Shown in pieces: positions 1 through 64,000 of a DNA stretch of 64,000 bases; the first letter of the stretch is position 1, and each line of letters opens with the position of its first letter. Source of the stretch: Dehalococcoidia bacterium (lineage in GTDB: Bacteria; Chloroflexota; Dehalococcoidia; Bin125); NCBI GenBank assembly GCA_965208665.1, contig CBDBPH010000001.1, positions 131,045 through 195,044 of the forward strand, in the 5' to 3' direction. The notes below the pieces were generated by a model. That model had not been told where the DNA came from. It did not search any database and saw only the letters and a program-made list of their open reading frames with translations. The position numbers were made by a program, and so were the translations under genes.

Positions 1-1011
1 TGCCGAGCGCGACGGCGCAGGAGACGGGGTTCGCGCCCCAGGTGATCCCGCCGATTGTGCCGTCCTTGCCGGCCTCTTCGAAGGTCCTCGCGATTTCGTC
101 GTTGACGAGCGTGGCAGCGATAGGTGAGTAGCCGGATGAGATCTGCTTGGCGGTGGTCATGATGTCGGGCTGGACGCCGAAGTGGTCCATGCCGAACCAC
201 TTGCCGGTGCGGCCGAAGCCGTTAATGACCTCGTCGGCGATCAGCACGATGTCGTGCTTGTCGCAGATCTCGCGCAGGGTCTGCCAGTACTTCGGGTCGG
301 GGACGTAGCTGCCGTTGGCGGTGGAGATCGGCTCGGCGATGAGCGCCGCTACCGTGTCGGGTCCAGCGGCCGCCACGACATCCTCGATTGTGCGCGCGCA
401 GAAGACATCGCACTCGGGGAAGGTCTTTTCGTAGGGGCAGCGGTCGCAGTTGACGCCGGGCACGTGGATCGAGCCTGGCACCAGCGGCTCGTAGGGCGCG
501 CGCATCGAGTAGGTGGCGGCGTTGACCGAGAGCGCCCCGGCGGTCTGGCCGTGGTAGGAACCGATTCGCGAGATCACCTTGAACTTGGCGGCGTTGCCTC
601 GGATCTTGTGGTACTGCTTGGCGATCTTGAGGGCTGTTTCGACGGCTTCGGAGCCGCCGTTGACGAAGACGGCCTTGCGAATGTTCGAGGGGGTCAGTTC
701 GAAGAGCTTGGTCGCCAGGTTGACGGCAGGCTCGGATGCGTAAGCGAAGGTGTTCTGGTAGGCGAGTTGCGACATCTGCTCATGGGCGATGTCGGCGAGT
801 TCCGTGCGGCCATGTCCGACCGCGTTGAGCCAGAGACCGGACATGGCATCCATGTACTCGCGTCCCTGGTCGTCGTGCAGGAAGATTCCTTCGCCCTTAC
901 GGATGACGAGCAGTCCATCGTCGGCCGCGAGGTCGGCGTGCGACTGTGTGGGGATCCAGAGGTGATCCAACGATTGCTTGCGTAGCGCTTCCTGGGTCGG
1001 GGTGGTCATCG
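1..1011 (-). CDS. class-III (omega-type) PLP-dependent aminotransferase; N-terminal ~337 aa, C-terminus beyond window edge
   Basis: Minus-strand translation from ATG (rc of 1009-1011) reads MTTPTQEALRKQSLDHLWIP...DEVINGFGRTGKWFGMDHFGVQPDIMTTAKQISSGY, i.e. the DEVxxGFGRTG and T-x-AK(Lys) PLP signatures of class-III aminotransferases. The + strand ORF 182..985 is its antisense shadow. Confidence 0.75.
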
Positions 1012-1131
1012 AAGGTCCTGTCGTGCCATGGGTTGTTCCGACAGGATAGGCGCATCGCAGCGAGGGCGAAGATGAGTCAGAGGGGAGGGCAGCCACAAGG
1101 GCTGCCCCTACAGCGTCAAGATGTCAATGCA

Positions 1132-1737
1132 TTAGCGTTGGGCGGAGGTGGGGGCGCCTCGGGCGCGGAGGTCGTAGGCCATGACGACGAGGTCTCTCAG
1201 GCGACCGCTGCGGTCCATGACCCAACCGGGCAGGGTCGCGACGGCCTGGAAACCGAGCGACTCGAACACTGCCTGCGCACTGAGCTGATCGTGGGTCATG
1301 CGGGCGGAGATGCGCTCGAGGCCGATGGAGTCGGCGATGGCGAAGATCTCTTCGGCCAGGAAGCGACCGAGTCCCTGGCCACGGATCTGAGAGTTGACGG
1401 TGACGCGGATTTCGCCGATGTGGTCGGTCCAGCCGGCTTCGTTGTGGACCAGTGACGCCTCGCCGACGATGTCTCCGGCGTCCACGGCGAGGACGGTGGT
1501 GGTGCGGTGTTGGGCGATGTTCTCGAGCCAGCGGTCAACGACGCCTTCGTCGGTGATGTCCCAGGGCAGGTAGAGCAAATCGTCGCGCGAGAGGGAGCGG
1601 GCGAAGGCGAGGAAGCGGGCCTTGTCGGCGGGAGACATCAGGCGCATGTCGATCTCGCGGCCGCCGCGCAGGGTGGCGCGGCTGGGGTATCGCCGTGCAA
1701 TCAGGGCGGCCTGGCGGGCGGATGCATCGGTGGTCAT
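1132..1737 (-). CDS. GNAT family N-acetyltransferase
   Basis: Sequence ...IRGQGLGRFLAEEIFAIADSIGLERISA... is an acetyl-CoA-binding Q/RxxGxG/A motif typical of GNAT. ATG at 1737 (MTTDASARQAALIARRYP) chosen over the upstream low-complexity extension. Confidence 0.7.
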   Translation of the reverse strand: MTTDASARQAALIARRYPSRATLRGGREIDMRLMSPADKARFLAFARSLSRDDLLYLPWDITDEGVVDRWLENIAQHRTTTVLAVDAGDIVGEASLVHNEAGWTDHIGEIRVTVNSQIRGQGLGRFLAEEIFAIADSIGLERISARMTHDQLSAQAVFESLGFQAVATLPGWVMDRSGRLRDLVVMAYDLRARGAPTSAQR

Positions 1738-1866
1738 CGTTCTACTCCCGTTCCAAAGACCTGGCGAGTCGCGTTCTCTCGATCGGACATCGCATTCGCG
1801 TGCGCGCAGAGTATCACTGCGCGGTGCCATTGATTGCAACGGCGCTGCGGATTTGCGGGGAGGAAA

Positions 1867-2412
1867 TCAGCTTGACGGCGGACGCCAACGAGTGGTTTTG
1901 GGCTGTAGCCGAGCGCCTCGGTCAGCGGCGGAGTCGGCTTCGATCGTGACGTCGTCGCCCGGATACATGGTCCCCTGTCGGACGACGCGGGCGTAGAGGC
2001 GGGATCGGCCTGGATGGGTGGCCTGGTTGATGCGGTTGAAGTCGCCGTCGCGGAAGCAGTGGCCGATGATGCGGCAGGGGGCGGCGTAGGAGGTGATCTC
2101 CACGATCACCTGTTCGCCGAGGTGCACGCGCGAGCCGGGGACGAGCTTCTTCCAGTCGATGCCGCGGATGGTCACGTTCTCTCCGGTTGCGCCGGGACCG
2201 ATCTGGTGGCCGTCGGCGCGAAGGCTGTCGAGGATTTCGGCGGCGAACAGGCAGACGGCGCGCTCGGTGCCGCCGTGGTGGCGGCGGTCGCGCTGTCGGT
2301 CCTGGGTGAGGCCATACTCGTTGACGACGGCCTCGGGGACGGCACGCTTGGGGACGCCGCCTGGTGAGACGTTGAGTTGTTCGATTCGCCCTGTGGATTT
2401 CGCTGTGGTCAT
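1867..2412 (-). CDS. MOSC domain-containing protein (YiiM-like)
   Basis: 181-aa ORF from ATG at 2412 (MTTAKSTGRIEQLNVSPGG...); ~180 aa MOSC-like beta-barrel protein with conserved Cys (AAPCRIIGHCF). Confidence 0.6.
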   Translation of the reverse strand: MTTAKSTGRIEQLNVSPGGVPKRAVPEAVVNEYGLTQDRQRDRRHHGGTERAVCLFAAEILDSLRADGHQIGPGATGENVTIRGIDWKKLVPGSRVHLGEQVIVEITSYAAPCRIIGHCFRDGDFNRINQATHPGRSRLYARVVRQGTMYPGDDVTIEADSAADRGARLQPKTTRWRPPSS

Positions 2413-2524
2413 GTCGGCTGCCTGCAACTGGTCCGCTTTGCTGCGGGTTCGGGGCGACTCTCGTGGTGGCCCGCGCCTAGGGTAATCAACCCATTGCGCA
2501 GACGGGCAACCACAAGGGTTGCCC

Positions 2525-4183
2525 CTACATCGTCGGCGATGACTCGGTGCTCCAGCCGGAAATCATCCCATCGACGTAGAGGACGCGGAGGGCGGTGAGG
2601 AGGCCGGGGAGGAGTTGGGCTCGCTGCGTCAATTCGACTCCTTCGAGGAGGTCGTTGAGGAGGTCTCGGACCGGGCGTTGGCCGTCGATTCGGGTGGCGA
2701 GCGCGGCGATGAGCACCGAGATTGGGGCTCCCTGGGGGCGGGTCGGGGAGGAGATGACGGCTCCCCACTCGAACTGTCCGTCGCCGATGACGGGCTTGCG
2801 GGCCAGGGTGACGCCCGAGGCGAGCGTGGGGACGGCGTCGAGCATCGGGCTGCGATCGGGCCAGGCGGAATCGATCAGTTTGGCCATGGCGGCGTCGCGC
2901 TCGGCGCGTTCTATTTCGACGGCGGCGACGCCTTCGACGAAGTCCGGCGGCGCTTCGCCTCGCTCGAGGACGACGCGCTCGTAGCCCTGGGGCGGTTGTC
3001 CGGCGACGGCGGCGATGAAGGCTTCGCGGGGTGAGACGTCGTTCGAGGTCTGCGTGATGCGGCGGGCTTCCCAAAAGTAGGAGTCGGAGGTGCGGTTGGA
3101 GGCGTAGAAGAGGGCGGCCATCTCTCGGAACTGGTGGTACTGCTGCATGTAGAGCTGGGTGTAGACCTCGGCGGCGGGCTCGCGCATGTCGGGATCTCTG
3201 AGGGCCGAGGTGACGTAGGCCGAGGCGAGGACGGCCGAGGACAGCGCCAGATGGACGCCGGAGGAGAAGAGCGGATCGATAAAGCAGGCGGCGTCGCCGA
3301 CAAGGATGTAGCCGTCGCCGACGAGGTGTTGTGAGGTGTATGACCAGTCGCGGATGACACGCGGCTGGTCGATCATCTGGGCCGGCTTGAGCATCGCGGC
3401 CGTGCGTCCCGTCATCGCGAGCTGGCGGCGATAGAACTCGTCGGTCGGCGCTTCGCTGAGATGCGAGCCGCCCCAGGCTGCATCGACCACGATTCCGACC
3501 GACATGATGTCGTCGGGCAGGGGGATCGCCCAGGACCATCCGTGTTCGTAGGCCTCGATGAAGATGTTGCCGGCGTCGGGCTCGGGCAGACGGTCTGCGC
3601 CGCGGAAGTAGGTGTAGACGGCCAGGTTGCGAAAGAACTCGTCGTTGACTCGCAGGTCGAGTCGGCGAGAGAGGAAGCCGTTTTGGCCGCTGGCGTCGAC
3701 GATCCAGTCGGCCCCGTGGGTCCGCGTCTCGCCGTCCGGCGATTCGACCGCCACTGACTTGCGGTCGCCCGCATCGAGGCTGACGTCGATGACGCGCGAG
3801 CCTTCGTGGACGGAAACTCCGTTGCGTTCGGCGTTGCGCAGGAGTATCTGGTCGAAGGTGGGGCGCCAGACCTGATAGGCGTGGGGATAGCTGGCGTTGG
3901 TTTCGGCGAAGTGCCAGGACCAGGGTTCCGGGTTTCGTCCCCAGACCATGGTCGCGCCGTATTTGGGGGTGAAGCCGGCGGCCTGGATCTCGTCGATGAC
4001 GCCGAGGGTCTCGAGGATGGGAATCGAAGCAGGGAGGAGGGACTCCCCGACGTGCTCTCTGGGGAAGACTTCGCGCTCGAAGATGGTGACGTCGAAGCCC
4101 TGGCGGGCGAGGAGGGTGGCGGCGGTGGAGCCGCCCGGTCCGCCTCCGATGACTATCACGGATGCGTTGGTTCCATTAGCCAT
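2525..4183 (-). CDS. FAD-dependent (flavin-dependent) halogenase family protein
   Basis: All three hallmark motifs seen in translation: GGGPGGSTAA (GxGxxG), EHGWSWAIPL (WxWxIP), FIDPLFSSG (FxxPxxSxG). ~550 aa like PrnA/RebH-type enzymes. Confidence 0.7.
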   Translation of the reverse strand: MANGTNASVIVIGGGPGGSTAATLLARQGFDVTIFEREVFPREHVGESLLPASIPILETLGVIDEIQAAGFTPKYGATMVWGRNPEPWSWHFAETNASYPHAYQVWRPTFDQILLRNAERNGVSVHEGSRVIDVSLDAGDRKSVAVESPDGETRTHGADWIVDASGQNGFLSRRLDLRVNDEFFRNLAVYTYFRGADRLPEPDAGNIFIEAYEHGWSWAIPLPDDIMSVGIVVDAAWGGSHLSEAPTDEFYRRQLAMTGRTAAMLKPAQMIDQPRVIRDWSYTSQHLVGDGYILVGDAACFIDPLFSSGVHLALSSAVLASAYVTSALRDPDMREPAAEVYTQLYMQQYHQFREMAALFYASNRTSDSYFWEARRITQTSNDVSPREAFIAAVAGQPPQGYERVVLERGEAPPDFVEGVAAVEIERAERDAAMAKLIDSAWPDRSPMLDAVPTLASGVTLARKPVIGDGQFEWGAVISSPTRPQGAPISVLIAALATRIDGQRPVRDLLNDLLEGVELTQRAQLLPGLLTALRVLYVDGMISGWSTESSPTM

Positions 4184-4265
4184 TGAGGTCAGCGTACTCG
4201 CGGATGCAGGCGTCCAATTCGGCGCCCATTGGCTTCGACGGGAGTCTCGCCCGCCGCCTGCGCAG

Positions 4266-4326
4266 GGGCCCTCACGCTCGGCTGCGTGGGGGCCCTCACC
4301 CTAGCCCTCTCCCAGAGGGAGAGGGG
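4266..4326. repeat. REP-like dispersed palindromic element, copy A (duplicated GGCCCTCAC leader + CCCTCTCCC-AGA-GGGAGAGGG hairpin)
   Basis: ggccctcacgctcggctgcgtgggggccctcaccctagccctctcccagagggagagggga; intergenic between halogenase stop and HTH gene stop; same family recurs at 23548, 26086, 34581, 38749, 39000. Confidence 0.8.
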
Positions 4327-4342
4327 AACAGAAGGAGAACCG

Positions 4343-5059
4343 CTAGGCGGCTTCGGCGCGGATTGGGGTTGGGATCTCGGGGTTTTGGCGGTCGGGATCG
4401 GTGAGTTGGTCGAGGAAGGCGAGGATTTGTTCGGTCGATTGGCCCTTGAGGTGGGGGAAGTGGTCGATGGCTTCGCTGATCAGGGCGTCCAGGTCGGTTG
4501 GATTGGGGAGGTGGACAGTTTCGGGGGCATTTTTTTCCTCCTGGGGCCGATCCGCGACGATCTCCTGCGCTGGACTGGAGATCGTGGGTTCGGGGTGGTC
4601 AGTTTTGTCAGTTTCGGAGGTGGATTCCGCTAGTTTCTGTGGTTCTGCCTGCGGTGCTTCATCAAAGAGGCCGGGTTGGTCGGGGCGCTGTTCGGCGCGG
4701 CGGTAGATGTCCTGGGCGGTGCGGCGGATCTCGCGGGCGAGCGCGTTGAGCTGGGTCTCTCGGCCCTCGCGGGCGCGCAGGTAGTCGACTGGCGTGAGCC
4801 GGTCGGTATTGGCGGCCACGTCGTCGTACTTGATGGCGAGCGAGAGGCGGAGGTGGAGCAGGTGCAGCGATTCGAGGAGGATGTCGTCCGCGGCGGCCGA
4901 GGCGATGCTGTTCCAGTGGGTCTCGACGAGCTGGAGGTCAGCGCGGACGGTGGCGTGCGAGACCTCGAGCTGCTTGGCGATCTGCCGCTGGGAGTTTCCG
5001 CGCTGGCGGAGGTAATGGACGCGGAGGCAGCGTTGTCGCCGCTTGGATGGGATGTGCAT
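4343..5059 (-). CDS. HTH domain protein (sigma-70 region-4-like / terminase-small-like HTH) with long acidic disordered C-terminal tail
   Basis: N-terminus LRQRGNSQRQIAKQLEVSHATVRADL is a helix-turn-helix; the rest is E/D/P/Q-rich low complexity. GGAAGG RBS 8 nt upstream of ATG at 5059. Confidence 0.45.
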   Translation of the reverse strand: MHIPSKRRQRCLRVHYLRQRGNSQRQIAKQLEVSHATVRADLQLVETHWNSIASAAADDILLESLHLLHLRLSLAIKYDDVAANTDRLTPVDYLRAREGRETQLNALAREIRRTAQDIYRRAEQRPDQPGLFDEAPQAEPQKLAESTSETDKTDHPEPTISSPAQEIVADRPQEEKNAPETVHLPNPTDLDALISEAIDHFPHLKGQSTEQILAFLDQLTDPDRQNPEIPTPIRAEAA

Positions 5060-5158
5060 GGTTGGGACCTTCCATGGTGCGTACAGATGTTCGGTGAGTG
5101 TAGCGAATGTGTGTTCCGTGTTGCTGTGTCGTGGTTGTCGGAGGGGGTTAACGCAGAA

Positions 5159-5190
5159 GACCCGCGCCGGAGCGCGGGTCTCTGTTGGGT
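5159..5190 (-). terminator. putative intrinsic terminator downstream of LLM oxidoreductase gene
   Basis: Perfect 9-bp GC stem GACCCGCGC-CGGA-GCGCGGGTC (5159-5180) flanked by U-rich tracts on both strands, 26 nt after the stop of the minus-strand gene. Confidence 0.4.
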
Positions 5191-5205
5191 GAACCGGGGG
5201 CGGGA

Positions 5206-6501
5206 TTAGTCGCCGGACATTGGGTCTCCGGTGAGGGTGTTGACCTCGAAGGCGCCCTTGAGGTCGAGTTCCTTACCCATCTCGCGGACGGCGGGGATGA
5301 CTTCCTCGCCGAACAGCTTGAGGGAGCGCATTGCGTCGTCGTGGTTCATGGCGCCGTCGCCGTCCCAGAAGAAGATGTTGCCGGGGCGCAGTTCTTCGAG
5401 GACGTGCCGGATCTTGGGGATCACGGTCTTCGGCGTACCGGTGATGATCGAGTACTTGTTGATCTGCTCCTCGTAGGTGCCGAAGGCGTCGGCGTCGACC
5501 TTGTCGGTCTCAGCATCCTTCTCCGCGAGGGCGGCCTTCTGCTCTTCCTGGCGTCCACGCGCGGCGGCAGCGAAGGTGCTGACGGTCGGCAGGAGCTGCG
5601 TGCGCGAAGTCAGACCAGGCAGGTTCTGCAGGTTGCTGCGAACGGTGCCCTGGTTGCCCTCGAGGAAGGGGTTGGCCGGACCGGAGATGTACTTGCGGCC
5701 GGCTTCCTCGGCCAGTTCCTCGGTCTCGTCGACGTGGACCTTGAAGAGGTAGCCGTGGTGCTCGGTCGAGGCTTCGTAGCCGTTCTCTTGCGCGACCTCG
5801 TCGTAGTAGTCGAACGACTTCTTGGTCGGCTCGATCTCGGTGGCGAGCATGACGTAGGGGTAGCGATGCTCGGCGCACCACTTGACGGTGTTGCGGCTCA
5901 TCACGCCGGGGATCCAGATCTGGGGGTGCGGCTCCTGGTAGGGGCGGGCCCAGGGGTTGACGTAGCGGTACTGGTAGTGCTCGCCTTCCCAGCGGAAGGG
6001 GCCGGGGGTGGACCAGGCCTTGACCACGAAGTCGTGGGCTTCCTGGAAGCGCTCCCAGTTGAAGGGGGCCTGGGAGTTGTGGGCGACCGACTCGCGGCCG
6101 GTGCCGCGGACCCAGCCGGTGACCAGGCGGCCACGGGAGATCATGTCGATCTCGGCCAGTTCCTCGGCGAGCCACAGGGGGTCTTCCCAAATGGGGAGGA
6201 CGTTGCCGAGCAGGACGATCTTGGCTCGCTTGGTGATGCGGGCGAGGATCGCGGCTTCGACGTTCATCACGCCGCCCATGCAGAAGGGCGTGGAGTGATG
6301 CTCGTTGAGCATCAGGCCGTCAAAGCCCATCTCCTCGGCGTAGACCTTCTCGTCGAGGTAGCGGTTGTAGAGTTCGGCGCCGATTCGGGGGTCGTAATCC
6401 CCGTTGGTCATCCCGAGGTCTTCGATCTCGCGGCCGGTCGCTCCGACCCAGCCCGATTCGAAGTCCTGGTAGGGACGTTCCGTGAAATAGCCAATGAACA
6501 T
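5206..6501 (-). CDS. LLM-class (luciferase-like) flavin-dependent oxidoreductase/monooxygenase
   Basis: 431 aa; ...FDGLMLNEHHSTPF... TIM-barrel bacterial-luciferase-family pattern; length and composition typical of F420/FMN-dependent LLM enzymes. Confidence 0.75.
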   Translation of the reverse strand: MFIGYFTERPYQDFESGWVGATGREIEDLGMTNGDYDPRIGAELYNRYLDEKVYAEEMGFDGLMLNEHHSTPFCMGGVMNVEAAILARITKRAKIVLLGNVLPIWEDPLWLAEELAEIDMISRGRLVTGWVRGTGRESVAHNSQAPFNWERFQEAHDFVVKAWSTPGPFRWEGEHYQYRYVNPWARPYQEPHPQIWIPGVMSRNTVKWCAEHRYPYVMLATEIEPTKKSFDYYDEVAQENGYEASTEHHGYLFKVHVDETEELAEEAGRKYISGPANPFLEGNQGTVRSNLQNLPGLTSRTQLLPTVSTFAAAARGRQEEQKAALAEKDAETDKVDADAFGTYEEQINKYSIITGTPKTVIPKIRHVLEELRPGNIFFWDGDGAMNHDDAMRSLKLFGEEVIPAVREMGKELDLKGAFEVNTLTGDPMSGD

Positions 6502-6610
6502 GGTTCCGGTTCCTGTTCCCTCCGGCTCAACGTGTGGATGCCCGAGCCGGTTGTACGTTCCTCAAGATGATACGTGACGGCGAATCGTCACGCCTCGATC
6601 GTCTGCTTCG

Positions 6611-7399
6611 CTACGAGCTGATGTGCGCGATCACGGCGTCGGCCGTGGCCTGGGCGTCTTCCAACTCGACGAGATGGCCGAGCCCGTCGAGCACCTGAAT
6701 CCTGCTGTTGGGCAGGCTGGAGTCGTAGACCTCGGCGACGCCCTGGGGAACGACGCGGTCGTTCTCGCCCCAGAGCAGGAGGGTCGGAGTCTCGAGTTCG
6801 GTGAGCAGATGCGGAAGCTGGCGATTGAACATCCAGGGCTTCCAGGTCAGACGCGCGGTCATCTCGCGCGAGAAGTCCCAGAGTTCCTTCAGTTCGGGGG
6901 CGGCCTCGTCGCCAAAGATGTCGGCGTAGGCCTCGTCGGAGGAGAAGCCGAGCTTCACGTACTCCTCGAACTCGTAGAAGATGACATCGGCGATCTCGCC
7001 CTCTTCGGGCTGGACGCCGGCCGCGCCGATCAGGGTGAGGCTGTCGAGGCCGTGTAGGTGCATGCAGGCGAGCTCGGCCGCAACCCAGCCGCCGAAGCCC
7101 ATGCCGACGAGGTTGGCGTCGGTGTCGATGCCCATCTTGTGGATGGCGCTGTGCAGCATGATCGCGATGTCGCGAGGGTGGCGAGCCCAAACCGGTCGCT
7201 CGGACTGTCCGTAGCCGGGCATGTCGATGGCGGTGACGGTGTGGTTTTGGGCGAGCAGGTCGTAGAACGGGATCCAACCGGGTCCTGTGGAGTGGTGCAG
7301 GACGACGATGTTGGGTCCGCTGCCGTCCTGAAGCGCGTTGACCTTGAGGCCGGAGACCTCAACGGCGATCTGTGTGTGCGTTTCTGCCTGTGTCGTCAT
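6611..7399 (-). CDS. alpha/beta hydrolase fold protein
   Basis: 262 aa; nucleophile elbow GMGFGGW (G-x-S/N-x-G-like), HHSTGPG oxyanion region, C-terminal catalytic His (GLGHLVELE). Confidence 0.7.
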   Translation of the reverse strand: MTTQAETHTQIAVEVSGLKVNALQDGSGPNIVVLHHSTGPGWIPFYDLLAQNHTVTAIDMPGYGQSERPVWARHPRDIAIMLHSAIHKMGIDTDANLVGMGFGGWVAAELACMHLHGLDSLTLIGAAGVQPEEGEIADVIFYEFEEYVKLGFSSDEAYADIFGDEAAPELKELWDFSREMTARLTWKPWMFNRQLPHLLTELETPTLLLWGENDRVVPQGVAEVYDSSLPNSRIQVLDGLGHLVELEDAQATADAVIAHISS

Positions 7400-7592
7400 A
7401 CACGTGCTCCTGACGGTGATTCCGGCGAGGTTGAGTCGGCTCGGAAGGGGTGTACGGGCGTTCCGTCGGTAGACCGAGCGGAAGAACTAGTTAGGCGCAG
7501 GCTAAGCGCCTATCGGCTCAGCGGCAACTGAGCGGGGAGACGGCGGAGCTTCAGGCGGTTGACGGTACGGCCAGTCGTAGCATTGGAGCATC

Positions 7593-10500
7593 ATGTTCGG
7601 ACTTTTTCGCCTACTCAGGCTCGCCGCCCTACGCGAATTGCGGGGCGGCTGGCTATTGATGTTCGGGGCGGCCTCGCTGCTGATCATCGCGGCCGGGCTG
7701 GTCGCGTTGCCGCTGGTCTTTCGAGCGGCCTCGGCGGACCTGGCACTTCGTGAGTTGATCGAGCAATCGCCGCGCGGGACCACCTTTGCGGACCACTCGC
7801 GCGCCTTCCGTCCGGCCAGCGCGGAGGACTTCGATTTCGTGGAGCGGGATGCGGCGGAGGCGCGCGAGCGGCATCTGGAACGGTTCCCGGGACTGGTCGG
7901 CGACACGCGGCGGATCATGGAGACTCCCGAGATCTTCGCCGGGTTCACGCGGCTCGACAACGGACTGAATGAGTCGATTCAGGCGTACCTGATGTCGTTC
8001 GAACAACTGCGGTCGAACGCGCGGCTGGTACGTGGCGATTGGGCCGGTTCGGCGGACGAGGTGGTGATCGGCTCGCGACTCGCCGAACAGCTCAACATCG
8101 ATGTCGGCAGCGTGGTCAGTTTCAGCGAGGCGATGCAGTTCGAGATCAGCGGGGTCATCGAGCCGGTTGTGGCGGATGTCACGCGGGTGCTGGCGTTCCA
8201 CTACACGGACGTCTGGTTCGAGTTGCAGTTCGATATCACGCTGGGCGGCGCCGAGGTGCCGTACTTCGGCATGTTCGCGGAGTCGGAGGCGCTGGAGCGA
8301 CTCGGGGCTCCGGTGACGCATCGGATGCGGACCGAATTGGATACGGACGCGATCAACTCCGACCAGGTTGAGGATGTGATCGAGTCTCTGGGCGCGTGGC
8401 AACAACAGCTGAGCCGACTGGAGGGTGGCTCGGCGGGCACGCTGTTGGTGGGGGCGCTGCAGTCCTTCGTACGCCAGGCGCAGTTTTCGGCCGGGCAGTC
8501 GCTGCTGGCCGGTCTGCAGATCGCTGCGGTGGCGATGTTCGGCGTCGCGCTGGTCGGCCGGGTGATGGCGCAGCGGACTCGCGTCGATCGCGAACGGCTG
8601 GCGGCTCGGGGGGCGAAGCCCTGGCAACAGGCGGGGGCGCAGGCGATGCTCGGCGGTGTCGCGGCGCTGCCGGCGGCGATTCTGGGCGCTCCATTGGCCG
8701 CGTTCGCGTTGAGTCACGCCGGACGGTTGGAGGCGGTGGCGCGTGTCTCGGGCGGTGAGCCGTTCGATACGCGGCTGACAGTGGAGGCCTGGGGCCTGGC
8801 GATTGCGGGCGCGGTGATCGCCTGGATCGCATTTGCCGCGCCGGCCTGGTTCGATGCTCGGCAGCGGACGAATGAGCGCGTGGCGCAGGGGCGGCCACAG
8901 CGGCAGTCCCTGGTGCAACGGGCCTGGCTTGATGTGGCGCTCTTGGCGCTGGCGACGGTGCTGTTTCTGCAGTTCGAGACCGAGGCGTCGGGCGGGGCGC
9001 TTGCGGCGTTTGAGTCGGGTGGGATCAATCCGGTGCTGATGTTGAGCCCGGGACTGCTGCTGCTGGGCGCGGCGTTGACGATCATGCGGCTGGCGCCTCG
9101 AGTCTGGGGCTTCGCGGCGGCGGTGCTCTCCAGATCACCGATTCCGTCGTGGCTGTATCTCGGAGTGCTCAACGTCGCTCGGAATCCGACCGGTCCGATG
9201 TTGCTGACGGCGCTGGTTGCATTCGTCACGGCGGTGGGACTGATCTCGGCGACGTATGCGTCGACGATTCGGACCGTCGAGCGGTCGCGGATCGAGTATG
9301 AGGTCGGCTCGGACCTTCGCGGCGTGTCGATCGGCGGCAACCTGTCGAACTCGACGGTGGGCCGCGTGACGGAACCACTGCAGAGCCGTCAAGGGATTAT
9401 GGCGGCAGCGGCGTATCGCGGGATCGGTGCGATCGGCGGGGACCGCGAGGGCAGCCGCGTCGTGTTGTTGGGGCTGCAGACGAGCCGGTTATCCGAGATC
9501 GTGTCACTGGATGAGGACTTGCTGGGTACGCCGCCGGACGAGTTGTTGGCGGCGATCGAACGGGAGCCGGGGCGCGCCGGTCAGGAGTTGCCGGACGGGG
9601 CAGAGGCGCTGACGGTGCGCGTGCGCAGCGATCCCGGGAACAGCAACCTTGAACTGGCGGCGCGGGTGCTCGACGCCCGTGGGCAGGTGCACATGCGGCC
9701 GTTTCGGACGAACACGGCGTCCATCGTGGACGGGGACTGGAACACGTTTCGCGCGCCGCTGGGCGGGCTTGAGCAACCGCTGCGGATCGCCGCGATCATT
9801 CTGCGGCCGCAGGCGCGGGTCGTGAGAGCGCCGACGGGCACGTTGTACATCGACGAGTTGAACGCGCAGGTGGGGGAGCAATCCGTCGCGGTGGATGCGT
9901 TTGACGAGGATGGGCCGTGGTTGCCCGCCTCGGGCGGTGCGGGCGAGGACCGGATTTCCTTCGAGGGCGGAGGGCTGCGCTACCACTGGTCGCAACTTGC
10001 GGCGAGCGATGAGCGCATCATCGTGCGCGAGTCGCCGAACCTGCCGGTCAATGCGGCGATGGATCGAACGTCGATGGAGACCGCCGATCTGAGTGTCGGC
10101 GACATTGTGCCGATCGGGGTCAGCAACGCGAATATCCCGGTGCGGATCCAGGCGGCCGTTGATTACTTTCCGACGCTCAATCCGGCGCAGGGTGGATTCC
10201 TGATCGTGGATCTGCTGGCGCTGCGGGGGGCGGCGCTGGTCGCGGCGGTTCAGGCGGTGCTGCCGATCACGGAGGTGTGGACAGCGACTGGGACCAACGC
10301 GGGGCGTCTCGTAGCGGGCGAGTTGCTGGACGATGTGTACCTGGCCAGCACGGTGCTGGACGCGGAGGCGAAGATTGCAGCGGCGGAGGAGGATCCGTTT
10401 CGCTCGGGCGGCGCGGCTGCGTTGTTCGTGGTTGGATTCATTGGCCTTCTGATCGTAGGTTCGGCGGCGTTGATTTTCACGCTCGCCGCTGCCGGCGGGG

Positions 10501-10835
10501 AGCGTGCTCGTGAGTTTGCGCTGATGCGGACGGTCGGCTCGGGTCGCGCCGGATTGACCGCGCAGGCCGCAGTGGAGGTCAGCCTCGTGTTGGCGGCCGG
10601 TGTGGCGCTTGGTTTCGGTCTGGGGCGGGCCGTGGCGGGCGCGTTGTTGGCCTTCCTTGATGTCACGGCTGAAGGGGTGGCGGCGGCTCCGCCGACTGCG
10701 CTTTCGATCGACTGGGTGCTGGCCGGTATTGGGGTCGGGGTGATCGTGTTGTGCGCGGTGCTGGGCACGACGGCGATTTCACGCTGGGCGACGGGCCGTG
10801 AAGCTGCTCCTCTGCTGCGGGAGGGGGCCGACTGA
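7593..10835 (+). CDS. giant FtsX-like ABC transporter permease (two FtsX 4-TM modules, large extracytoplasmic domains), 1080 aa
   Basis: N-terminal TM segment, two extracytoplasmic domains each followed by a 3-4 helix hydrophobic cluster; C-terminus EFALMRTVGSGRAGL... resembles the FtsX/MacB permease signature. Confidence 0.65.
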   Translation: MFGLFRLLRLAALRELRGGWLLMFGAASLLIIAAGLVALPLVFRAASADLALRELIEQSPRGTTFADHSRAFRPASAEDFDFVERDAAEARERHLERFPGLVGDTRRIMETPEIFAGFTRLDNGLNESIQAYLMSFEQLRSNARLVRGDWAGSADEVVIGSRLAEQLNIDVGSVVSFSEAMQFEISGVIEPVVADVTRVLAFHYTDVWFELQFDITLGGAEVPYFGMFAESEALERLGAPVTHRMRTELDTDAINSDQVEDVIESLGAWQQQLSRLEGGSAGTLLVGALQSFVRQAQFSAGQSLLAGLQIAAVAMFGVALVGRVMAQRTRVDRERLAARGAKPWQQAGAQAMLGGVAALPAAILGAPLAAFALSHAGRLEAVARVSGGEPFDTRLTVEAWGLAIAGAVIAWIAFAAPAWFDARQRTNERVAQGRPQRQSLVQRAWLDVALLALATVLFLQFETEASGGALAAFESGGINPVLMLSPGLLLLGAALTIMRLAPRVWGFAAAVLSRSPIPSWLYLGVLNVARNPTGPMLLTALVAFVTAVGLISATYASTIRTVERSRIEYEVGSDLRGVSIGGNLSNSTVGRVTEPLQSRQGIMAAAAYRGIGAIGGDREGSRVVLLGLQTSRLSEIVSLDEDLLGTPPDELLAAIEREPGRAGQELPDGAEALTVRVRSDPGNSNLELAARVLDARGQVHMRPFRTNTASIVDGDWNTFRAPLGGLEQPLRIAAIILRPQARVVRAPTGTLYIDELNAQVGEQSVAVDAFDEDGPWLPASGGAGEDRISFEGGGLRYHWSQLAASDERIIVRESPNLPVNAAMDRTSMETADLSVGDIVPIGVSNANIPVRIQAAVDYFPTLNPAQGGFLIVDLLALRGAALVAAVQAVLPITEVWTATGTNAGRLVAGELLDDVYLASTVLDAEAKIAAAEEDPFRSGGAAALFVVGFIGLLIVGSAALIFTLAAAGGERAREFALMRTVGSGRAGLTAQAAVEVSLVLAAGVALGFGLGRAVAGALLAFLDVTAEGVAAAPPTALSIDWVLAGIGVGVIVLCAVLGTTAISRWATGREAAPLLREGAD

Positions 10836-13800
10836 TGTCGCAGCAGGTGCCGACTCGACGCGGCGAAACGGCACGTGAGCTGGGCAGGCTAGCGCTGCGG
10901 CGTATCGCTTCGGCGCCCAGGCTCTCGACGGTGCTGCTGATCGGGGCCCTGTTAGCGGTGGGTCTGGCGAGCAGCGCACCGATCTTCATCGAAGCGGTGC
11001 GTGATCTGGGGCTGCGGCAGACACTCGCCGATGCCGAACCCGCGTCGCTGGACCTGCGATTCAACCAGACCAACGTGACCGCGGACTCGACGTCGGTTGA
11101 CGACGTTGAGTCGCTCATCCATGAGGAGGTCACGGCGGCGGCCTCGTCGCTGACGGTTGGCCGGATGACGGCTCTGCGAACCGGCGGATACATCTTGCGA
11201 ACGGACGATCAGCCGTTCGATCCGCCGGACGCCGATCACGCCACATTCGTCGCGCAGAGCGACGTGTCGGACCTCTCGGAAATCGTGGCCGGGCGTAGAC
11301 CGGAGGCAACGACCGAGCTTTTGGAGGTGATGGTCGAGCGGAGGCAGGCGCGGGAGTTTGGTCTCGACGTTGGGGACGAACGATTGGCCCAGCCGTTCTG
11401 GCTGGGGACCGAGCATGAGACTCGCGTGCGGATCGTCGGCGTCATCGAGCCGTCGACCGACCAGCGGCGTTGGTCGACGCTCGATCCGCTGTTCCTACCG
11501 ATCGCTGCGCTGGACACGGAGCTGCGCTTCTGGACCACGCGGGAGGGGATTCTCGGCATTCTCGCCGAGCAGTCGCCCACGTTGCGGCTGTCGTTACTGC
11601 AGCGGTTCCGGACCGACTTGCAGGGCGCGTCGGCGGCGGAAGCGTCGGCGGCGGCCGATTCGCTGGAGCAGATGACGCGGCGGATATCGCAGTCCGTGGA
11701 CGGGATCCAGCTGGAGACGGAACTGGTCGACACGCTGGTCGGGTTCAGCCAACGTTTCCAGTTCGCCCAGTCGACGCTGTTGATGATCGTGCTGCAGCTC
11801 GTGGGCGCGGTGTTGGTCTATGCGGTGGTGGCGTCGGCGATGCTTGCCGAGCAACGCACCGAGGACACGGCGTGGCTTCGGTCGCGAGGCGCCCGGCAGC
11901 GCGACGTCGCGGTGATGCACATCGTTGAGGCCGCGATCCTGACGGCTCCGGCGATATTGCTGGGACCGTTGATCGGCATGGGTCTGGTCAGTCTGCTGGG
12001 ATACGTCCCACCTTTCGACGAGGCGCTGGCCGCTACGGGCGTGGGTCCGTTCCTGCCGGTCTCGCTGCCGATCGAGTCGTGGTACCTGGCGATCGGTGCG
12101 GGCGCGCTGGCGCTGCTGGCTCAGGCGGTGCCGACCTATCGAGCGACTCGTCAGACGATGGTCACGACCCGTCGGGAACGTGGTCGGCCGCCCGCGTCGT
12201 GGACGCAGCGCGCCTTGATCGACGCGGCCGTGGCGGCGCTGGGAGCTCTGCTGATCTTTGAACTGCAGTGGGCCGGTGACCCGATCGACTCGCCGTTGGT
12301 CGGTGAGACGCGGCTGGACTGGTTGGCAGTTGCGACACCGACCGTGTTGCTGTTCGTGGTTGGGCTGATCGTGCTGCGCTTGTTCCCGCCGACGATGCGA
12401 CTGCTGGCCCGAGTTGCTTCGCCGTGGCGCTCGCTGACGCTGTTGATGGGCGCCTGGTATCTGGGGCGCACACCGACGCACTACGCGCGGACGGTGTTGT
12501 TGCTCACGATCGCGGGTGCGCTGGCGGTGTTTGCGGCCTCGTTCCGGACGACGCTCGACACGTCCTACCACGATCGCTCGCTGCATGCAGTGGGTGCGTC
12601 GGTGCGTCTGACCGAGCCGGTCTCGGACATCGTTCCGTATGAGGAGATTGAGGAGGCCAGCGGCGCATCGGTGGCACAGATTCGGCGGATTGTGGGGGCG
12701 TTCGAAGGGGACGAAGACTCAGGTCGGCTGCAGATTGCGGCGTTGGACTCGGCGGTGGTCGCCGATCAGTTGGCCGAACAAGGGGCTGATTGGGCGTTGC
12801 CGCCGGCGGACCTGAAGGAGATTGCGATAGTGCCGAACGAAGTGCAGGGAACGGTGATTGACGACTTCGGCGGCCGCCTGGAACTACAGATTGCAGCTGC
12901 ACGGCTCGGGCAGGAGACGGTGATCGGCATCAAGGTGCTGGACGCCATTGGGCGCTATTGGTGGTACGCCATCGACACGCTCAGCCCCGCTCCGGTTCAA
13001 GATGATCCGGAGTGGCTCACCATCTCCAGCCGCTTGACGGAGGAACCGGCCGCCTATCTGCCACTGGAGGGCGCGCGGCTGATCCAGGGACAAAGCAGGT
13101 TCAGCCCGACCGTGGCGGAGCGTCCAGTCGCGCCGCTGACCCTGGTATCGCTTGACCTGGCGATCACCCGCGCCGCGGGAGAGATCGTACTTGGCGAATT
13201 GACCTACACGAGGCGTGGTGAGCGCTCCCTATTGGCCGACTTCAGCTCAGGACGCTGGGAGGCGACGCCGTTGGAGGTCGGCGAGGAACCACTGGATTTC
13301 CTCGTCGTCACCGAAGAAGGCGCACGCTATCGGTGGAATGCGATTCCATCATCTCTGCGCGGGGTGCGCTACATCGCAGACCGGGGGCCATTGCCGGCAC
13401 TGTTCTCGGCGCAGGCCATCGAACAAGGCCGGCTCAACATCGGCGAGACGGTCAAACTGCGCATCGGGCCGTCCTCGATGACGTTTCTGGTCGCGGGACA
13501 GTTTGAGACCTTCCCCAGCTACGATCCGCAGCGCGACGATCCGCTTGTGTTGATCGATCGGGCGGCGTTCATCGATCGGCTGTATGGCAGCGCGGCGGCG
13601 GGCGTGGCCCTGGCCGTGAGCAACGAACTGTGGGCTTCGGCCTCGCTGCAGCGGTGGGGCGGACTATTGGTCGAGTACGAGCTGCCGAGCCAGAGCGATG
13701 GCATCGCCACGATCGAGAGCGCCCGGGAGGAGCTTGCGGCCGACCCGCTGATCGTCGCTTCGTGGAATGGCGTCTTCATCGGCGCGCTGGCGGCGGTGGC

Positions 13801-14182
13801 GATCGCGTCGGCGTTCGGGCTGGTGGTGTTGACAGCCGTGACGGCGCAGGCGCGGCGGGTGGAGTTCGCCGTCTGTCAGAGCGTCGGGATGAGCATGCGC
13901 CAGATCCTGGGTCTGATCGCGCTGGAACAACTGATCATCATCGCGATTGGACTGGGAGCAGGGTTGATCGTGGGGACGCAGGCCGGCGCGGTGTTGTTGG
14001 ACTTCTTCGCGCTCACGCCGGATGGTCGGGACGTGGTGCCGGCGCTGCAGTTCATCATCGACTGGCCGGGCGTCGGCATCCTGTTCGGGGCGTTGGCGGC
14101 GCTGTTCGCGCTCAATCTGGGCGCGTTCCTGTGGTTCCTGAGGCGGATCGAGCTACACGGGGCGCTGCGGCTGGCGGCGTAG
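10835..14182 (+). CDS. giant FtsX-like ABC transporter permease, paralogue, 1115 aa
   Basis: Start overlaps the previous stop (ATGA). Same architecture; C-terminal RRVEFAVCQSVGMSMRQIL... FtsX motif. Confidence 0.65.
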   Translation: MSQQVPTRRGETARELGRLALRRIASAPRLSTVLLIGALLAVGLASSAPIFIEAVRDLGLRQTLADAEPASLDLRFNQTNVTADSTSVDDVESLIHEEVTAAASSLTVGRMTALRTGGYILRTDDQPFDPPDADHATFVAQSDVSDLSEIVAGRRPEATTELLEVMVERRQAREFGLDVGDERLAQPFWLGTEHETRVRIVGVIEPSTDQRRWSTLDPLFLPIAALDTELRFWTTREGILGILAEQSPTLRLSLLQRFRTDLQGASAAEASAAADSLEQMTRRISQSVDGIQLETELVDTLVGFSQRFQFAQSTLLMIVLQLVGAVLVYAVVASAMLAEQRTEDTAWLRSRGARQRDVAVMHIVEAAILTAPAILLGPLIGMGLVSLLGYVPPFDEALAATGVGPFLPVSLPIESWYLAIGAGALALLAQAVPTYRATRQTMVTTRRERGRPPASWTQRALIDAAVAALGALLIFELQWAGDPIDSPLVGETRLDWLAVATPTVLLFVVGLIVLRLFPPTMRLLARVASPWRSLTLLMGAWYLGRTPTHYARTVLLLTIAGALAVFAASFRTTLDTSYHDRSLHAVGASVRLTEPVSDIVPYEEIEEASGASVAQIRRIVGAFEGDEDSGRLQIAALDSAVVADQLAEQGADWALPPADLKEIAIVPNEVQGTVIDDFGGRLELQIAAARLGQETVIGIKVLDAIGRYWWYAIDTLSPAPVQDDPEWLTISSRLTEEPAAYLPLEGARLIQGQSRFSPTVAERPVAPLTLVSLDLAITRAAGEIVLGELTYTRRGERSLLADFSSGRWEATPLEVGEEPLDFLVVTEEGARYRWNAIPSSLRGVRYIADRGPLPALFSAQAIEQGRLNIGETVKLRIGPSSMTFLVAGQFETFPSYDPQRDDPLVLIDRAAFIDRLYGSAAAGVALAVSNELWASASLQRWGGLLVEYELPSQSDGIATIESAREELAADPLIVASWNGVFIGALAAVAIASAFGLVVLTAVTAQARRVEFAVCQSVGMSMRQILGLIALEQLIIIAIGLGAGLIVGTQAGAVLLDFFALTPDGRDVVPALQFIIDWPGVGILFGALAALFALNLGAFLWFLRRIELHGALRLAA

Positions 14183-14185
14183 CGG

Positions 14186-14755
14186 CTAGCCGAGGCGGAA
14201 TGGCGGGTAGCGGTCGGTGATCAGGAGGAAGGCGTAGGCCTCGACGCGCAGGATCCAGCGCTCGACGTTGAGCATGAAGGTGAACAACGGTCGTGGGTAG
14301 GTTCCGCTGAACAGGATCGCGAACCAGGCGATCAACACGACGATGTTCTGGATGCCGACCAGCACCCAGATGATGACGTAGTGCGGAATTGCGAGGAACC
14401 ACTTGACCAGCGGCAGCCATCGGTTGAGCTGGGCTGCGTCGGGATAGTCGAGGTCGAGGCGAACCGACTGTTCCTCGTCGGTTGATGGGTAGCGGTCGGT
14501 CATCAGGTTGAGGTACGCATAAACCCGGTTGTGGAAGCGGGTGGCCTCGAGATTGAAGTCGAACCACCAGCGCGGGTACTTGCGGCGCACGACCAGCACC
14601 AGAGCGACGGGCGTACAGAGCATCGGCGGGATGAACCAGAGCAGGACGACGACGGGGAGTGCGAGAATCGGTCGGAGCAGCGTCGAGATGCGATCGAGTG
14701 TTTGCGGGTACTCGATATCGAGACGGGCCGGGTAGTCGTCGGCGGTGCGTTGCAT
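14186..14755 (-). CDS. DUF4389 domain membrane protein
   Basis: YPARLDIEYPQTLDR...LPLVKWFLAIPHYVIIW... matches the DUF4389 pattern (two TM hairpins, conserved AIPHY). Confidence 0.55.
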   Translation of the reverse strand: MQRTADDYPARLDIEYPQTLDRISTLLRPILALPVVVLLWFIPPMLCTPVALVLVVRRKYPRWWFDFNLEATRFHNRVYAYLNLMTDRYPSTDEEQSVRLDLDYPDAAQLNRWLPLVKWFLAIPHYVIIWVLVGIQNIVVLIAWFAILFSGTYPRPLFTFMLNVERWILRVEAYAFLLITDRYPPFRLG

Positions 14756-14836
14756 GGCGAAGCTCCCTGAACGAACGGAATGCGCGGGGCCGGTGCGCGC
14801 AGGCTATCGATTATGGCAAGCGGGAGCGGATGGCGA

Positions 14837-15391
14837 TCAGGGAGCGATGCCGAGCGTGCGCTGGATCTGGCGGACATGGAAGAGCTGGTGATCGGCGGCG
14901 GTGAGCGCGATCGTTCGCAGGGACATATCGAGTACATCGCCGTCCAATTCGATGTTGGCCGGTTCGCGGAGTTGGTCGGATGACAGGTCGGCAAGCAGGC
15001 GCTCGGTGTCTTCGCGGACGCTGGTCAGGGCCCATCGCAGTTCTGGCAGCGATGCTTCAGACTCGGTGTCGGGCAGGTTGACGCCGCCGACGGGCGGGAT
15101 CGGGAGGTGCGGCGCGACCTCGCGGCGCAGCAGCATGAGCTGCGGATGGAGCCAACGCTCGGAGTGGACGACGTGCAGGAGGATTTCGCGAACAGACCAT
15201 TCGGCGGGCCCGAGGCGTTCGTCGAGGCGGTCATCGGTGGAGGCGTCGAGCAACGATCGCAGTTCTTCGAAGTTCTGGGCGAGCGCGGCCTGGACGTTTA
15301 CAGAATCAGCGATGATGTTTACCTCAACCCGTATCCAACGCGTGGGGCGTCGCGCACAGTGTCGATGAACGACGGCGGCGGGACAACTCAC
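14837..15391 (-). CDS. DinB/YfiT-like (DinB_2) family protein
   Basis: 184 aa four-helix-bundle-like protein with conserved His (ILLHVVHSERWLHP, DHQLFHVRQI); start codon uncertain. Confidence 0.45.
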   Translation of the reverse strand: MSCPAAVVHRHCARRPTRWIRVEVNIIADSVNVQAALAQNFEELRSLLDASTDDRLDERLGPAEWSVREILLHVVHSERWLHPQLMLLRREVAPHLPIPPVGGVNLPDTESEASLPELRWALTSVREDTERLLADLSSDQLREPANIELDGDVLDMSLRTIALTAADHQLFHVRQIQRTLGIAP

Positions 15392-15422
15392 TGATCAGCG
15401 AACGCAGAAGGCGGCCGGCCTG

Positions 15423-16307
15423 ATGGCCCGAGTTCGTGAGATCCCGTCCCGAGCCGAACAGCTCGCGCTTGAACCGACAGTTTCCACAGCGCATCGCGCG
15501 GAACTCGCGAAGGGCGCGTCGGAGTGGGACGCGAAGCAGTTCTTCGACGCGCATGAGACGTGGGAAGAGATCTGGCAGGTTGAGCGTCGCGCGATCCGCA
15601 GCTTCTACCAGGGGCTGATCTTGCTGGCCGCCGGCCTGCATCACTGGACCGGAACGCATCGGCCGCGCGGAGTGAGAATCAAGCTGTCATCCGGAATTGA
15701 GCGTCTGGCGCCGTATGCGCCGTCGTATCTGGGAGTTGACGTGTCGACGACGATCGGCGATGCGGCGGCTCTGCTGCGCCAGGCGCCCGACGATCCAGCC
15801 GCGTTGGCAGACACGCCGCTGGACACCTTCCCACCGTTCCGTTGGGCTGTGACGGACGGCGGCAGGCTCGGAGCCCTGCGCGTGCGGCGATTGCGCGCGG
15901 CGGCGCAGTTGCCCACGCGGGGCTCCGAGCTGTCTTCGGGCCTGGACCTGTATGCAGACCTGTCGGAGTTGGGCGGGTCGCTCGGTCTCACGCAGATGCC
16001 GCAACCGGTGCCGACCGGCATTGCCTGCGCACCGCCGCCGGGGTACGAAATCCAGATCCGCCCGCGTTCGGGGCTGACGCGCAGAGGAGTGGAGATTGGC
16101 TGGGGGACTGTCGATGCGGACTATCGCGGTGAGTTGTTGGTCTCGATGTCGTTGCGCGGGCCGTCGGGACGCGGCTACCGCGTCAATCACGGTGATCGGA
16201 TTGCGCAGCTCGTCGTGGCGCCGGTAGCGCTGACTGCCGTGGAGGAAGTGGACGAACTGGACGACACCGCCCGCGGCTCCGGCGGGTTCGGATCGACGGG
16301 CCGCTGA
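15423..16307 (+). CDS. dut: DUF309-dUTP diphosphatase fusion protein
   Basis: N-terminus FFDAHETWEEIWQ...QGLILLAAGLHHW is DUF309. C-terminal half carries all five trimeric dUTPase motifs (SSGLDLYA, RSGL, GTVDADYRGEL, GDRIAQLV, RGSGGFGSTGR). Confidence 0.75.
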   Translation: MARVREIPSRAEQLALEPTVSTAHRAELAKGASEWDAKQFFDAHETWEEIWQVERRAIRSFYQGLILLAAGLHHWTGTHRPRGVRIKLSSGIERLAPYAPSYLGVDVSTTIGDAAALLRQAPDDPAALADTPLDTFPPFRWAVTDGGRLGALRVRRLRAAAQLPTRGSELSSGLDLYADLSELGGSLGLTQMPQPVPTGIACAPPPGYEIQIRPRSGLTRRGVEIGWGTVDADYRGELLVSMSLRGPSGRGYRVNHGDRIAQLVVAPVALTAVEEVDELDDTARGSGGFGSTGR

Positions 16308-16310
16308 TCG

Positions 16311-16682
16311 ATGACGGTCGCGGCGATCGCTTCGATTGCGCTCGGCGGCGCGGCCGGATCCGTGCTGCGCTACGTCCTCAATCGCTGGATCGGTCAGCCC
16401 GACGGCTTGCCGCTGGGGATCCTCGTGGTGAACCTGAGCGGGACGCTGGTGCTGGGACTTGTGGCGACACTGTTCCTCGAGCGACTCGGGGTGTCGGACA
16501 ACATGCGTCTGGCGATCACGGTGGGGTTGCTGGGCGGATTCACCACGTTTTCGACGGTATGGCTGGACACGCTGCATCTGCTCAACGGCGGACGTTGGGT
16601 ATGGGCGTTGACGAATCTGCTCGTGTCGGCGGTGGGCGGATTGGCGGCGGCGTGGCTGGGCCAGCAGCTCGCTCGTCTTTAG
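16311..16682 (+). CDS. crcB: fluoride-specific ion channel FluC/CrcB
   Basis: 123 aa, 4 TM, GGAAGSVLRY...GLLGGFTTFSTV (GxxTTFSTF signature of CrcB); starts 4 nt after the dut stop. Confidence 0.85.
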   Translation: MTVAAIASIALGGAAGSVLRYVLNRWIGQPDGLPLGILVVNLSGTLVLGLVATLFLERLGVSDNMRLAITVGLLGGFTTFSTVWLDTLHLLNGGRWVWALTNLLVSAVGGLAAAWLGQQLARL

Positions 16683-16801
16683 CCGCGACACGTATCTTCG
16701 ACACGTAACCTCGAAGGCAGCCTCGACCCGGTTTGGTGCTGCGCCCTCAAGGCGGGAATGTGTATAGAGTGGCTACAGGCGACGGGGCGGTTGTGCCACT
16801 G

Positions 16802-18196
16802 ATGTCCCAAATACGTACGTATCCTCGACGGCGTGGCGTCGGGTTCGTCGCTCTGTTTGCCATCTTGCTCATTTGCTCATTCATCCTCTCGGCGTGTGGC
16901 TTGTTCGGCGGCGACGACGAGCAGCCGGATGTCGTCGAGCGCCCGGACACGGCGGCTGAGACGACGCAGACCAGCGAGCCCACGGCCGCGGCGGCAACGA
17001 CTCAATCCGACGCACAGCAGCAACAGACCGCTCAACCTACCGAGGCCGTGAGGGTGACGACATCGTCATCGCAGGACGATGCCGCGCAGCAGGAGCAAGC
17101 AGCTGCTGACGTCGAGGAGCCCGAGACGGACCCCAGCATCTACATCGTGCAGCCGGGCGACACGCTGGCCCAGATCGCGAACCGATTCAACGTGCGTATC
17201 GATGACCTGATCACCCTGAACGGCATTCAGGACCCCGACGTTCTGCATGTGGGACAAGAACTGAGGATTCCGGGTCAGGAACCGGCCAGCACTGAATCGG
17301 AAGATGCGGAACCGGATCAAGCGGCTCAGGACGAGCAGCAAGAGACAGAGGACGAGCAGATAGAGCCGCCGAGTGTCGAGCTGCCGACAGTCGCGGTTCC
17401 GGCAGCCACGCCGACGCAGGTCTCGTACACCCAGTTCCCGCAGCCGGGACCGGAGCAGACCACCGACACGATTCCCGATCCGCCGACCAACTTCCTGCAA
17501 TACGGTGCGGCCGCATTGCCGTGGTTGCACGGGATCAACGAGGTGGAGCCGATCATCGAGCTGTTCAAGGCCTGGCCGATGCCGCCATTGGCTGTAGGCC
17601 ACGATCGCATCGTGCTCGTCGACACCACCGACGACGGCCAGTTCTCCGCTTCGATCATCTACACCGATCCGAACTCGTTCGGCGCTGCCGTCCCGTACTC
17701 GAACCTGGTCGTCTATGACCCGGTGCCGGGAGATCCGTCGAAGTATCGGATTGCTTACGACCACGCGCTGAGCTATGCGCGGGAGGTTCAGGGGTTGCAG
17801 CAGCTCGTCGACGTCGATCTCACCGGTGACGCCGTCCGCGACCTTGCGTTCCGCGAGATCACGTGCGACGAGTCGGGGTGCGTGAGCAGTTTCTATGTGC
17901 TGTCCTCGACCGGTGACGGCTACCGGACCGTGACGAGCACGGCTGCGCAGGTGGGCGCCGTTTCAGCGATAGAGATCCTGGATCGCACCGGCGATGGGGT
18001 TCCCGACATCGTGGTCAATGGCCTGGCGATGGATGAGTCGGTGGCGTCGCGCTACACCTTCGTGTTCACGGTCCAGGGCGACAGCCTGGTCGAAGCGCTG
18101 AGGATCTCGTTGGACGGCAATTCGGTGGCCGAGACGGGCGCAGGGAACAGTGGGGATGCCGAGGGGCAGGAGGAAGACGCGCTGGAGGAGGAGTAG
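16802..18196 (+). CDS. LysM domain lipoprotein with low-complexity linker and C-terminal domain of unknown function
   Basis: Signal/lipobox FILSACG; LysM YIVQPGDTLAQIANRFNVRIDDLITLNGIQDPDVLHVGQELRIPG; ATG at 16802 preferred over GTG at 16733. Confidence 0.6.
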   Translation: MSQIRTYPRRRGVGFVALFAILLICSFILSACGLFGGDDEQPDVVERPDTAAETTQTSEPTAAAATTQSDAQQQQTAQPTEAVRVTTSSSQDDAAQQEQAAADVEEPETDPSIYIVQPGDTLAQIANRFNVRIDDLITLNGIQDPDVLHVGQELRIPGQEPASTESEDAEPDQAAQDEQQETEDEQIEPPSVELPTVAVPAATPTQVSYTQFPQPGPEQTTDTIPDPPTNFLQYGAAALPWLHGINEVEPIIELFKAWPMPPLAVGHDRIVLVDTTDDGQFSASIIYTDPNSFGAAVPYSNLVVYDPVPGDPSKYRIAYDHALSYAREVQGLQQLVDVDLTGDAVRDLAFREITCDESGCVSSFYVLSSTGDGYRTVTSTAAQVGAVSAIEILDRTGDGVPDIVVNGLAMDESVASRYTFVFTVQGDSLVEALRISLDGNSVAETGAGNSGDAEGQEEDALEEE

Positions 18197-18339
18197 CCGC
18201 AACCTGCGGCAAACTGCCGGGTTCGCAGAGCCTGATTGCCCGCTGCCATCGGGAGGCATAGCCTCAGACGGGTAGCTCCCGCAGCCCGAGCATGGTTCGA
18301 GTCGTGTTGGCCGGCTGCGTCGAGCGGGTGATGTAGCCG

Positions 18340-20439
18340 ATGTCCCTCGTCAGCCGTCCGTCCAGGCGATTCGGCACCCGGTCGGCGCATCTCTTCTGGC
18401 GTCTGCCGCTGGTCGGCTGGGTTCGCGTCCCGCGCAACCTGGCGCCACTGTTGCTTGCGGTGGCGGTCGGCCTGGCAGCGGGATTCGCGGCAGTGGCGCT
18501 GAGCGCGCTGGTCGACGGTCTGACCATGGTGTTCGACGAGCTCACGTCGCTGCTCGACAATCTGGCAGGCGGCTGGACGCTGATGCTGGTTCCGGCGATC
18601 GCGGCGATTCCGGTGGCGTTCGTCGTTTCGCGGGTTGCCTCGGAATCGCAGGGCGCCGGGGTGCCTTATGTCATGGTGGCAGTGGAACGCGCCGGCGGAT
18701 TCGTGCGACCGATCATTGCTCCGGCCAAGCTGGTCGCGACCGGATTTACGCTGGGCGGCGGCGGCGCCGCAGGACGCGAGGGTCCGATTGTCCTGATCGC
18801 CGCGTCGCTGGCCTCGACGATCGGACGGCTGGCGAAGCAACCGTCCGACATGCTGGTCTTGATGGTCGCGGCGGCGGCGGCGGGCGGAATCTCGGCCACA
18901 TTCAACACCCCAATCGCCGGCACATTCTTCGCGCTCGAGGTGGTGCTGCGGCGGTTCAACGTGCGCAACTTCACGATTGTGGTCGTTGCCGCGGTGGTCG
19001 CGAACATCGTCGCGGTGGCGTTCTACGGGGACTCGGCCGGACTCGATCTGCCCGACTTCGACATCAACAGCAGTTGGGAACTGTTCCTGCATGCGATCGT
19101 CGGCATCTCCGCGGCGATCGCCGGGATTCTCTTTGTGCGCACCCGCTTCTTCACCGAGGACGTGTTTGAGTTTCTGGGCGTGTCGATGTCGGTCCGGCCG
19201 ATTCTGGGTCTGTTCGGCGTCGGTGTGCTGGCATTGATCGAATCGAACATTCTGGGGTCGGGGCTGGACCAGATCCGGATCTTTGCCGAAGGTGAGACGG
19301 CCGTCTCGACGCTGGCGATCCTGATGGTGCTCAAGCTGATTGCGGCGTCACTAACGATTGGATCGGGCGCATCGGGCGGGGCGTTTGCTCCGCTGCTGTT
19401 CGTGGGGGCGACGTTGGGCGCACTGATGGGCGCGGGCTTCGAGTCGGCGCTGCCGAGCATCGTGGGGCCGACCGGTACGTATGTCGTGGTCGGCATGGCG
19501 GCGGTCTTTGCCGCCGCTGCGCGCGCGCCGTTGACCTCGCTGTTCATCGTTTTCGAGCTCAGCGGATACTCGCTGATCCTGCCGTTGATGACAGCGGTGG
19601 CGCTTGCCGCGGCGCTGGCCCAGCTGTTGACCCGCGACACGATCTACAACGTCCGCCTGCGCCGAGCCGGACTGGATGTCCAGGAGGAATCTGCGCCATC
19701 GCCGCTGGACGATCTGACCGTGGCGGCGACGATGCGCACGGACACACCGATCGTGTCGAGGCTGGCGACGATCGAGGATCTGGCCAACGCGATGAGCCAA
19801 TCGCGCGGGAACGTGGTGGCGGTGGCGGACCAGCGCAACCGCTTCATCGGGTTGGTGACGGCGACCGACGTGGCGTCGGCGGTGGAGCGCGGCGAGATGG
19901 ATCGGCGGGCGTTTGATCTGGCGGTGGTCGCGCCGGTCTTCGTGCACCCCGACGACAACCTGCGCTATGCGCTCTCGGTTCTGGTCGATCACGATGTTCG
20001 CCAGTTGCCGGTCGTCGCCCGCGAGGACGAGACGCGCTTGATGGGCATGCTGACGCAGCGGGATGTCCTGCGCGAAGTCGCTCAGCCGAGTGACCGGGAC
20101 TCGGGTCAGCGGTCCGCCCCAGCACCGGTCCGGCGATTGGTCGGGGCGATTGAGATCGAGGCGCGCGTGGAACCGGGTTCACAGGCCGAGTCGAGCATGG
20201 TCTCGCAGTTGCCGCTACCTGAGGCGTCCGTCATTACGGCGATCCACCGACGCGGTGAAATCGTGATCCCGCGAGGGAACGTGAAGCTGTTGGCGAATGA
20301 TCTGGCGATCGTGTTATCGGTGCCGCCGGAGGAGGCGACGGTGCGGTCGCTGTTCATCAACCACTCGACACAGTCGCGGAACAACTGGTGGTTCTTGCCG
20401 CACGCTCCGCCGTCGCCCAACGACGAATCGCAGCGTTGA
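18340..20439 (+). CDS. ClC-family chloride channel/antiporter with C-terminal CBS pair and TrkA-C-like domain
   Basis: ClC selectivity motifs GAGVP, GREGPIVLIAASL, GGAFAPLLFVGA; C-terminal CBS-like repeats and RGEIVIPRGNVKLLANDLAIVL (TrkA-C). Confidence 0.8.
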   Translation: MSLVSRPSRRFGTRSAHLFWRLPLVGWVRVPRNLAPLLLAVAVGLAAGFAAVALSALVDGLTMVFDELTSLLDNLAGGWTLMLVPAIAAIPVAFVVSRVASESQGAGVPYVMVAVERAGGFVRPIIAPAKLVATGFTLGGGGAAGREGPIVLIAASLASTIGRLAKQPSDMLVLMVAAAAAGGISATFNTPIAGTFFALEVVLRRFNVRNFTIVVVAAVVANIVAVAFYGDSAGLDLPDFDINSSWELFLHAIVGISAAIAGILFVRTRFFTEDVFEFLGVSMSVRPILGLFGVGVLALIESNILGSGLDQIRIFAEGETAVSTLAILMVLKLIAASLTIGSGASGGAFAPLLFVGATLGALMGAGFESALPSIVGPTGTYVVVGMAAVFAAAARAPLTSLFIVFELSGYSLILPLMTAVALAAALAQLLTRDTIYNVRLRRAGLDVQEESAPSPLDDLTVAATMRTDTPIVSRLATIEDLANAMSQSRGNVVAVADQRNRFIGLVTATDVASAVERGEMDRRAFDLAVVAPVFVHPDDNLRYALSVLVDHDVRQLPVVAREDETRLMGMLTQRDVLREVAQPSDRDSGQRSAPAPVRRLVGAIEIEARVEPGSQAESSMVSQLPLPEASVITAIHRRGEIVIPRGNVKLLANDLAIVLSVPPEEATVRSLFINHSTQSRNNWWFLPHAPPSPNDESQR

Positions 20440-20489
20440 GCATCGACGTTCGATGAGAGCGAATGAGCGGGACGCCTAGACTCCGTTGC

Positions 20490-20900
20490 ATGGCGCGACT
20501 GTTCACGCTTTCGCAGGCTCGACGGTCCCTGCCGGAGATCGCCGCGGTGGTGACCGTGATGCGCAAACGAGCGCTTCGGCTCGACGAACTCTCGGCGCTC
20601 TCATCGTCGATGAGTCGCACGATGAGTGCGGACGGCGATCCGGTGGTCAATGAGGACTCGGCGATTCGGGCAGAGATAGTCAAACTTGAAGGGCAGATTG
20701 CGGAGCTAATCGAGCACATCCAGCGCCAGGGCGTGGAGGTCAAAGACATCAGGCGGGGCCTGGTCGACTGGCGGGCGGAGCGGGATGGTCGCGAGGTCTA
20801 CCTGTGCTGGCAATACGGCGAGCGGACGGTGAGCTGGTGGCACGAGTTGGCCGATGGGTTCGGAGGGCGGCAGCCGATCATCACCTCCGAGTGGGCCTGA
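20490..20900 (+). CDS. DUF2203 family protein
   Basis: [17 protein letters not shown]... coiled-coil then C-terminal beta region; resembles DUF2203; start ATG at 20490 or 20463. Confidence 0.45.
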
Positions 20901-20910
20901 GGCGTCGGTC

Positions 20911-21693
20911 GTGCCTCACCATCGAACGCTGGCGCCGCCGCTGCGCCTGGGCGGCGAACTGCCGGTCATTCACCGGGAGCTGCAGCGACACTACGACTCG
21001 CTCTACGACCTGCTCCTGAATGGCCGGGCCCCACGCGACGCCCGACCGGTTCTGGACGTCGGAACGGGCGATGGGCTCGCGCTGGCAGCGATCACGATGG
21101 GCACGCCGCTTCACGGCGTCGCGATCGACGCGGCCTCACCCGGGCACTGGTTGGGGCCGGCGGATTGGGGCGTCGTCCGTGCCGATGCGCAGCGTTTGCC
21201 GTTCGCCGATCGGAGCTTCAACTCGGCGTTGCTGGTCGACGTCTTCGAGTGGTTGCGACATCCCACGGTGACGCTGGCCGAGATCGCGCGCGTCAACAGC
21301 GGCCCGATCCTGCTGGTACAGACCGACTGGGAAGGGCTCTGGTTCCAGGTCGACGAGGCTGAGCACGGCCGCGACCTGGTGAGCGCCTTTACGAAGGGGG
21401 CGCCGGAGAACCTGCGGAGCCGGATTCGATCGCGCGGCGCGGAGGCGGGCCTGACGGTCGACGCGATTTCGAACGTCACCATCAGTGCCGACAGCCTGCA
21501 GCCGGGCTCGCTGGCCTGGGACACCCTGGAGGCCATCCGGCGCTACCTGGTGCTGGAATCGGCCCAGATCCGAGCGCGGCGGTTCGACGACTGGCGTCGC
21601 GAGCTGCAATACGCCGAGTCGGAAGGTCAATTCAAGATGTCGGTACGCAGAGTGGTCGCCGTGTTGAGTCGCAACGGCGCTGACCGCGCCTAG
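20911..21693 (+). CDS. class I SAM-dependent methyltransferase
   Basis: VLDVGTGDGLALAAI (motif I), RLPFADRSFNSALLVDVFEWL (motif II/III). GTG start at 20911 proposed to avoid overlap with upstream gene; an ATG alternative exists at 20854. Confidence 0.6.
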   Translation: MPHHRTLAPPLRLGGELPVIHRELQRHYDSLYDLLLNGRAPRDARPVLDVGTGDGLALAAITMGTPLHGVAIDAASPGHWLGPADWGVVRADAQRLPFADRSFNSALLVDVFEWLRHPTVTLAEIARVNSGPILLVQTDWEGLWFQVDEAEHGRDLVSAFTKGAPENLRSRIRSRGAEAGLTVDAISNVTISADSLQPGSLAWDTLEAIRRYLVLESAQIRARRFDDWRRELQYAESEGQFKMSVRRVVAVLSRNGADRA

Positions 21694-22589
21694 TCACGCT
21701 CTCGCGATGCGCCGTGGACATGGCCTGCGCGATGTTCGTGCTCGTCCATGTGTAGCTGCAGCTCGTCGGCGAGACGCAAGGTGTGGTGATCGCCGGTGTC
21801 GTCCTCGTCGGTATGGACGTCTCCCCTGGAGAAGATCGCCAGCTCGCGGCCGAACGTACGGCGCAGTATCTCTTCGGTGAGAACCTCCGTGGGAGGGCCC
21901 TGGGCAACGACCCCGCCCCCGGTGGCGTTGACGCAGATCACCTGGGCGTAGTGCTCGATCACGGTCGACAGATCGTGCGTGGTCATGATCACGGACGTGC
22001 CGAGGTCGGTCAGTTCGCAGAGCACGTCGAAGAGTTGGTCGTCGGAGACGGCGTCGAGTGCGGCGGAGGGCTCGTCGAGCAGCAGGATTCTCGGCTGCCT
22101 AGCCAGGGCTCGCGCGATCAGGGCGCGCTTGCGTTGGCCGCCGGAGAGTTCGTTGATCTGCCGGTGCTGCAGGTCCTCAACATCCATCATCGCCATCGCG
22201 CGGTCAATAGCGATGCGATCCTCCTGCGAGCGGATGAGACGTCCGATGCGGCGCGTCCAGCTGAACTGGTAGCGCCCCATTTCGACGAGTTCACGAACAG
22301 TCAGCGGGAAACGCCAATCGACGTTGCTGACCTGTGGCATGTAACCCAGGTAGGCGCGTGCTTCGCTGGGCGACTCGCCGCCCACCGTGACCTGGCCCTG
22401 GGACGGAGACAGCAGGCCGGCGATGGTCTTGAGCAACGTGCTCTTGCCCGAACCGTTGCCTCCGATGATGCCGGTGAAGACGCCGCCCGGAATGTTCAGG
22501 GTGAGGTGTTCAAAGACGCGATGGCCGCCGTAGCCCACGGTCACATCGCGCAGTGCCACCTCGGCACCGGACACCGGAGCAATCGTCAT
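21690..22589 (-). CDS. metal-type ABC transporter ATP-binding protein (ZnuC/BtuD-like) with His-rich C-terminal tail
   Basis: Walker A GGNGSGKST, Q-loop, signature LSGGQRKR, Walker B LLLDEP, H-loop, then HTDEDDTGDHHTLRLADELQLHMDEHEHRAGHVHG. ATG at 22589 (MTIAPVSG...); the longer ORF to 22910 overlaps the divergent gene. Confidence 0.8.
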   Translation of the reverse strand: MTIAPVSGAEVALRDVTVGYGGHRVFEHLTLNIPGGVFTGIIGGNGSGKSTLLKTIAGLLSPSQGQVTVGGESPSEARAYLGYMPQVSNVDWRFPLTVRELVEMGRYQFSWTRRIGRLIRSQEDRIAIDRAMAMMDVEDLQHRQINELSGGQRKRALIARALARQPRILLLDEPSAALDAVSDDQLFDVLCELTDLGTSVIMTTHDLSTVIEHYAQVICVNATGGGVVAQGPPTEVLTEEILRRTFGRELAIFSRGDVHTDEDDTGDHHTLRLADELQLHMDEHEHRAGHVHGASRERD

Positions 22590-22647
22590 TCGATTTCCAG
22601 ACCAGGCGACACGCAATCGACGGCGCCTCGCTGATAGCCTCAGCGAT

Positions 22648-23544
22648 ATGCCAAGCGTAGTTGATGCGACAGACACCGAAATCGACCTGGAACGTCCGGC
22701 GCGCGAGATCGTCTCGCTCGTGCCGTCGTTCACCGAGCTGGTCTGCTCGATGCGGCTGGGCAACCGGCTGGTCGGAGTGACGAAGTTCTGCGTCGAGCCC
22801 GCCGAGGTCACAAATGCGATCCGCAAGGTGGGGGGAACAAAGAATCCCGACGTTGAGCGGATCATTGGGCTCAAGCCACAGCTCGTGCTCGCCAATCGCG
22901 AGGAGAACAACGAGGAGGATGTGGTCGCGCTGCGCGACGCCGGGCTGAACGTTTATGTCGGCGAGGTGCGCACCGCCGACGAGGCGAAGGCCGAGATCGA
23001 GAACGTGGCTCGCCTGGTCGGCGGAATCACGCTGAAGATCGGCGACGGGCTGGAGGAGGCGCTTGAGGAACAGCGTCACATCCAGCGCTTGCGACCTCGG
23101 GTTCGAGCGGCGGCGTTGATCTGGCGCAACCCGTACATGGCCGCGTCGGGGGATACGTACATTGGCGATCTGCTCCGCGTATGCGGGGCGATCAATGTTT
23201 GCGAGGAATCGGCCCGCGGGCGTTACCCGCGGCTGCGACTCACCGATCTGATCGAACTCGATCCCGAGGTGATTCTGCTGCCGTCGGAGCCGTATCGATT
23301 CCGAGAACGTCACGCGGAGGAATTGCTGGCCCAACACGGGCTGTCGGCGGCGCGGGATGGGCACGTGTACCTGTGCGACGGTCAGAACCTGACCTGGTGG
23401 GGCGTGAGGACGGCGGCGGCGATCGCGGAGGTGTCGGGATTGCTGGACCGGGCGCGAGCCGGCTGGCAGGCGGAGGCGACGATGGTCTCGGAGTTGCCGC
23501 CCGGGTTGAATCTGAACGTGACCCAGCAGGACGTGGTGGAGTAG
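22648..23544 (+). CDS. BtuF/TroA-like (class III helical-backbone) substrate-binding-fold protein lacking a signal peptide
   Basis: EIVSLVPSFTELVCSM..LVGVTKFC pattern of cobalamin/siderophore-type SBPs; in-frame stops immediately upstream of the ATG so no secretion signal. Confidence 0.55.
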   Translation: MPSVVDATDTEIDLERPAREIVSLVPSFTELVCSMRLGNRLVGVTKFCVEPAEVTNAIRKVGGTKNPDVERIIGLKPQLVLANREENNEEDVVALRDAGLNVYVGEVRTADEAKAEIENVARLVGGITLKIGDGLEEALEEQRHIQRLRPRVRAAALIWRNPYMAASGDTYIGDLLRVCGAINVCEESARGRYPRLRLTDLIELDPEVILLPSEPYRFRERHAEELLAQHGLSAARDGHVYLCDGQNLTWWGVRTAAAIAEVSGLLDRARAGWQAEATMVSELPPGLNLNVTQQDVVE

Positions 23545-23547
23545 ATC

Positions 23548-23585
23548 GGGCCCTCACCCTCACCCTCTCCCTCGGGGAGAGGGGA
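23548..23585. repeat. REP-like palindromic element, copy B
   Basis: gggccctcaccctcaccctctccctcggggagagggga between two convergent genes (stops at 23544 and 23627). Confidence 0.8.
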
Positions 23586-23626
23586 CCGGAACGGGCCGAT
23601 TAAGACAGCTCGAACGGGCGAGCCCC

Positions 23627-24457
23627 TTACAGCGGACGGCCGCTGTCGAGCATCAGGGCTCGGGCTGCGATCTGGGCGGCGAGGACGGCTGCGGTGGTGA
23701 GGTAGAGGAGACCCGTGGCGGCCATCATCGAGCGCATTCGCGCCGTGGTCCAGGCCATCCAGCCGAAGACGAGCGGCAGGGCGAATCCGACGACGATACG
23801 CAGCCAGAAGGTTGGGTCGCCGGTCAGCGACTGATCGCGTCCGCCGACCGGATCCTCGATCGAGACGGCGAGCGCGACTCCAAAGAGCACGGCCTGTATG
23901 GCGACGACGATCAGAAACGCCGTGGTGATCTCGACCAGTGGTCGGGCTGGCAGTCGCGGCGTCACCAGATACCAGTGCCCGAGCGCCAATCCGACGGCGG
24001 AGAGGCCGAGGGCCAGCGCGCCGAAACTGAGGCTGAAAGCGGTGAGGGCCTCGGGCGATCCGGCGAGCGTCGCGGCCATGAGCCCCAATGCCGCCAACGA
24101 AAGTCCACTGAGCGCCCAGCCGATTCGACGCGCCCAGGCTTCGCGGTCGGTGTAGAGCGCCAGGTTGTGCAGCACCGAGACGGCGGTCAGCGTCGCGAGC
24201 ACCCAGACCAGTACATCTCGCGGAGCGGAGCGAACCGGGAAGCCCTCGACCAGGTCGCCGTCAAGCGTGAAGGCGGTCCAGAACGCGAGACCGAGGACGA
24301 TGGGCACCATGATCGTGGTGGCGCGGACGAAGCCCGGCGTGGCCTGTCCGCGGAGGTGCACGGCGTGCATGACCAGCGCGCCGCCGACGCCCAACTCGAG
24401 GAGCAGGAGCAAGAGGGTGTAGGGCAATGCTCCCGACACAACCGCGGAGTCTGCCAC
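23627..24457 (-). CDS. polytopic integral membrane protein (~8 TM), function unknown
   Basis: 276 aa, strongly hydrophobic with periodic TM segments; no recognisable catalytic motif. Confidence 0.5.
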   Translation of the reverse strand: MADSAVVSGALPYTLLLLLLELGVGGALVMHAVHLRGQATPGFVRATTIMVPIVLGLAFWTAFTLDGDLVEGFPVRSAPRDVLVWVLATLTAVSVLHNLALYTDREAWARRIGWALSGLSLAALGLMAATLAGSPEALTAFSLSFGALALGLSAVGLALGHWYLVTPRLPARPLVEITTAFLIVVAIQAVLFGVALAVSIEDPVGGRDQSLTGDPTFWLRIVVGFALPLVFGWMAWTTARMRSMMAATGLLYLTTAAVLAAQIAARALMLDSGRPL

Positions 24458-24463
24458 CGTCGA

Positions 24464-24676
24464 CTACGACTCCAACTTCAACAGCAAGACCGTGCGTCTG
24501 AGGCCTTCATCGCCGATTTCCACCTGCACGCTGAGCACGCGGTAGCGATCATCTCTTCCGCCGCGGCGGAAGCGCAGGATGTCGCCCTTGCTCCAGGGGT
24601 AGTCCGTCTCCAGCGTGTCGAGCAGGACTTCGCGCCGCTCGGTGAAGGTGTCAGACTCCCAGAACTCCGTCAGCAT
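24464..24676 (-). CDS. small hypothetical protein (70 aa)
   Basis: ORF 6 nt upstream of the membrane-protein gene on the same strand; non-repetitive sequence with coding-like composition. Confidence 0.35.
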   Translation of the reverse strand: MLTEFWESDTFTERREVLLDTLETDYPWSKGDILRFRRGGRDDRYRVLSVQVEIGDEGLRRTVLLLKLES

Positions 24677-24744
24677 CGCATCCCTCCCGCGACAGACGTA
24701 CCGAACTATCGTAGCCCACCGAGGAGCGCGCTCCGTATGTCAGA

Positions 24745-25197
24745 ATGACGGGCATGAGCGACACGGAGACCTCTCGACGCTGGCTGATGAAGGCCTTGCG
24801 CGAGGCCTCGGGCGAGATGCACGAGCTGATGATGCGCGCACTGCGACGCTCGATGCCGGAGGCCGAGGCGCTGATCGAGCGAGCCTGGCGACACGAGACG
24901 ATCGCCGCCTGGCAACTGGGCCATTTGCTGTTCCAGGACGTCGACGATCTGCCGTTGCACGACTACGAGTGGCTCGAACAGGTGATGATTCCTGACTGCT
25001 ACGAGCAGCTCCGCGAGTGGTATCACACGCGGGAGCAGATCTCGGGCGTGCTCTACATGATGTCGCCGTTCGAGTGGGAGCAGACCGCGAATCACCGGTT
25101 CCGAGGCGAGTTGAGCGTTGAGTCGATTGCTCGCTCGATGCATCAGACGGATCTGGAGATTCTGAACACACTACGGGCGCAGCTGCAGCCGACGTAG
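24745..25197 (+). CDS. hypothetical protein (150 aa), possibly DinB-like helical
   Basis: Clean ORF with ATG start, high-GC third-position bias; no confident family. Confidence 0.4.
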   Translation: MTGMSDTETSRRWLMKALREASGEMHELMMRALRRSMPEAEALIERAWRHETIAAWQLGHLLFQDVDDLPLHDYEWLEQVMIPDCYEQLREWYHTREQISGVLYMMSPFEWEQTANHRFRGELSVESIARSMHQTDLEILNTLRAQLQPT

Positions 25198-26055
25198 TCA
25201 GTCGGCCGTCCAGCCCAGCGCAGCGGCGACTTCGGAGGCGGCGCGGGCAAAGTTCATCGTGTAGATGTGCAGGCCCGGAGCTCCGAGTTCCAGCAGTTCA
25301 CGTCCGAGGTTGGCCGCGACCTCCACCCCGATCTCGCGCCGCTCGGCGGCACCGGAGGCGGCCTCCAGTCTGTCGCGGATCTCGGCCGGGAAGTCGGTGG
25401 CGTTGAGCGCCGACATGCGCTCGATGCCGGCAACGTTGGTGGGCGGCATGATGCCGGGGATGACCGGTGTTTCGACGCCTCGCGCGTCGAGCTGATTGAC
25501 GAACTGCTCGTAGTACTCGGCGCGAAAGCCGAACTGGGTGATGGCGAAGTTGGCCTGGCCCAGCTTGGTTGCCTGGTGGGCGAGGTCTGCCTCAACGGAG
25601 GCAGCCATCGGGTGGCCCTCGGGATGGGCGGCGACGCCGATGTCCCAGTCGGCTCGTTGTCGAATGAAGTCGGCGAGTTGTGCGGCGGTGTCGAATGCCT
25701 GGGTGCTTGATTGGGTTCCTTGCGGCAGATCTCCGCGGAGGGCGAGGATGTTCTCGATCTCGTCGGACCGGTAGCTCTCGATGATGTCAGCGACTTCGTC
25801 ACGGGAGTGGGCGACGCAGGTGAGGTGAGGCATGGCCTCGACCTGGAAGTCGTCTCGGATGGTCTGGACCCAGTCCCGTGTGGGGCCTCGGGTGGTGCCT
25901 CCGGCTCCGTAGGTGACCGACATGAACTGGGGGTGGTGCTTCGAGAGTCGGGCCAGCGTCCGCCTCAGACGCTCGGCGCCTTCCTCGTCTCGGGGGGCGG
26001 AGAATTCAAAGGACAGTGTTGGGCCCGCATCAAGCAGTTGCGTGATGCGGGCCAT
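25198..26055 (-). CDS. metF: 5,10-methylenetetrahydrofolate reductase
   Basis: 285 aa, LSFEFSAPRD..., HLTCV, LALRGD motifs characteristic of MetF. Confidence 0.85.
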   Translation of the reverse strand: MARITQLLDAGPTLSFEFSAPRDEEGAERLRRTLARLSKHHPQFMSVTYGAGGTTRGPTRDWVQTIRDDFQVEAMPHLTCVAHSRDEVADIIESYRSDEIENILALRGDLPQGTQSSTQAFDTAAQLADFIRQRADWDIGVAAHPEGHPMAASVEADLAHQATKLGQANFAITQFGFRAEYYEQFVNQLDARGVETPVIPGIMPPTNVAGIERMSALNATDFPAEIRDRLEAASGAAERREIGVEVAANLGRELLELGAPGLHIYTMNFARAASEVAAALGWTAD

Positions 26056-26085
26056 TGGTTGTGTCCATCTATGGCTGGTGCAGGT

Positions 26086-26134
26086 CTCTCACCCTGACCC
26101 CCTCCCCAGGGAGAGGGAACCGGAAGGGGGAGAG
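26086..26134. repeat. REP-like palindromic element, copy C (inverted orientation, degenerate)
   Basis: rc reads ccctctccctggggagggggtcagggtgagag, same family in opposite orientation; between metF start and erpA stop. Confidence 0.65.
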
Positions 26135-26144
26135 GAATGAGCGC

Positions 26145-26528
26145 CTAGATGCAGGAGCGGGCCTGTGAGGCGCCACCGGCGTCGGCGGTGTCGAAGCTGG
26201 AGCCGCAGGCGCAGGAGTGCGATGCGTTCGGGTTCGAGATTGAGAAGCCCTGCTTCATCACGTCGTCGATGTAGTCGACGCGCGAGCCGGCGATCAGCGG
26301 AGCGGACTCCTCGTCGACGAGGAAGCGGACGCCGTTCTTCTCGATGATCTGGTCGCCTGTCTCGGCGTCCATGGCGAGCGCCATGCCGTACTGGTAGCCG
26401 GAGCAGCCGCCGCCGACCACGAAGACGCGCAGCGCGCCTTCGGCAAAGCCCTTGTCCTCGAGCAGAGACTTGGCCTTCTCGGCGGCCAGGTCGGAAACAT
26501 CCAGCATCTCAGTCATTTGAAAGACCAT
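26145..26528 (-). CDS. erpA: HesB/IscA/ErpA family iron-sulfur cluster insertion protein
   Basis: 128 aa; GGGCSGYQYGMALA and C-terminal SCACGSSF (CxC) motif; AGAGGA RBS 8 nt upstream of ATG at 26528. Confidence 0.8.
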   Translation of the reverse strand: MVFQMTEMLDVSDLAAEKAKSLLEDKGFAEGALRVFVVGGGCSGYQYGMALAMDAETGDQIIEKNGVRFLVDEESAPLIAGSRVDYIDDVMKQGFSISNPNASHSCACGSSFDTADAGGASQARSCI

Positions 26529-26705
26529 CGCAACAGTCCTCTCATCGCCTCGTTGTCGGGAGGTTGGAGCCAGTGTAGCAGGCGCCGCCGGCCGATCGGG
26601 TGTTCCGGGTTGACGGCCATGGGATTTGCGATCAGTGCGGGACGGCCCGGATTCAGTAATGGACTGTCCACAGATTGTCACAACGCGGGGTTGTCGTGCT
26701 GCTAC

Positions 26706-26719
26706 AGAACTATAGTTCG
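26706..26719 (+). promoter_or_regulatory. putative LexA (Cheo-type SOS) box AGAACTATAGTTCG overlapping the -35 region of the imuB-dnaE2 promoter
   Basis: Perfect GAAC-N4-GTTC palindrome 3 nt upstream of a TATAAT hexamer (26722-26727), ~35 nt upstream of the imuB ATG. Confidence 0.55.
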
Positions 26720-26721
26720 GT

Positions 26722-26727
26722 ATAATG
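26722..26727 (+). promoter_or_regulatory. putative -10 hexamer TATAAT for imuB-dnaE2
   Basis: Consensus -10 in an otherwise GC-rich region, directly downstream of the SOS box. Confidence 0.4.
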
Positions 26728-26753
26728 TTTTTCGACTCTGAGTGGAGCCAGAC

Positions 26754-28187
26754 ATGTCACCAGTTTCCTCCGTGCAAGTGACGCACTTCCGGGCACGGGC
26801 GGAGTTAGCCCGGCGGCCCGAGTTGGCGGATTGCGCCGGCCTGATCGTCGATCGTTCGAGGCGCAAGGCCGTGGTGGTCGATTGCCTGCCCGCGGTTTCC
26901 GGATCATTGCTGGGGATGTCGTTGGAGCGTGCGCGCTCGTTTGTGCCGGACGCGGTGGTGATCGATGCGGATGAGCCGCATTACCGGCACGAGTTCGAGC
27001 GGATGCTGTGCGCACTTGAGCAGGTCAGCGAGCAGGTCGAAGGAGCGGAGCTGGGCGTCGCCTACGTGGGAGTGGACGGCACGTCGGCGATGAGCGAGGA
27101 ACTGCTCGGTGCGATGCCTGAGCGCTACCAGCCGCGCATCGGGATCGGCGAGAACAAGTTTGGCGCGTTCGTCGCCGCGTACACGCGTCGTTCGTCGGGC
27201 GTGAGTCGCGTTCCGCCTGACGCGGCAGCGTTTCTCGCGCCACATTCGATTGATTTGCTGCCCTGCTCAACCGCTCTGACCGACGAGCTACGGCTGCTTG
27301 ATCTGCGCACGCTGGGCGAGGTCGCGGCGCAAGATGTCAACGCGTTGCTGGATCGCTTCGGGCACGAGGGGCGGCGTGCCTGGGAACTCTCGCGCGGGAT
27401 CGACGACCGTCCGCTTGTTGCTCGCACGCACGAGGAATCGATCACGGAGACGCTCGCGCTGCCGGCCGAGGCGACCACACTGGAACTGCTGCGGGCGGCG
27501 GTGGACCGGCTGTTGCAACGGGCATTCGCGCAGCCGAGAATGCAAGGCCGCTACGCCAGCACAGTCAGGCTGAGCTGCTCGCTCGACGACGCGCCGGACT
27601 GGGAGCAGACGTTTCATTTCAAGAGCGGCGTGGGCGGTTGGCAGCGAGCGGCAGAGATCATCAAGGGACGGTTGGAAACGGAGCATCCGCCGGCTCCGGT
27701 CGAAGCGATGACGGTCATGCTGGCGAACCTCGGCGGGGCGACAGGCGAGCAGGGTTCGCTCTTCCCCGATCTGCGCCACGACCGCGAGCGGCGCCTGTTG
27801 GAGACCGAGCGACAGCTCCGGGTGCGGCTGAACGGCCAGCGCTCGCTCAGCCGCCTGGTCGAGGTCGCGCCCTGGCATCCGGTCCCGGAACTGCGCACGG
27901 CGCAGGTCTCGATCGATCCGTCGAGCGACGACGGCATGCGGCCGTTGAGCAGACCGGAGATCGTCGCGGTGCGCGCGGGGCCGACGCAAGAACCGCTCGC
28001 GGTTCAGATCGGCGAGCGCTGGCGAGAGGTGACGCGGATCGAAGAGCAGTGGAGTTTCGATCTCTGGTGGAGAGCCAGGCCAACGACCCGGACGTACTAC
28101 CGGGTGAGCCAGGCGAACGACCAGCAGCTCGTCTTGTTCCGCGATCAACACGAAGGCTGCTGGTATCGGCAGGGCGGGGTCGGATGA
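26754..28187 (+). CDS. imuB: ImuB-like Y-family DNA polymerase homologue (SOS mutagenesis cassette protein)
   Basis: 478 aa Y-family-like N-terminal region (LIVDRS..VVDCLPAV..GMSLERARSFVPDAVV) without obvious catalytic DxD/E triad; stop overlaps the dnaE2 start (ATGA). Confidence 0.65.
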   Translation: MSPVSSVQVTHFRARAELARRPELADCAGLIVDRSRRKAVVVDCLPAVSGSLLGMSLERARSFVPDAVVIDADEPHYRHEFERMLCALEQVSEQVEGAELGVAYVGVDGTSAMSEELLGAMPERYQPRIGIGENKFGAFVAAYTRRSSGVSRVPPDAAAFLAPHSIDLLPCSTALTDELRLLDLRTLGEVAAQDVNALLDRFGHEGRRAWELSRGIDDRPLVARTHEESITETLALPAEATTLELLRAAVDRLLQRAFAQPRMQGRYASTVRLSCSLDDAPDWEQTFHFKSGVGGWQRAAEIIKGRLETEHPPAPVEAMTVMLANLGGATGEQGSLFPDLRHDRERRLLETERQLRVRLNGQRSLSRLVEVAPWHPVPELRTAQVSIDPSSDDGMRPLSRPEIVAVRAGPTQEPLAVQIGERWREVTRIEEQWSFDLWWRARPTTRTYYRVSQANDQQLVLFRDQHEGCWYRQGGVG

Positions 28188-31100
28188 GCTACATCGAACT
28201 GCATGCCAAGAGCTTCTGCTCCTTCGGGCTGGGCTCGTCTCACGTCCACGAGCTGCTGGCGCAAGCCGCCGAGTTCGGGATGCCCGCACTGGCACTGACC
28301 GATACCAACCTCTGCGGCGCGCTGGAGTTCGCGCGGCTGGCAACCAGCCTCGAGATCCAGCCGATCACGGGCGGCGAGCTGACTCTGACGGACGGCTCTC
28401 GTCTCGTCTTGCTGACCAAAACACGCACGGGCTACGCCAACCTCTCGCGCCTGTTCACGCTGGCCAACGAGGTCGACCGGCGCGATCCGAAACTCGATCC
28501 GGCGCTCCTGGCCGAGCACGCCGAAGGTCTGGTGCTGCTCAGCGGCGGACGCAATGGACCACTCTCGCGGCTCGTCCTGGCGGGTGATCGAGCCACAGCG
28601 CGCGAGCTGCTGGGGAGCTATCGGGAGTGGTACGGAGCCGATTCGGTCTACGTCGAGTTGCAGCGCAACTTCCTGCGCGGCGACCGCGAGCACAACCGCG
28701 AGCTCGTTTCGCTAGCCCGCGAGGTAGACGCGCGGCTGGTCGCCACAAACGACGTGCATTACCACGCGCCCGAGCGTCACCGCCTGCAACAGGCGCTGGT
28801 CGCAGCGAAACACAACACGACGCTGGACCAGGCGCTGCGCCATCTCCACCCGAATTGCCACTTGCACCTCAAGTCCGAGGCGGAGATGGCGCAGCTGTTC
28901 GCCGATCTGCCCGAAGCGCTCGACAACAGTCAACGAATCGCCGCGCAGTGCAGCTTCCGGCTCGACGCCGACCTCGGCTATACGCTGCCGCAGCCATTGG
29001 TGCCGGAGGGCTACTCGACGGAGAGCTACCTCAGGCGGCTCTGCGACGAAGCCGCGGTCCGACGTTACGGCTCGCTCAACCGGCAGGTTGCGGCGCGGCT
29101 GGACGAAGAGTTCGGCCTGATCAACCGGCACAACCTGGCCGGCTTCCTGCTGCTCTACCGCGAGATCGTGCGTCTGGCGCGGCGGATCATGGAGGAGCGC
29201 GGCCTGGTCGAGCCGGAGACGCCGCTCGAGCAGCAGCCACCCGGACGCGGGCGCGGCTCGTCCGTGGCGTTCCTGGTCGGGTACCTGATCGGGATCAGCC
29301 ACATCGATCCGCTGCGCTGGGACCTCACGCTCGAACGCTTCCTGCCAGAGGACATGACCTCGCTGCCCGATATCGATCTCGACTTCCCGCGCGGTCTGCG
29401 CGAGGAGCTGATCGAGCGGGTGCACACACACTTTGGCCGCGACTACGCCGTCCTGGCGGGCGCGATCTCGACCTACTCCATCAAGGGCATAATCCAGGAC
29501 CTGGGCAAAGCGCTGGATTTGCCGCCGGACGAGCTGCGCTCGTTGTCGGAGCAGCTGCACTCGCGCGGCGGAGGCGGGCTGCGCGAGCAGATGGAACAGC
29601 TGCCCACATTCAGAGACAAGGTGGACGCGTACGGCTGGCGCACCCTCGTCGAACTGGCGCCGCAGTTGATCGGCGCGCCGCGCGGACTGAGCCAGCATGT
29701 CGGCGGGATGATCCTGAGCAGTTCGCCAATCCCAGAGATGGTTCCGGTACGAGCCGGCGCGATCGCCGGCCGTTACATCATGGACTGGGACAAGGACAGC
29801 GTGGCCGACGCCAACTTCGCCAAGATCGATCTGCTCTCGCTGCCCGTCCTGGATCAACTCGATGAAGCGTTGGATCTGGTCGAGCAGCGGGAAGGCGAGC
29901 GTCCCGACCTGAGCCGGATCAGTCCCGAGGACGACGGCGTCTACGACCTGATCAACGAGGGCCGGTCGAAGGGTGTGTTCCTGCTCCAATCGCCGGCCCA
30001 GCTCAAGATGGCGCAACGGCTCAGGTCACGCAATCTGCGCGATCTGGCGTACCAGATTGCCCTGATCCGGCCGGGCGTCGGCACCCAGGGCAGCGCGGTG
30101 AGCCAGTTCGTCGAGCGCTACCGCCATGGTGCGGAATGGGAATACGATCATCCGCTCGAGCAACGCGCGCTGGAGCGTGGCTACGGCGTGATCGTGTGGC
30201 AGGAACAGGTCGTGCAGCTGATCATGGACGTCGCCGGGATGACCAGCGCCGAGGCCGATCAGGTGCGGCGCGCGTTTGCGAAAACGAACAACGAGCATCT
30301 GATCAAGATGCACCGCGAACACTTTCTCAAGGGTGCGCGAGCGAACGGCGTCGCGAGCGATATCTCGCAGCGCATCTTCGCCAAGATCAACGGACACTAC
30401 ATGTTCCCCGAGTCGCACTCGCACGCCTTCGCGATCACCGCCTTCCAGGCCGCCTGGCTGAAGCGCTACCACCCGTTGGAGTTTTTCGTCTCGTTGATCA
30501 ACAACCAGCCGATGGGCTTCTACCCGGTCGAGACGCTGAAAGAGGACGCGCGCAAGTTCGGCATTTTTTTCCTCAACCCCTGCGTCAACCGCAGCCGGGT
30601 GCGCTGCGCGCCCGAGGACGGCGCGGCCAGGCTGGGGTTGGGCATGATCAAGGACATCGGTCCCGAGTCGGCCAAGCTGATCGTGAAGGAGCGCGAGCTT
30701 CACGGCCCCTATTCGGATGCCGGCGAGCTCGTGCGCCGCACGGGCCTCAAGCCGCAGTCCGTCCGCTCGCTGGTCGAGGCAGGTGCGTTCGACGCGCTGA
30801 CGCCCAACCGCCGCGAGGCGCTCTGGGATGCGGGGCTCTCGATCCGGCCGGCGCGCCACGGGCAGCGCGCCTTCCCCGTCGCTACGGCAGACCCGCCACC
30901 AACGTTCAACGACTTCACGGACTTCGAGAAGATGGCCGGCGAGTACCGCGTTCTCGGGATCTATCCCCGCGGCCACGTGATGGAGTTCATCCGCCCCAGC
31001 CTCGACGCCAGCGTGCGTACGACCGCGGAGACGTATCAGGCTGATGACGGCGAGCGGATCCAGGTCGCGGGTTGGCCGATCGCACGGCAGCACCCACGAG

Positions 31101-31324
31101 GCGCAGACGGGATCGTGTTCGTCACGATCGAAGATGAGACCGGCGACGTGCAGGCCTTCATCTCGCCCAAGGTGTTCGCTCGCTCTCGGCGGGCGGTGGC
31201 GAATCAGATCATCCTGCTTACGGGCCGGATCGATCGTTGGGACGGCACAACCAACATCTTCGCCGAGCGGGTTGATGTCGTCGGCGCCGACGTCCGCCTA
31301 CCTTCCGCTCACGACTGGCATTGA
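28184..31324 (+). CDS. dnaE2: error-prone DNA polymerase III alpha-subunit paralogue DnaE2
   Basis: 1046 aa; N-terminal PHP domain MSYIELHAKSFCSFGLGSSHVHELLAQAAEFGMPALALTDTNLCGALEFARLA; polymerase core, OB-fold C-terminus; no tau-binding tail. Confidence 0.85.
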   Translation: MSYIELHAKSFCSFGLGSSHVHELLAQAAEFGMPALALTDTNLCGALEFARLATSLEIQPITGGELTLTDGSRLVLLTKTRTGYANLSRLFTLANEVDRRDPKLDPALLAEHAEGLVLLSGGRNGPLSRLVLAGDRATARELLGSYREWYGADSVYVELQRNFLRGDREHNRELVSLAREVDARLVATNDVHYHAPERHRLQQALVAAKHNTTLDQALRHLHPNCHLHLKSEAEMAQLFADLPEALDNSQRIAAQCSFRLDADLGYTLPQPLVPEGYSTESYLRRLCDEAAVRRYGSLNRQVAARLDEEFGLINRHNLAGFLLLYREIVRLARRIMEERGLVEPETPLEQQPPGRGRGSSVAFLVGYLIGISHIDPLRWDLTLERFLPEDMTSLPDIDLDFPRGLREELIERVHTHFGRDYAVLAGAISTYSIKGIIQDLGKALDLPPDELRSLSEQLHSRGGGGLREQMEQLPTFRDKVDAYGWRTLVELAPQLIGAPRGLSQHVGGMILSSSPIPEMVPVRAGAIAGRYIMDWDKDSVADANFAKIDLLSLPVLDQLDEALDLVEQREGERPDLSRISPEDDGVYDLINEGRSKGVFLLQSPAQLKMAQRLRSRNLRDLAYQIALIRPGVGTQGSAVSQFVERYRHGAEWEYDHPLEQRALERGYGVIVWQEQVVQLIMDVAGMTSAEADQVRRAFAKTNNEHLIKMHREHFLKGARANGVASDISQRIFAKINGHYMFPESHSHAFAITAFQAAWLKRYHPLEFFVSLINNQPMGFYPVETLKEDARKFGIFFLNPCVNRSRVRCAPEDGAARLGLGMIKDIGPESAKLIVKERELHGPYSDAGELVRRTGLKPQSVRSLVEAGAFDALTPNRREALWDAGLSIRPARHGQRAFPVATADPPPTFNDFTDFEKMAGEYRVLGIYPRGHVMEFIRPSLDASVRTTAETYQADDGERIQVAGWPIARQHPRGADGIVFVTIEDETGDVQAFISPKVFARSRRAVANQIILLTGRIDRWDGTTNIFAERVDVVGADVRLPSAHDWH

Positions 31325-31399
31325 TTCCGATCGAGGATCGCATCGTGCCGAACGGGACGCCTCAGGACAGTGAATTCGACGAATCGTTACCCTGATCCC

Positions 31400-32563
31400 A
31401 TGGACCGCGCATACTTCGACCATGCAGCGACGACGCCGTTGGAGCCTCGGGTGTTGGAGGCGATGGTTCCGGCCCTCCAGTACGGCTGGGGGAATCCTTC
31501 GGGAATTTATCGCGAAGCTCAGTATGCGGCCGGGCTGTTGGATCAGGCGCGGGATGACATCGCGGGGGTTCTGGCGTGTTCTGCCTCGGAGGTGGTGCTG
31601 ACGTCGGGCGGGACGGAGTCTGACAACCTGGCGATTCGGGGGGCGGCGCTGGCACGCCAAGCGGCGGGCCGGCACTTGATTACCCAGGCGACCGAGCATC
31701 ATGCGGTGCTGCATGTGATGGAACAGCTGGAGCATGAAGGCTTCGAGCTGACGGTGCTCGGGGTGGACGGCGAGGGCTTTGTCGAACCTGATGAGGTGGC
31801 ATCGGCGGTACGCGAGGACACGACGGTGGTCAGCATCATGCTGGCAAACAACGAGATCGGCGCGGTGCAGCCGATGGCGGAGATTACGCGTGCGGTGAAA
31901 GCGCGGAACCGGCGGACGATCGTGCACACCGATGCGGTGCAGGCGGCGGGGGCTGTCGATATCCGTCCCGACGTGCTGGGCGTCGACTTGATGTCGCTGA
32001 CGGCGCACAAGATTTACGGGCCGAAGGGCGCGGGGGCACTCTATGTACGGCGTCGGACGCCGCTACAGCCGCTGCAGTTGGGGGGCGGTCAGGAGGAGGA
32101 GCGCCGGGCGGGCACGGAGTCGGTGGCGCAGGCGGTCGGTCTGGCGAAGGCGCTGCAGTTGGCGGAGGAGGAGCGCCTGCAGCGGACTGGGCATACGTCG
32201 GAGTTGCGCAATCGTCTGTGGCGCGAGCTGAACGAGCGCGTGCATCCGATCAGGTTGAACGGTCCGTCGGACTGGTCGCGTCGGTTGGCGAACAATCTGA
32301 ATGTGAGTTTCCCCGGGGTCGAAGGCGAGAGCATCCTGTTGCAGCTCGATCTGGAGGGCTTCGCTGCTTCATCGGGCTCGGCATGTAGTACCGGGAGTAA
32401 CGAGCCGAGTCATGTGCTGACGGCACTCGGGCTCGATCCCGATACCGCGCATAGCACGCTGCGGTTGAGCCTGGGGCAGTCGAATACCGAGGAGCAGATC
32501 GACGGGATAGCGCGGACGATCGAGGAGATTACGGCGCGTCTGCGGGCGTTGTCGCCGGTCTAG
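31400..32563 (+). CDS. iscS: cysteine desulfurase (IscS/NifS family, class V aminotransferase)
   Basis: MDRAYFDHAATTP..., SGGTESDN, Lys in SLTAHKIYGPKG, active-site Cys loop SSGSACSTGS. Confidence 0.8.
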   Translation: MDRAYFDHAATTPLEPRVLEAMVPALQYGWGNPSGIYREAQYAAGLLDQARDDIAGVLACSASEVVLTSGGTESDNLAIRGAALARQAAGRHLITQATEHHAVLHVMEQLEHEGFELTVLGVDGEGFVEPDEVASAVREDTTVVSIMLANNEIGAVQPMAEITRAVKARNRRTIVHTDAVQAAGAVDIRPDVLGVDLMSLTAHKIYGPKGAGALYVRRRTPLQPLQLGGGQEEERRAGTESVAQAVGLAKALQLAEEERLQRTGHTSELRNRLWRELNERVHPIRLNGPSDWSRRLANNLNVSFPGVEGESILLQLDLEGFAASSGSACSTGSNEPSHVLTALGLDPDTAHSTLRLSLGQSNTEEQIDGIARTIEEITARLRALSPV

Positions 32564-32574
32564 GCGCGCGAGGA

Positions 32575-33699
32575 TCACGCAGTTGGGTCGAGTTGCGCAG
32601 ACCAGTCGATATCGGTTTCGAGGAATCGCCCGACTTCAGCGAACTCGGCTTCCAGTTGCGTTTGTGCGCTCTCTGACAATTCTTCGAAGCATGTGACCCT
32701 GACGGTCAGTCCGCGGGCACGGCGTTTGCGGTCCCAGGTTGCGACCAATCGGCCCTCGATCAAGACGCAGGGACGGAGCATCCCGCCGCCGGCGTTGACT
32801 CGCTTGAGGAGATGGTCGGGGACGTCGAGGTCTCGTTTGGCGTAGCCGACGATGTACGGATCGAATGGTCCCAACACTCGCAAGACGTCCTGTGGAGCGT
32901 CCAGCACATCGTTGAGCCGATCCAAGCCGTCCTGCGACATCCACATCGTCTGGCCATCGACGTCTACCTCGGTCAGAGCTTCCATCGCGGCTTGTAGACA
33001 TTGACGGGTGTCGGCAGCGGGCAGGCCGGACCACCAGCGGAAATCGGACTGGGTTGCCGGGCCGTAGGCGGCGAAGTAGCGGCGGGCGAGTTCGGCGCCG
33101 GGGTCCGGAGGTGGATCGGCCTGGGGCAGCCAGTCGTCGATCAGGACGTGGGTCGTGTCGCCGTTGCGTTCGGGACCGAAGCAGGTGACGCCCAGCAACG
33201 ACGTGGTACGGAGCAGGTGGGGTGTGGCCTGGCCGTCCGACGGAAGGCCCGCCGAACGGAAGGCGTCGCCAATCTCGGCTCGGGTCATTGGTCCCCTGGC
33301 TGCGAGTTCCTTGCGCAGGAACTTGAGCACCTTGGCATGGTCGTCGTCGGAGATGCCTAGGTCGGCTCGGCGTTTGAGCGCCTTGGCGTCGATGGCTTCG
33401 CCGAGCAGGTCGAGCATCCAGCGGAGATCCTCGGATGGGACGAGATGGAGGGTGCCGCGCATGAGCCAGTTGCGGACGATCGAGCGGTCGACGAGGCGGG
33501 CGTGATCGACGTTGGCGGCGGTCAGGCCCGTCGAGCGGGTGCCGACGCCGAGTTGCTCGCCGAGGCGGTCCTGGGCCTGGATGGCGGCGGCGGATCGGAC
33601 GGTGTCGGGCACGGCTGTGCCGCGCCGGGCGCTCAACAGCTGGGCGTGGAGGCGAAGGCGATGGGCCTCGCGGCGGGTGAGGGCGATTTCGGCGGGCAT
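32575..33699 (-). CDS. AlkZ/YcaQ-like winged-helix DNA glycosylase (DUF1006; interstrand-crosslink repair family)
   Basis: 374 aa; N-terminal AAIQAQD (Q-hydrophobic-Q catalytic motif as in AlkZ), HLVPSEDLRW, C-terminal winged-helix region. Confidence 0.6.
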   Translation of the reverse strand: MPAEIALTRREAHRLRLHAQLLSARRGTAVPDTVRSAAAIQAQDRLGEQLGVGTRSTGLTAANVDHARLVDRSIVRNWLMRGTLHLVPSEDLRWMLDLLGEAIDAKALKRRADLGISDDDHAKVLKFLRKELAARGPMTRAEIGDAFRSAGLPSDGQATPHLLRTTSLLGVTCFGPERNGDTTHVLIDDWLPQADPPPDPGAELARRYFAAYGPATQSDFRWWSGLPAADTRQCLQAAMEALTEVDVDGQTMWMSQDGLDRLNDVLDAPQDVLRVLGPFDPYIVGYAKRDLDVPDHLLKRVNAGGGMLRPCVLIEGRLVATWDRKRRARGLTVRVTCFEELSESAQTQLEAEFAEVGRFLETDIDWSAQLDPTA

Positions 33700-33713
33700 G
33701 AGTATCAGCCTAG

Positions 33714-34550
33714 GTGGGCGGAATTGGTAGGCTCACGCTCGTGACCAGTCCACCCAGTCCACCCAGTCCACGCGGCGATGGATGGCAGCCGGACCAGTAC
33801 GCCCGGTTCAAGGCGGAGCGGGAGCAGCCGTTCTACGACCTGCTGGACCTGGTAGAGCCGGTGCTCGCGGGGCGCGTGGTCGATCTGGGTTGCGGTACCG
33901 GCGCGCTGACTGTGGCGTTGCACACGAAGACGTTGGCGGACGAGACGGTCGGGCTGGACCGGTCGGAGGCGATGCTGGAGCAGAGCGCTGAGCACGCGGG
34001 TGGCGGTGTGCGGTTTGTGCGCGGCGACATTGCCGAGTTCAGCGGGTTGGATGGCGGCGGGCTGGATGTGGTGTTCGCCAACGCGTCGATCCAGTGGGTG
34101 CCGGACCATGCGTCGCTGTTTCCTCGGCTGGCCGCGACGCTGAGGCCGGGCGGGCAACTGGCGGTGCAGATGCCGGCCAACGAGGATCATCCGTCGCACG
34201 CGGTGGCTCGCGCGGTGGCGCAGGAGTCGCCGCACGCGGAGGCGCTGGGCGGGTTCGTGTATCGGCACTCGATCGAGTCGGCGGAGTGGTACGCGGAGCA
34301 GCTGGCGCGGCTCGGATTCGTCGAGCAGCACGTGCGCGTGCAGGTCTATCTGCACCGGTTGCCGGGGCCGGAGGACGTGATCGAGTGGGTCAAGGGGTCG
34401 CTGCTGACGGGCTATCGGAATCGGATGTCGGCGGAGGACTACGAGGCGTTCCTGGCGGACTATCGGGAGCGCCTGCTGTCGGTGTTGCCCGACGAGCGTC
34501 CGTTCCTCTACCCGTTCAAGCGGCTCCTGCTGTGGGGGCGGATGGGCTAG
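33714..34550 (+). CDS. tam: trans-aconitate 2-methyltransferase-like SAM methyltransferase
   Basis: WQPDQYARFKAEREQPFYDLL (Tam N-terminal signature), VVDLGCGTGALT motif I. True start may be the GTG at 33741 because the AlkZ-like gene starts at 33699 on the other strand. Confidence 0.65.
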   Translation: MGGIGRLTLVTSPPSPPSPRGDGWQPDQYARFKAEREQPFYDLLDLVEPVLAGRVVDLGCGTGALTVALHTKTLADETVGLDRSEAMLEQSAEHAGGGVRFVRGDIAEFSGLDGGGLDVVFANASIQWVPDHASLFPRLAATLRPGGQLAVQMPANEDHPSHAVARAVAQESPHAEALGGFVYRHSIESAEWYAEQLARLGFVEQHVRVQVYLHRLPGPEDVIEWVKGSLLTGYRNRMSAEDYEAFLADYRERLLSVLPDERPFLYPFKRLLLWGRMG

Positions 34551-34564
34551 GCGGTGGTCAGGGT

Positions 34565-34639
34565 GGTTGGGTTTGGTCGAGGCCCTCACCCTAGCCCTCT
34601 CCCTCGGGGAGAGGGGACTGGAGATGGTTGGGTTTGGTC
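34565..34639. repeat. REP-like palindromic element, copy D, flanked by a 14-bp direct repeat GGTTGGGTTTGGTC
   Basis: ggttgggtttggtc-gaggccctcaccctagccctctccctcggggagaggggactggagat-ggttgggtttggtc; immediately after the tam stop; left border of a lower-GC accessory segment. Confidence 0.8.
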
Positions 34640-34777
34640 AGGTTCGGTAGGCGTGTTATGTCGAGTGGGATTGCGAATTCCCTGTGTTTTGCTGGGTTTC
34701 GTGATCGGTGGTAGGTCGTCAGGTGAGAATTTTTCCTGGGCGCTGGGAAACGAAAAAACGGGTTCGGGTGCTCAGAC

Positions 34778-34807
34778 TTGTCCAGATCTGTCCAGATTCG
34801 TCCAGAT
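34778..34807. repeat. 10-nt x3 tandem repeat (TTGTCCAGAT/CTGTCCAGAT/TCGTCCAGAT) in a ~400-bp lower-GC non-coding stretch
   Basis: Read directly from the sequence; lies 3' of the MTase gene. Confidence 0.7.
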
Positions 34808-35014
34808 GCGGCTCGATTTTGCCAGTTTTGTTCCAGGTGAGTCCGCGCGAGTTCAGGAGCGTCCGGGTTGGCGGCTGGATGCTGACTGGCTGGATATTGG
34901 CGGGGCACGTGGGTTGCCTCCCGGCTGCGTGAGCGCATATGTTCTGATTGTATTCGATTTCGGCATCCTGTGGGGACGCGGGGCGAACCGGGCTTGTGGT
35001 CGGATTGACAGGGA

Positions 35015-36658
35015 CTACGCGTCGAGGGATTGCTGGACGCCTTGCTGGCGCCGCCGGCGTGGGGCTTTGCGGAAGGTCTGGGGGGCGGCGAAGCGGGGGT
35101 AGTCGGGCTGGTCGCCGTTGAGGAGCTGCTCGATGGTGAGGATCTGGACCTTGGGGTACCTCCGGGTCTCGAGTCCCGATGATTCGTAGAAGCCGGCGGC
35201 GATCGCTTCCTGGCGCATCGGCTTGGTCGGTTCTTCAAGGGTGATGAAGATGCCGATGGCGGCGTCCTCGCGCTCCATGTCGCCCTTGAGCGTGGCGACC
35301 ATGCCGCGGTTGACGTGACCGCTCTTGACCTGGACGATGATGCGCCTGGCCTTGCCGGAGTTGTCGTCGAAGAAGTTGATGTAGCCGTCAATGCCGGAGT
35401 CGGCGCCCTTCTTGCCGGTGGCGGGCCGGGCGTCGACGAGGCCGAGCGCCCAGTACTCGAACTGGTAGCGGCCGTCATGCTCGGACTCGGTGGCGAGCGC
35501 GCGGGCACTGGCGACATCCTCTGGGAGCCCGACGATCTGGTAGGCGGACAGTTCGGTGCCGAACGTGTCGTGCAGGCGGTGCTTCATCAATGAGATTGAC
35601 ACGTGAGTGAGATCAATGCCGATCCAGCGCCGCTTGAGCCGCTCGGCCACGGCGACGGCGGTGCCGCAGCCGCAGAAGGGATCGAGGACGATGTCGCCCT
35701 CGTTGCTGCTGGCATCGATGATGCGTTCGAGCAGAGCTTCAGGCTTCTGTGTCGGGTAGCCGAGGCGTTCCTTATGGGCACCAGAAAGCGACGGAATGTC
35801 GCTCCAGATGTCTTGAACTGGCACACCCTTCGAATCTTCCAAGTACAGCTTCTGTCGCGGGTATCCGGTCCTGGAATAGTAGAGCCGGCCTTCGTCATGA
35901 AGCCGCTGCATGGTTTCCTTGCTGTATCTCCATGCGCGAGTGTGACCATTCCAGTCGAAGACGGGATTGCCCTTCTCCGCGCCACCCGGACCAGTCAGAG
36001 GTGTGGTAGTAAAGCGCTTACCGGTCTCCTCATCGATGTGCCTGTAGGTCGATTTGACGTAGCTTTCATCCAGCGGGACAAAACCTTGGTTCCATATGAC
36101 CGAGTCACCCTTGTTATAGAGCAACAGAATGTCGTGGACTCGTCCAAAGTGCCTGGAGCCTTGCCCGACATCGTTATGAGCGCCGTAACGCCGCCAAGTG
36201 ACTTCGTTGGTGAACATGTCGTGTCCGAAGACCGCATCCATCACCAGCTTCAGATAGTGGCTCGCGGTCGGGTCGCAGTGGAGGTAGATGCTTCCGGTTG
36301 GTTTGAGGACGCGGTGGAGTTCGGCGAGGCGCTGGGCCATCATCGTGAGGTAGGCCATCATGTCGTTCTGGCCGAGGAACTCGCGCATCGCCTGGAGCAG
36401 CTTGCCCAGCTTGTCGGGGCCCTCGGTGACAACCTCCTGGTAGGCGCGCTCGGAGTCGAGGGTCCAGTGCCAGGTGTCGTCGAAGGCGGTGATCTGTGCC
36501 GCGGAGTCCTCGCCGGATCGCTCCTTGAAGAGGACGTTGTAGGTGGCGTTGGAGTTGAAGGGCGGGTCGAGGTAGATGAGGTCGACGGACTCGGAAGGGA
36601 TGTGTTCGCGGAGGACGGAGAGGTTGTCGCCGAAGTAGAGCTGGTTGGTCCAGGTCAT
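35015..36658 (-). CDS. DNA methyltransferase (N6-adenine/N4-cytosine, DPPF-type) fused to a C-terminal Mrr-like PD-(D/E)xK nuclease domain
   Basis: SVDLIYLDPPFNSN (motif IV DPPF), C-terminal SAM-binding motif VLDPFCGCGT. Then GADSGIDGYINFF...RRIIVQVKSG (Mrr_cat-type D...QxK). GGAGG RBS upstream of ATG at 36658. Confidence 0.75.
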   Translation of the reverse strand: MTWTNQLYFGDNLSVLREHIPSESVDLIYLDPPFNSNATYNVLFKERSGEDSAAQITAFDDTWHWTLDSERAYQEVVTEGPDKLGKLLQAMREFLGQNDMMAYLTMMAQRLAELHRVLKPTGSIYLHCDPTASHYLKLVMDAVFGHDMFTNEVTWRRYGAHNDVGQGSRHFGRVHDILLLYNKGDSVIWNQGFVPLDESYVKSTYRHIDEETGKRFTTTPLTGPGGAEKGNPVFDWNGHTRAWRYSKETMQRLHDEGRLYYSRTGYPRQKLYLEDSKGVPVQDIWSDIPSLSGAHKERLGYPTQKPEALLERIIDASSNEGDIVLDPFCGCGTAVAVAERLKRRWIGIDLTHVSISLMKHRLHDTFGTELSAYQIVGLPEDVASARALATESEHDGRYQFEYWALGLVDARPATGKKGADSGIDGYINFFDDNSGKARRIIVQVKSGHVNRGMVATLKGDMEREDAAIGIFITLEEPTKPMRQEAIAAGFYESSGLETRRYPKVQILTIEQLLNGDQPDYPRFAAPQTFRKAPRRRRQQGVQQSLDA

Positions 36659-36807
36659 TTGGGGCCTCCGGTGGTCAGGGTAAGGGCAGTCGGGCGTTAG
36701 CAGAGCCGGTCCCGGTTCAAGCGGTGAGTAGCACGTTCCGGGAGCCAAGCATCGACCATCCGTTCGTAGATAGTAGACTAGCGACAGAGACGAGGAGGCT
36801 GACAACG

Positions 36808-37665
36808 ATGCCTGGTGAACTCATTGCGGGTGCTGCCGCAGGCTTGACGAACCCGGCAACTGCGTTGATCGAAAGGGTGTCCGATGCAGTCGGCGGCATC
36901 GCGAGGCCTGCTCAGATTCGTCGTGTCGCTAGGGCTGAGGCCGATGCGAAGGTGATCATGGCCGAAGCGGACATCAAGATCACCGAGATCCAGCAGCGCG
37001 CAGCGCGCCGCTTCATTGAGGAGGAAACGAAGAACCAGATCAACATAGAGAACATTACCCATCAGGCGATACCTCACCTCAATGAAAATGCAGAGCCCGA
37101 GAAGATCGAAGACGACTTTCTCAGGAACTTCTTCGATAAGTCGCGGCTGGTGTCGGACGAACAGATGCAGGAGATCTGGGCCCGCATACTCGCCGGCGAG
37201 GCGAACAACCCGGGAACCTTCGCAAGGAAGACGATCAACATCGTGGCCGATATGGACAAGTCCGACGCCGACCGATTCGCTATCCTCCTCAGTTTTTCCT
37301 GGGTCGTCGGCGGCAACCCGGTGGCCATTGTCTACAACGACGACAGCTATTTCGATGAGAGGGGGATCGATCTAGAGATGTTGGCTGATCAGGAGTCGCT
37401 TGGTCTGATCTCGACGAATTCTCTTCCGTACGGGTTCTACCTCAGCGGGGTATCACTCCGTGCTGCTTACTTCGATAAGTCTGCTCAAATCACTCTGTCA
37501 AACAAAGACAAGAACTTTCTGAGCACGGGCAATGTGTTTCTTACTCCGGCTGGCCGACAGCTCGCATCAATGTGTCGCGTGAGACCGATCGAGGGTTTCT
37601 TTGACTTCATGTGCAGAAGGTGGGAAGAGGACTCGAGCGTAGAGTCGGTCAGGACACTCAACTGA
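36808..37665 (+). CDS. DUF2806-like protein (N-terminal coiled coil), noticeably lower GC than surroundings
   Basis: SDEQMQEIWARILAGEANNPGTFARKTINIVADMDKSDADRF resembles the conserved DUF2806 core; GAGGAGG RBS before ATG at 36808. Confidence 0.45.
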   Translation: MPGELIAGAAAGLTNPATALIERVSDAVGGIARPAQIRRVARAEADAKVIMAEADIKITEIQQRAARRFIEEETKNQINIENITHQAIPHLNENAEPEKIEDDFLRNFFDKSRLVSDEQMQEIWARILAGEANNPGTFARKTINIVADMDKSDADRFAILLSFSWVVGGNPVAIVYNDDSYFDERGIDLEMLADQESLGLISTNSLPYGFYLSGVSLRAAYFDKSAQITLSNKDKNFLSTGNVFLTPAGRQLASMCRVRPIEGFFDFMCRRWEEDSSVESVRTLN

Positions 37666-37685
37666 GTGGCTGAGTGAGGGGAGGG

Positions 37686-37727
37686 GGCCCGTCCCCGAGC
37701 GAGTCGGGGAACGGACGGGGGCTCTGC
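37686..37727 (+). terminator. putative terminator hairpin after DUF2806-like gene
   Basis: Imperfect GC-rich inverted repeat GGGGGCCCGTCCCCGA-GCGAGT-CGGGGAACGGACGGGGGC 20 nt after the stop. Confidence 0.3.
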
Positions 37728-37836
37728 TTGAGGCTTCGATGAGGGGGACGATGTCGTCGAAGTTGGTGGTGGCTCGAACGGTGTCGAGGTCGTAGAAGCG
37801 CTGTAGGGTAGTCGGCTGATGCTTTTGGAGCGCTGA

Positions 37837-38076
37837 GTGAAGACGACCGATCACTTCTGGAAGGCGCGCTTTCTGATGCCCGACCGCGGGCGCATCCAAC
37901 TGCATTGGATTCAGCGAGTAGTGGATCGGCCGCTCCGACGTGAAGTGCAGTCGGATGGCCGAATCCGATGCTGGGGGCGTGTACCGGAACTGGGTGGACG
38001 GGCGCTCAGAGTGGTAATCTTGGCCGACGGCGAGACGGTCCACACTGCGTTCGTCGACGGAAGATTCAGGCCATGA
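37837..38076 (+). CDS. DUF4258-family toxin (type II TA)
   Basis: MKTTDHFWKARFLMPDRGRI... matches the T-DH-x-x-AR-x-x-x-RGI opening of DUF4258; 79 aa; stop overlaps the start of the downstream DUF2283 gene. Confidence 0.55.
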   Translation: MKTTDHFWKARFLMPDRGRIQLHWIQRVVDRPLRREVQSDGRIRCWGRVPELGGRALRVVILADGETVHTAFVDGRFRP

Positions 38077-38270
38077 AGCGGTTCTACTCCAAAGACACCG
38101 ACACGCTCATGTTCGTCTTTTCCGACGAGCGCGTTACTGATTATGTTGATCTGGACTTCCAAACGCTGCTCGAACTGGACTGCGACGGCAATCCCGTTGC
38201 CCTGACCATCGAGCACGCCCGCGAACGCAAGGTGCTGCCAGAGGTCGATTCTGAACGGATTCCCGCCTGA
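38073..38270 (+). CDS. DUF2283-family antitoxin
   Basis: MKRFYSKDTDTLMFVFSDERVTDYVDLDFQTLLELDCDGNPVALTIEHARE is the classic DUF2283 pattern; ATGA overlap with the toxin. Confidence 0.6.
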   Translation: MKRFYSKDTDTLMFVFSDERVTDYVDLDFQTLLELDCDGNPVALTIEHARERKVLPEVDSERIPA

Positions 38271-38720
38271 TTGCGGAGACGATCGATGTTGCGAGCGGTG
38301 GCGGAGCCGGCGGCGATTGAGCGCCTGGCGAGCCAGATCAAGGAGTCGCCGATGGATGAGGTGCGAATGCCGGCGCAAGTCGCCAATCCCGATGCGCCCG
38401 ACCGCTACTGGGAGGCGGATTTCCTGCTCGACAGCGGCGCGAGCGTTTCGGTCGTGCCGGTCGACGTCCTCGAGCGGCTCGGCGTTAGTCCGCGTCGCCT
38501 GGGCCGCTCCTATCTCGCCGATGAGTCGTCGATCGTGCGGCGCGTGGGACTGGCGACGTTTACCGTCGCGGGCGAGACGGAAGACGCGAGCGTCATGTTT
38601 GGCGAGGAGGGCACGGAACCGATCCTCGGCCTGACGGTGCTGCAATCGATGGGGTTTCTCGTTGATCCGCTGCGTGAGCGTCTGCTGCCTCGTTCGGCGC
38701 TCGCGGAGGCGTTGGATTAG
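38271..38720 (+). CDS. retropepsin-like (clan AA) aspartic protease
   Basis: FLLDSGASVSVV carries the D-S-G-A catalytic motif; ~145 aa single-domain bacterial retropepsin-like protein. Confidence 0.55.
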   Translation: MRRRSMLRAVAEPAAIERLASQIKESPMDEVRMPAQVANPDAPDRYWEADFLLDSGASVSVVPVDVLERLGVSPRRLGRSYLADESSIVRRVGLATFTVAGETEDASVMFGEEGTEPILGLTVLQSMGFLVDPLRERLLPRSALAEALD

Positions 38721-38744
38721 GGATCTTCCCGGGACTGGGGTGCT

Positions 38745-39110
38745 GTGGAGGCCCTCACCCCAGCCCTCTCCCTCGGGGAGAGGGGGTCAGAAGGGGCGGG
38801 ATTCCGTAGCGGGGTCGGGAATGAGGGTGAGAGGTGGGTACTGTGGGCGGGTGCCCCCCTCTGTCTCTACGAGACATCTCCCCCCGCTGGCGCGGGGGGA
38901 GAGAAGAAGGGGCGGGTCTCCGGGTTCGAGCGCGGTGGGAGAGGGGAAGGGGCTGGTCCCCGCTCGGGGGTGGGGAACGGGAGGATTCTGCCGTGGGAGG
39001 GGCCCTCACCCCCCGCCTTCGCGGGGGCAGGCTCTAACCCTCTCCCTCGGGGAGAGGGGATTCGCGAGCGGGTCGGGGAGCTGGGAGGGCTCGTGTATCC
39101 TGAGGCGGAT
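38745..39110. repeat. complex array: two full REP-like units (38749-38788, 39000-39062) plus degenerate ~40-45-nt tandem GGGG-rich sub-repeats and additional CCCCGC-N-GCGGGG hairpins
   Basis: Repeated gaaggggc(g/t)gg...cgggg...gggga blocks; the shadow ORF 38745..39116 translates to repetitive GERG/GEGAG peptides. Confidence 0.75.
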
Positions 39111-39127
39111 GGGTGAATGGAGTTGGG

Positions 39128-39835
39128 ATGGTTTCTCCGACGTTTGACACTGGGGGGGCTCCGATCCCCCTGTTGGACCCGGTGACGGATGTTGAGGACG
39201 AGCTTCGGTCTCAACTTCTGATCTCGACGGTGGACAAGGTGTTTGGCTGGGCTCGGCGGTCGTCTCTGTGGCCGGCGATGTTTGGGTTGGCCTGCTGCGC
39301 GATCGAGATGATCGCGACGGCGAACGCTCGCTACGACCTGGCCCGGTTTGGGGCCGAGGTGTTCCGGGCGTCGCCTCGACAGGCGGACCTGATGATCGTG
39401 GCCGGCACGGTGACCTGGAAGATGGCGCCTCCGGTTCGGCGGATCTACCTGCAGATGGCCGAGCCGAAGTGGGTGATCTCGATGGGCTCGTGCTCGAACA
39501 TCGGCGGACCGTTCGCGCACGGCTACTCGACGCTGCCGGGTGTGAACAACATCGTTCCGGTCGACGTCTACGTGCCTGGTTGCCCGCCGCGGCCGGAGTC
39601 GTTGCTGGCCGGTCTGATGCTGCTGCAGCAGGTGATCGACGAGGAGCACGCGAACGGGCATCGCAAGCGTCGACCGGAGCCGACGGGCGACTTCTCGCGG
39701 ATGCTGCCCGAGGGCGACCCGATCCGGCAGGAGCTGGAATCGCTGTTCCCGCCGTACCTGACGGCGGACGGTCAGCCTCGTGACAAGTGGACGGGCGCGC
39801 TGCCGCACGACCAGAACTTCTTCACGAGCCGCTAG
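39128..39835 (+). CDS. nuoB: NADH-quinone oxidoreductase subunit B (NuoB/Nqo6) with ~60-aa C-terminal extension
   Basis: [16 protein letters not shown]...[22 protein letters not shown]...WVISMGSCS...[14 protein letters not shown]: all four [4Fe-4S] N2 cysteine motifs. Confidence 0.8.
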
Positions 39836-39885
39836 ACGATAGAGCGGGCAAGGCCGCTAGTCGGTTGAGCGGGCAAAGCCGCTAG
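39836..39885. repeat. 25-nt x2 tandem repeat, each unit an AGCGG-N6-CCGCT palindrome ending in TAG
   Basis: acgatagagcgggcaaggccgctag / tcggttgagcgggcaaagccgctag; the nuoB stop context (gagccgctag) is a third partial copy exactly 25 nt upstream. Confidence 0.7.
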
Positions 39886-39897
39886 AGAGACGGGCAC

Positions 39898-40383
39898 ATG
39901 GTCTTCGGCAAGGGCATCGCCAAGGGACTGATGACCGTGGTCAAGCACGTGCGCAAGGCACCGGTGACGGTGCAGTTCCCGGAGGAAGAGCGCAACATCC
40001 CGCCGCGGGCGCGGACGAACCTGGTCTGGTTCGTGGAGCGCTGCACGGGCTGCTCGACGTGCGCGCAGGCCTGTCCCGACGGTTGCATCCTGGTCGACAC
40101 GGAGCCTCGGGAAGACGGCTCGTTCCTGGTCAACCGGTACGAGATCGATTTCCGGCTGTGCATGTACTGCGGCCTATGCGCCGAGGCGTGTCCGTATGAG
40201 GCGATCCAGGTGGGCGGGTCATACACGAACGTCGTGACGAATCCGAATCGTCTGTACAAGGACAAGGGCGACCTGATCGAGCTGGCCAACGAGTATCTGG
40301 AGCAGCACGACTGGGTCTATCCGAACGGTCAGCAGGCGGTGCAGCAGACAGTGCATCCTGAGGAGCGTCGGCAGCACCACTAG
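39898..40383 (+). CDS. nuoI: NADH-quinone oxidoreductase subunit I (NuoI/Nqo9), 2x[4Fe-4S] ferredoxin
   Basis: Two CxxCxxCxxxCP motifs (CTGCSTCAQACP, CMYCGLCAEACP); N-terminus KAPVTVQFPEE like Nqo9. Confidence 0.8.
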   Translation: MVFGKGIAKGLMTVVKHVRKAPVTVQFPEEERNIPPRARTNLVWFVERCTGCSTCAQACPDGCILVDTEPREDGSFLVNRYEIDFRLCMYCGLCAEACPYEAIQVGGSYTNVVTNPNRLYKDKGDLIELANEYLEQHDWVYPNGQQAVQQTVHPEERRQHH

Positions 40384-40395
40384 GGCGTCGGCAGC

Positions 40396-42621
40396 CTAGG
40401 AATCGCAGACATTCGGCGGGATCATAATCTCCAAGTCCGAGATGTTCTGATGCTTCATCTTTAGCGGGATCGCATCTCCTGGGTCGGTAGAAAAGCCATT
40501 CTCTCCAAAGTAGACGTAGCAGAACGGTGTAGAAACCATCAGGATGTGTTCTCCTGGACGGTCGACGGATAGCGCAAAGGAACCGTCGGCTTGAACCTTT
40601 GGATTTGAAGTGAACCACGAGTAGTAGATTCCAACGAACGATTCGCTAGCAGGTTCGCCGCGCTCATCGAGCACTCTTCCGCTAATCTGACCGGCGCAGG
40701 CGCCGACGGGAAGCCGCAGTTCCAACTCTCGGCCGGCCAGGTACTGGGCCTCGAAGAGTGTGTCGGCTGAGACCTCGCTCGCGAGTCCTGTGCCGTCGAA
40801 CGCATAGATGCAATCCTCGAACCTGACTCGCAAGCGGTACTTGTCCGCCTCGGGAAGTCTCAGACTGAACGTCCCATCGGAGCGAGTCCATTGGTATGTC
40901 GTACCTTCATCTCTTCTGGCCGATACAGACAGCGCGCTGACCGGAGCGCCCTGCGCATTCACTACTCTCCCAGTGATCCGGTGGTGGCAGAGATCCACGG
41001 GCAGTTGGACCGATATGCTCAAATCTTCATTGCCGACCGCGATTGTCTCAGCCGATCGCTGCTTCAGCATGAGTCCGGACTGGGCGTAGTAGACATTGCA
41101 ACCCTCAACCGTGACCAGTAACAGGTAGCCACCCGGCTCAACAAACGCGCTGACCGTGCCGTCCTGCCAGGTACGGGTCCGAATCGCAGTTTGCTCACTC
41201 GAGCGTGGATTCAGGGTCAATCTCACGTCGGCCAGGGATTCTCCATCCGAGCCAAGCATCGTCATGCTGACCAAGCTTTTTCGAGTCGCGCCCTGGCTCC
41301 TCGCCTCTGCGCGATGGCATGTGGCACTGAGGTCGGCCACGCCCAGGGTTTCGGCCACCAGGTGAGCTAATGACGGCACGAACTGCGACAGCTCGATTCG
41401 GTTGCTGATGCCGGAGTAGCTCTGGCCACGTAGGCCGAACCAGTAGAGGACGCCCTCGGCCCAGTACTCGGCTGAGTTGGTCATCGCGTATGTTCCCTCC
41501 AGCCACCCGGCCTCTCGAGCCTGCCGGTAAGACTGAACGAGGGCGCTGCGGAAGCTGCCTGAGCTGGATCCTCGGCTAATGGCGAAATCGATTGCGTGGG
41601 CGAACTCGTGAACGGCGACGTCATAGCCGTTGTAGCGATCGCCCTCGTAACAGAGGAGGTTTTCCTCGGGGACCAGCGTCGGGGTGTAGCCGTTCGGACC
41701 AAGACCTCGAGGTCCTCCTGGACCATGTCCCTCTAGTTCAATTCGATCTCGATACTGCCGATAAGGAGCCAGATCAAAGGTCTGTTCGGACTCGCCGACG
41801 ACGACGATGTGTTCGCGTCTCCTGATCAGCGTCTCGCGGACATCGGGACGGTTGACGAGTAGTTCGTCGACGATAGCGGCGGCGCGGAAGAGCGCCTCGT
41901 CGGCGACGTTTTCCGTGGCCATGATCGCCAGTCCGTCGGCGTCTAGGTACTTATCGAATGTGGCGTACCAGCGCAGATGGTCTGGCGGCGGTCCGAGCGG
42001 ATAGAGCGCGCGATCGCCGCTCGGTTGCAACCAGCTCGCTTCGGTCGTGTTGAAGACCCAGAGGCCGTCGCCGCGGCGCAGCTGGTGTTGGGGTCCGGGG
42101 GCTGGACGGGAGCCAGCCTGATAGAGCGCGAGTTCGCCACTATCGGGAGTGGAGTAGAGGGCCTGCGTGAATGACGCGCCGATGGACCGGACTGCCAGGT
42201 CGATCGGCGTGCCGCTCGGGCCAGTCCAGGCGACGAGGTTTGGCCCCGGCTTGAGCGCGACCCACTCGCCGTCGGCGACCGTCGGTTGATGCCACTCGAC
42301 CGGCTGCTCGCCGGCGATGCGGACGATCAGGCCCATTCCGGGCTCGATCGCGCTGAGGGTCGCAGAAAATCCGGGGGTGGAGAAGCGGTAACGGGCGTCG
42401 TCGGCGTCCCAGGTGTAGATAAGTTCCGCGTTCGGGATCTGGTCGAACAGCGCTTGCGGCGTGGTTGCGAAGCCGACCCAGCCGATCAGATTGTCCCCGG
42501 GGTGAAGCGTTCTGCTTGCCGGCGGAGACTCTTCACCAGCGACGAGTATCTGGGTCAGCAGCAGGGTGGCGAGCAGCGCGGAGAGGATAGTCGCGAGGCG
42601 TACGAGCCGACGCTGGCGCAT
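40396..42621 (-). CDS. secreted zinc metalloprotease with MtfA(M90)/ATLF-like gluzincin domain and three carboxypeptidase-regulatory-like beta-sandwich repeats
   Basis: Signal peptide MRQRRLVRLATILSALLATLLL; HEFAHAIDF (HExxH) with downstream NSAEYWAEG (third zinc ligand Glu as in MtfA/anthrax-LF-like fold). C-terminal repeats ITGRVVNAQGAPV / ISGRVLDERGEPA. ATG at 42621. Confidence 0.6.
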   Translation of the reverse strand: MRQRRLVRLATILSALLATLLLTQILVAGEESPPASRTLHPGDNLIGWVGFATTPQALFDQIPNAELIYTWDADDARYRFSTPGFSATLSAIEPGMGLIVRIAGEQPVEWHQPTVADGEWVALKPGPNLVAWTGPSGTPIDLAVRSIGASFTQALYSTPDSGELALYQAGSRPAPGPQHQLRRGDGLWVFNTTEASWLQPSGDRALYPLGPPPDHLRWYATFDKYLDADGLAIMATENVADEALFRAAAIVDELLVNRPDVRETLIRRREHIVVVGESEQTFDLAPYRQYRDRIELEGHGPGGPRGLGPNGYTPTLVPEENLLCYEGDRYNGYDVAVHEFAHAIDFAISRGSSSGSFRSALVQSYRQAREAGWLEGTYAMTNSAEYWAEGVLYWFGLRGQSYSGISNRIELSQFVPSLAHLVAETLGVADLSATCHRAEARSQGATRKSLVSMTMLGSDGESLADVRLTLNPRSSEQTAIRTRTWQDGTVSAFVEPGGYLLLVTVEGCNVYYAQSGLMLKQRSAETIAVGNEDLSISVQLPVDLCHHRITGRVVNAQGAPVSALSVSARRDEGTTYQWTRSDGTFSLRLPEADKYRLRVRFEDCIYAFDGTGLASEVSADTLFEAQYLAGRELELRLPVGACAGQISGRVLDERGEPASESFVGIYYSWFTSNPKVQADGSFALSVDRPGEHILMVSTPFCYVYFGENGFSTDPGDAIPLKMKHQNISDLEIMIPPNVCDS

Positions 42622-42664
42622 TATCGGGGCTCCAGAGTTCGTCCTGGCGTCCACTGGTCGTGCG

Positions 42665-43549
42665 TCACGACGGCTTTGGCAAACAGACGATTCCCCACGA
42701 GGCGGACTCGCCGGCGGTGATCGACAGTGTCGGGGTGATCCCAATTCCGTGCTCGCCGGTCAGCTCATACTCGACTTCGCCGGACCAGGTCGCCGCTGAG
42801 ACATCGACGAGGGTCAGTTCGCGGAGCGCAACCTTGAACTGCGTCTCGCCGCCGTCATCGGCGAAGTTGCCGGTCACGTCGATTCGACAGGTGTATACGT
42901 CGGGAATCGCGGAAATCATCGCGGTTCCAGAACCCCGACCGGAGGAAGAGGAGAGGTTGCCCCGAGGCTCATCGTTCAATGTCACGGTGAGCTGGATCGT
43001 GCTGCGAGAGCCTCGGTCAGCACGACCGAGTTCGGCGCGGCGGTCGCACTTGAGCGACCACTCGCTCGCCGGCGCCGCTTGCAACCTGACGTCGACCAGG
43101 CTGGTTGCCGTCTGCGCACTGCCGGCCAAGAGCAGGTCGAAGTTCGTCGTCCAGTCCGATTGCGTCGTGTCGACGAGCGCCGGATTCAGCGGCTCACGGC
43201 TGACGAAGTGGATCCGAAACGGAGCCGCCTGTTCACCCTGCACGTTGCCTTGCAGATCGATGCTGCATCGGTACAGGCCGGCCGCAAGCTCATGCTCGAC
43301 CTGGGCATCACCGGAGCCGCTCATCTGGAACGACTCGGGGGCGGTGACGGCGGGAGCGTCTCTCTGGGCGTCCGTGGTGAGGTTGGCCAACTCGGACTGC
43401 TGTTGTACTTCAGCGATGGGTGCACTACGGCGTTCGACCGACGGTTCGGGTTGCGTCAGCGGTTCCGAGCGTTCCCGGGGCGTGGCACAGGCGACCAGCG
43501 TGGCGGCGGAGAGCGCGAAGATGGCGAGCGCGATCTTTGTGAGCTTCAC
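42665..43549 (-). CDS. lipoprotein with internal tandem duplication, unknown function
   Basis: Lipobox LVAC; two related modules (GLYRCSIDLQGNVQGE... and DVYTCRIDVTGNFADDGGE...); 43 nt upstream of the metalloprotease gene on the same strand. Confidence 0.5.
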   Translation of the reverse strand: MKLTKIALAIFALSAATLVACATPRERSEPLTQPEPSVERRSAPIAEVQQQSELANLTTDAQRDAPAVTAPESFQMSGSGDAQVEHELAAGLYRCSIDLQGNVQGEQAAPFRIHFVSREPLNPALVDTTQSDWTTNFDLLLAGSAQTATSLVDVRLQAAPASEWSLKCDRRAELGRADRGSRSTIQLTVTLNDEPRGNLSSSSGRGSGTAMISAIPDVYTCRIDVTGNFADDGGETQFKVALRELTLVDVSAATWSGEVEYELTGEHGIGITPTLSITAGESASWGIVCLPKPS

Positions 43550-43601
43550 GAGGAGCGCCAGACTTCCTGAACGCGTGTCCGCAGATTGGCGAGCCGCCGA
43601 C

Positions 43602-44294
43602 TTAGTCCGCCTCCGTGCGCTCTTCGTCGACGATCGCCCAGACCTCGGTCATGTCGACCGTTAGGCCTTCGAGCGTGGATTCGCCCGAGAGCGTGGCCGG
43701 GCGCTCGAGCCGTTCAGGGTCTTGATTCGGGCGGTAGATCCAGACTGTCTGGTCGAGCGGGTCGACGAGCCAGCCGAGCTCGACGCCGAATGTCAGCCAG
43801 TGCTCCATCCGCTGTCGTTGTGCGGACTGAGAGTCGGACGGAGAGCGAACCTCGATGACGAATGTCGGACAGACACGCCAAAAGCCCCGCCGTGGTCGAT
43901 CCTCGGCTTGAAGCGACGCGATCAGCTCCGGGCTGATCCACGAGCAATCGGGCGCCCAGGTGCGCTCGCCGAGATCGGGGTGGCTGAGTTTGTAGGTACC
44001 GTCAGGATCGCGAGCGCGCCCGCCTCCGCCAGCGACTCGCCAGTTGGCAACTTGGCGGCCTAGTTCGATACTGACATCTGAGCTATCGCCCCCCGCGATC
44101 ATCCTCACCTCCAGTTCGGCGTTCGGCCCGAGTTCGATCTTCCAACCTGCGTTGACCTGATTGAGCCGTTCCAGTTCCTCATCGGTCGGGGCGGCCGGCA
44201 TCTGAATGCGCAGGCAAACATCACGCAGTTCGGGTGCGACGAGCAAGGAGTCTGCGGTGGTCTCTACCTTTGTGCGTGCTTCGGCGGTGGTCAT
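43602..44294 (-). CDS. Uma2-family (DUF820) PD-(D/E)xK endonuclease
   Basis: CPTFVIEVRSPSDS...WLVDPLDQTVWIYR matches the Uma2 core (E-V-x-SPS, D, K region). Confidence 0.7.
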   Translation of the reverse strand: MTTAEARTKVETTADSLLVAPELRDVCLRIQMPAAPTDEELERLNQVNAGWKIELGPNAELEVRMIAGGDSSDVSIELGRQVANWRVAGGGGRARDPDGTYKLSHPDLGERTWAPDCSWISPELIASLQAEDRPRRGFWRVCPTFVIEVRSPSDSQSAQRQRMEHWLTFGVELGWLVDPLDQTVWIYRPNQDPERLERPATLSGESTLEGLTVDMTEVWAIVDEERTEAD

Positions 44295-44407
44295 GCTCGC
44301 TCTCCGTTGTCAGGATCGTACACGGCGTGGCAGCTGGTCGAATCGGGGACACCATGCCTACTGATAGACTGCGGCTTGGTTCTGCGTGCCTTGAGCGGGG
44401 AGACGTT

Positions 44408-47032
44408 ATGGCGACGATCACGATCAATGGACGGTCGGTTGAGGCCGAGGTTGGCGCTCCGCTGGTCGAGGTGATCAAGAACGCCGGCTTCGAGATCTCC
44501 AACCTCTGCTACGTCGACGGCCTGGCTCCGTACGCCGGTTGCCGCACCTGCGCGGTCGAGGTCGAGGGGATGCGCGGACTGCCGCTGTCCTGTACGACGA
44601 CGGTGATGGACGGCATGGTCGTGCGCACCGACACGCCCGAGGTGACCGAGATGCGCCAGGAGGTCCTGGCGGTCATCCTGGCCAACCACTCCGATCGCTG
44701 CCTGACCTGTCACCGAGTCGAGCATTGCCGGACCGGCGAGATCTGTCTACGCGACAACGAGGTCACGCACCGCTGCGTGACCTGCTCGAAGAACTACCGC
44801 TGCGAGCTTCAAACGACGTGCGACGCTGCCGATGTAGGCCGCGCCAACGTTGAGCCGTACATTGATGAGGCGCGCACCTACTACCGCTTCCAGCAGCCGG
44901 AGCCCGACCGGGCGAACCCGTTCTTCGAGTTTGACCCGCAGATGTGCATCATCTGTACGCGTTGCGTCCGCGCCTGCGACGACCTGCGCCACACGACAGC
45001 GATCACGCTGGCCGGGCGCGGATTCTCGACGCGGATCGCGTTCGGCGCGGGCGGACAGATTCACGAATCGAACTGCGATTTCTGCGGTGCGTGCATTGAT
45101 GTCTGTCCGACAGCGACGCTGATGGAAGCGCCGAACAAGTGGGTGGCACGACCCGATCGCTGGGTCACGACGACCTGCACCGAGTGCTCGATGGGCTGCA
45201 CGATCCAGATGGGGGTCCGGGACGGCCGCGGGATCCAGGTACGGCCGGGCAACGGCAATGACGTTTCGCGCTCGCAGATCTGTGTGCGGGGACGCTTCGG
45301 GTACGACCAGACGCGAGACAAGGATCGCCTGCGTGCTGCGTCGATTGGCCGCGGCGAGGACGCGTTCGAGCAGGATGGCGATGCGGTGGTCGAGCATGCA
45401 GCGGCGGCGATTTCGGCGATCCTGGAATCGAATGGGCCGGCGGCGGTGGGCGTACTCGGTTCGGGCCAGATGACGCTCGAAGAGCTCTACGCCGTGAAGA
45501 CGCTGGCGACTCGGCTTGGGGTGACGAATCTCGACTCGTCGCTGGGGCCGGTGACGGCGGCGATCGGCGACGCGTTGAATGACGCCTTCGGGTCGGAGCA
45601 CTTGCCATCGCGCCTTACGTCGGTCGAGACGGCTGACTTGATCATTGCCATCGGCGACGACATCTCGGCCTCGAACAATGTGCTGGGCGTACGGATCAAG
45701 GACGCCGTGGCCAACAGCGGCGCATCATTAATCAGCATCTCGTCGCGACGCAACCCGCTGGCCGAGTATGCAGTCGACGACGACCACACACTTCATCCCG
45801 CTGACGGCGACCTCGCGGGCGTCGCCCAGGCCCTGGCGACTGCTGTGGTCAAGGATCTCGATATTCGGACGGCGCTGACTGAGATTGACGGGCTGTCGGA
45901 TGTGAGCGGCTCGGTTGAGGGCATTGACGCTGCGTCCGCAACCGTGCTGCGTCGACGCGGCGGTTCGGTCGCGATCGTGGTGGCGCCGTCACGCTCGAAC
46001 TCCGCACAGGCGGGCGCTCAGGTTCGGGCGGCCGCCAACCTGGCGATCGCTCTGGCCGGCCCGGCCGACGCTCCCGCATCGCTACATGTACTCCCGCCGG
46101 AGTCGAATTCCGTCGGACTTCGAGACCTCGGCATCGTCCCTGGCGCCGGCGGGCTGGACGTCTCCGGGATGCTGCAGGCGGCGCGCGATGGCAGCCTCAA
46201 GGCGCTCATCGTCGCCCGTGACAACCCGGTGCTGCTGCACCCGGACCGGGCAGGCACGATCGCCGCGCTGGAGAGCCTGGACGCGCTGGTCGTGATCGAC
46301 GAGGTTGCGACGGAGACGGTGGAGCGCGCGACGCACGTGATGCCAGACGTCTCGGCGTTCGGCAAGGACGGGCACATCACCAACGCCGACCGTCAGATCC
46401 TTCGTCTGCGCAGCGCGACGGTCGAGCAACGCAACGCGCGCGGCCTGGGCGACTGGCTGCATTCGCTGGCCGAGCGGCTTCCGGCGGTTGAGACTCCAAC
46501 AACCAACGAGGATGGCGAACCGGGCGAGCCGGTTCCCGCGCCGAGCCAGCCGCAGAACGTGCGCGAGGCTCGAACGGCGTTGGCGGCATCCGACAGCCGT
46601 TATGCGTCGTTGGACGAGCCGGGCGCGACGCAGACACGCATGCCGGTCAACGGGGCGGCGACGCAGCGCTTCCTGGCGGTTCCTTCGACCGGCGCGACGA
46701 ATGGCGACGATTCGCTGACGCTGCTTATGGGCCGCGACCTATACACCGATCGCCTCAGCGCGGCTCGGGGTGATGTCAATGCCGATCTGTTGCACCGCTC
46801 GGAGGGCGTGCAGATCAATCCCGCAGACGCTGCAACGCGGGGGATCGAAGAGGGCTCGGCGGTCAGTGTGTCGGCGAACGGAACGCAGATCATCCTGACA
46901 GCCGAGATCACCGAGGACGTGCCCGCGGGCGCGGTCTGGACCTCCAGCCTGGCCCAGCGCGGCGCGGTGCAGTCGGTGCAGTCAGCCGACGCAGAGCGTC
47001 TGGCATCTGTCGGCGTGGCGTCAGCGGAATAG
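44408..47032 (+). CDS. nuoG: NuoG/Nqo3-like molybdopterin-oxidoreductase-fold Fe-S subunit (NADH dehydrogenase 75-kDa subunit family; a formate-dehydrogenase-alpha-like assignment cannot be excluded)
   Basis: N-terminal 2Fe-2S ferredoxin (CRTCAVEVEG), His-Cys3 and 4Fe-4S clusters (CIICTRCVRACDD, CDFCGACIDVCP), MopB-type CTECSMGC, ~870 aa. Confidence 0.65.
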   Translation: MATITINGRSVEAEVGAPLVEVIKNAGFEISNLCYVDGLAPYAGCRTCAVEVEGMRGLPLSCTTTVMDGMVVRTDTPEVTEMRQEVLAVILANHSDRCLTCHRVEHCRTGEICLRDNEVTHRCVTCSKNYRCELQTTCDAADVGRANVEPYIDEARTYYRFQQPEPDRANPFFEFDPQMCIICTRCVRACDDLRHTTAITLAGRGFSTRIAFGAGGQIHESNCDFCGACIDVCPTATLMEAPNKWVARPDRWVTTTCTECSMGCTIQMGVRDGRGIQVRPGNGNDVSRSQICVRGRFGYDQTRDKDRLRAASIGRGEDAFEQDGDAVVEHAAAAISAILESNGPAAVGVLGSGQMTLEELYAVKTLATRLGVTNLDSSLGPVTAAIGDALNDAFGSEHLPSRLTSVETADLIIAIGDDISASNNVLGVRIKDAVANSGASLISISSRRNPLAEYAVDDDHTLHPADGDLAGVAQALATAVVKDLDIRTALTEIDGLSDVSGSVEGIDAASATVLRRRGGSVAIVVAPSRSNSAQAGAQVRAAANLAIALAGPADAPASLHVLPPESNSVGLRDLGIVPGAGGLDVSGMLQAARDGSLKALIVARDNPVLLHPDRAGTIAALESLDALVVIDEVATETVERATHVMPDVSAFGKDGHITNADRQILRLRSATVEQRNARGLGDWLHSLAERLPAVETPTTNEDGEPGEPVPAPSQPQNVREARTALAASDSRYASLDEPGATQTRMPVNGAATQRFLAVPSTGATNGDDSLTLLMGRDLYTDRLSAARGDVNADLLHRSEGVQINPADAATRGIEEGSAVSVSANGTQIILTAEITEDVPAGAVWTSSLAQRGAVQSVQSADAERLASVGVASAE

Positions 47033-47040
47033 GCGACGAC

Positions 47041-47063
47041 GCCCGTCCGGGGCCCTTTTCGCG
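47041..47063 (+). terminator. weak putative intrinsic terminator after nuoG-like gene
   Basis: GCCC-gtccg-GGGC hairpin followed by CCTTTTCG, 9 nt after the stop. Confidence 0.3.
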
Positions 47064-47199
47064 CCTGCGACGTCACGCCGGCATTAATCGATCTACCCTA
47101 GTCCTAACGCCCTTCTGACCCCTCTAGAGAGGCTAGGAGACCCGAGGCAGTTAGCCAGTAGACATCGTTCGCCTATCACATTCCCGAATCGATTCCGCC

Positions 47200-48456
47200 A
47201 TGACGTTGCAACATCCCGATCCTCCCTTCGCTCCTCCTCGCGGACACCACGTATTCATCGATGGTCCGTCTATTGACGGCACGCTGGGCCGCGTGATCGG
47301 TCAACCGCCGGGACCAGACACGCGACCGGACTGGCGCCGGCTCGAATCCTTCGTCAAGCAGAATTGCGGTCCGGCTCCGTACACGGCCACGTTCGTCTTC
47401 TGGGCCCCCGGACAGCAGGGATTCATGCATTTCCTGCAATCGTCCGGATTCATGATCGCGCTCGGCGATCGCTTCGTCCCCGGTCAGAGTTGCGCGGATT
47501 TGATTCGCGAGCGCGTCGGCCGTCTGAACGACGCAGCGCTGGCGGAGCAGGAGTGGCAGATCATCGTCGGCACACACAACGAGGATCTGATCGCCGACCT
47601 GCCTCGACTCGCCGATCAGGCGGACCGGGTCAGCGTGTTCGGCTTCACCGAGTTCTTCCCGGACGCGCCGGAACTTGAAGACCAGATCGACTTCTACGAC
47701 ATTGAGGACGACGCCCAACTCTTTCGGTCGCCCTTACCGCGGGTCGAGTTTGAAGACGATGGCGAGGCACTCTTTGAGGCTGATCCCTCCGCGCCGTTTC
47801 AACCGCACCTGGTCGAGCCGCAGGCGCTGGAGCAGCCGGCCGCTCCGCCGACATTCCAACGGCTGGAGAGCGAAGGGGTTCGCGACTTCTACCTGATCGT
47901 TGACGGTCGCAGCATCGAGAAGGAACTCGGGGAGATCCTCGGCGAGAAGCCGAATCCGGGGACGCGACCGGACTGGGGGACGGTGCTCGACTTCGCGCGC
48001 AGCCGATCACAATCCGCCGACGGCGACGTCCGGGCGTTGTTTGCGCACATCGCTCCCGGTCATGCGGGATTTCGGCGCGCGCTGAAGGATCTGGGGTACA
48101 CGTCCAGTCCGGTACGGCCGGACGACTCGCAGCCGATGCGACCTGTCGTAGAGGAGTTCATCTGTGGGCTCCTGGGAGCCAAGACGCTGAGCGGGGACAA
48201 CGGCGAAGCACCCGACATCATGGTGCTGGGGCACGGACCGGCCATGTTCGAGGCTCTGAGCAGCATCCCCGACCGCGGCCAACGGCTCTGCGCGTTGGGG
48301 TTTCCCGAGCGTATGCCTCCCGTCGAGTTTTATCCGCGGATCGAGCAGCTCGACATCGAACGGGACGCGCAGGCGTTTGGCGCGGAGTTGCCGCGTGAGT
48401 TCGGAGTTGACGTGGACGACTTCGATCCGGACGAAGAGCTGGCCAAGCTGTTTTAG
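47200..48456 (+). CDS. tandem NYN (LabA-like PIN-fold) domain protein
   Basis: Two homologous halves: HVFIDGPSIDGTLGRVIGQPPGPDTRPDWRRLESFV... and FYLIVDGRSIEKELGEILGEKPNPGTRPDWGTVLDFA...; each has the NYN-type Asp-Gly opening and downstream acidic residues. Confidence 0.55.
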   Translation: MTLQHPDPPFAPPRGHHVFIDGPSIDGTLGRVIGQPPGPDTRPDWRRLESFVKQNCGPAPYTATFVFWAPGQQGFMHFLQSSGFMIALGDRFVPGQSCADLIRERVGRLNDAALAEQEWQIIVGTHNEDLIADLPRLADQADRVSVFGFTEFFPDAPELEDQIDFYDIEDDAQLFRSPLPRVEFEDDGEALFEADPSAPFQPHLVEPQALEQPAAPPTFQRLESEGVRDFYLIVDGRSIEKELGEILGEKPNPGTRPDWGTVLDFARSRSQSADGDVRALFAHIAPGHAGFRRALKDLGYTSSPVRPDDSQPMRPVVEEFICGLLGAKTLSGDNGEAPDIMVLGHGPAMFEALSSIPDRGQRLCALGFPERMPPVEFYPRIEQLDIERDAQAFGAELPREFGVDVDDFDPDEELAKLF

Positions 48457-48468
48457 CGGCGCGGTGAG

Positions 48469-49629
48469 CTACAGGTCGAACGGCAGGGCGCTGCCGATGG
48501 CGAATGTGATTCCCGCGAATACGACGCCGACGAAGACTGATCGAGCGGCGGAGTAGAGCGGGTTGCGGCTGGTGACGAGCGAGGTGAACAGCCCGGCGAT
48601 AGCGAGTGTGACGATGCTGGCGACGACGCCGGCGACGAGCGCCCAGTAGTTGACCGTCCAGTCGGCCGCGTGCCAGAGCAGGAATGGGATGAGCGGAATC
48701 AACGCGCCGAACGAGAACGACATGAACGAACTCGCGGCGGCCTTCCAGGGATTGGCGAGACCTTCCGGATCGAGCCCGAGTTCTTCGCGGACCATAGTGT
48801 CGACCAGGGCGTCGGGCTTCTGCGCTAGCTCGGCGGCGACCTGTTCGGCCAGTCCCTGGGAGAGTCCCTTGGCTCGGTAGATGCTGATCAGCTCGCGCCG
48901 CTCCTCGCCCGGATCGAGCAGCACTTCGTCGCGCTCCATCGCGATCTGGCGCTGTAGCACCTCGGACTGGCTGCGAACGGAAATGTACTCACCGCCTGCC
49001 ATGGAGAATGCGCCGGCGAGCCAACCGCCGATCCCGGCAACCAGCACGGCTTCGGAGCCGATGGCGACGCCGGCAACGCCGGCGATCAGGGCGAGATTGG
49101 AGACGATCCCGTCGTTGAGACCGAACAGCGCGGCGCGAAAGGTCGAGGCGCCCTTTGCGCCGACGCCGGCATGGCCTTCGCCGATCGCTCCCTCGGCGCC
49201 GAACTGCGGGGCCAGCTCCGCGAGGGTCGCTCGGTGCTCTCGTTCCTCCTCGGCGAGGCCACCTGAATCGGGATCGGCGACGTAGCGTTGGATATCGGTG
49301 AGTTCTTCGCGGCGGAGCTGGGAGATGATGTAGCCGAGGCCGAAGACACGTGCCTCGAACGCCATCAGCCGAACGCGCAACGACGGATGATGCGCCTCGA
49401 CGTACGCGGTCGGTTCGTTGTCGCCGAGCAGCGAGATCCAGTGGGCCGCGTGCTCGCGCTCCGATTCGGCCATGCTGCGCAAGACCGTGCCGGGTTGGGG
49501 GTCGCTCATGCCGGCCAGGCGGTCGTAGAGCCAGGCTGCATCGAGCTCGTCGCCGATCATCTCACGCAGACGCTCGATCCGCTCATCGGTGAGCGGCACG
49601 TGGGTCTGAGGCTGCTCCATGGTCGCCAT
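48469..49629 (-). CDS. ferritin-like (rubrerythrin/Er-type) domain fused to VIT1/CCC1 iron transporter
   Basis: N-terminal di-iron helix bundle with ExxH pairs (ESEREHAAHW, EEEREHRATL); C-terminal VIT1 signature ALFGLNDGIVSNLALIAGVAG and 3 further TM helices. Confidence 0.7.
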   Translation of the reverse strand: MATMEQPQTHVPLTDERIERLREMIGDELDAAWLYDRLAGMSDPQPGTVLRSMAESEREHAAHWISLLGDNEPTAYVEAHHPSLRVRLMAFEARVFGLGYIISQLRREELTDIQRYVADPDSGGLAEEEREHRATLAELAPQFGAEGAIGEGHAGVGAKGASTFRAALFGLNDGIVSNLALIAGVAGVAIGSEAVLVAGIGGWLAGAFSMAGGEYISVRSQSEVLQRQIAMERDEVLLDPGEERRELISIYRAKGLSQGLAEQVAAELAQKPDALVDTMVREELGLDPEGLANPWKAAASSFMSFSFGALIPLIPFLLWHAADWTVNYWALVAGVVASIVTLAIAGLFTSLVTSRNPLYSAARSVFVGVVFAGITFAIGSALPFDL

Positions 49630-49727
49630 GCGGCCAGTGTATCCCGCTACACCGGGCATTCCTCGGTATGCGCGATGATCAGCACGTAGCAGCGGGAACG
49701 ACACAGACCTACTACGGAGCCGGCGCC

Positions 49728-50597
49728 ATGCTCAAGTTGGGATTGCCCAAGGGATCGCTCGAAGCGTCCACATTCGATCTGTTTCGGCGCGCCGGGTTTC
49801 ATGTGTCGGTCAACTCGCGCTCATACTTCCCGGAGATCGATGACGAGAGCATCAGTTGCACGATGTTCCGCGCGCAGGAAATGGCGCGTTACGTCGAGGA
49901 CGGCGTGGTGGACATGGGAATCACGGGCCACGACTGGGTGGTCGAGACGGGAGCGGACGTCGTCGAGGTTGCGGAGATGACCTACAGCAAGGCCACCAGC
50001 CGACCGGCTCGCTGGGTGCTGGCGGTCCCGGCCGAATCGCATGTCCAGGAGATCGAGCAGCTCGAGGGGGGCGTGATCGCTACGGAACTGGTCCGCACGA
50101 CGCGTCAGTACTTCGAGCAACGCGGCATTGATGTGCGAGTCGAGTTCAGCTGGGGCGCGACCGAGGTCAAGGCGCGAATCATCGACGCGATCGTTGACGT
50201 GACGGAGACCGGCTCGTCGCTGCGAGCCAACAACCTGCGCGTGATCGCGGAAGTGCTTGAGAGCACGGCTCGTCTGATCGCGAACAAGGACGCCTGGGCC
50301 GATCCGCAGCGGCGGGAGAAGATTGAAGCGATCAACACGCTGCTGCAGGGCGCGATTGCGGCGACGAGCAAGGTCGGGCTCAAGCTCAACACGCCTCAGG
50401 AGCGGCTGGAGGACGTGCTCGCCATCATCGGCAAATTCGGCGAGCACGCCCCCACGATCAGTCCGCTGATCGACAGCTCATGGGTTGCGCTGGAGATTAT
50501 TCTCGATGAGCGCCAGGAGCGAGAGATGATCCCCGAACTGCGCCGTGCCGGCGCCAGCGGCCTGGTCAGCTACCCGCTGAACAAGGTCATCTCTTAA
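49728..50597 (+). CDS. hisG: ATP phosphoribosyltransferase, long form with C-terminal regulatory domain
   Basis: MLKLGLPKGSLE..., TGSSLRANNL (PRPP-binding), C-terminus LVSYPLNKVIS. Confidence 0.85.
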   Translation: MLKLGLPKGSLEASTFDLFRRAGFHVSVNSRSYFPEIDDESISCTMFRAQEMARYVEDGVVDMGITGHDWVVETGADVVEVAEMTYSKATSRPARWVLAVPAESHVQEIEQLEGGVIATELVRTTRQYFEQRGIDVRVEFSWGATEVKARIIDAIVDVTETGSSLRANNLRVIAEVLESTARLIANKDAWADPQRREKIEAINTLLQGAIAATSKVGLKLNTPQERLEDVLAIIGKFGEHAPTISPLIDSSWVALEIILDERQEREMIPELRRAGASGLVSYPLNKVIS

Positions 50598-53099
50598 GCC
50601 CGGGCCCCGCTCGAGTTCGGCGCTGCCCAGCCAGGCGTTGACCGGAGCGTCCTGCGGCACGAGCCATCGCATCGTGGACTCCATGTCGGCACCACTGGGC
50701 ACATAGGTAGCCTGCACGAGGCCGTTGCTGAGGCGGCGCGCGTAGATCCGTCCGAGCTCCTCGCCCTCGTGAGTCACCGGCGCGGTGCGCAGCCATACGT
50801 CGGCAGGAGCGTCAACGCGCAGTGTTCGCCGGCCTGGGAGCGATCGGTCGCCATTGGAGAGATCGGCCGCGAATTCGACCCGTCCATCCCCAAGAACGCG
50901 GGCGAGCAGTCGGGTGGCGGTCACGACTGCGGGAGCCGGGGGAGCCACTTCGACTTCCGGCTCGGGGATAGCCGGATTCGAGTCCAGACCGAGACCGGTG
51001 AGCAACAGATCGTGATCCTCACTGGCGGTCGCCGCGCCACAATAGGCGCGATCCAGCATGCCGCCATAGATCGGCGACTGTAGGCGCAACGCGCCGTCGG
51101 AGAAGGCAAGTGCGCTGGCGTCGACACCGCAGTCGATGCCGGCGGCGAAGCTGTTAAGGCCAGCTGCGACCTCAGGGTCATTCCAACCGTCCTCGGCGTC
51201 CCGCTTCGCCAACACCAGGACGGCGGCTTCGACCAGTCGGGCATCAACGTGCTGGGCGAACGCCAGCTGGGCCTGAATGTCCAGCGCCTCGTCCGGCGAG
51301 ATCACCCGGTCCTCGTTCAGCAATATCGCCCAGTCGCGTGTGAACTGTTCGATTCGGCGTGCCGCGGCCTCGCCAGCCAGCACAACGATCTCTTCAGCGG
51401 CTTCGGCGCTCTGGAAGTGCTGTGTGTCGAATCGGGCGTTGATGAGCGTCTCACTGTGCGCCGAGGTGAGTGTCGCAACCAACGCGTCGAGCGTTGGAGC
51501 CGACGGCATCGCAACTTCGGATATCGGCAATCCGCCTCGCCCAACGAGGGAGAAGAGGGATTCCGCCTGCGCGTTCAGAGAGTCGAGGGTCGAACCGAAG
51601 TCGCCGAGTACCTGCGTCCGCACGCCGGCGGCGTAGGTGGCCAGGGCGGTGATTTCCGGATCGAGACCCTCGTCCTCGTCTGACTCGGAGTCGTCGGAGG
51701 CTTCCTCAGTCTGGTCGGTTGTGTCGGTTGCGTCGGTCGCTTCTTGTTCTACCTCCGCCGCCGGAGTGACGGTCGTCTCAACGTCGCCATCCTCGGCGGC
51801 GATCGCCGATACCTGGTACTCGACGCCATCGACGTTGACGTTCACTGGATCGAACTCGAAGCCGGTGAGCACCATAATCGGCCGCGCCAGGGCGTGAAAC
51901 GAGAGGGTCTCGAAGTCGTCGTTGATGACGGCGACCATCAGCATCACATCGGTAGGTCCGGTGCGCCACCTGAACAATCCCTCAAAGGGATGGAGCCGAG
52001 ACGTGGACTGGCTCCCGAATGCCTGGAGGGCCTCGTCGGAGTGGTAGGAGGCGCCCACGGGCAAGAGTTCCTCATCTCCGTCCAGGACATCGATCCAGGG
52101 AGTCCGCCAGGTGTCGATGTACGGCCAGCGGACTTGCACCCGAATTCTGGCATCGGGGTCGAGCGTAGAAAGTGGCTCGTCGCCCAGGTTGCCCACCCGG
52201 TAGTTGATGGTGAACGGCAGGCCGAGGACAACACGGTCGGGCGCGTCGATCGCCTCCAGTTTGACGATCGGGCCGTCCGCAGCTGCCGCGATGGTGAGCT
52301 CGAACTCGGCTGCGATCAGCCCCTTGAGGTCGCGATCACCCCAGTTGGTCGCCTCGATCATGTACGTGCCGGCGCCGAGGAATCGCTCGATCCGTGAGTT
52401 GTATCCAACGCCGCCGTCGTCGTCGGACTCAAGCAAAGCCCCGTCGTCGTTCAGGAGATACACGTAGGCGTCGGCCAGTTCTGATGTCAGATCAATCCGA
52501 ATGCGACGGTTGTCGGTCAACTCGAAGCGGTAGCGCTGCCCGGCGCGATCGGGTCGGTAGTCGGATTCGCATCCGAAGTGTGACCACTCGCCCGTCGTGT
52601 TGAGCGTGTCCATGAGCACGCCCAGGTCGACCACCTCGAGGCAGCCATCGACGACACGAATGCTGAGCTCAAAGGCGCCGCCCTCGCGCTCTGACCAGCC
52701 GAGGGCGCTGACCTCGAGTTGGTAGGTGCCGGCTGCGAGCGCGCGCTCGATACGGGCGTTGTTGCCCGCGCCGGTGTCGTCATCGGCCTCAATCAACCGC
52801 CCATCCTCGGCGAGGAGATAGAGGAGGGCGTCCCGTTCGGGCGAACTCACGTCGATCCTGACCTCGGCCTCTTCGGCGATGGAAAAGGTGAACGATTGGC
52901 CAGGCCGACTGTCGAGGAACTGCGATTGGTCGCAATCGTCGGCCGACCACGCGCCACTGACGGTCAGCACATCAGCCAGTTCGCCCAGTGCGGTCGGCGC
53001 GGGACAGCCGGGTGATTGCTCCTGGGCACGAGCGGACCCCCATCCGGTGAACACCACATAGACCAACAGCAATGCCAACGCAGCCGGGAGTACTCGCAT
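50478..53099 (-). CDS. large secreted protein with two N-terminal PPC (pre-peptidase C-terminal)-like beta-sandwich domains, acidic linker, and C-terminal domain of unknown function
   Basis: Signal peptide MRVLPAALALLLVYVVFTG; repeated AGTYQLEVSAL...GAFELSI / GAGTYMIEATNWG...AEFELTI PPC-like modules; D/E/T-rich linker; 3' end overlaps hisG by 120 nt. Confidence 0.5.
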   Translation of the reverse strand: MRVLPAALALLLVYVVFTGWGSARAQEQSPGCPAPTALGELADVLTVSGAWSADDCDQSQFLDSRPGQSFTFSIAEEAEVRIDVSSPERDALLYLLAEDGRLIEADDDTGAGNNARIERALAAGTYQLEVSALGWSEREGGAFELSIRVVDGCLEVVDLGVLMDTLNTTGEWSHFGCESDYRPDRAGQRYRFELTDNRRIRIDLTSELADAYVYLLNDDGALLESDDDGGVGYNSRIERFLGAGTYMIEATNWGDRDLKGLIAAEFELTIAAAADGPIVKLEAIDAPDRVVLGLPFTINYRVGNLGDEPLSTLDPDARIRVQVRWPYIDTWRTPWIDVLDGDEELLPVGASYHSDEALQAFGSQSTSRLHPFEGLFRWRTGPTDVMLMVAVINDDFETLSFHALARPIMVLTGFEFDPVNVNVDGVEYQVSAIAAEDGDVETTVTPAAEVEQEATDATDTTDQTEEASDDSESDEDEGLDPEITALATYAAGVRTQVLGDFGSTLDSLNAQAESLFSLVGRGGLPISEVAMPSAPTLDALVATLTSAHSETLINARFDTQHFQSAEAAEEIVVLAGEAAARRIEQFTRDWAILLNEDRVISPDEALDIQAQLAFAQHVDARLVEAAVLVLAKRDAEDGWNDPEVAAGLNSFAAGIDCGVDASALAFSDGALRLQSPIYGGMLDRAYCGAATASEDHDLLLTGLGLDSNPAIPEPEVEVAPPAPAVVTATRLLARVLGDGRVEFAADLSNGDRSLPGRRTLRVDAPADVWLRTAPVTHEGEELGRIYARRLSNGLVQATYVPSGADMESTMRWLVPQDAPVNAWLGSAELERGPGLRDDLVQRVADQAAGAGTAQFGDHLSLLALIENNLQRNP

Positions 53100-53207
53100 C
53101 GGAGGATCCTATCGATATGCCTTATGTCCGCAACACATGCTATCCCCACCTCGTGGCGAGCACGATATGGCCAGCGGGATCACGATCCCTGCCGAGAACT
53201 CTTGCTC

Positions 53208-54353
53208 CTACTGATCGTCCTCGTCAGGAGGTGCGGGTTCCTCCGCGGGAGGTTCGGGCTCCTCAGGCGGAGGCAGCGGACGGAAGCGATCGGGGACGTC
53301 GTGGCGGGGGTCGTCGTCGAAATCGCTCCAGCAATCGATTTGGCCGTCGTTGGTGATGGCGCAAGCGGCCTGAGCGCCGAACAGCCGCACGTAGGAGCGG
53401 GCAGCGGTGGTTTCCTCGTCGGGGCCGCCTTCGAAGAGGATGGTGAAGGGGATGGCCCAGTACTGGAATCGGATGCGGTCCGGAGGGCAGAAGTCGATCT
53501 CCGGAGCGATCAGGTCCAAACAGTGGTGGAAGGTCTGGCGACACTGGATGGAGCCGTCGTCGAGGATTGCGCAGCCTTGCGATCCAAGCAGGTGGACATT
53601 GCGGAACAGCTGCGTGTACGGCTGGGGCGGGCCCGGAGCGGTGCGAGCCTGAGCCGTGCGGCAGCGCACGTCGCCAGCGGCGGTTACTCCGCATAGGCCG
53701 TTACCGCTGGGAGCGATGGAGACGAAGGGGCCGGCATCGGAAACGAACCGGTCGATGGTCAGGTCGCCCCAGCAGGTCGTGCTGCCTTCGGAATCGAGGG
53801 CACAGAATTCTCGGCCGGTGTTGATCAGCTCGACGAAGTTGTCGGCGTCCGGGGCGGCTCGGTGAGGTTGTAGCAGCCCCCAACAGTCGATTTCGCCCTG
53901 AGCCGTGAGTGCGCAGGCGTAGTGTCGCCAGGGATGAACGACGATCTGGACGAGATCGGTACGGTCCGGGGGAACAAGCTGAGCAAGACCGACGAAGTGG
54001 AGGTCGGCTTCGGGGTCGCGGGCCAGGAGTCCGTCGATCTTGGCCTGCACGGACGCGTAGGTGACGCCCCAGCAGACGGCGGCGCCTTTTGTGGAAATGG
54101 CGCAGGCGTCATTCGGTCCGATGCTGAGGTCCGTAAAGGCGCCCTGCGGAACGTCCTGGACGAGGGGGATGTCGAATCCCCAGCAAGCGATCTCGCCGCT
54201 GTCCAACAGGGCGCAGGCGGCGGTCGGGCTGATGTCGATCTCGACGGGCGTCTCGGCGCGGGCCGGTGCAGCGAGGAGCAAGACGAGCAGCAATATGGCG
54301 GCGAGCGGTATGAGGACGCGGATGACGTAACGGAGCGGTGGCATGAGAAGCAT
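53208..54353 (-). CDS. secreted RCC1-like beta-propeller repeat protein with acidic Pro/Glu-rich C-terminal tail
   Basis: ATG at 54353 gives signal peptide MLLMPPLRYVIRVLIPLAAILLLVLLLAAPARA. Seven repeats of h-C-A-h-x-x-x-G-x-h-x-C-W-G (ACALLDSGEIACWG, ACAISTKGAAVCWG, ACALTAQGEIDCWG, FCALDSEGSTTCWG, ...). Confidence 0.5.
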   Translation of the reverse strand: MLLMPPLRYVIRVLIPLAAILLLVLLLAAPARAETPVEIDISPTAACALLDSGEIACWGFDIPLVQDVPQGAFTDLSIGPNDACAISTKGAAVCWGVTYASVQAKIDGLLARDPEADLHFVGLAQLVPPDRTDLVQIVVHPWRHYACALTAQGEIDCWGLLQPHRAAPDADNFVELINTGREFCALDSEGSTTCWGDLTIDRFVSDAGPFVSIAPSGNGLCGVTAAGDVRCRTAQARTAPGPPQPYTQLFRNVHLLGSQGCAILDDGSIQCRQTFHHCLDLIAPEIDFCPPDRIRFQYWAIPFTILFEGGPDEETTAARSYVRLFGAQAACAITNDGQIDCWSDFDDDPRHDVPDRFRPLPPPEEPEPPAEEPAPPDEDDQ

Positions 54354-54468
54354 CTTCGCGGTGGTTGCGAGCAAGATAGAGGAGCGCGAACGGGTTGTTG
54401 TGGGCCGCTGGAGCGTCAGCAGGCGTCGGCTACGATCGCGGCACGATACAGCGTGATTGGAATACGAG

Positions 54469-55908
54469 ATGGCACTCCGAACTGCTGCCGAATACGTTGA
54501 GTCACTGCGCGACGGACGAGAAATCTGGTACCGAGGCGAGCGCGTTGACGATGTGACGACGCACCCGACGATCAGCAAGGCGGTCAAGCACGCCTGCATC
54601 GACTACGAGATGGCGGAGTCGGACGAGTATCGCGATCTGGCCACTTACGAGGAGGGTGGCGAGAGCTACTCGGCCTACTACCGCATCCCGCGGAGCACCG
54701 ATGATTTGCTCAATCGGTCGAAGCTGATTGAAGCAGCGACAGCCGAGGGCGACACGCTCGTCGTGCTGATCAAGGAGATCGGGACCGACGCGCTGTTTGC
54801 GCTGCTGGCGGTGACATCCGAGTTCGAGGATCCGGTCTACTTCGAGCGGGCCCAGGCGTTCTACGATCACTGCCGCTCGAACGATCTCTCCCTGGCGGTG
54901 GCGCAGACGGACGCGAAGGGCGATCGGATCCGTCGACCATCGCAGCAGTCTGATCCGGACATGTACCTGCGCGTCGTGGAGCGGCGGCCTGATGGGGTCG
55001 TCGTGCGTGGGGCCAAGGCTCACACCTCGGTGGTGACCAACACCAACGAGGTAATCGTCCTGCCCACTCGGGCAATGGGACCGGATGAAGAGGACTGGGC
55101 GATCGCGTTCGCGCTGCCGGTCGATACGCCGAATCTGCGCTTCATCGCGTCACCGTTCGGCGACGGCGCTCAGCATGAGGGCGAGCGCCCAATCTCGGCA
55201 GTGCGCAAGATGATGGAAACGATCACGATCTTCGACGATGTGTTCGTGCCCAACGATCGAATCTTCCTCGACGGCGACACCGAAGCGGCAGGCAATCTGG
55301 CGCTGACGTTCGTCGAATACCACCGCTTCACTGCGGTCTCGTACAAGCTGCCGTTGATCGACGCGCTGGGCGGCTGCGCGGCGCTGGCGGCGGACTACAA
55401 CGGAATCATTGGGGTCTCGCACGTGCGCGAGAAGTTCGTCGATCTGATCTCGTACGCGGAGACCACGCGCGCGCTGATCGAGAAATCGGCGGAACGTTGC
55501 ATCCCAAAGCCCAACGGTCAGGTGGCGCCCGACCCGATGACGGTCAACCTGGCCAAGTCGCACTTCGCGCATGGCTACCACGAGGCTGTGCAGCACGTTC
55601 AGGAGATCGCGGGCGGGATCCTGGTGACCGGTCCCGGGGACGAGGACTGGGAGACGGAAGAGCTGCGTCCGTTCTTGCAGAAGTATCTGGCCGGGCGCGA
55701 CGGCGTAGACGGCGAGCAACGGATGAGGCTGCTCAACTTCATTCGCGATTTGACGTCGTCCGATTACGGCGCCTACCAGGAAGTGCTGGCGATCCACGCC
55801 GAGGGATCGCTGCAAGCGGAGCGGCTGCAGGTGTTCCGCGCGTTCAACGAAAACGGCAATGCCCGTCGGGTGATGCGTCTCGCCGGTAGAATGGCTGGCG
55901 TCAGGTAG
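54469..55908 (+). CDS. 4-hydroxyphenylacetate 3-hydroxylase / 4-hydroxybutyryl-CoA dehydratase family protein (HpaB/AbfD fold)
   Basis: ~480 aa acyl-CoA-dehydrogenase-like fold with HpaB-family N-terminus (EYVESLRDGREIWYRGERVDDVTTHP). Confidence 0.65.
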   Translation: MALRTAAEYVESLRDGREIWYRGERVDDVTTHPTISKAVKHACIDYEMAESDEYRDLATYEEGGESYSAYYRIPRSTDDLLNRSKLIEAATAEGDTLVVLIKEIGTDALFALLAVTSEFEDPVYFERAQAFYDHCRSNDLSLAVAQTDAKGDRIRRPSQQSDPDMYLRVVERRPDGVVVRGAKAHTSVVTNTNEVIVLPTRAMGPDEEDWAIAFALPVDTPNLRFIASPFGDGAQHEGERPISAVRKMMETITIFDDVFVPNDRIFLDGDTEAAGNLALTFVEYHRFTAVSYKLPLIDALGGCAALAADYNGIIGVSHVREKFVDLISYAETTRALIEKSAERCIPKPNGQVAPDPMTVNLAKSHFAHGYHEAVQHVQEIAGGILVTGPGDEDWETEELRPFLQKYLAGRDGVDGEQRMRLLNFIRDLTSSDYGAYQEVLAIHAEGSLQAERLQVFRAFNENGNARRVMRLAGRMAGVR

Positions 55909-55939
55909 CGCCTTACCGGGCGACTCGGAAATCAGGAGC

Positions 55940-56605
55940 ATGCCGGAACTGCCGCTCTTTCCGCTGCAGATTGTCGTGTTTCCCGGCGAGTCCGTGCCCC
56001 TGCACATTTTTGAGCCCCGCTATCGGCAACTGGTCAAAGACACGCTCGAGACGGGTGATCCATTTGGCATCGTTCTGACGCGCCGCACGCGCCAACAAGC
56101 CAGCGCGGAGGAGCGGGAGCCGACGCATGAGGTCGGCTGCACGGTGCGCATGGAGTCGAACGAAGCGTTCCCCGACGGGCGATTCAACATCGGTTGCGTC
56201 GGCGAGCGTCGCTTCCGGATCATCGAGAAGCTGGGTGAGCGTCCGTACTGGGTGGCCAACGTGGAGTATCTCGACGATCCGGAGGACGCAGAGTCGTCCG
56301 ACGCCTACGCCGCGTACGACACGTCGGCCTCTCTGTACCGCGACCACCTGGGTTTCGCGTTGGCACTCCAGAATTCGTGGCAGAGAACGTATCGCCTGCC
56401 GAAACAGCCCTACCCGCTGGTCAATCACATCGCCTCAAGTATTGAAGCGCCGGCCTCGGTGAAGCAGGAGATCCTGAAGTCGGAATCGACGGTGGAGCAG
56501 CTCAACCTGCTGAGCCGGATCCTGAGGGCTTCAAATCGCCAACTGATGGATCGGGTGAGCCTGCATCACCAGCAGCGATACGAAGGTCTCGGGGTTGGGA
56601 ACTGA
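55940..56605 (+). CDS. Lon N-terminal (LON substrate-binding) domain protein
   Basis: LPLFPLQIVVFPGESVPLHIFEPRYRQLV is the canonical LON N-domain opening; 221 aa stand-alone. Confidence 0.75.
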   Translation: MPELPLFPLQIVVFPGESVPLHIFEPRYRQLVKDTLETGDPFGIVLTRRTRQQASAEEREPTHEVGCTVRMESNEAFPDGRFNIGCVGERRFRIIEKLGERPYWVANVEYLDDPEDAESSDAYAAYDTSASLYRDHLGFALALQNSWQRTYRLPKQPYPLVNHIASSIEAPASVKQEILKSESTVEQLNLLSRILRASNRQLMDRVSLHHQQRYEGLGVGN

Positions 56606-56691
56606 CTGGCGGTCGATACTCGGCGACCGACATCCTCGCAACCGAACGCCCGCGTCTCGCTCACGCTCGTGACACGCAACGCGGGCCAGTC

Positions 56692-57846
56692 CTACAGCGC
56701 GGCGGCGCCGTTTTGTCGCACGTGCCGGGTCACGGTCAGGCGGAGGAGTTCGGTAGGGCCTTCGGCGATTCTCGATGAACGGCTGGTGCGATAGAGGCGC
56801 TCCAATGGATGTCCTCTGAGCAGGGCCTGGGCTCCGTGGAGCTGGATCGCCCGATCGACTGTTCGATGCAGGCACTCGGAGGCGAGCCATTTGGCTGCGG
56901 CGACCTGCGTGCCGGCAGTTGACTCGTCGGCCTCGCGCGCCTCGGCGGCCTGATACAGCGCCGTCCTCGCCGAGAACGTGTCCGCCACCATATCGGCGAA
57001 GATCGCCTGGACCTGTTGTTGCTCGCTGAGCGGCTGACCGCTTCTGTGTGGACCCTCGATTCGCTCGAGCGTTGTGCGATTCGCCCAACGAGCCCAACCA
57101 ACGCAATCCGCCGCGACGCTCAGGCGCATCCGATCGATGTTCTGCAGAGCGCGGGGCAGACCGTCGCCCACGTTACCCAGCAGCCTCGAGGCGGGCACCT
57201 CGACGGACTCGAAGTTGAACGGGGAGTGCGTGCTGCCGTCGATCGATGCGCCCAGCTCGCCTGCCGTTACTCCGTCGGCGTCGCGGTCGATGACGAGCAG
57301 CGCCGTTCCCTCGTCGGGCACGTTGGCAACGACCACAAGCCAGTCCGACGCTGCGCCTCCCGTCACGAAGCCCTTTGTACCGGTGACCAGGAATCCGTCT
57401 GATCCGTTCCCGATTGTGGCTCTCACCGCCTGCGTCGGCTGGCGCGACCCGTCCGGTCGCAGCGCTTCAGTAAAGGCGAAGGCGGCAGTTCGTTCGCCAC
57501 GGACGACGGGGCGGTACAGCTCCTCTCGCTGCGCGTCGTTGTCGGCGAGGCGCATGATCCCTGGGCCCGAGCCAAGCGCGCGCGAGGCGAAGGGATTGCC
57601 GCTCAGCGCCAGCGCCTCGTGGGCCGCGGTGATGACCCGGGGTCCCGCGCCGAGGCCGCCGTCGGACTCGGGGACCGCCAGTTGATAGAAGCCGGCATCA
57701 TCCGATCTCCTGGCGATCTCGCGGCGTAGCTCTGGCGATGGGGACTCGGGGTCTGCGCCGGTCGTGATTGGGTCAATCTCTTCCTGGACGAAGGTGAGCA
57801 GTCGAGACTGTAGGTCCGCGAGGTCGTCGGCCAGTTCAAAGTGCAT
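56692..57846 (-). CDS. acyl-CoA dehydrogenase family protein
   Basis: 384 aa; ACAD three-domain pattern, C-terminal catalytic region ...RIAEGPTELLRLTV... Confidence 0.75.
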   Translation of the reverse strand: MHFELADDLADLQSRLLTFVQEEIDPITTGADPESPSPELRREIARRSDDAGFYQLAVPESDGGLGAGPRVITAAHEALALSGNPFASRALGSGPGIMRLADNDAQREELYRPVVRGERTAAFAFTEALRPDGSRQPTQAVRATIGNGSDGFLVTGTKGFVTGGAASDWLVVVANVPDEGTALLVIDRDADGVTAGELGASIDGSTHSPFNFESVEVPASRLLGNVGDGLPRALQNIDRMRLSVAADCVGWARWANRTTLERIEGPHRSGQPLSEQQQVQAIFADMVADTFSARTALYQAAEAREADESTAGTQVAAAKWLASECLHRTVDRAIQLHGAQALLRGHPLERLYRTSRSSRIAEGPTELLRLTVTRHVRQNGAAAL

Positions 57847-57898
57847 CAGTACGGCTCCGAGATCGGTGAAGCAGGGACATGCTCATCTGTGGATACCG

Positions 57899-59068
57899 CT
57901 AATCGGCCATCTGCGCCAGTTCGAATTCGCGCAGTTCCGGCGTTCGCGCCTGAGTCAATGCGACGCCCAGCAGGCGAGCAGAGCCCAGCATCAGCCGGGC
58001 ATGGACCAGTTCGCTGTCCGATGCATCGGCCCGGGCGAGCAGGATCACTCCGGCCGCAGACTCCAGGACGTCAATGGTGGCCTCGTCGCTGAGCGAGTCG
58101 GTGAGCAGAATGACGTAACCGTTGGTGCGGCGAGCCTCCGTCGCGGCGCGCAGCATCAACTCCGATCGGCGCAGCGGTGTCCATGTCCCGCCGCCCAGCC
58201 AGGTGGGCGGGGCGGTGTATGCGAGCTCGAAGGCCGGCCGCCGGCCATCCAACCAGACCACAGGTCGACCACGGGCCGCAAGCGTGCGAGCGGTCCGGAT
58301 CAGGGTGGCGGTGACGCCGGACGCATCGTCGAGCGGCACGAGCGCGACGATTCCGGACACATCATTGATCGCGTTGGCGAGCAGCACGGCTTCGTCCTTG
58401 CTTCCGCGCTCTTCTGTTGCCCGGACGACCACGCCGGACGACTGCCCGGTCGCGTCGGCGGAGCCGTGTTCTGCTTCGGCGGATATGACGGCCAGGGGCC
58501 GGAAGCCGATTCGACCGAGCCGACCGAGGGCCGAGGCGGGACCACTCGACCTCCTGGCAGTGCCCCAGGCCAACGCAAGACCGCCGGCCAAGCCGATTGC
58601 CGAGGCCCAGGCTGCCGCCCATTCCGTCGCCGGCGCGACCTTCCTCGCGCCCGGCCGAACCAGTCCGAGCACATCGAGGCCCGCATCTTCGCCGTAACGG
58701 ACGTAGGCTTCGTTGACCGTTGCATGAGCGAGCGAAATCGCGAGGGCTTCGGCGTCGGCCTCGCGCGGGGCACGCACCGTCACGCGGATCAACGTATCGG
58801 TCAGTTCGATCGCGATGCCGTCGAGTTCCGGCGCTCCGTGCTCGGTGGCCATCATGCCGGAAGTGGCCGCATCCTGGACTGCCGGGTCCAGTACCAGCTC
58901 CGCATATTCGGCAGCGGTGGGACCTTCGCGCGCCCAGAGATGCACGTCGGCGTCCCAGGCGGACGCGACCGTCTGGGAGGCGAGGACCGCAATCGCAGCA
59001 GCCAGCGCCGCCATAACGAGCGGCAACCACCAGGCGAACCCGTCCCGAAGTCCTCGCGTCGTCGGCAC
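57899..59068 (-). CDS. membrane-anchored hypothetical protein with degenerate ParA/BY-kinase-like C-terminal domain
   Basis: N-terminal TM, ~130-aa extracytoplasmic segment, second TM, then ParA-like strands (VVWLDGRRP..., VILLTDSL...VILLARADASD) but no intact Walker A GKT/S. Confidence 0.35.
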   Translation of the reverse strand: MPTTRGLRDGFAWWLPLVMAALAAAIAVLASQTVASAWDADVHLWAREGPTAAEYAELVLDPAVQDAATSGMMATEHGAPELDGIAIELTDTLIRVTVRAPREADAEALAISLAHATVNEAYVRYGEDAGLDVLGLVRPGARKVAPATEWAAAWASAIGLAGGLALAWGTARRSSGPASALGRLGRIGFRPLAVISAEAEHGSADATGQSSGVVVRATEERGSKDEAVLLANAINDVSGIVALVPLDDASGVTATLIRTARTLAARGRPVVWLDGRRPAFELAYTAPPTWLGGGTWTPLRRSELMLRAATEARRTNGYVILLTDSLSDEATIDVLESAAGVILLARADASDSELVHARLMLGSARLLGVALTQARTPELREFELAQMAD

Positions 59069-59240
59069 AGTTCGAGTGTATCTGTGCGAGTGGCGGCCAC
59101 AGCCGGCTGAACGGTCGATTTACGTACGGTTTCAACGGGTCTCCGGGGCCGGATTGACGCACACAGCTTCTGTCGGGTGCAGTGAAGCGAGACGGGATTA
59201 CGTCGGTATGGAACACCGCCCGCTCAAGTAATCTCGGGCC

Positions 59241-62200
59241 ATGCGACGCGGCTTCCATTTCCTGTGCCTGGCGGTCCTCGTGACGGCGATATGCTCCCTG
59301 CTCGCCCGGAGCGCGGGGGCGGCTGAGGTCCGCGTACACGTCGATGTGCGAATCGAACAGTCCGGACCGCAGACCGAGCGGCTATTGACTGAAGCGGGTC
59401 TCGAGATCGAGCTCGCGGATTCGGAGCTCGGACGCTGGCAAGGCTGGCTGGACGCGAGTCGAATCGAGGAGATCTGGGCGCTCGATGGCGTTGTCGCGAT
59501 TCAACGCCCGCTCTATGCGAGCTTCGCTGCCGGCAGCGCACTGACCGAGGGCGATGAAGCGCTGAACGCCTCGCTCGCGCGCACGCGATTCAATGTCGAC
59601 GGCTCGGGGGTTCGGGTCGCGGTGGTTTCCGATGGCATCAAGGGACTTGAACAGGCGCAGCGCGCCGGAGAAGCTCCCAAACTGGGCGACGCGAGAGCGT
59701 TCGGGGCTGGGGATCTCAACCGAGGTCAAGAAGGCACCGTGATGATTGAGATCGTCCACGATCTTGCGCCGGGCGCCGAAATCTTCTTCGCGGCAGTCAC
59801 AACTGATCTTGATCACATCGCCGCCGTCAAACACTACGCGCGATACGTGGACATCATTGTCGACGACGTGTCGTATGCCTTCCCCGCCGATCAGCGGAGC
59901 GACGTCTCGGTGAATACCACGCGGGCTCTGGAACACCCCAACTGGCCGCTGCGACTTTACGTGACCGCGGCGGGCAACTGGGCTGAATCCCACTGGGCCG
60001 GACCCTGGCGCGCTGGTGTCAGTGCGGTTGACCTCGGTCTGCCACAGCCTGGGACGGTGCATGCGTTCAGCGCCTCGGGCGGGCCGGAGCCTCTGTACGG
60101 AGCCGGCAACGGCATCCGCGTTGAGCCGGGTGACCACATCCGTCTGGCGTTGTTCTGGGACGATCAATGGGGCGGATCGACCAACGACTACGACCTCTAC
60201 CTCATGTCCAGCGTCGGCATAATCCTGGCCTCGAGCGAGACGCGCCAGGGCATCGGCATCCTCAATCACTATCCACGTGAGCACCTGGAATACGTGCATG
60301 AGGGCGAGGCGATCTACGTCTACGTCGTCATCCAGAACCGCAACGACGACGCCGCTTCGGTGAACTTCGACCTCTTCGCCTTTCATCTCGGCGGGATTCA
60401 GCTTCGCCTGCACCACCGTACGGCCGAGGGCAGCATCCTCGCCCAATCCGATGCCGACGGCGCGCTCACGGTCGGCGCGGTGAACGTCGGCGAGCAGACG
60501 GTGGCGCCTTACTCGAGCCGAGGACCGACAATCAACGGAGACCCTAAGCCTGAGATCAGCGCCGTCGACCGCGTGACCGTTTCCGATACGACGCGCTTTG
60601 CGCCGCGCTTCTCGGGTTCATCGGCGGCGGCGCCTCATGTCGCCGGTGTGGCGGCGCTCATGCTTGAGGCTCAACCGGTGCTGTTGTCGCTTGACGGCGG
60701 GAACGCCATCCTCGAACGTCGACTGATCCGCGAGATCCTGATCGACACGGCCGTCGACATTCCTCCCGCAGGTCCCGACCTCGCTTCGGGCGCGGGCCTG
60801 ATCGATGCAGATGCAGCGTTGGAGCTTGCGCGCAACGGAGCGGCAGTCGTCAGGTCGGAAGCGGACAGCGGACCCGGAACGCTCAGACAGGCTCTGTCGA
60901 GCGGCGCCAGGATCATCGTCTTCCAGGCCGATCGAGCCACGCCAACCATCGTGCTGGAGTCTCCCCTTCCGGCCGTCCCGCCGGACACCATCCTCGACGG
61001 CACTGATTGGAGCATCGATGCGTCGGGTGTCGATGTGGGTCTCGAACTTGGCGATGGCGCTGAACTCTGGGGGCTGACCATCTACGGCGCCAACGACGCT
61101 GCCATCCTGCTCAGCGGGGACAACACCCGAGTCTCGAACGTAGAGACCCGTTACAACCGGGTCGGCATTTTGGTGGCCGGCTTGAACGCTCAAATCGAAG
61201 CCGTCAGCGTCGTCAACAGCTCCTCGCACGGCATCGTCGTGGGACCGGCGGCGTCCGCCTCCATTTCGGCCAGCATGATCGAACGGAACCGCGACTCCGG
61301 CGTGAGCGTCGACGCCGCTGCCGGCGATGTACTCATCGGGCCACTCGACGATCCCCCGGCGCTGGCGTCTGCCAGTGTGTCGTGGCCACCGATCGGCCCG
61401 ATCGATTCGGCCGCGATCGAGCCTCGGACGGGCCGCTCGCACCGTGTTGCGGGAACGGTAAGCATCGATGGCTTGCCCGCGCCGTCCGGCACGTCCGTGG
61501 ACATCTATCTCGATCGGCGGCTCGCCGCATCGGTCAGTGCTGACGATTTCGCCGGCTTCAGCGCGACGATCACCGGTCCAGGGGCCGAGTTGCGGTTCGC
61601 GGTCAACCAGGTTGCGATTGCGCAGCGGCTCGACTTCGCCGCCGGGGCCGATTCGAGAGTCACCTTGCGGGCAACGACCGCGTCGCTGCTCATCTCGGCG
61701 AATGGCAGCGACGATTTCTCGGCGGGGGCCAACCTGATTCGTGACAACCGGGTCGGGATTGATATTCGTTCAACGCCAGCGGCGCAGACGGGTAGGCGGT
61801 TTGTGTGGGGCAACCGGATGCAGGGCAATCGCTTGAGCATTTCCTCGGCCCTGAGCGCGCCGGTCATCGAGGACTACAGCTGGAGTGCTGCCGGCCTCAA
61901 CGTTTCGGGCACGGCGCAGCACGCGACGATCGCGCATCTCTACACGGGTCCCCGCAACGAACGTCGCTTCGCCGCCGCGGTTCCCGTCCTCGACGGCCGA
62001 TTTCGCTTCGAGGACATCGGCGTCGATGCACTGGCCTCGGAGTTCTCCGTGATCGGTCACAGCGAGTCGGGTTACGCCACGTCGGAAAGCGAGGCGTTGG
62101 CCATGTCTCCGCAGGGCAAGATCACCAGCATTACACCAGCTCGCGGATACATCGATGGAGGCGAATCCGTCCAGATTTGCGGAGCGGGCTTGGCCACCGA

Positions 62201-62633
62201 CGCGATGGCGCCAAGGGTCTGGTTCGGCAATCAGCAGGCTCGCATCGCGTTCTGGTCCGAGCAATGCGTGACGGTTACGACGCCGCCTGCGGCGGCCGGT
62301 CGAGCGGACGTCGCCGTATTGCTGACCGGTCAGCGCCCGATCCTCGTCGAGAGTGCCTTCGACTACCGAGCGGAGCGCATCGTCCGACTGCGGCAAGGTT
62401 GGAACTTCGTCACCTGGAGCGGGCCGACGACGCGCGTCACCAATGCGCTGGCCCCGCTCGCAGGTGCGGCCCTGGACGTCTACTCGTGGGACGCGATTCA
62501 GCAGCAATGGCGGCTGTTCTCGACGAGTTTGCCACCGCGCCTCAATACCCTGCGGACGATCAGCCACGACCAGCCGCTCTGGATCTTCCTCGATTCAGCG
62601 GACGTCGATTGGCTTCAGCCATCGCCCAGATAG
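59241..62633 (+). CDS. secreted subtilisin-like (S8) serine peptidase with right-handed beta-helix region and C-terminal IPT/TIG domain
   Basis: Signal peptide; catalytic triad regions VRVAVVSDGI (Asp), EGTVMIEIVHDLAPG (His), GSSAAAPHVAGVAAL (Ser); parallel beta-helix-like repeats (NDAAILLSGDNTRVSNVE...VGILVAG...); IPT-like ITSITPARGYIDGGESVQICGAGL. Confidence 0.7.
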   Translation: MRRGFHFLCLAVLVTAICSLLARSAGAAEVRVHVDVRIEQSGPQTERLLTEAGLEIELADSELGRWQGWLDASRIEEIWALDGVVAIQRPLYASFAAGSALTEGDEALNASLARTRFNVDGSGVRVAVVSDGIKGLEQAQRAGEAPKLGDARAFGAGDLNRGQEGTVMIEIVHDLAPGAEIFFAAVTTDLDHIAAVKHYARYVDIIVDDVSYAFPADQRSDVSVNTTRALEHPNWPLRLYVTAAGNWAESHWAGPWRAGVSAVDLGLPQPGTVHAFSASGGPEPLYGAGNGIRVEPGDHIRLALFWDDQWGGSTNDYDLYLMSSVGIILASSETRQGIGILNHYPREHLEYVHEGEAIYVYVVIQNRNDDAASVNFDLFAFHLGGIQLRLHHRTAEGSILAQSDADGALTVGAVNVGEQTVAPYSSRGPTINGDPKPEISAVDRVTVSDTTRFAPRFSGSSAAAPHVAGVAALMLEAQPVLLSLDGGNAILERRLIREILIDTAVDIPPAGPDLASGAGLIDADAALELARNGAAVVRSEADSGPGTLRQALSSGARIIVFQADRATPTIVLESPLPAVPPDTILDGTDWSIDASGVDVGLELGDGAELWGLTIYGANDAAILLSGDNTRVSNVETRYNRVGILVAGLNAQIEAVSVVNSSSHGIVVGPAASASISASMIERNRDSGVSVDAAAGDVLIGPLDDPPALASASVSWPPIGPIDSAAIEPRTGRSHRVAGTVSIDGLPAPSGTSVDIYLDRRLAASVSADDFAGFSATITGPGAELRFAVNQVAIAQRLDFAAGADSRVTLRATTASLLISANGSDDFSAGANLIRDNRVGIDIRSTPAAQTGRRFVWGNRMQGNRLSISSALSAPVIEDYSWSAAGLNVSGTAQHATIAHLYTGPRNERRFAAAVPVLDGRFRFEDIGVDALASEFSVIGHSESGYATSESEALAMSPQGKITSITPARGYIDGGESVQICGAGLATDAMAPRVWFGNQQARIAFWSEQCVTVTTPPAAAGRADVAVLLTGQRPILVESAFDYRAERIVRLRQGWNFVTWSGPTTRVTNALAPLAGAALDVYSWDAIQQQWRLFSTSLPPRLNTLRTISHDQPLWIFLDSADVDWLQPSPR

Positions 62634-62705
62634 GGCGGCCCGACCACTCGTTATCATCGAGTCGAACCAGATCCAGCAACCTTCCGTACCCGAGAGGACT
62701 CTCGC

Positions 62706-63542
62706 GTGGCCATCACCAAGTTTGAAGATCCGCAAGCCGGTGTCGACCTGGGCTCGGCAACGGTCGTCATTGACGAGACCGCGTTGAGCGATTACTTCGA
62801 GGGCCTGGAGCTCGAGCGGCCGGGTGAACTTGAAAGTGCACCCTCGATGGTCGCTGCCAACGCCGACCTCTCGACGCGCATGCACTACGCCAACGACTTC
62901 GGCAATCTCTGGCTGCGCCAGGAGTGGGATTTCCGCAAGCCGCTCAAGCCCGGCGGAAGCTACGAGGCCTCCTGCCGGTCGCTCGACGTCTACGACCGCC
63001 GCGACCGCAGCGTGATTCTGACCGAAACCGTCGTCAAGGACGACGTCGGAGACATCGCCGTGGCGATGCGTCATCACCAGTCGTTCGTGCTCTACCAGAG
63101 CGAGGGTCAGGTGACGCTGCGCGACCCGTCGAAGAAAGAGGGCGCGAGAAGCTACGCATTGCCTGAAGGCGAGGCGTTTGGACCCTTGGTACGGACCATC
63201 TCGCTTGAGATGTGCGGCTCCTTCTTCCATGGCGATCGCAACTATCACACCGACAAGGAAGCGTCCGAAGAACTCGGCTTCACCGACGTCGTGGTCGGCG
63301 GCAAGATGACGATGTCGCTGATCGGCGAGCTGCTCGATCAACGGTTCGGCGACGCCTGGAAGTCCTCCGGGAAGCTGCTGGTCAAGTTCGCCAACATCGT
63401 TTGGCCGAACGAGACCGTCGCCGTCAAGGGCGTGCTGCAGGGCGTCAATCAGGACGACCCGGAGCGCCGCAACATCGCCTGTTGGGTCGAGAAGGACAAC
63501 GGGGTCACCGCGGTGGTCGCCGAGGGCAGCCTCAAGCTCTGA
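62706..63542 (+). CDS. MaoC-like (double hotdog) dehydratase family protein
   Basis: GTG start with GAGAGGA RBS 9 nt upstream; C-terminal hotdog TDVVVGGKMTMSLIGELL; N-terminal hotdog-like half. Confidence 0.65.
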   Translation: MAITKFEDPQAGVDLGSATVVIDETALSDYFEGLELERPGELESAPSMVAANADLSTRMHYANDFGNLWLRQEWDFRKPLKPGGSYEASCRSLDVYDRRDRSVILTETVVKDDVGDIAVAMRHHQSFVLYQSEGQVTLRDPSKKEGARSYALPEGEAFGPLVRTISLEMCGSFFHGDRNYHTDKEASEELGFTDVVVGGKMTMSLIGELLDQRFGDAWKSSGKLLVKFANIVWPNETVAVKGVLQGVNQDDPERRNIACWVEKDNGVTAVVAEGSLKL

Positions 63543-63566
63543 TCCGTTCGCGGCAGGGAAATTGCG

Positions 63567-63932
63567 ATGCCTGCCGATATCACCGTCTTCGTACCGATCG
63601 GCATGAGGCCGTTGACCAACGGTCAGCGCGTGGTGCCCGCCACCGGGCGTACGGTCGCAGAAGTGGTCGACGACCTCGAGGCGAACTACCCGGGATTTCA
63701 CGAGTCGCTGGTCGAAGGGAGCCGTTTGAAGCGGGGCCTGACCATCGCCGTCAACAGTGTCGAACAGCCGCTCGGACTGCTGGCCAAGGTTCCGCCCAAC
63801 GCTGAGGTCCACATCCTGCCGGCGATGGCAGGCGGGCAGCATTGTCGGGCTGCGATTCCCTGCCGATATCATGCCGATGTCCCCCGCAGCGCCCAGCCAA
63901 CGTACGAGCCAAGGAAGTGGAGCCGCCGATGA
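63567..63932 (+). CDS. MoaD/ThiS-like beta-grasp protein whose Gly-Gly (AMAGG) is followed by a 31-aa extension
   Basis: ~90-aa beta-grasp-like sequence ending ...HILPAMAGG, then QHCRAAIPCRYHADVPRSAQPTYEPRKWSRR before the stop; stop overlaps the next start (ATGA). Confidence 0.45.
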   Translation: MPADITVFVPIGMRPLTNGQRVVPATGRTVAEVVDDLEANYPGFHESLVEGSRLKRGLTIAVNSVEQPLGLLAKVPPNAEVHILPAMAGGQHCRAAIPCRYHADVPRSAQPTYEPRKWSRR

Positions 63933-64000
63933 CCACCGAGACCAAGCCCGCCTACAACGTCGTCGGAAGCCGACCGCTGCGCCCCGACGGGGTCGACAAG
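63929..64000 (+). CDS. xanthine dehydrogenase/CO dehydrogenase large (molybdopterin-binding) subunit family protein, N-terminal fragment (continues past window)
   Basis: MTTETKPAYNVVGSRPLRPDGVDK matches the VGxxxxRxDGxxKVTG opening of CoxL/XdhB-type subunits. Confidence 0.45.
   Translation, partial: MTTETKPAYNVVGSRPLRPDGVDK

What the first reader, a model, noticed from the sequence alone, without database searches (positions are those of the whole stretch)
38271..38720. Stand-alone retropepsin-like aspartic protease directly downstream of the TA pair
FLLDSGASVSVV contains the retroviral-type D-S-G-A active-site motif in a 145-aa single-domain protein that starts 1 nt after the antitoxin stop. 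Bacterial clan-AA proteases are rare and functionally uncharacterised. Here one is in an accessory island, possibly acting on the neighbouring proteins or as an effector.
Basis: partly seen in the sequence, partly recalled or inferred. Interest (0 to 1): 0.5.

Follow-up and report, generated by a model that had tools for sequence, protein, structure and literature searches.

The report
Stand-alone bacterial retropepsin-like protease gene
This is a real, intact gene for a small HIV-protease-like (retropepsin-fold) aspartic protease from a large, already annotated but functionally unstudied bacterial family, and it is an independent cassette in a toxin-antitoxin/defence hotspot rather than a fixed partner of the gene pair next to it.

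Summary

- The family is not rare: 2,924 clusters at 50% identity match its profile, and public records already call close relatives 'clan AA aspartic protease'.
- The upstream 'toxin' matches no Pfam model, DUF4258 included. Only DUF2283 is supported.
- Linkage to the pair is not conserved. Related Dehalococcoidia genomes carry the protease at the same nuoB-adjacent hotspot without the pair, or the pair without the protease. Homology to the other ten loci compared starts about 10-30 nt before the ATG; in nine it ends at the stop codon.

The gene is best read as an autonomous cytosolic, homodimeric aspartic protease cassette living in toxin-antitoxin/defence islands. It belongs to a small clade with a conserved 22-residue N-terminal helix. 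Relatives sit next to Panacea antitoxin-like genes or inside DISARM-like operons, which is a lead towards a conflict-related role but not proof. It is a new member of a known kind, of modest interest.

The parts
38286..38720 (+). Coding sequence of the 144-aa retropepsin-like aspartic protease, stop codon included
38275..38278 (+). GGAG ribosome-binding site, 7 nt before the ATG at 38286
   Evidence: Read directly from the sequence. A GGAGAG block is conserved upstream of the ATG in most aligned orthologous loci.
38286..38351 (+). Clade-specific 22-residue N-terminal extension (MLRAVAEPAAIERLASQIKESP), predicted helix at residues 8-17
   Evidence: It is conserved at the protein level across homologues of 47-88% identity. 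Only about 5-6 of the listed 50%-identity clusters carry it, and most family members start at profile position 23. The helix comes from the AF2 model. Its synonymous divergence (pS 0.00-0.25 against close orthologues, whole-gene dS 0.28-0.84) is unusually low.
38340..38354 (+). Internal AAGGAG followed 6 nt later by ATG (Met23), a possible secondary start giving the canonical ~122-aa core
   Evidence: Read directly from the sequence. AAGGAG is conserved, but Met23 is Ile in L089 and Val in L013, so this is not the universal start.
38430..38441 (+). Catalytic motif D49-S50-G51-A52
   Evidence: D49 and G51 are invariant in 24 homologues; the motif is D-[ST]-G-[AS]. It aligns to the active-site loop of plasmepsin V.
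38622..38630 (+). Hydrophobic-hydrophobic-Gly motif I113-L114-G115, followed by a short helix (residues 116-121)
   Evidence: G115 is nearly invariant. The motif aligns to PILGLT of plasmepsin V. The helix is in the AF2 model.
38073..38270 (+). Upstream neighbour, a 65-aa DUF2283 protein; context only, not an obligate partner
   Evidence: PF10049 scores 29 bits against a cut-off of 23. It is found upstream of the protease in some loci, downstream in L002 and L006, and is absent in many.
37837..38076 (+). 79-aa ORF overlapping the DUF2283 start by 4 nt, the presumed toxin; family unassigned
   Evidence: No Pfam, NCBIfam or PDB sequence match. It has 23 homologues, none with a Pfam domain. It is always followed by a DUF2283-like gene in L089, L090, L092 and L094.
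37684..37807 (-). Truncated 3' remnant of a higA antitoxin gene
   Evidence: It aligns with the 3' ends of intact higA genes in L002 and L008 and with similar remnants in L009, L088 and L011. I recognised the HigA C-terminus in the translation myself; no HMM was run on the fragment.
38738..38785 (+). REP-like hairpin repeat just after the protease stop; a 90%-identical copy lies at 34569-34616 at the other edge of the variable region
   Evidence: Direct-repeat family D1. The core CCCTCTCCCTCGGGGAGAGGG occurs at 5 sites in the window against 0 expected.

Best explanation
The gene encodes an autonomous, cytosolic, single-domain retropepsin-like aspartic endopeptidase.

**How it works.** As in all single-domain clan-AA enzymes, two subunits must pair so that D49 of each forms the catalytic dyad. 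The I-L-G motif and the terminal strands build the dimer interface. This step is inferred from the fold.

**Where it belongs.** It is part of a small Dehalococcoidia/Chloroflexota clade of the large PF13650 / TIGR03698-like family. The clade is distinguished by a conserved 22-residue N-terminal helix placed ahead of the canonical N-terminus. I propose this helix acts as a regulatory segment or pro-segment that modulates dimerisation or is removed by autoprocessing. That is inference.

**How it behaves genetically.** It is a single-gene cassette that sits in toxin-antitoxin and defence hotspots. In this window it happens to abut a DUF2283-containing pair and is probably read through from that pair's transcript. 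It is not a fixed third component of the pair.

**Substrate.** Unknown. The most likely role is a conflict- or stress-related proteolytic function carried by the island, not processing of the two neighbouring proteins.
For: **Identity**
- PF13650 and PF13975 score above their cut-offs.
- D49 and G51 are invariant and G115 nearly so.
- The AF2 model has pLDDT 84.
- Foldseek places it with SFV and HIV-1 proteases, BACE1 and APRc at probability 1.0.
- There is no hydrophobic segment (maximum Kyte-Doolittle 1.26) and the pI is 4.5.
- dN/dS is 0.13-0.37.

**Autonomy**
- blastn homology to 10 other loci begins at 38257-38276. In 9 of them it ends at 38720-38743, whatever the flanks; in the closest relative, L085, it runs on through the repeat-rich spacer to 38918.
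- The protease occurs without the pair in L085, L086, L008, L007, L009 and L088.
- The pair occurs without the protease in L090 and L092. A HigBA module lies between them in L089.
- About 120 neighbouring ORFs on each side of 80+ family loci hit 101 and 129 different Pfam families, with no common partner.
- GC3 is host-like for the protease (0.81) but 0.68-0.71 for the pair.

**Island residence**
- Neighbours in the close clade are HigBA, AF2212/PIN, BrnT, ApeA-HEPN, an MTase-Mrr fusion, a Panacea protein, and a DrmD-like helicase with a DUF1156 methylase.
- Tandem copies occur in L015 (three), L029, L033 and L045.
Against: - No biochemical evidence exists for activity, dimerisation or processing.
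- The monomer model says nothing about how the N-terminal helix sits in a dimer.
- Adjacency to DUF2283 recurs, upstream in 5 loci and downstream in 2, in several genomic contexts. A looser functional tie therefore cannot be excluded.
- In five related genomes the gene sits constantly next to nuoB and has host-like composition. That fits a resident housekeeping gene equally well.
- No match was found in the phage or plasmid collections, PHROGs or PADLOC, so there is no direct link to mobile elements or to known defence systems.
Confidence: 0.6

Rival explanations
1. Third component of the neighbouring module. The protease is co-transcribed with the 79-aa protein and DUF2283 and acts on them, for example by degrading the DUF2283 antitoxin-like protein to release the toxin.
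For: - The gap is 15 nt on the same strand, with no terminator-like site between the genes.
- The contiguous trio is seen in the window, L006, L001, L011 and L094, in at least three genomic contexts.
- The window's DUF2283 ORF ends inside the conserved protease leader.
Against: - The trio is present in only about 5 of 20 close-clade loci.
- Spacing varies from 15 to about 230 nt, with a repeat insertion in L006.
- L089 has an opposite-strand HigBA module between the pair and the protease.
- L085, L086 and L008 keep the protease without the pair. L090 and L092 keep the pair without it.
- Composition differs between the protease and the pair.
- Kurata et al. found that third 'accessory' genes, proteases among them, occur with only a small fraction of TA pairs and probably play no general role (PMC8832971).
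Confidence: 0.12
2. The protease is itself a toxin or abortive-infection effector. It is neutralised by an adjacent antitoxin-like protein (Panacea in some genomes, DUF2283 in others) or by its own N-terminal segment in solo copies.
For: - L018-L020 carry a two-gene insertion, a Panacea-domain protein (32.6 bits, cut-off 25.7) followed by the protease, next to a truncated CoA-transferase fragment.
- Panacea pairs with dozens of unrelated toxins (PMC8832971).
- In L002 and L006 a DUF2283 gene directly follows the protease with no other candidate toxin.
- The N-terminal extension is specific to the island-associated clade.
Against: - Many copies have no adjacent small partner (L085, L088, L009, L007).
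- Broad-family members sit in housekeeping contexts such as dnaA-rpmH-rnpA.
- The Panacea pairing is seen in only one group of three related genomes.
- No paper found in the searched library links retropepsin-like proteins to TA or defence.
Confidence: 0.12
3. Accessory component of a DISARM-like / DUF1156 restriction-type defence system that here survives as an orphan.
For: - In L003, L012, L013 and L016 the protease starts 21 nt after a DrmD-like SNF2 helicase (355 bits to NF038317) and precedes a DUF1156 methylase; L017, where only the methylase side could be read, looks the same.
- Helicases only about 30% identical lie next to family members in two Acidimicrobiia genomes (L023, L029) in two other arrangements.
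Against: - The window has no DrmD-like helicase or DUF1156 gene.
- In L014 and L015 the protease persists while the system is truncated.
- A DUF559 endonuclease gene is inserted at the same spot, which suggests an intergenic landing site for small selfish genes.
- Helicase and methylase scores are below NCBIfam cut-offs.
Confidence: 0.08
4. Resident housekeeping or regulatory protease of the host that merely borders an insertion hotspot.
For: - It lies directly upstream of nuoB in five related genomes (window, L085, L086, L008, L089).
- It has host-like GC and GC3.
- Members in candidate-phyla-radiation bacteria lie between dnaA and rpmH/rnpA.
- It is under purifying selection.
Against: - It is absent from the same hotspot in L092.
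- It is found in quite different contexts in L001, L002, L007, L009 and L094, and copy number varies from one to three.
- Disrupted copies occur in L019 and L095.
Confidence: 0.08

Closest known systems
Pfam PF13650 Asp_protease_2 / NCBIfam TIGR03698 (clan AA aspartic protease) small stand-alone prokaryotic proteins (the old COG5550/COG3577 'pSNCAPs', PMC2642776)
   Same: Single retropepsin-like domain of about 120 aa, a D-[ST]-G-[AS] motif, an I-L-G motif, no signal peptide, and usually a lone gene. The profile alignment covers TIGR03698 positions 5-105 of 107.
   Different: It scores 42.4 bits, below the TIGR03698 cut-off of 57.35. It carries an extra conserved 22-residue N-terminal helix found in only a handful of clusters. 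Its clade is concentrated in TA/defence islands.
APRc (RC1339) of Rickettsia conorii, PDB 5c9b/5c9f
   Different: APRc is membrane-embedded with a large N-terminal transmembrane region, and sequence identity is only about 15-17%. The window protein is soluble and cytosolic by sequence.
RimB of Pseudomonas (RimABK system)
   Same: A cytoplasmic retropepsin-like aspartic endopeptidase with a single catalytic Asp per chain, acting with partner proteins encoded next to it (PMC11957791).
Retroviral proteases (HIV-1, EIAV, HTLV, SFV) and the Ddi1 retroviral-protease-like domain
   Different: There is no polyprotein or retroelement context and no ubiquitin-like domains. Sequence identity is 15-22%.
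Accessory third genes of type II TA loci (Kurata et al. 2022)
   Same: A protease-type gene lies beside a two-gene TA-like module in a minority of the genomes that carry the module (PMC8832971).
   Different: That study concerns Panacea-containing loci. Here the module is an unassigned 79-aa protein plus DUF2283, and the protease also occurs entirely alone.

Membership tests
Clan AA retropepsin-like proteases (Pfam PF13650 Asp_protease_2 / PF13975) | HMM score above the curated gathering threshold | tested here: met
   PF13650 scores 35.6 bits against 24.3, and PF13975 scores 31.5 against 28.2.
Clan AA retropepsin-like proteases | Catalytic hydrophobic-hydrophobic-Asp-Thr/Ser-Gly-Ala/Ser loop | tested here: met
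   L47-L48-D49-S50-G51-A52. D49 and G51 are invariant in 24 homologues.
Clan AA retropepsin-like proteases | Second signature: hydrophobic-hydrophobic-Gly (ILG) followed by a helix | tested here: met
   I113-L114-G115, with G115 nearly invariant. It aligns to PILGLT of plasmepsin V. Helix 116-121 is in the model.
Clan AA retropepsin-like proteases | Retropepsin (half-pepsin) beta-barrel fold | tested here: met
Clan AA retropepsin-like proteases | Homodimer forming a two-Asp active site; proteolytic activity | not testable with these tools
   Only a monomer model could be made. The C-terminal 20 residues have low pLDDT, as expected for a strand that needs a partner.
NCBIfam TIGR03698 clan_AA_DTGF | Score above the curated cut-off | tested here: not met
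   42.4 bits against a cut-off of 57.35, although the alignment spans model positions 5-105 of 107. It is a relative, not a member by NCBI's rule.
NCBIfam TIGR02281 clan_AA_DTGA | Score above the curated cut-off | tested here: not met
   16.4 bits against a cut-off of 57.95.
Three-gene DUF4258/DUF2283/protease toxin-antitoxin module | Upstream ORF is a DUF4258 (BrnT-like) toxin | tested here: not met
   No Pfam hit for the window ORF (E<=0.1) or for two orthologues at E<=1. No PDB sequence hit with a 4-sequence profile. None of 23 homologues has a Pfam domain. The fold was not tested.
Three-gene DUF4258/DUF2283/protease toxin-antitoxin module | Second ORF is DUF2283 | tested here: met
   PF10049 scores 29 bits against a cut-off of 23.
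Three-gene DUF4258/DUF2283/protease toxin-antitoxin module | Conserved linkage of the protease with the pair across genomes | tested here: not met
   The trio is contiguous in about 5 of 20 close-clade loci. The protease occurs alone in L085, L086, L008, L007, L009 and L088, and the pair alone in L090 and L092. They are separated by HigBA in L089.
Three-gene DUF4258/DUF2283/protease toxin-antitoxin module | Toxicity and neutralisation | not testable with these tools
   This needs expression assays.
PanAT (Panacea antitoxin plus toxin) pairs | Adjacent Panacea (PF13274) gene | tested here: not met
   The window has no Panacea homologue. One is present only next to relatives in L018-L020.
DISARM-like / DUF1156 defence operon | Adjacent DrmD-like SNF2 helicase and DUF1156 methylase | tested here: not met
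   tblastn of the L013 helicase and methylase finds nothing in the window. They are present next to relatives in L003, L012, L013, L016, L023 and L029.

The most novel reading that the evidence does not exclude
The N-terminally extended retropepsin-like proteins of Dehalococcoidia could be a new kind of single-gene conflict module. It would be a latent aspartic protease held inactive by its own 22-residue pro-segment, or in some genomes by a Panacea or DUF2283 partner. Phage infection or stress would activate it to cleave host or phage proteins. It would be exchanged as a gene-sized cassette among TA/defence hotspots and recruited into DISARM-like operons.
Probability: 0.12. Interest if true: 0.7.

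Novelty: new member of a known kind. Interest (0 to 1): 0.3.

Why it matters
Small stand-alone retropepsin-like proteins turn out to be numerous in metagenomes (thousands of clusters), yet none of this type has a known substrate. The literature still treats bacterial clan-AA enzymes as rarities.

This case adds a defined sub-clade with three features: an extra N-terminal helix, gene-sized cassette behaviour in a hotspot next to nuoB, and recurrent neighbours drawn from toxin-antitoxin and restriction-like defence systems.

If those associations are functional, they would point to the first aspartic-protease effector in prokaryotic conflict systems. If not, the gene is simply one more annotated 'aspartyl protease family protein'.

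Tried and rejected
1. **TTG start at 38271.** Rejected: it is not conserved, while ATG 38286 with GGAG is.
2. **Shared segment 37684-37807 as a common promoter.** I first thought it might drive both the trio and the solo proteases. The alignment showed it is the 3' end of a minus-strand higA gene, intact in L002 and L008 and truncated here.
3. **Integron-type cassette.** Homology to nine of the ten compared loci ends at the stop codon, and no conserved attC-like element follows. The flanking direct repeats are a genome-wide REP-like hairpin with 5 copies in the window.
4. **Sequence-only PDB searches.** They gave nothing useful: a single sequence reached E=1.7 to an unrelated protein, and the profile gave only active-site fragments of plasmepsins. 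The fold search was needed.
5. **PADLOC.** Only insignificant hits to candidates PDC-M52B and PDC-M08B (E 0.035 and 0.06).
6. **PHROGs.** No hits.
7. **tblastn against phage and plasmid collections.** No match.
8. **Metagenome-contig scan.** One short locus only.
9. **Look-up of the exact window protein.** It is not on record in the contig index.
10. **Literature searches.** Searches for retropepsin or aspartyl protease together with antitoxin or defence terms found no paper linking them.
11. **Antisense ORF 37911-38645(-).** Dismissed as a high-GC artefact, because the plus-strand frame shows purifying selection.

Full report
**1. The observation**

The ORF list shows 38271..38720 (+), 149 aa from a TTG. 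The sequence reads FLLDSGASVSVV, with D-S-G-A at 38430-38441.

The protein matches Pfam Asp_protease_2 (PF13650, 35.6 bits, cut-off 24.3) and gag-asp_proteas (PF13975, 31.5 bits, cut-off 28.2). It aligns over nearly the whole of NCBIfam TIGR03698 'clan AA aspartic protease' (positions 5-105 of 107). Its 42.4 bits fall below the 57.35 cut-off.

A database search returned 29 homologues, mostly exactly 144 aa long. In the alignment D49, G51, W42 and P58 are invariant and G115 is nearly so.

An alignment of the 5' ends of 14 orthologous loci settles the start codon. The ATG at 38286 and a preceding GGAG(AG) are conserved everywhere. The TTG at 38271 is TAG, TCG or CTG elsewhere. The protein is therefore 144 aa and begins 15 nt after the DUF2283 stop.

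Nei-Gojobori dN/dS against 13 orthologues is 0.13-0.37. The plus-strand gene is real, and the long antisense ORF 37911-38645 is an artefact of high GC content.

**2. Fold and catalytic features**

- AlphaFold2 on the 24-sequence alignment gave pLDDT 84 and pTM 0.81. The model is a beta-rich core with a short helix after the I-L-G motif, an N-terminal helix (residues 8-17) and a poorly defined C-terminal tail.
- Foldseek against the PDB returned the simian foamy virus protease, HIV-1 protease, BACE1 and Rickettsia APRc, all at probability 1.0.
- A profile search of PDB sequences aligned both the LVDtGat loop and the ePlLGlt motif to the corresponding loops of plasmepsin V, at non-significant E-values.

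The protein has no hydrophobic stretch (maximum Kyte-Doolittle 1.26 over 19 residues), a pI of 4.5 and a mass of 15.6 kDa. It is predicted to be soluble and cytosolic. Dimerisation and activity are inferred from the fold and could not be tested.

**3. Size of the family**

A full HMMER scan of 1.84 billion cluster representatives found 2,924 proteins at E<=1e-3 and 738 at E<=1e-10. Most of the 150 best-scoring proteins listed are 116-130 aa and begin at profile position 23. Only about five or six of those listed align from position 1, so they alone carry the 22-residue N-terminal extension.

Public records already name close relatives 'clan AA aspartic protease' and 'aspartyl protease family protein [Chloroflexota bacterium]'.

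The literature still calls such enzymes rare in prokaryotes (PMC11957791). Only a few are characterised:
- APRc (PMC4140852)
- RimB (PMC11957791)
- the secreted Rlo enzymes of P. aeruginosa (PMC11957051)

The small COG5550/COG3577 proteins were catalogued in 2009 as prokaryotic single-domain clan-AA peptidases about which 'little is known' (PMC2642776).

**4. The neighbours in the window**

- 38073-38270 is a DUF2283 protein (29 bits, cut-off 23).
- 37837-38076 overlaps it by 4 nt. It has no Pfam, NCBIfam or PDB sequence match, and two orthologues have none at E<=1. None of its 23 homologues carries a Pfam domain. The DUF4258 label is unconfirmed, although the pair arrangement is conserved.
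- Further upstream lie a DUF2806 protein and a minus-strand N6/N4 methylase fused to an Mrr-type nuclease domain.
- 37684-37807 is a truncated higA 3' end.
- No terminator-like or promoter-like site lies between the pair and the protease. In this genome the protease is probably transcribed with the pair.

**5. Is the linkage conserved?**

*Loci found from the protease (88 loci)*
- Same chromosomal site, between a SAM-methyltransferase gene and nuoB/nuoI:
  - L085 (88% identical protease) has the methylase-Mrr gene and a 280-aa gene but no pair.
  - L086 has Uma2, ApeA-HEPN and BrnT.
  - L008 has an opposite-strand HigBA.
- Solo copies: L088, L009 and L010 have a lone protease between a solute-binding-protein gene and a hydrolase gene.
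- L007 has it between a kinase-like ORF (read by eye, no HMM) and an MFS-type transporter.
- The contiguous trio occurs in the window, L006, L001 and L011.
- L002 and L006 have a DUF2283 gene directly downstream of the protease.

*Loci found from the 79-aa ORF*
- L089: pair, then HigBA on the other strand, then protease, then nuoB.
- L090: the pair follows a Type ISP restriction gene, with no protease.
- L092: same hotspot, the pair plus two other small genes, and no protease at all.
- L094: contiguous trio in yet another context.

*Other lines of evidence*
- blastn of the window against ten of these loci shows homology starting at 38257-38276. In nine it ends at 38720-38743, just past the stop codon, whatever the flanks; in L085 it continues to 38918.
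- GC3 is 0.81 for the protease, close to nuoB at 0.85. It is 0.68 and 0.71 for the pair and 0.69 for DUF2806.
- A Pfam census of about 120 flanking ORFs on each side across the wider family found 101 and 129 different families and no common partner. Members in candidate-phyla-radiation bacteria lie between dnaA and rpmH/rnpA.

The protease and the pair are separate cassettes that often share the same island.

**6. What the contexts do suggest**

Within the N-extended clade the neighbours are overwhelmingly toxin-antitoxin or restriction-type genes. They include HigBA, AF2212-like/PIN, BrnT, ApeA-HEPN and the methylase-Mrr fusion. Two patterns stand out.

*Pattern (i): Panacea.* In L018-L020 a Panacea-domain protein (PF13274, 32.6 bits) and the protease form a two-gene insertion beside a truncated CoA-transferase fragment. 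Panacea is a promiscuous antitoxin domain (PMC8832971).

*Pattern (ii): DISARM-like operons.*
- In L003, L012, L013 and L016 the protease starts 21 nt after a DrmD-like SNF2 helicase (355 bits to the DISARM DrmD model, below cut-off) and precedes a DUF1156 'anti-phage-associated' methylase. L017 shows the same methylase side.
- Helicases only about 30% identical neighbour family members in two Acidimicrobiia genomes, in two other arrangements.
- In L014 and L015 the system is truncated while the protease persists, as three tandem copies in L015.
- The window itself has no helicase, DUF1156, Panacea or second protease copy.

These associations are leads, not proof. PADLOC, PHROGs and the phage and plasmid collections gave nothing significant. 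No paper found in the searched library links retropepsin-like proteins with TA or defence systems.

**7. Mechanism**

*Shown*
- An intact clan-AA catalytic loop and I-L-G motif.
- A retropepsin fold.
- A cytosolic character by sequence.
- Purifying selection.
- Cassette-like distribution.

*Inferred*
- The protein acts as a homodimer with one Asp from each chain.
- The clade-specific N-terminal helix sits ahead of the residue that is the N-terminus in most of the family. It would be well placed to interfere with the terminal-strand dimer interface or to be removed by autoprocessing, as happens in retroviral proteases and APRc.
- The extension is translated: pN is lower than pS against distant orthologues.
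- Its low synonymous divergence and the conserved internal AAGGAG-N6-ATG (38340-38354) hint at an extra nucleotide-level constraint or a secondary start. Met23 is not universal, however.

The substrate is unknown. I rank an autonomous island-borne protease with a conflict- or stress-related role first. I give lower weight to a dedicated TA accessory, a toxin, a DISARM-like accessory and a plain housekeeping protease.

**8. Verdict**

The gene is real and correctly identified as a retropepsin-like protease. The proposed functional tie to its neighbours is not supported. It is a new member of a known, already annotated family with a modestly interesting sub-clade signature. Interest: 0.3.

Noticed in passing
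window 37684-37807 (-): Truncated 3' end of a higA (HTH/XRE antitoxin) gene with no higB. The same fragment or intact HigBA modules flank the protease in L002, L008, L009, L011, L088 and L089, which shows TA cassettes decaying in this hotspot.
   Followed up: partly
window 34569-34616, 38738-38785, 39012-39059; also 4305 and 23563: A REP-like GC-rich hairpin repeat (core CCCTCTCCCTCGGGGAGAGGG) occurs 5 times in 64 kb against 0 expected. Two 90%-identical 48-nt copies bracket the 4.1-kb variable region. It translates into the recurrent 'PSPLPRGEG' peptides seen in spurious ORFs, and related copies lie between cassettes in L001, L002, L006, L011 and L085.
   Followed up: partly
window 33714-39113, compared with L085, L086, L008, L089 and L092: The interval between a SAM-methyltransferase gene and nuoB is a variable hotspot in related Dehalococcoidia genomes. 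Its content differs in every genome: methylase-Mrr, DUF2806, HigBA, BrnT, ApeA-HEPN, Uma2, the 79-aa/DUF2283 pair, the protease.
   Followed up: partly
window 35015-36805 (-): An N6/N4 DNA methylase is fused to a C-terminal Mrr_cat / NA-iREase1 nuclease-like domain. Homologues recur within a few kb of the protease in L002, L007, L011, L085, L089 and L092. It may be a single-polypeptide restriction-modification enzyme or an inactive-nuclease fusion.
   Followed up: no
About 20-35 nt upstream of the protease ATG in L086, L008, L089, L011 and L009 (alignment A6); degenerate in the window at about 38251-38268: A small palindrome or hairpin (GGCG-TGGA-CGCC) sits in the conserved protease leader. 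L009 has GGCA-TGGA-TGCC, a change on both sides that keeps the pairing. It could be an operator or an RNA stem. In the window it is largely replaced by the DUF2283 3' end.
   Followed up: no
window 38286-38351: The first 66 nt of the protease gene have much lower synonymous divergence (pS 0.00-0.25) than the whole gene (dS 0.28-0.84) against close orthologues. This suggests a nucleotide-level constraint such as a translation-initiation structure or the internal AAGGAG/ATG.
   Followed up: partly
L015 4998-6670; also L029, L033 and L045: Tandem duplications or triplications of the protease gene. In L015 three copies follow a helicase reduced to a 111-aa C-terminal fragment.
   Followed up: partly
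L001 5447-5869: A 140-aa protein with two tandem DUF2283 domains, where the window has a single 65-aa DUF2283.
   Followed up: no
window 40396-42744 (-): A 782-aa ORF with an N-terminal hydrophobic segment that looks like a signal peptide (by eye), an HEFAH zinc-protease-like motif and C-terminal repeats. L085's counterpart gets a faint CarboxypepD_reg hit. It lies next to nuoI and its upstream part varies between related genomes.
   Followed up: no
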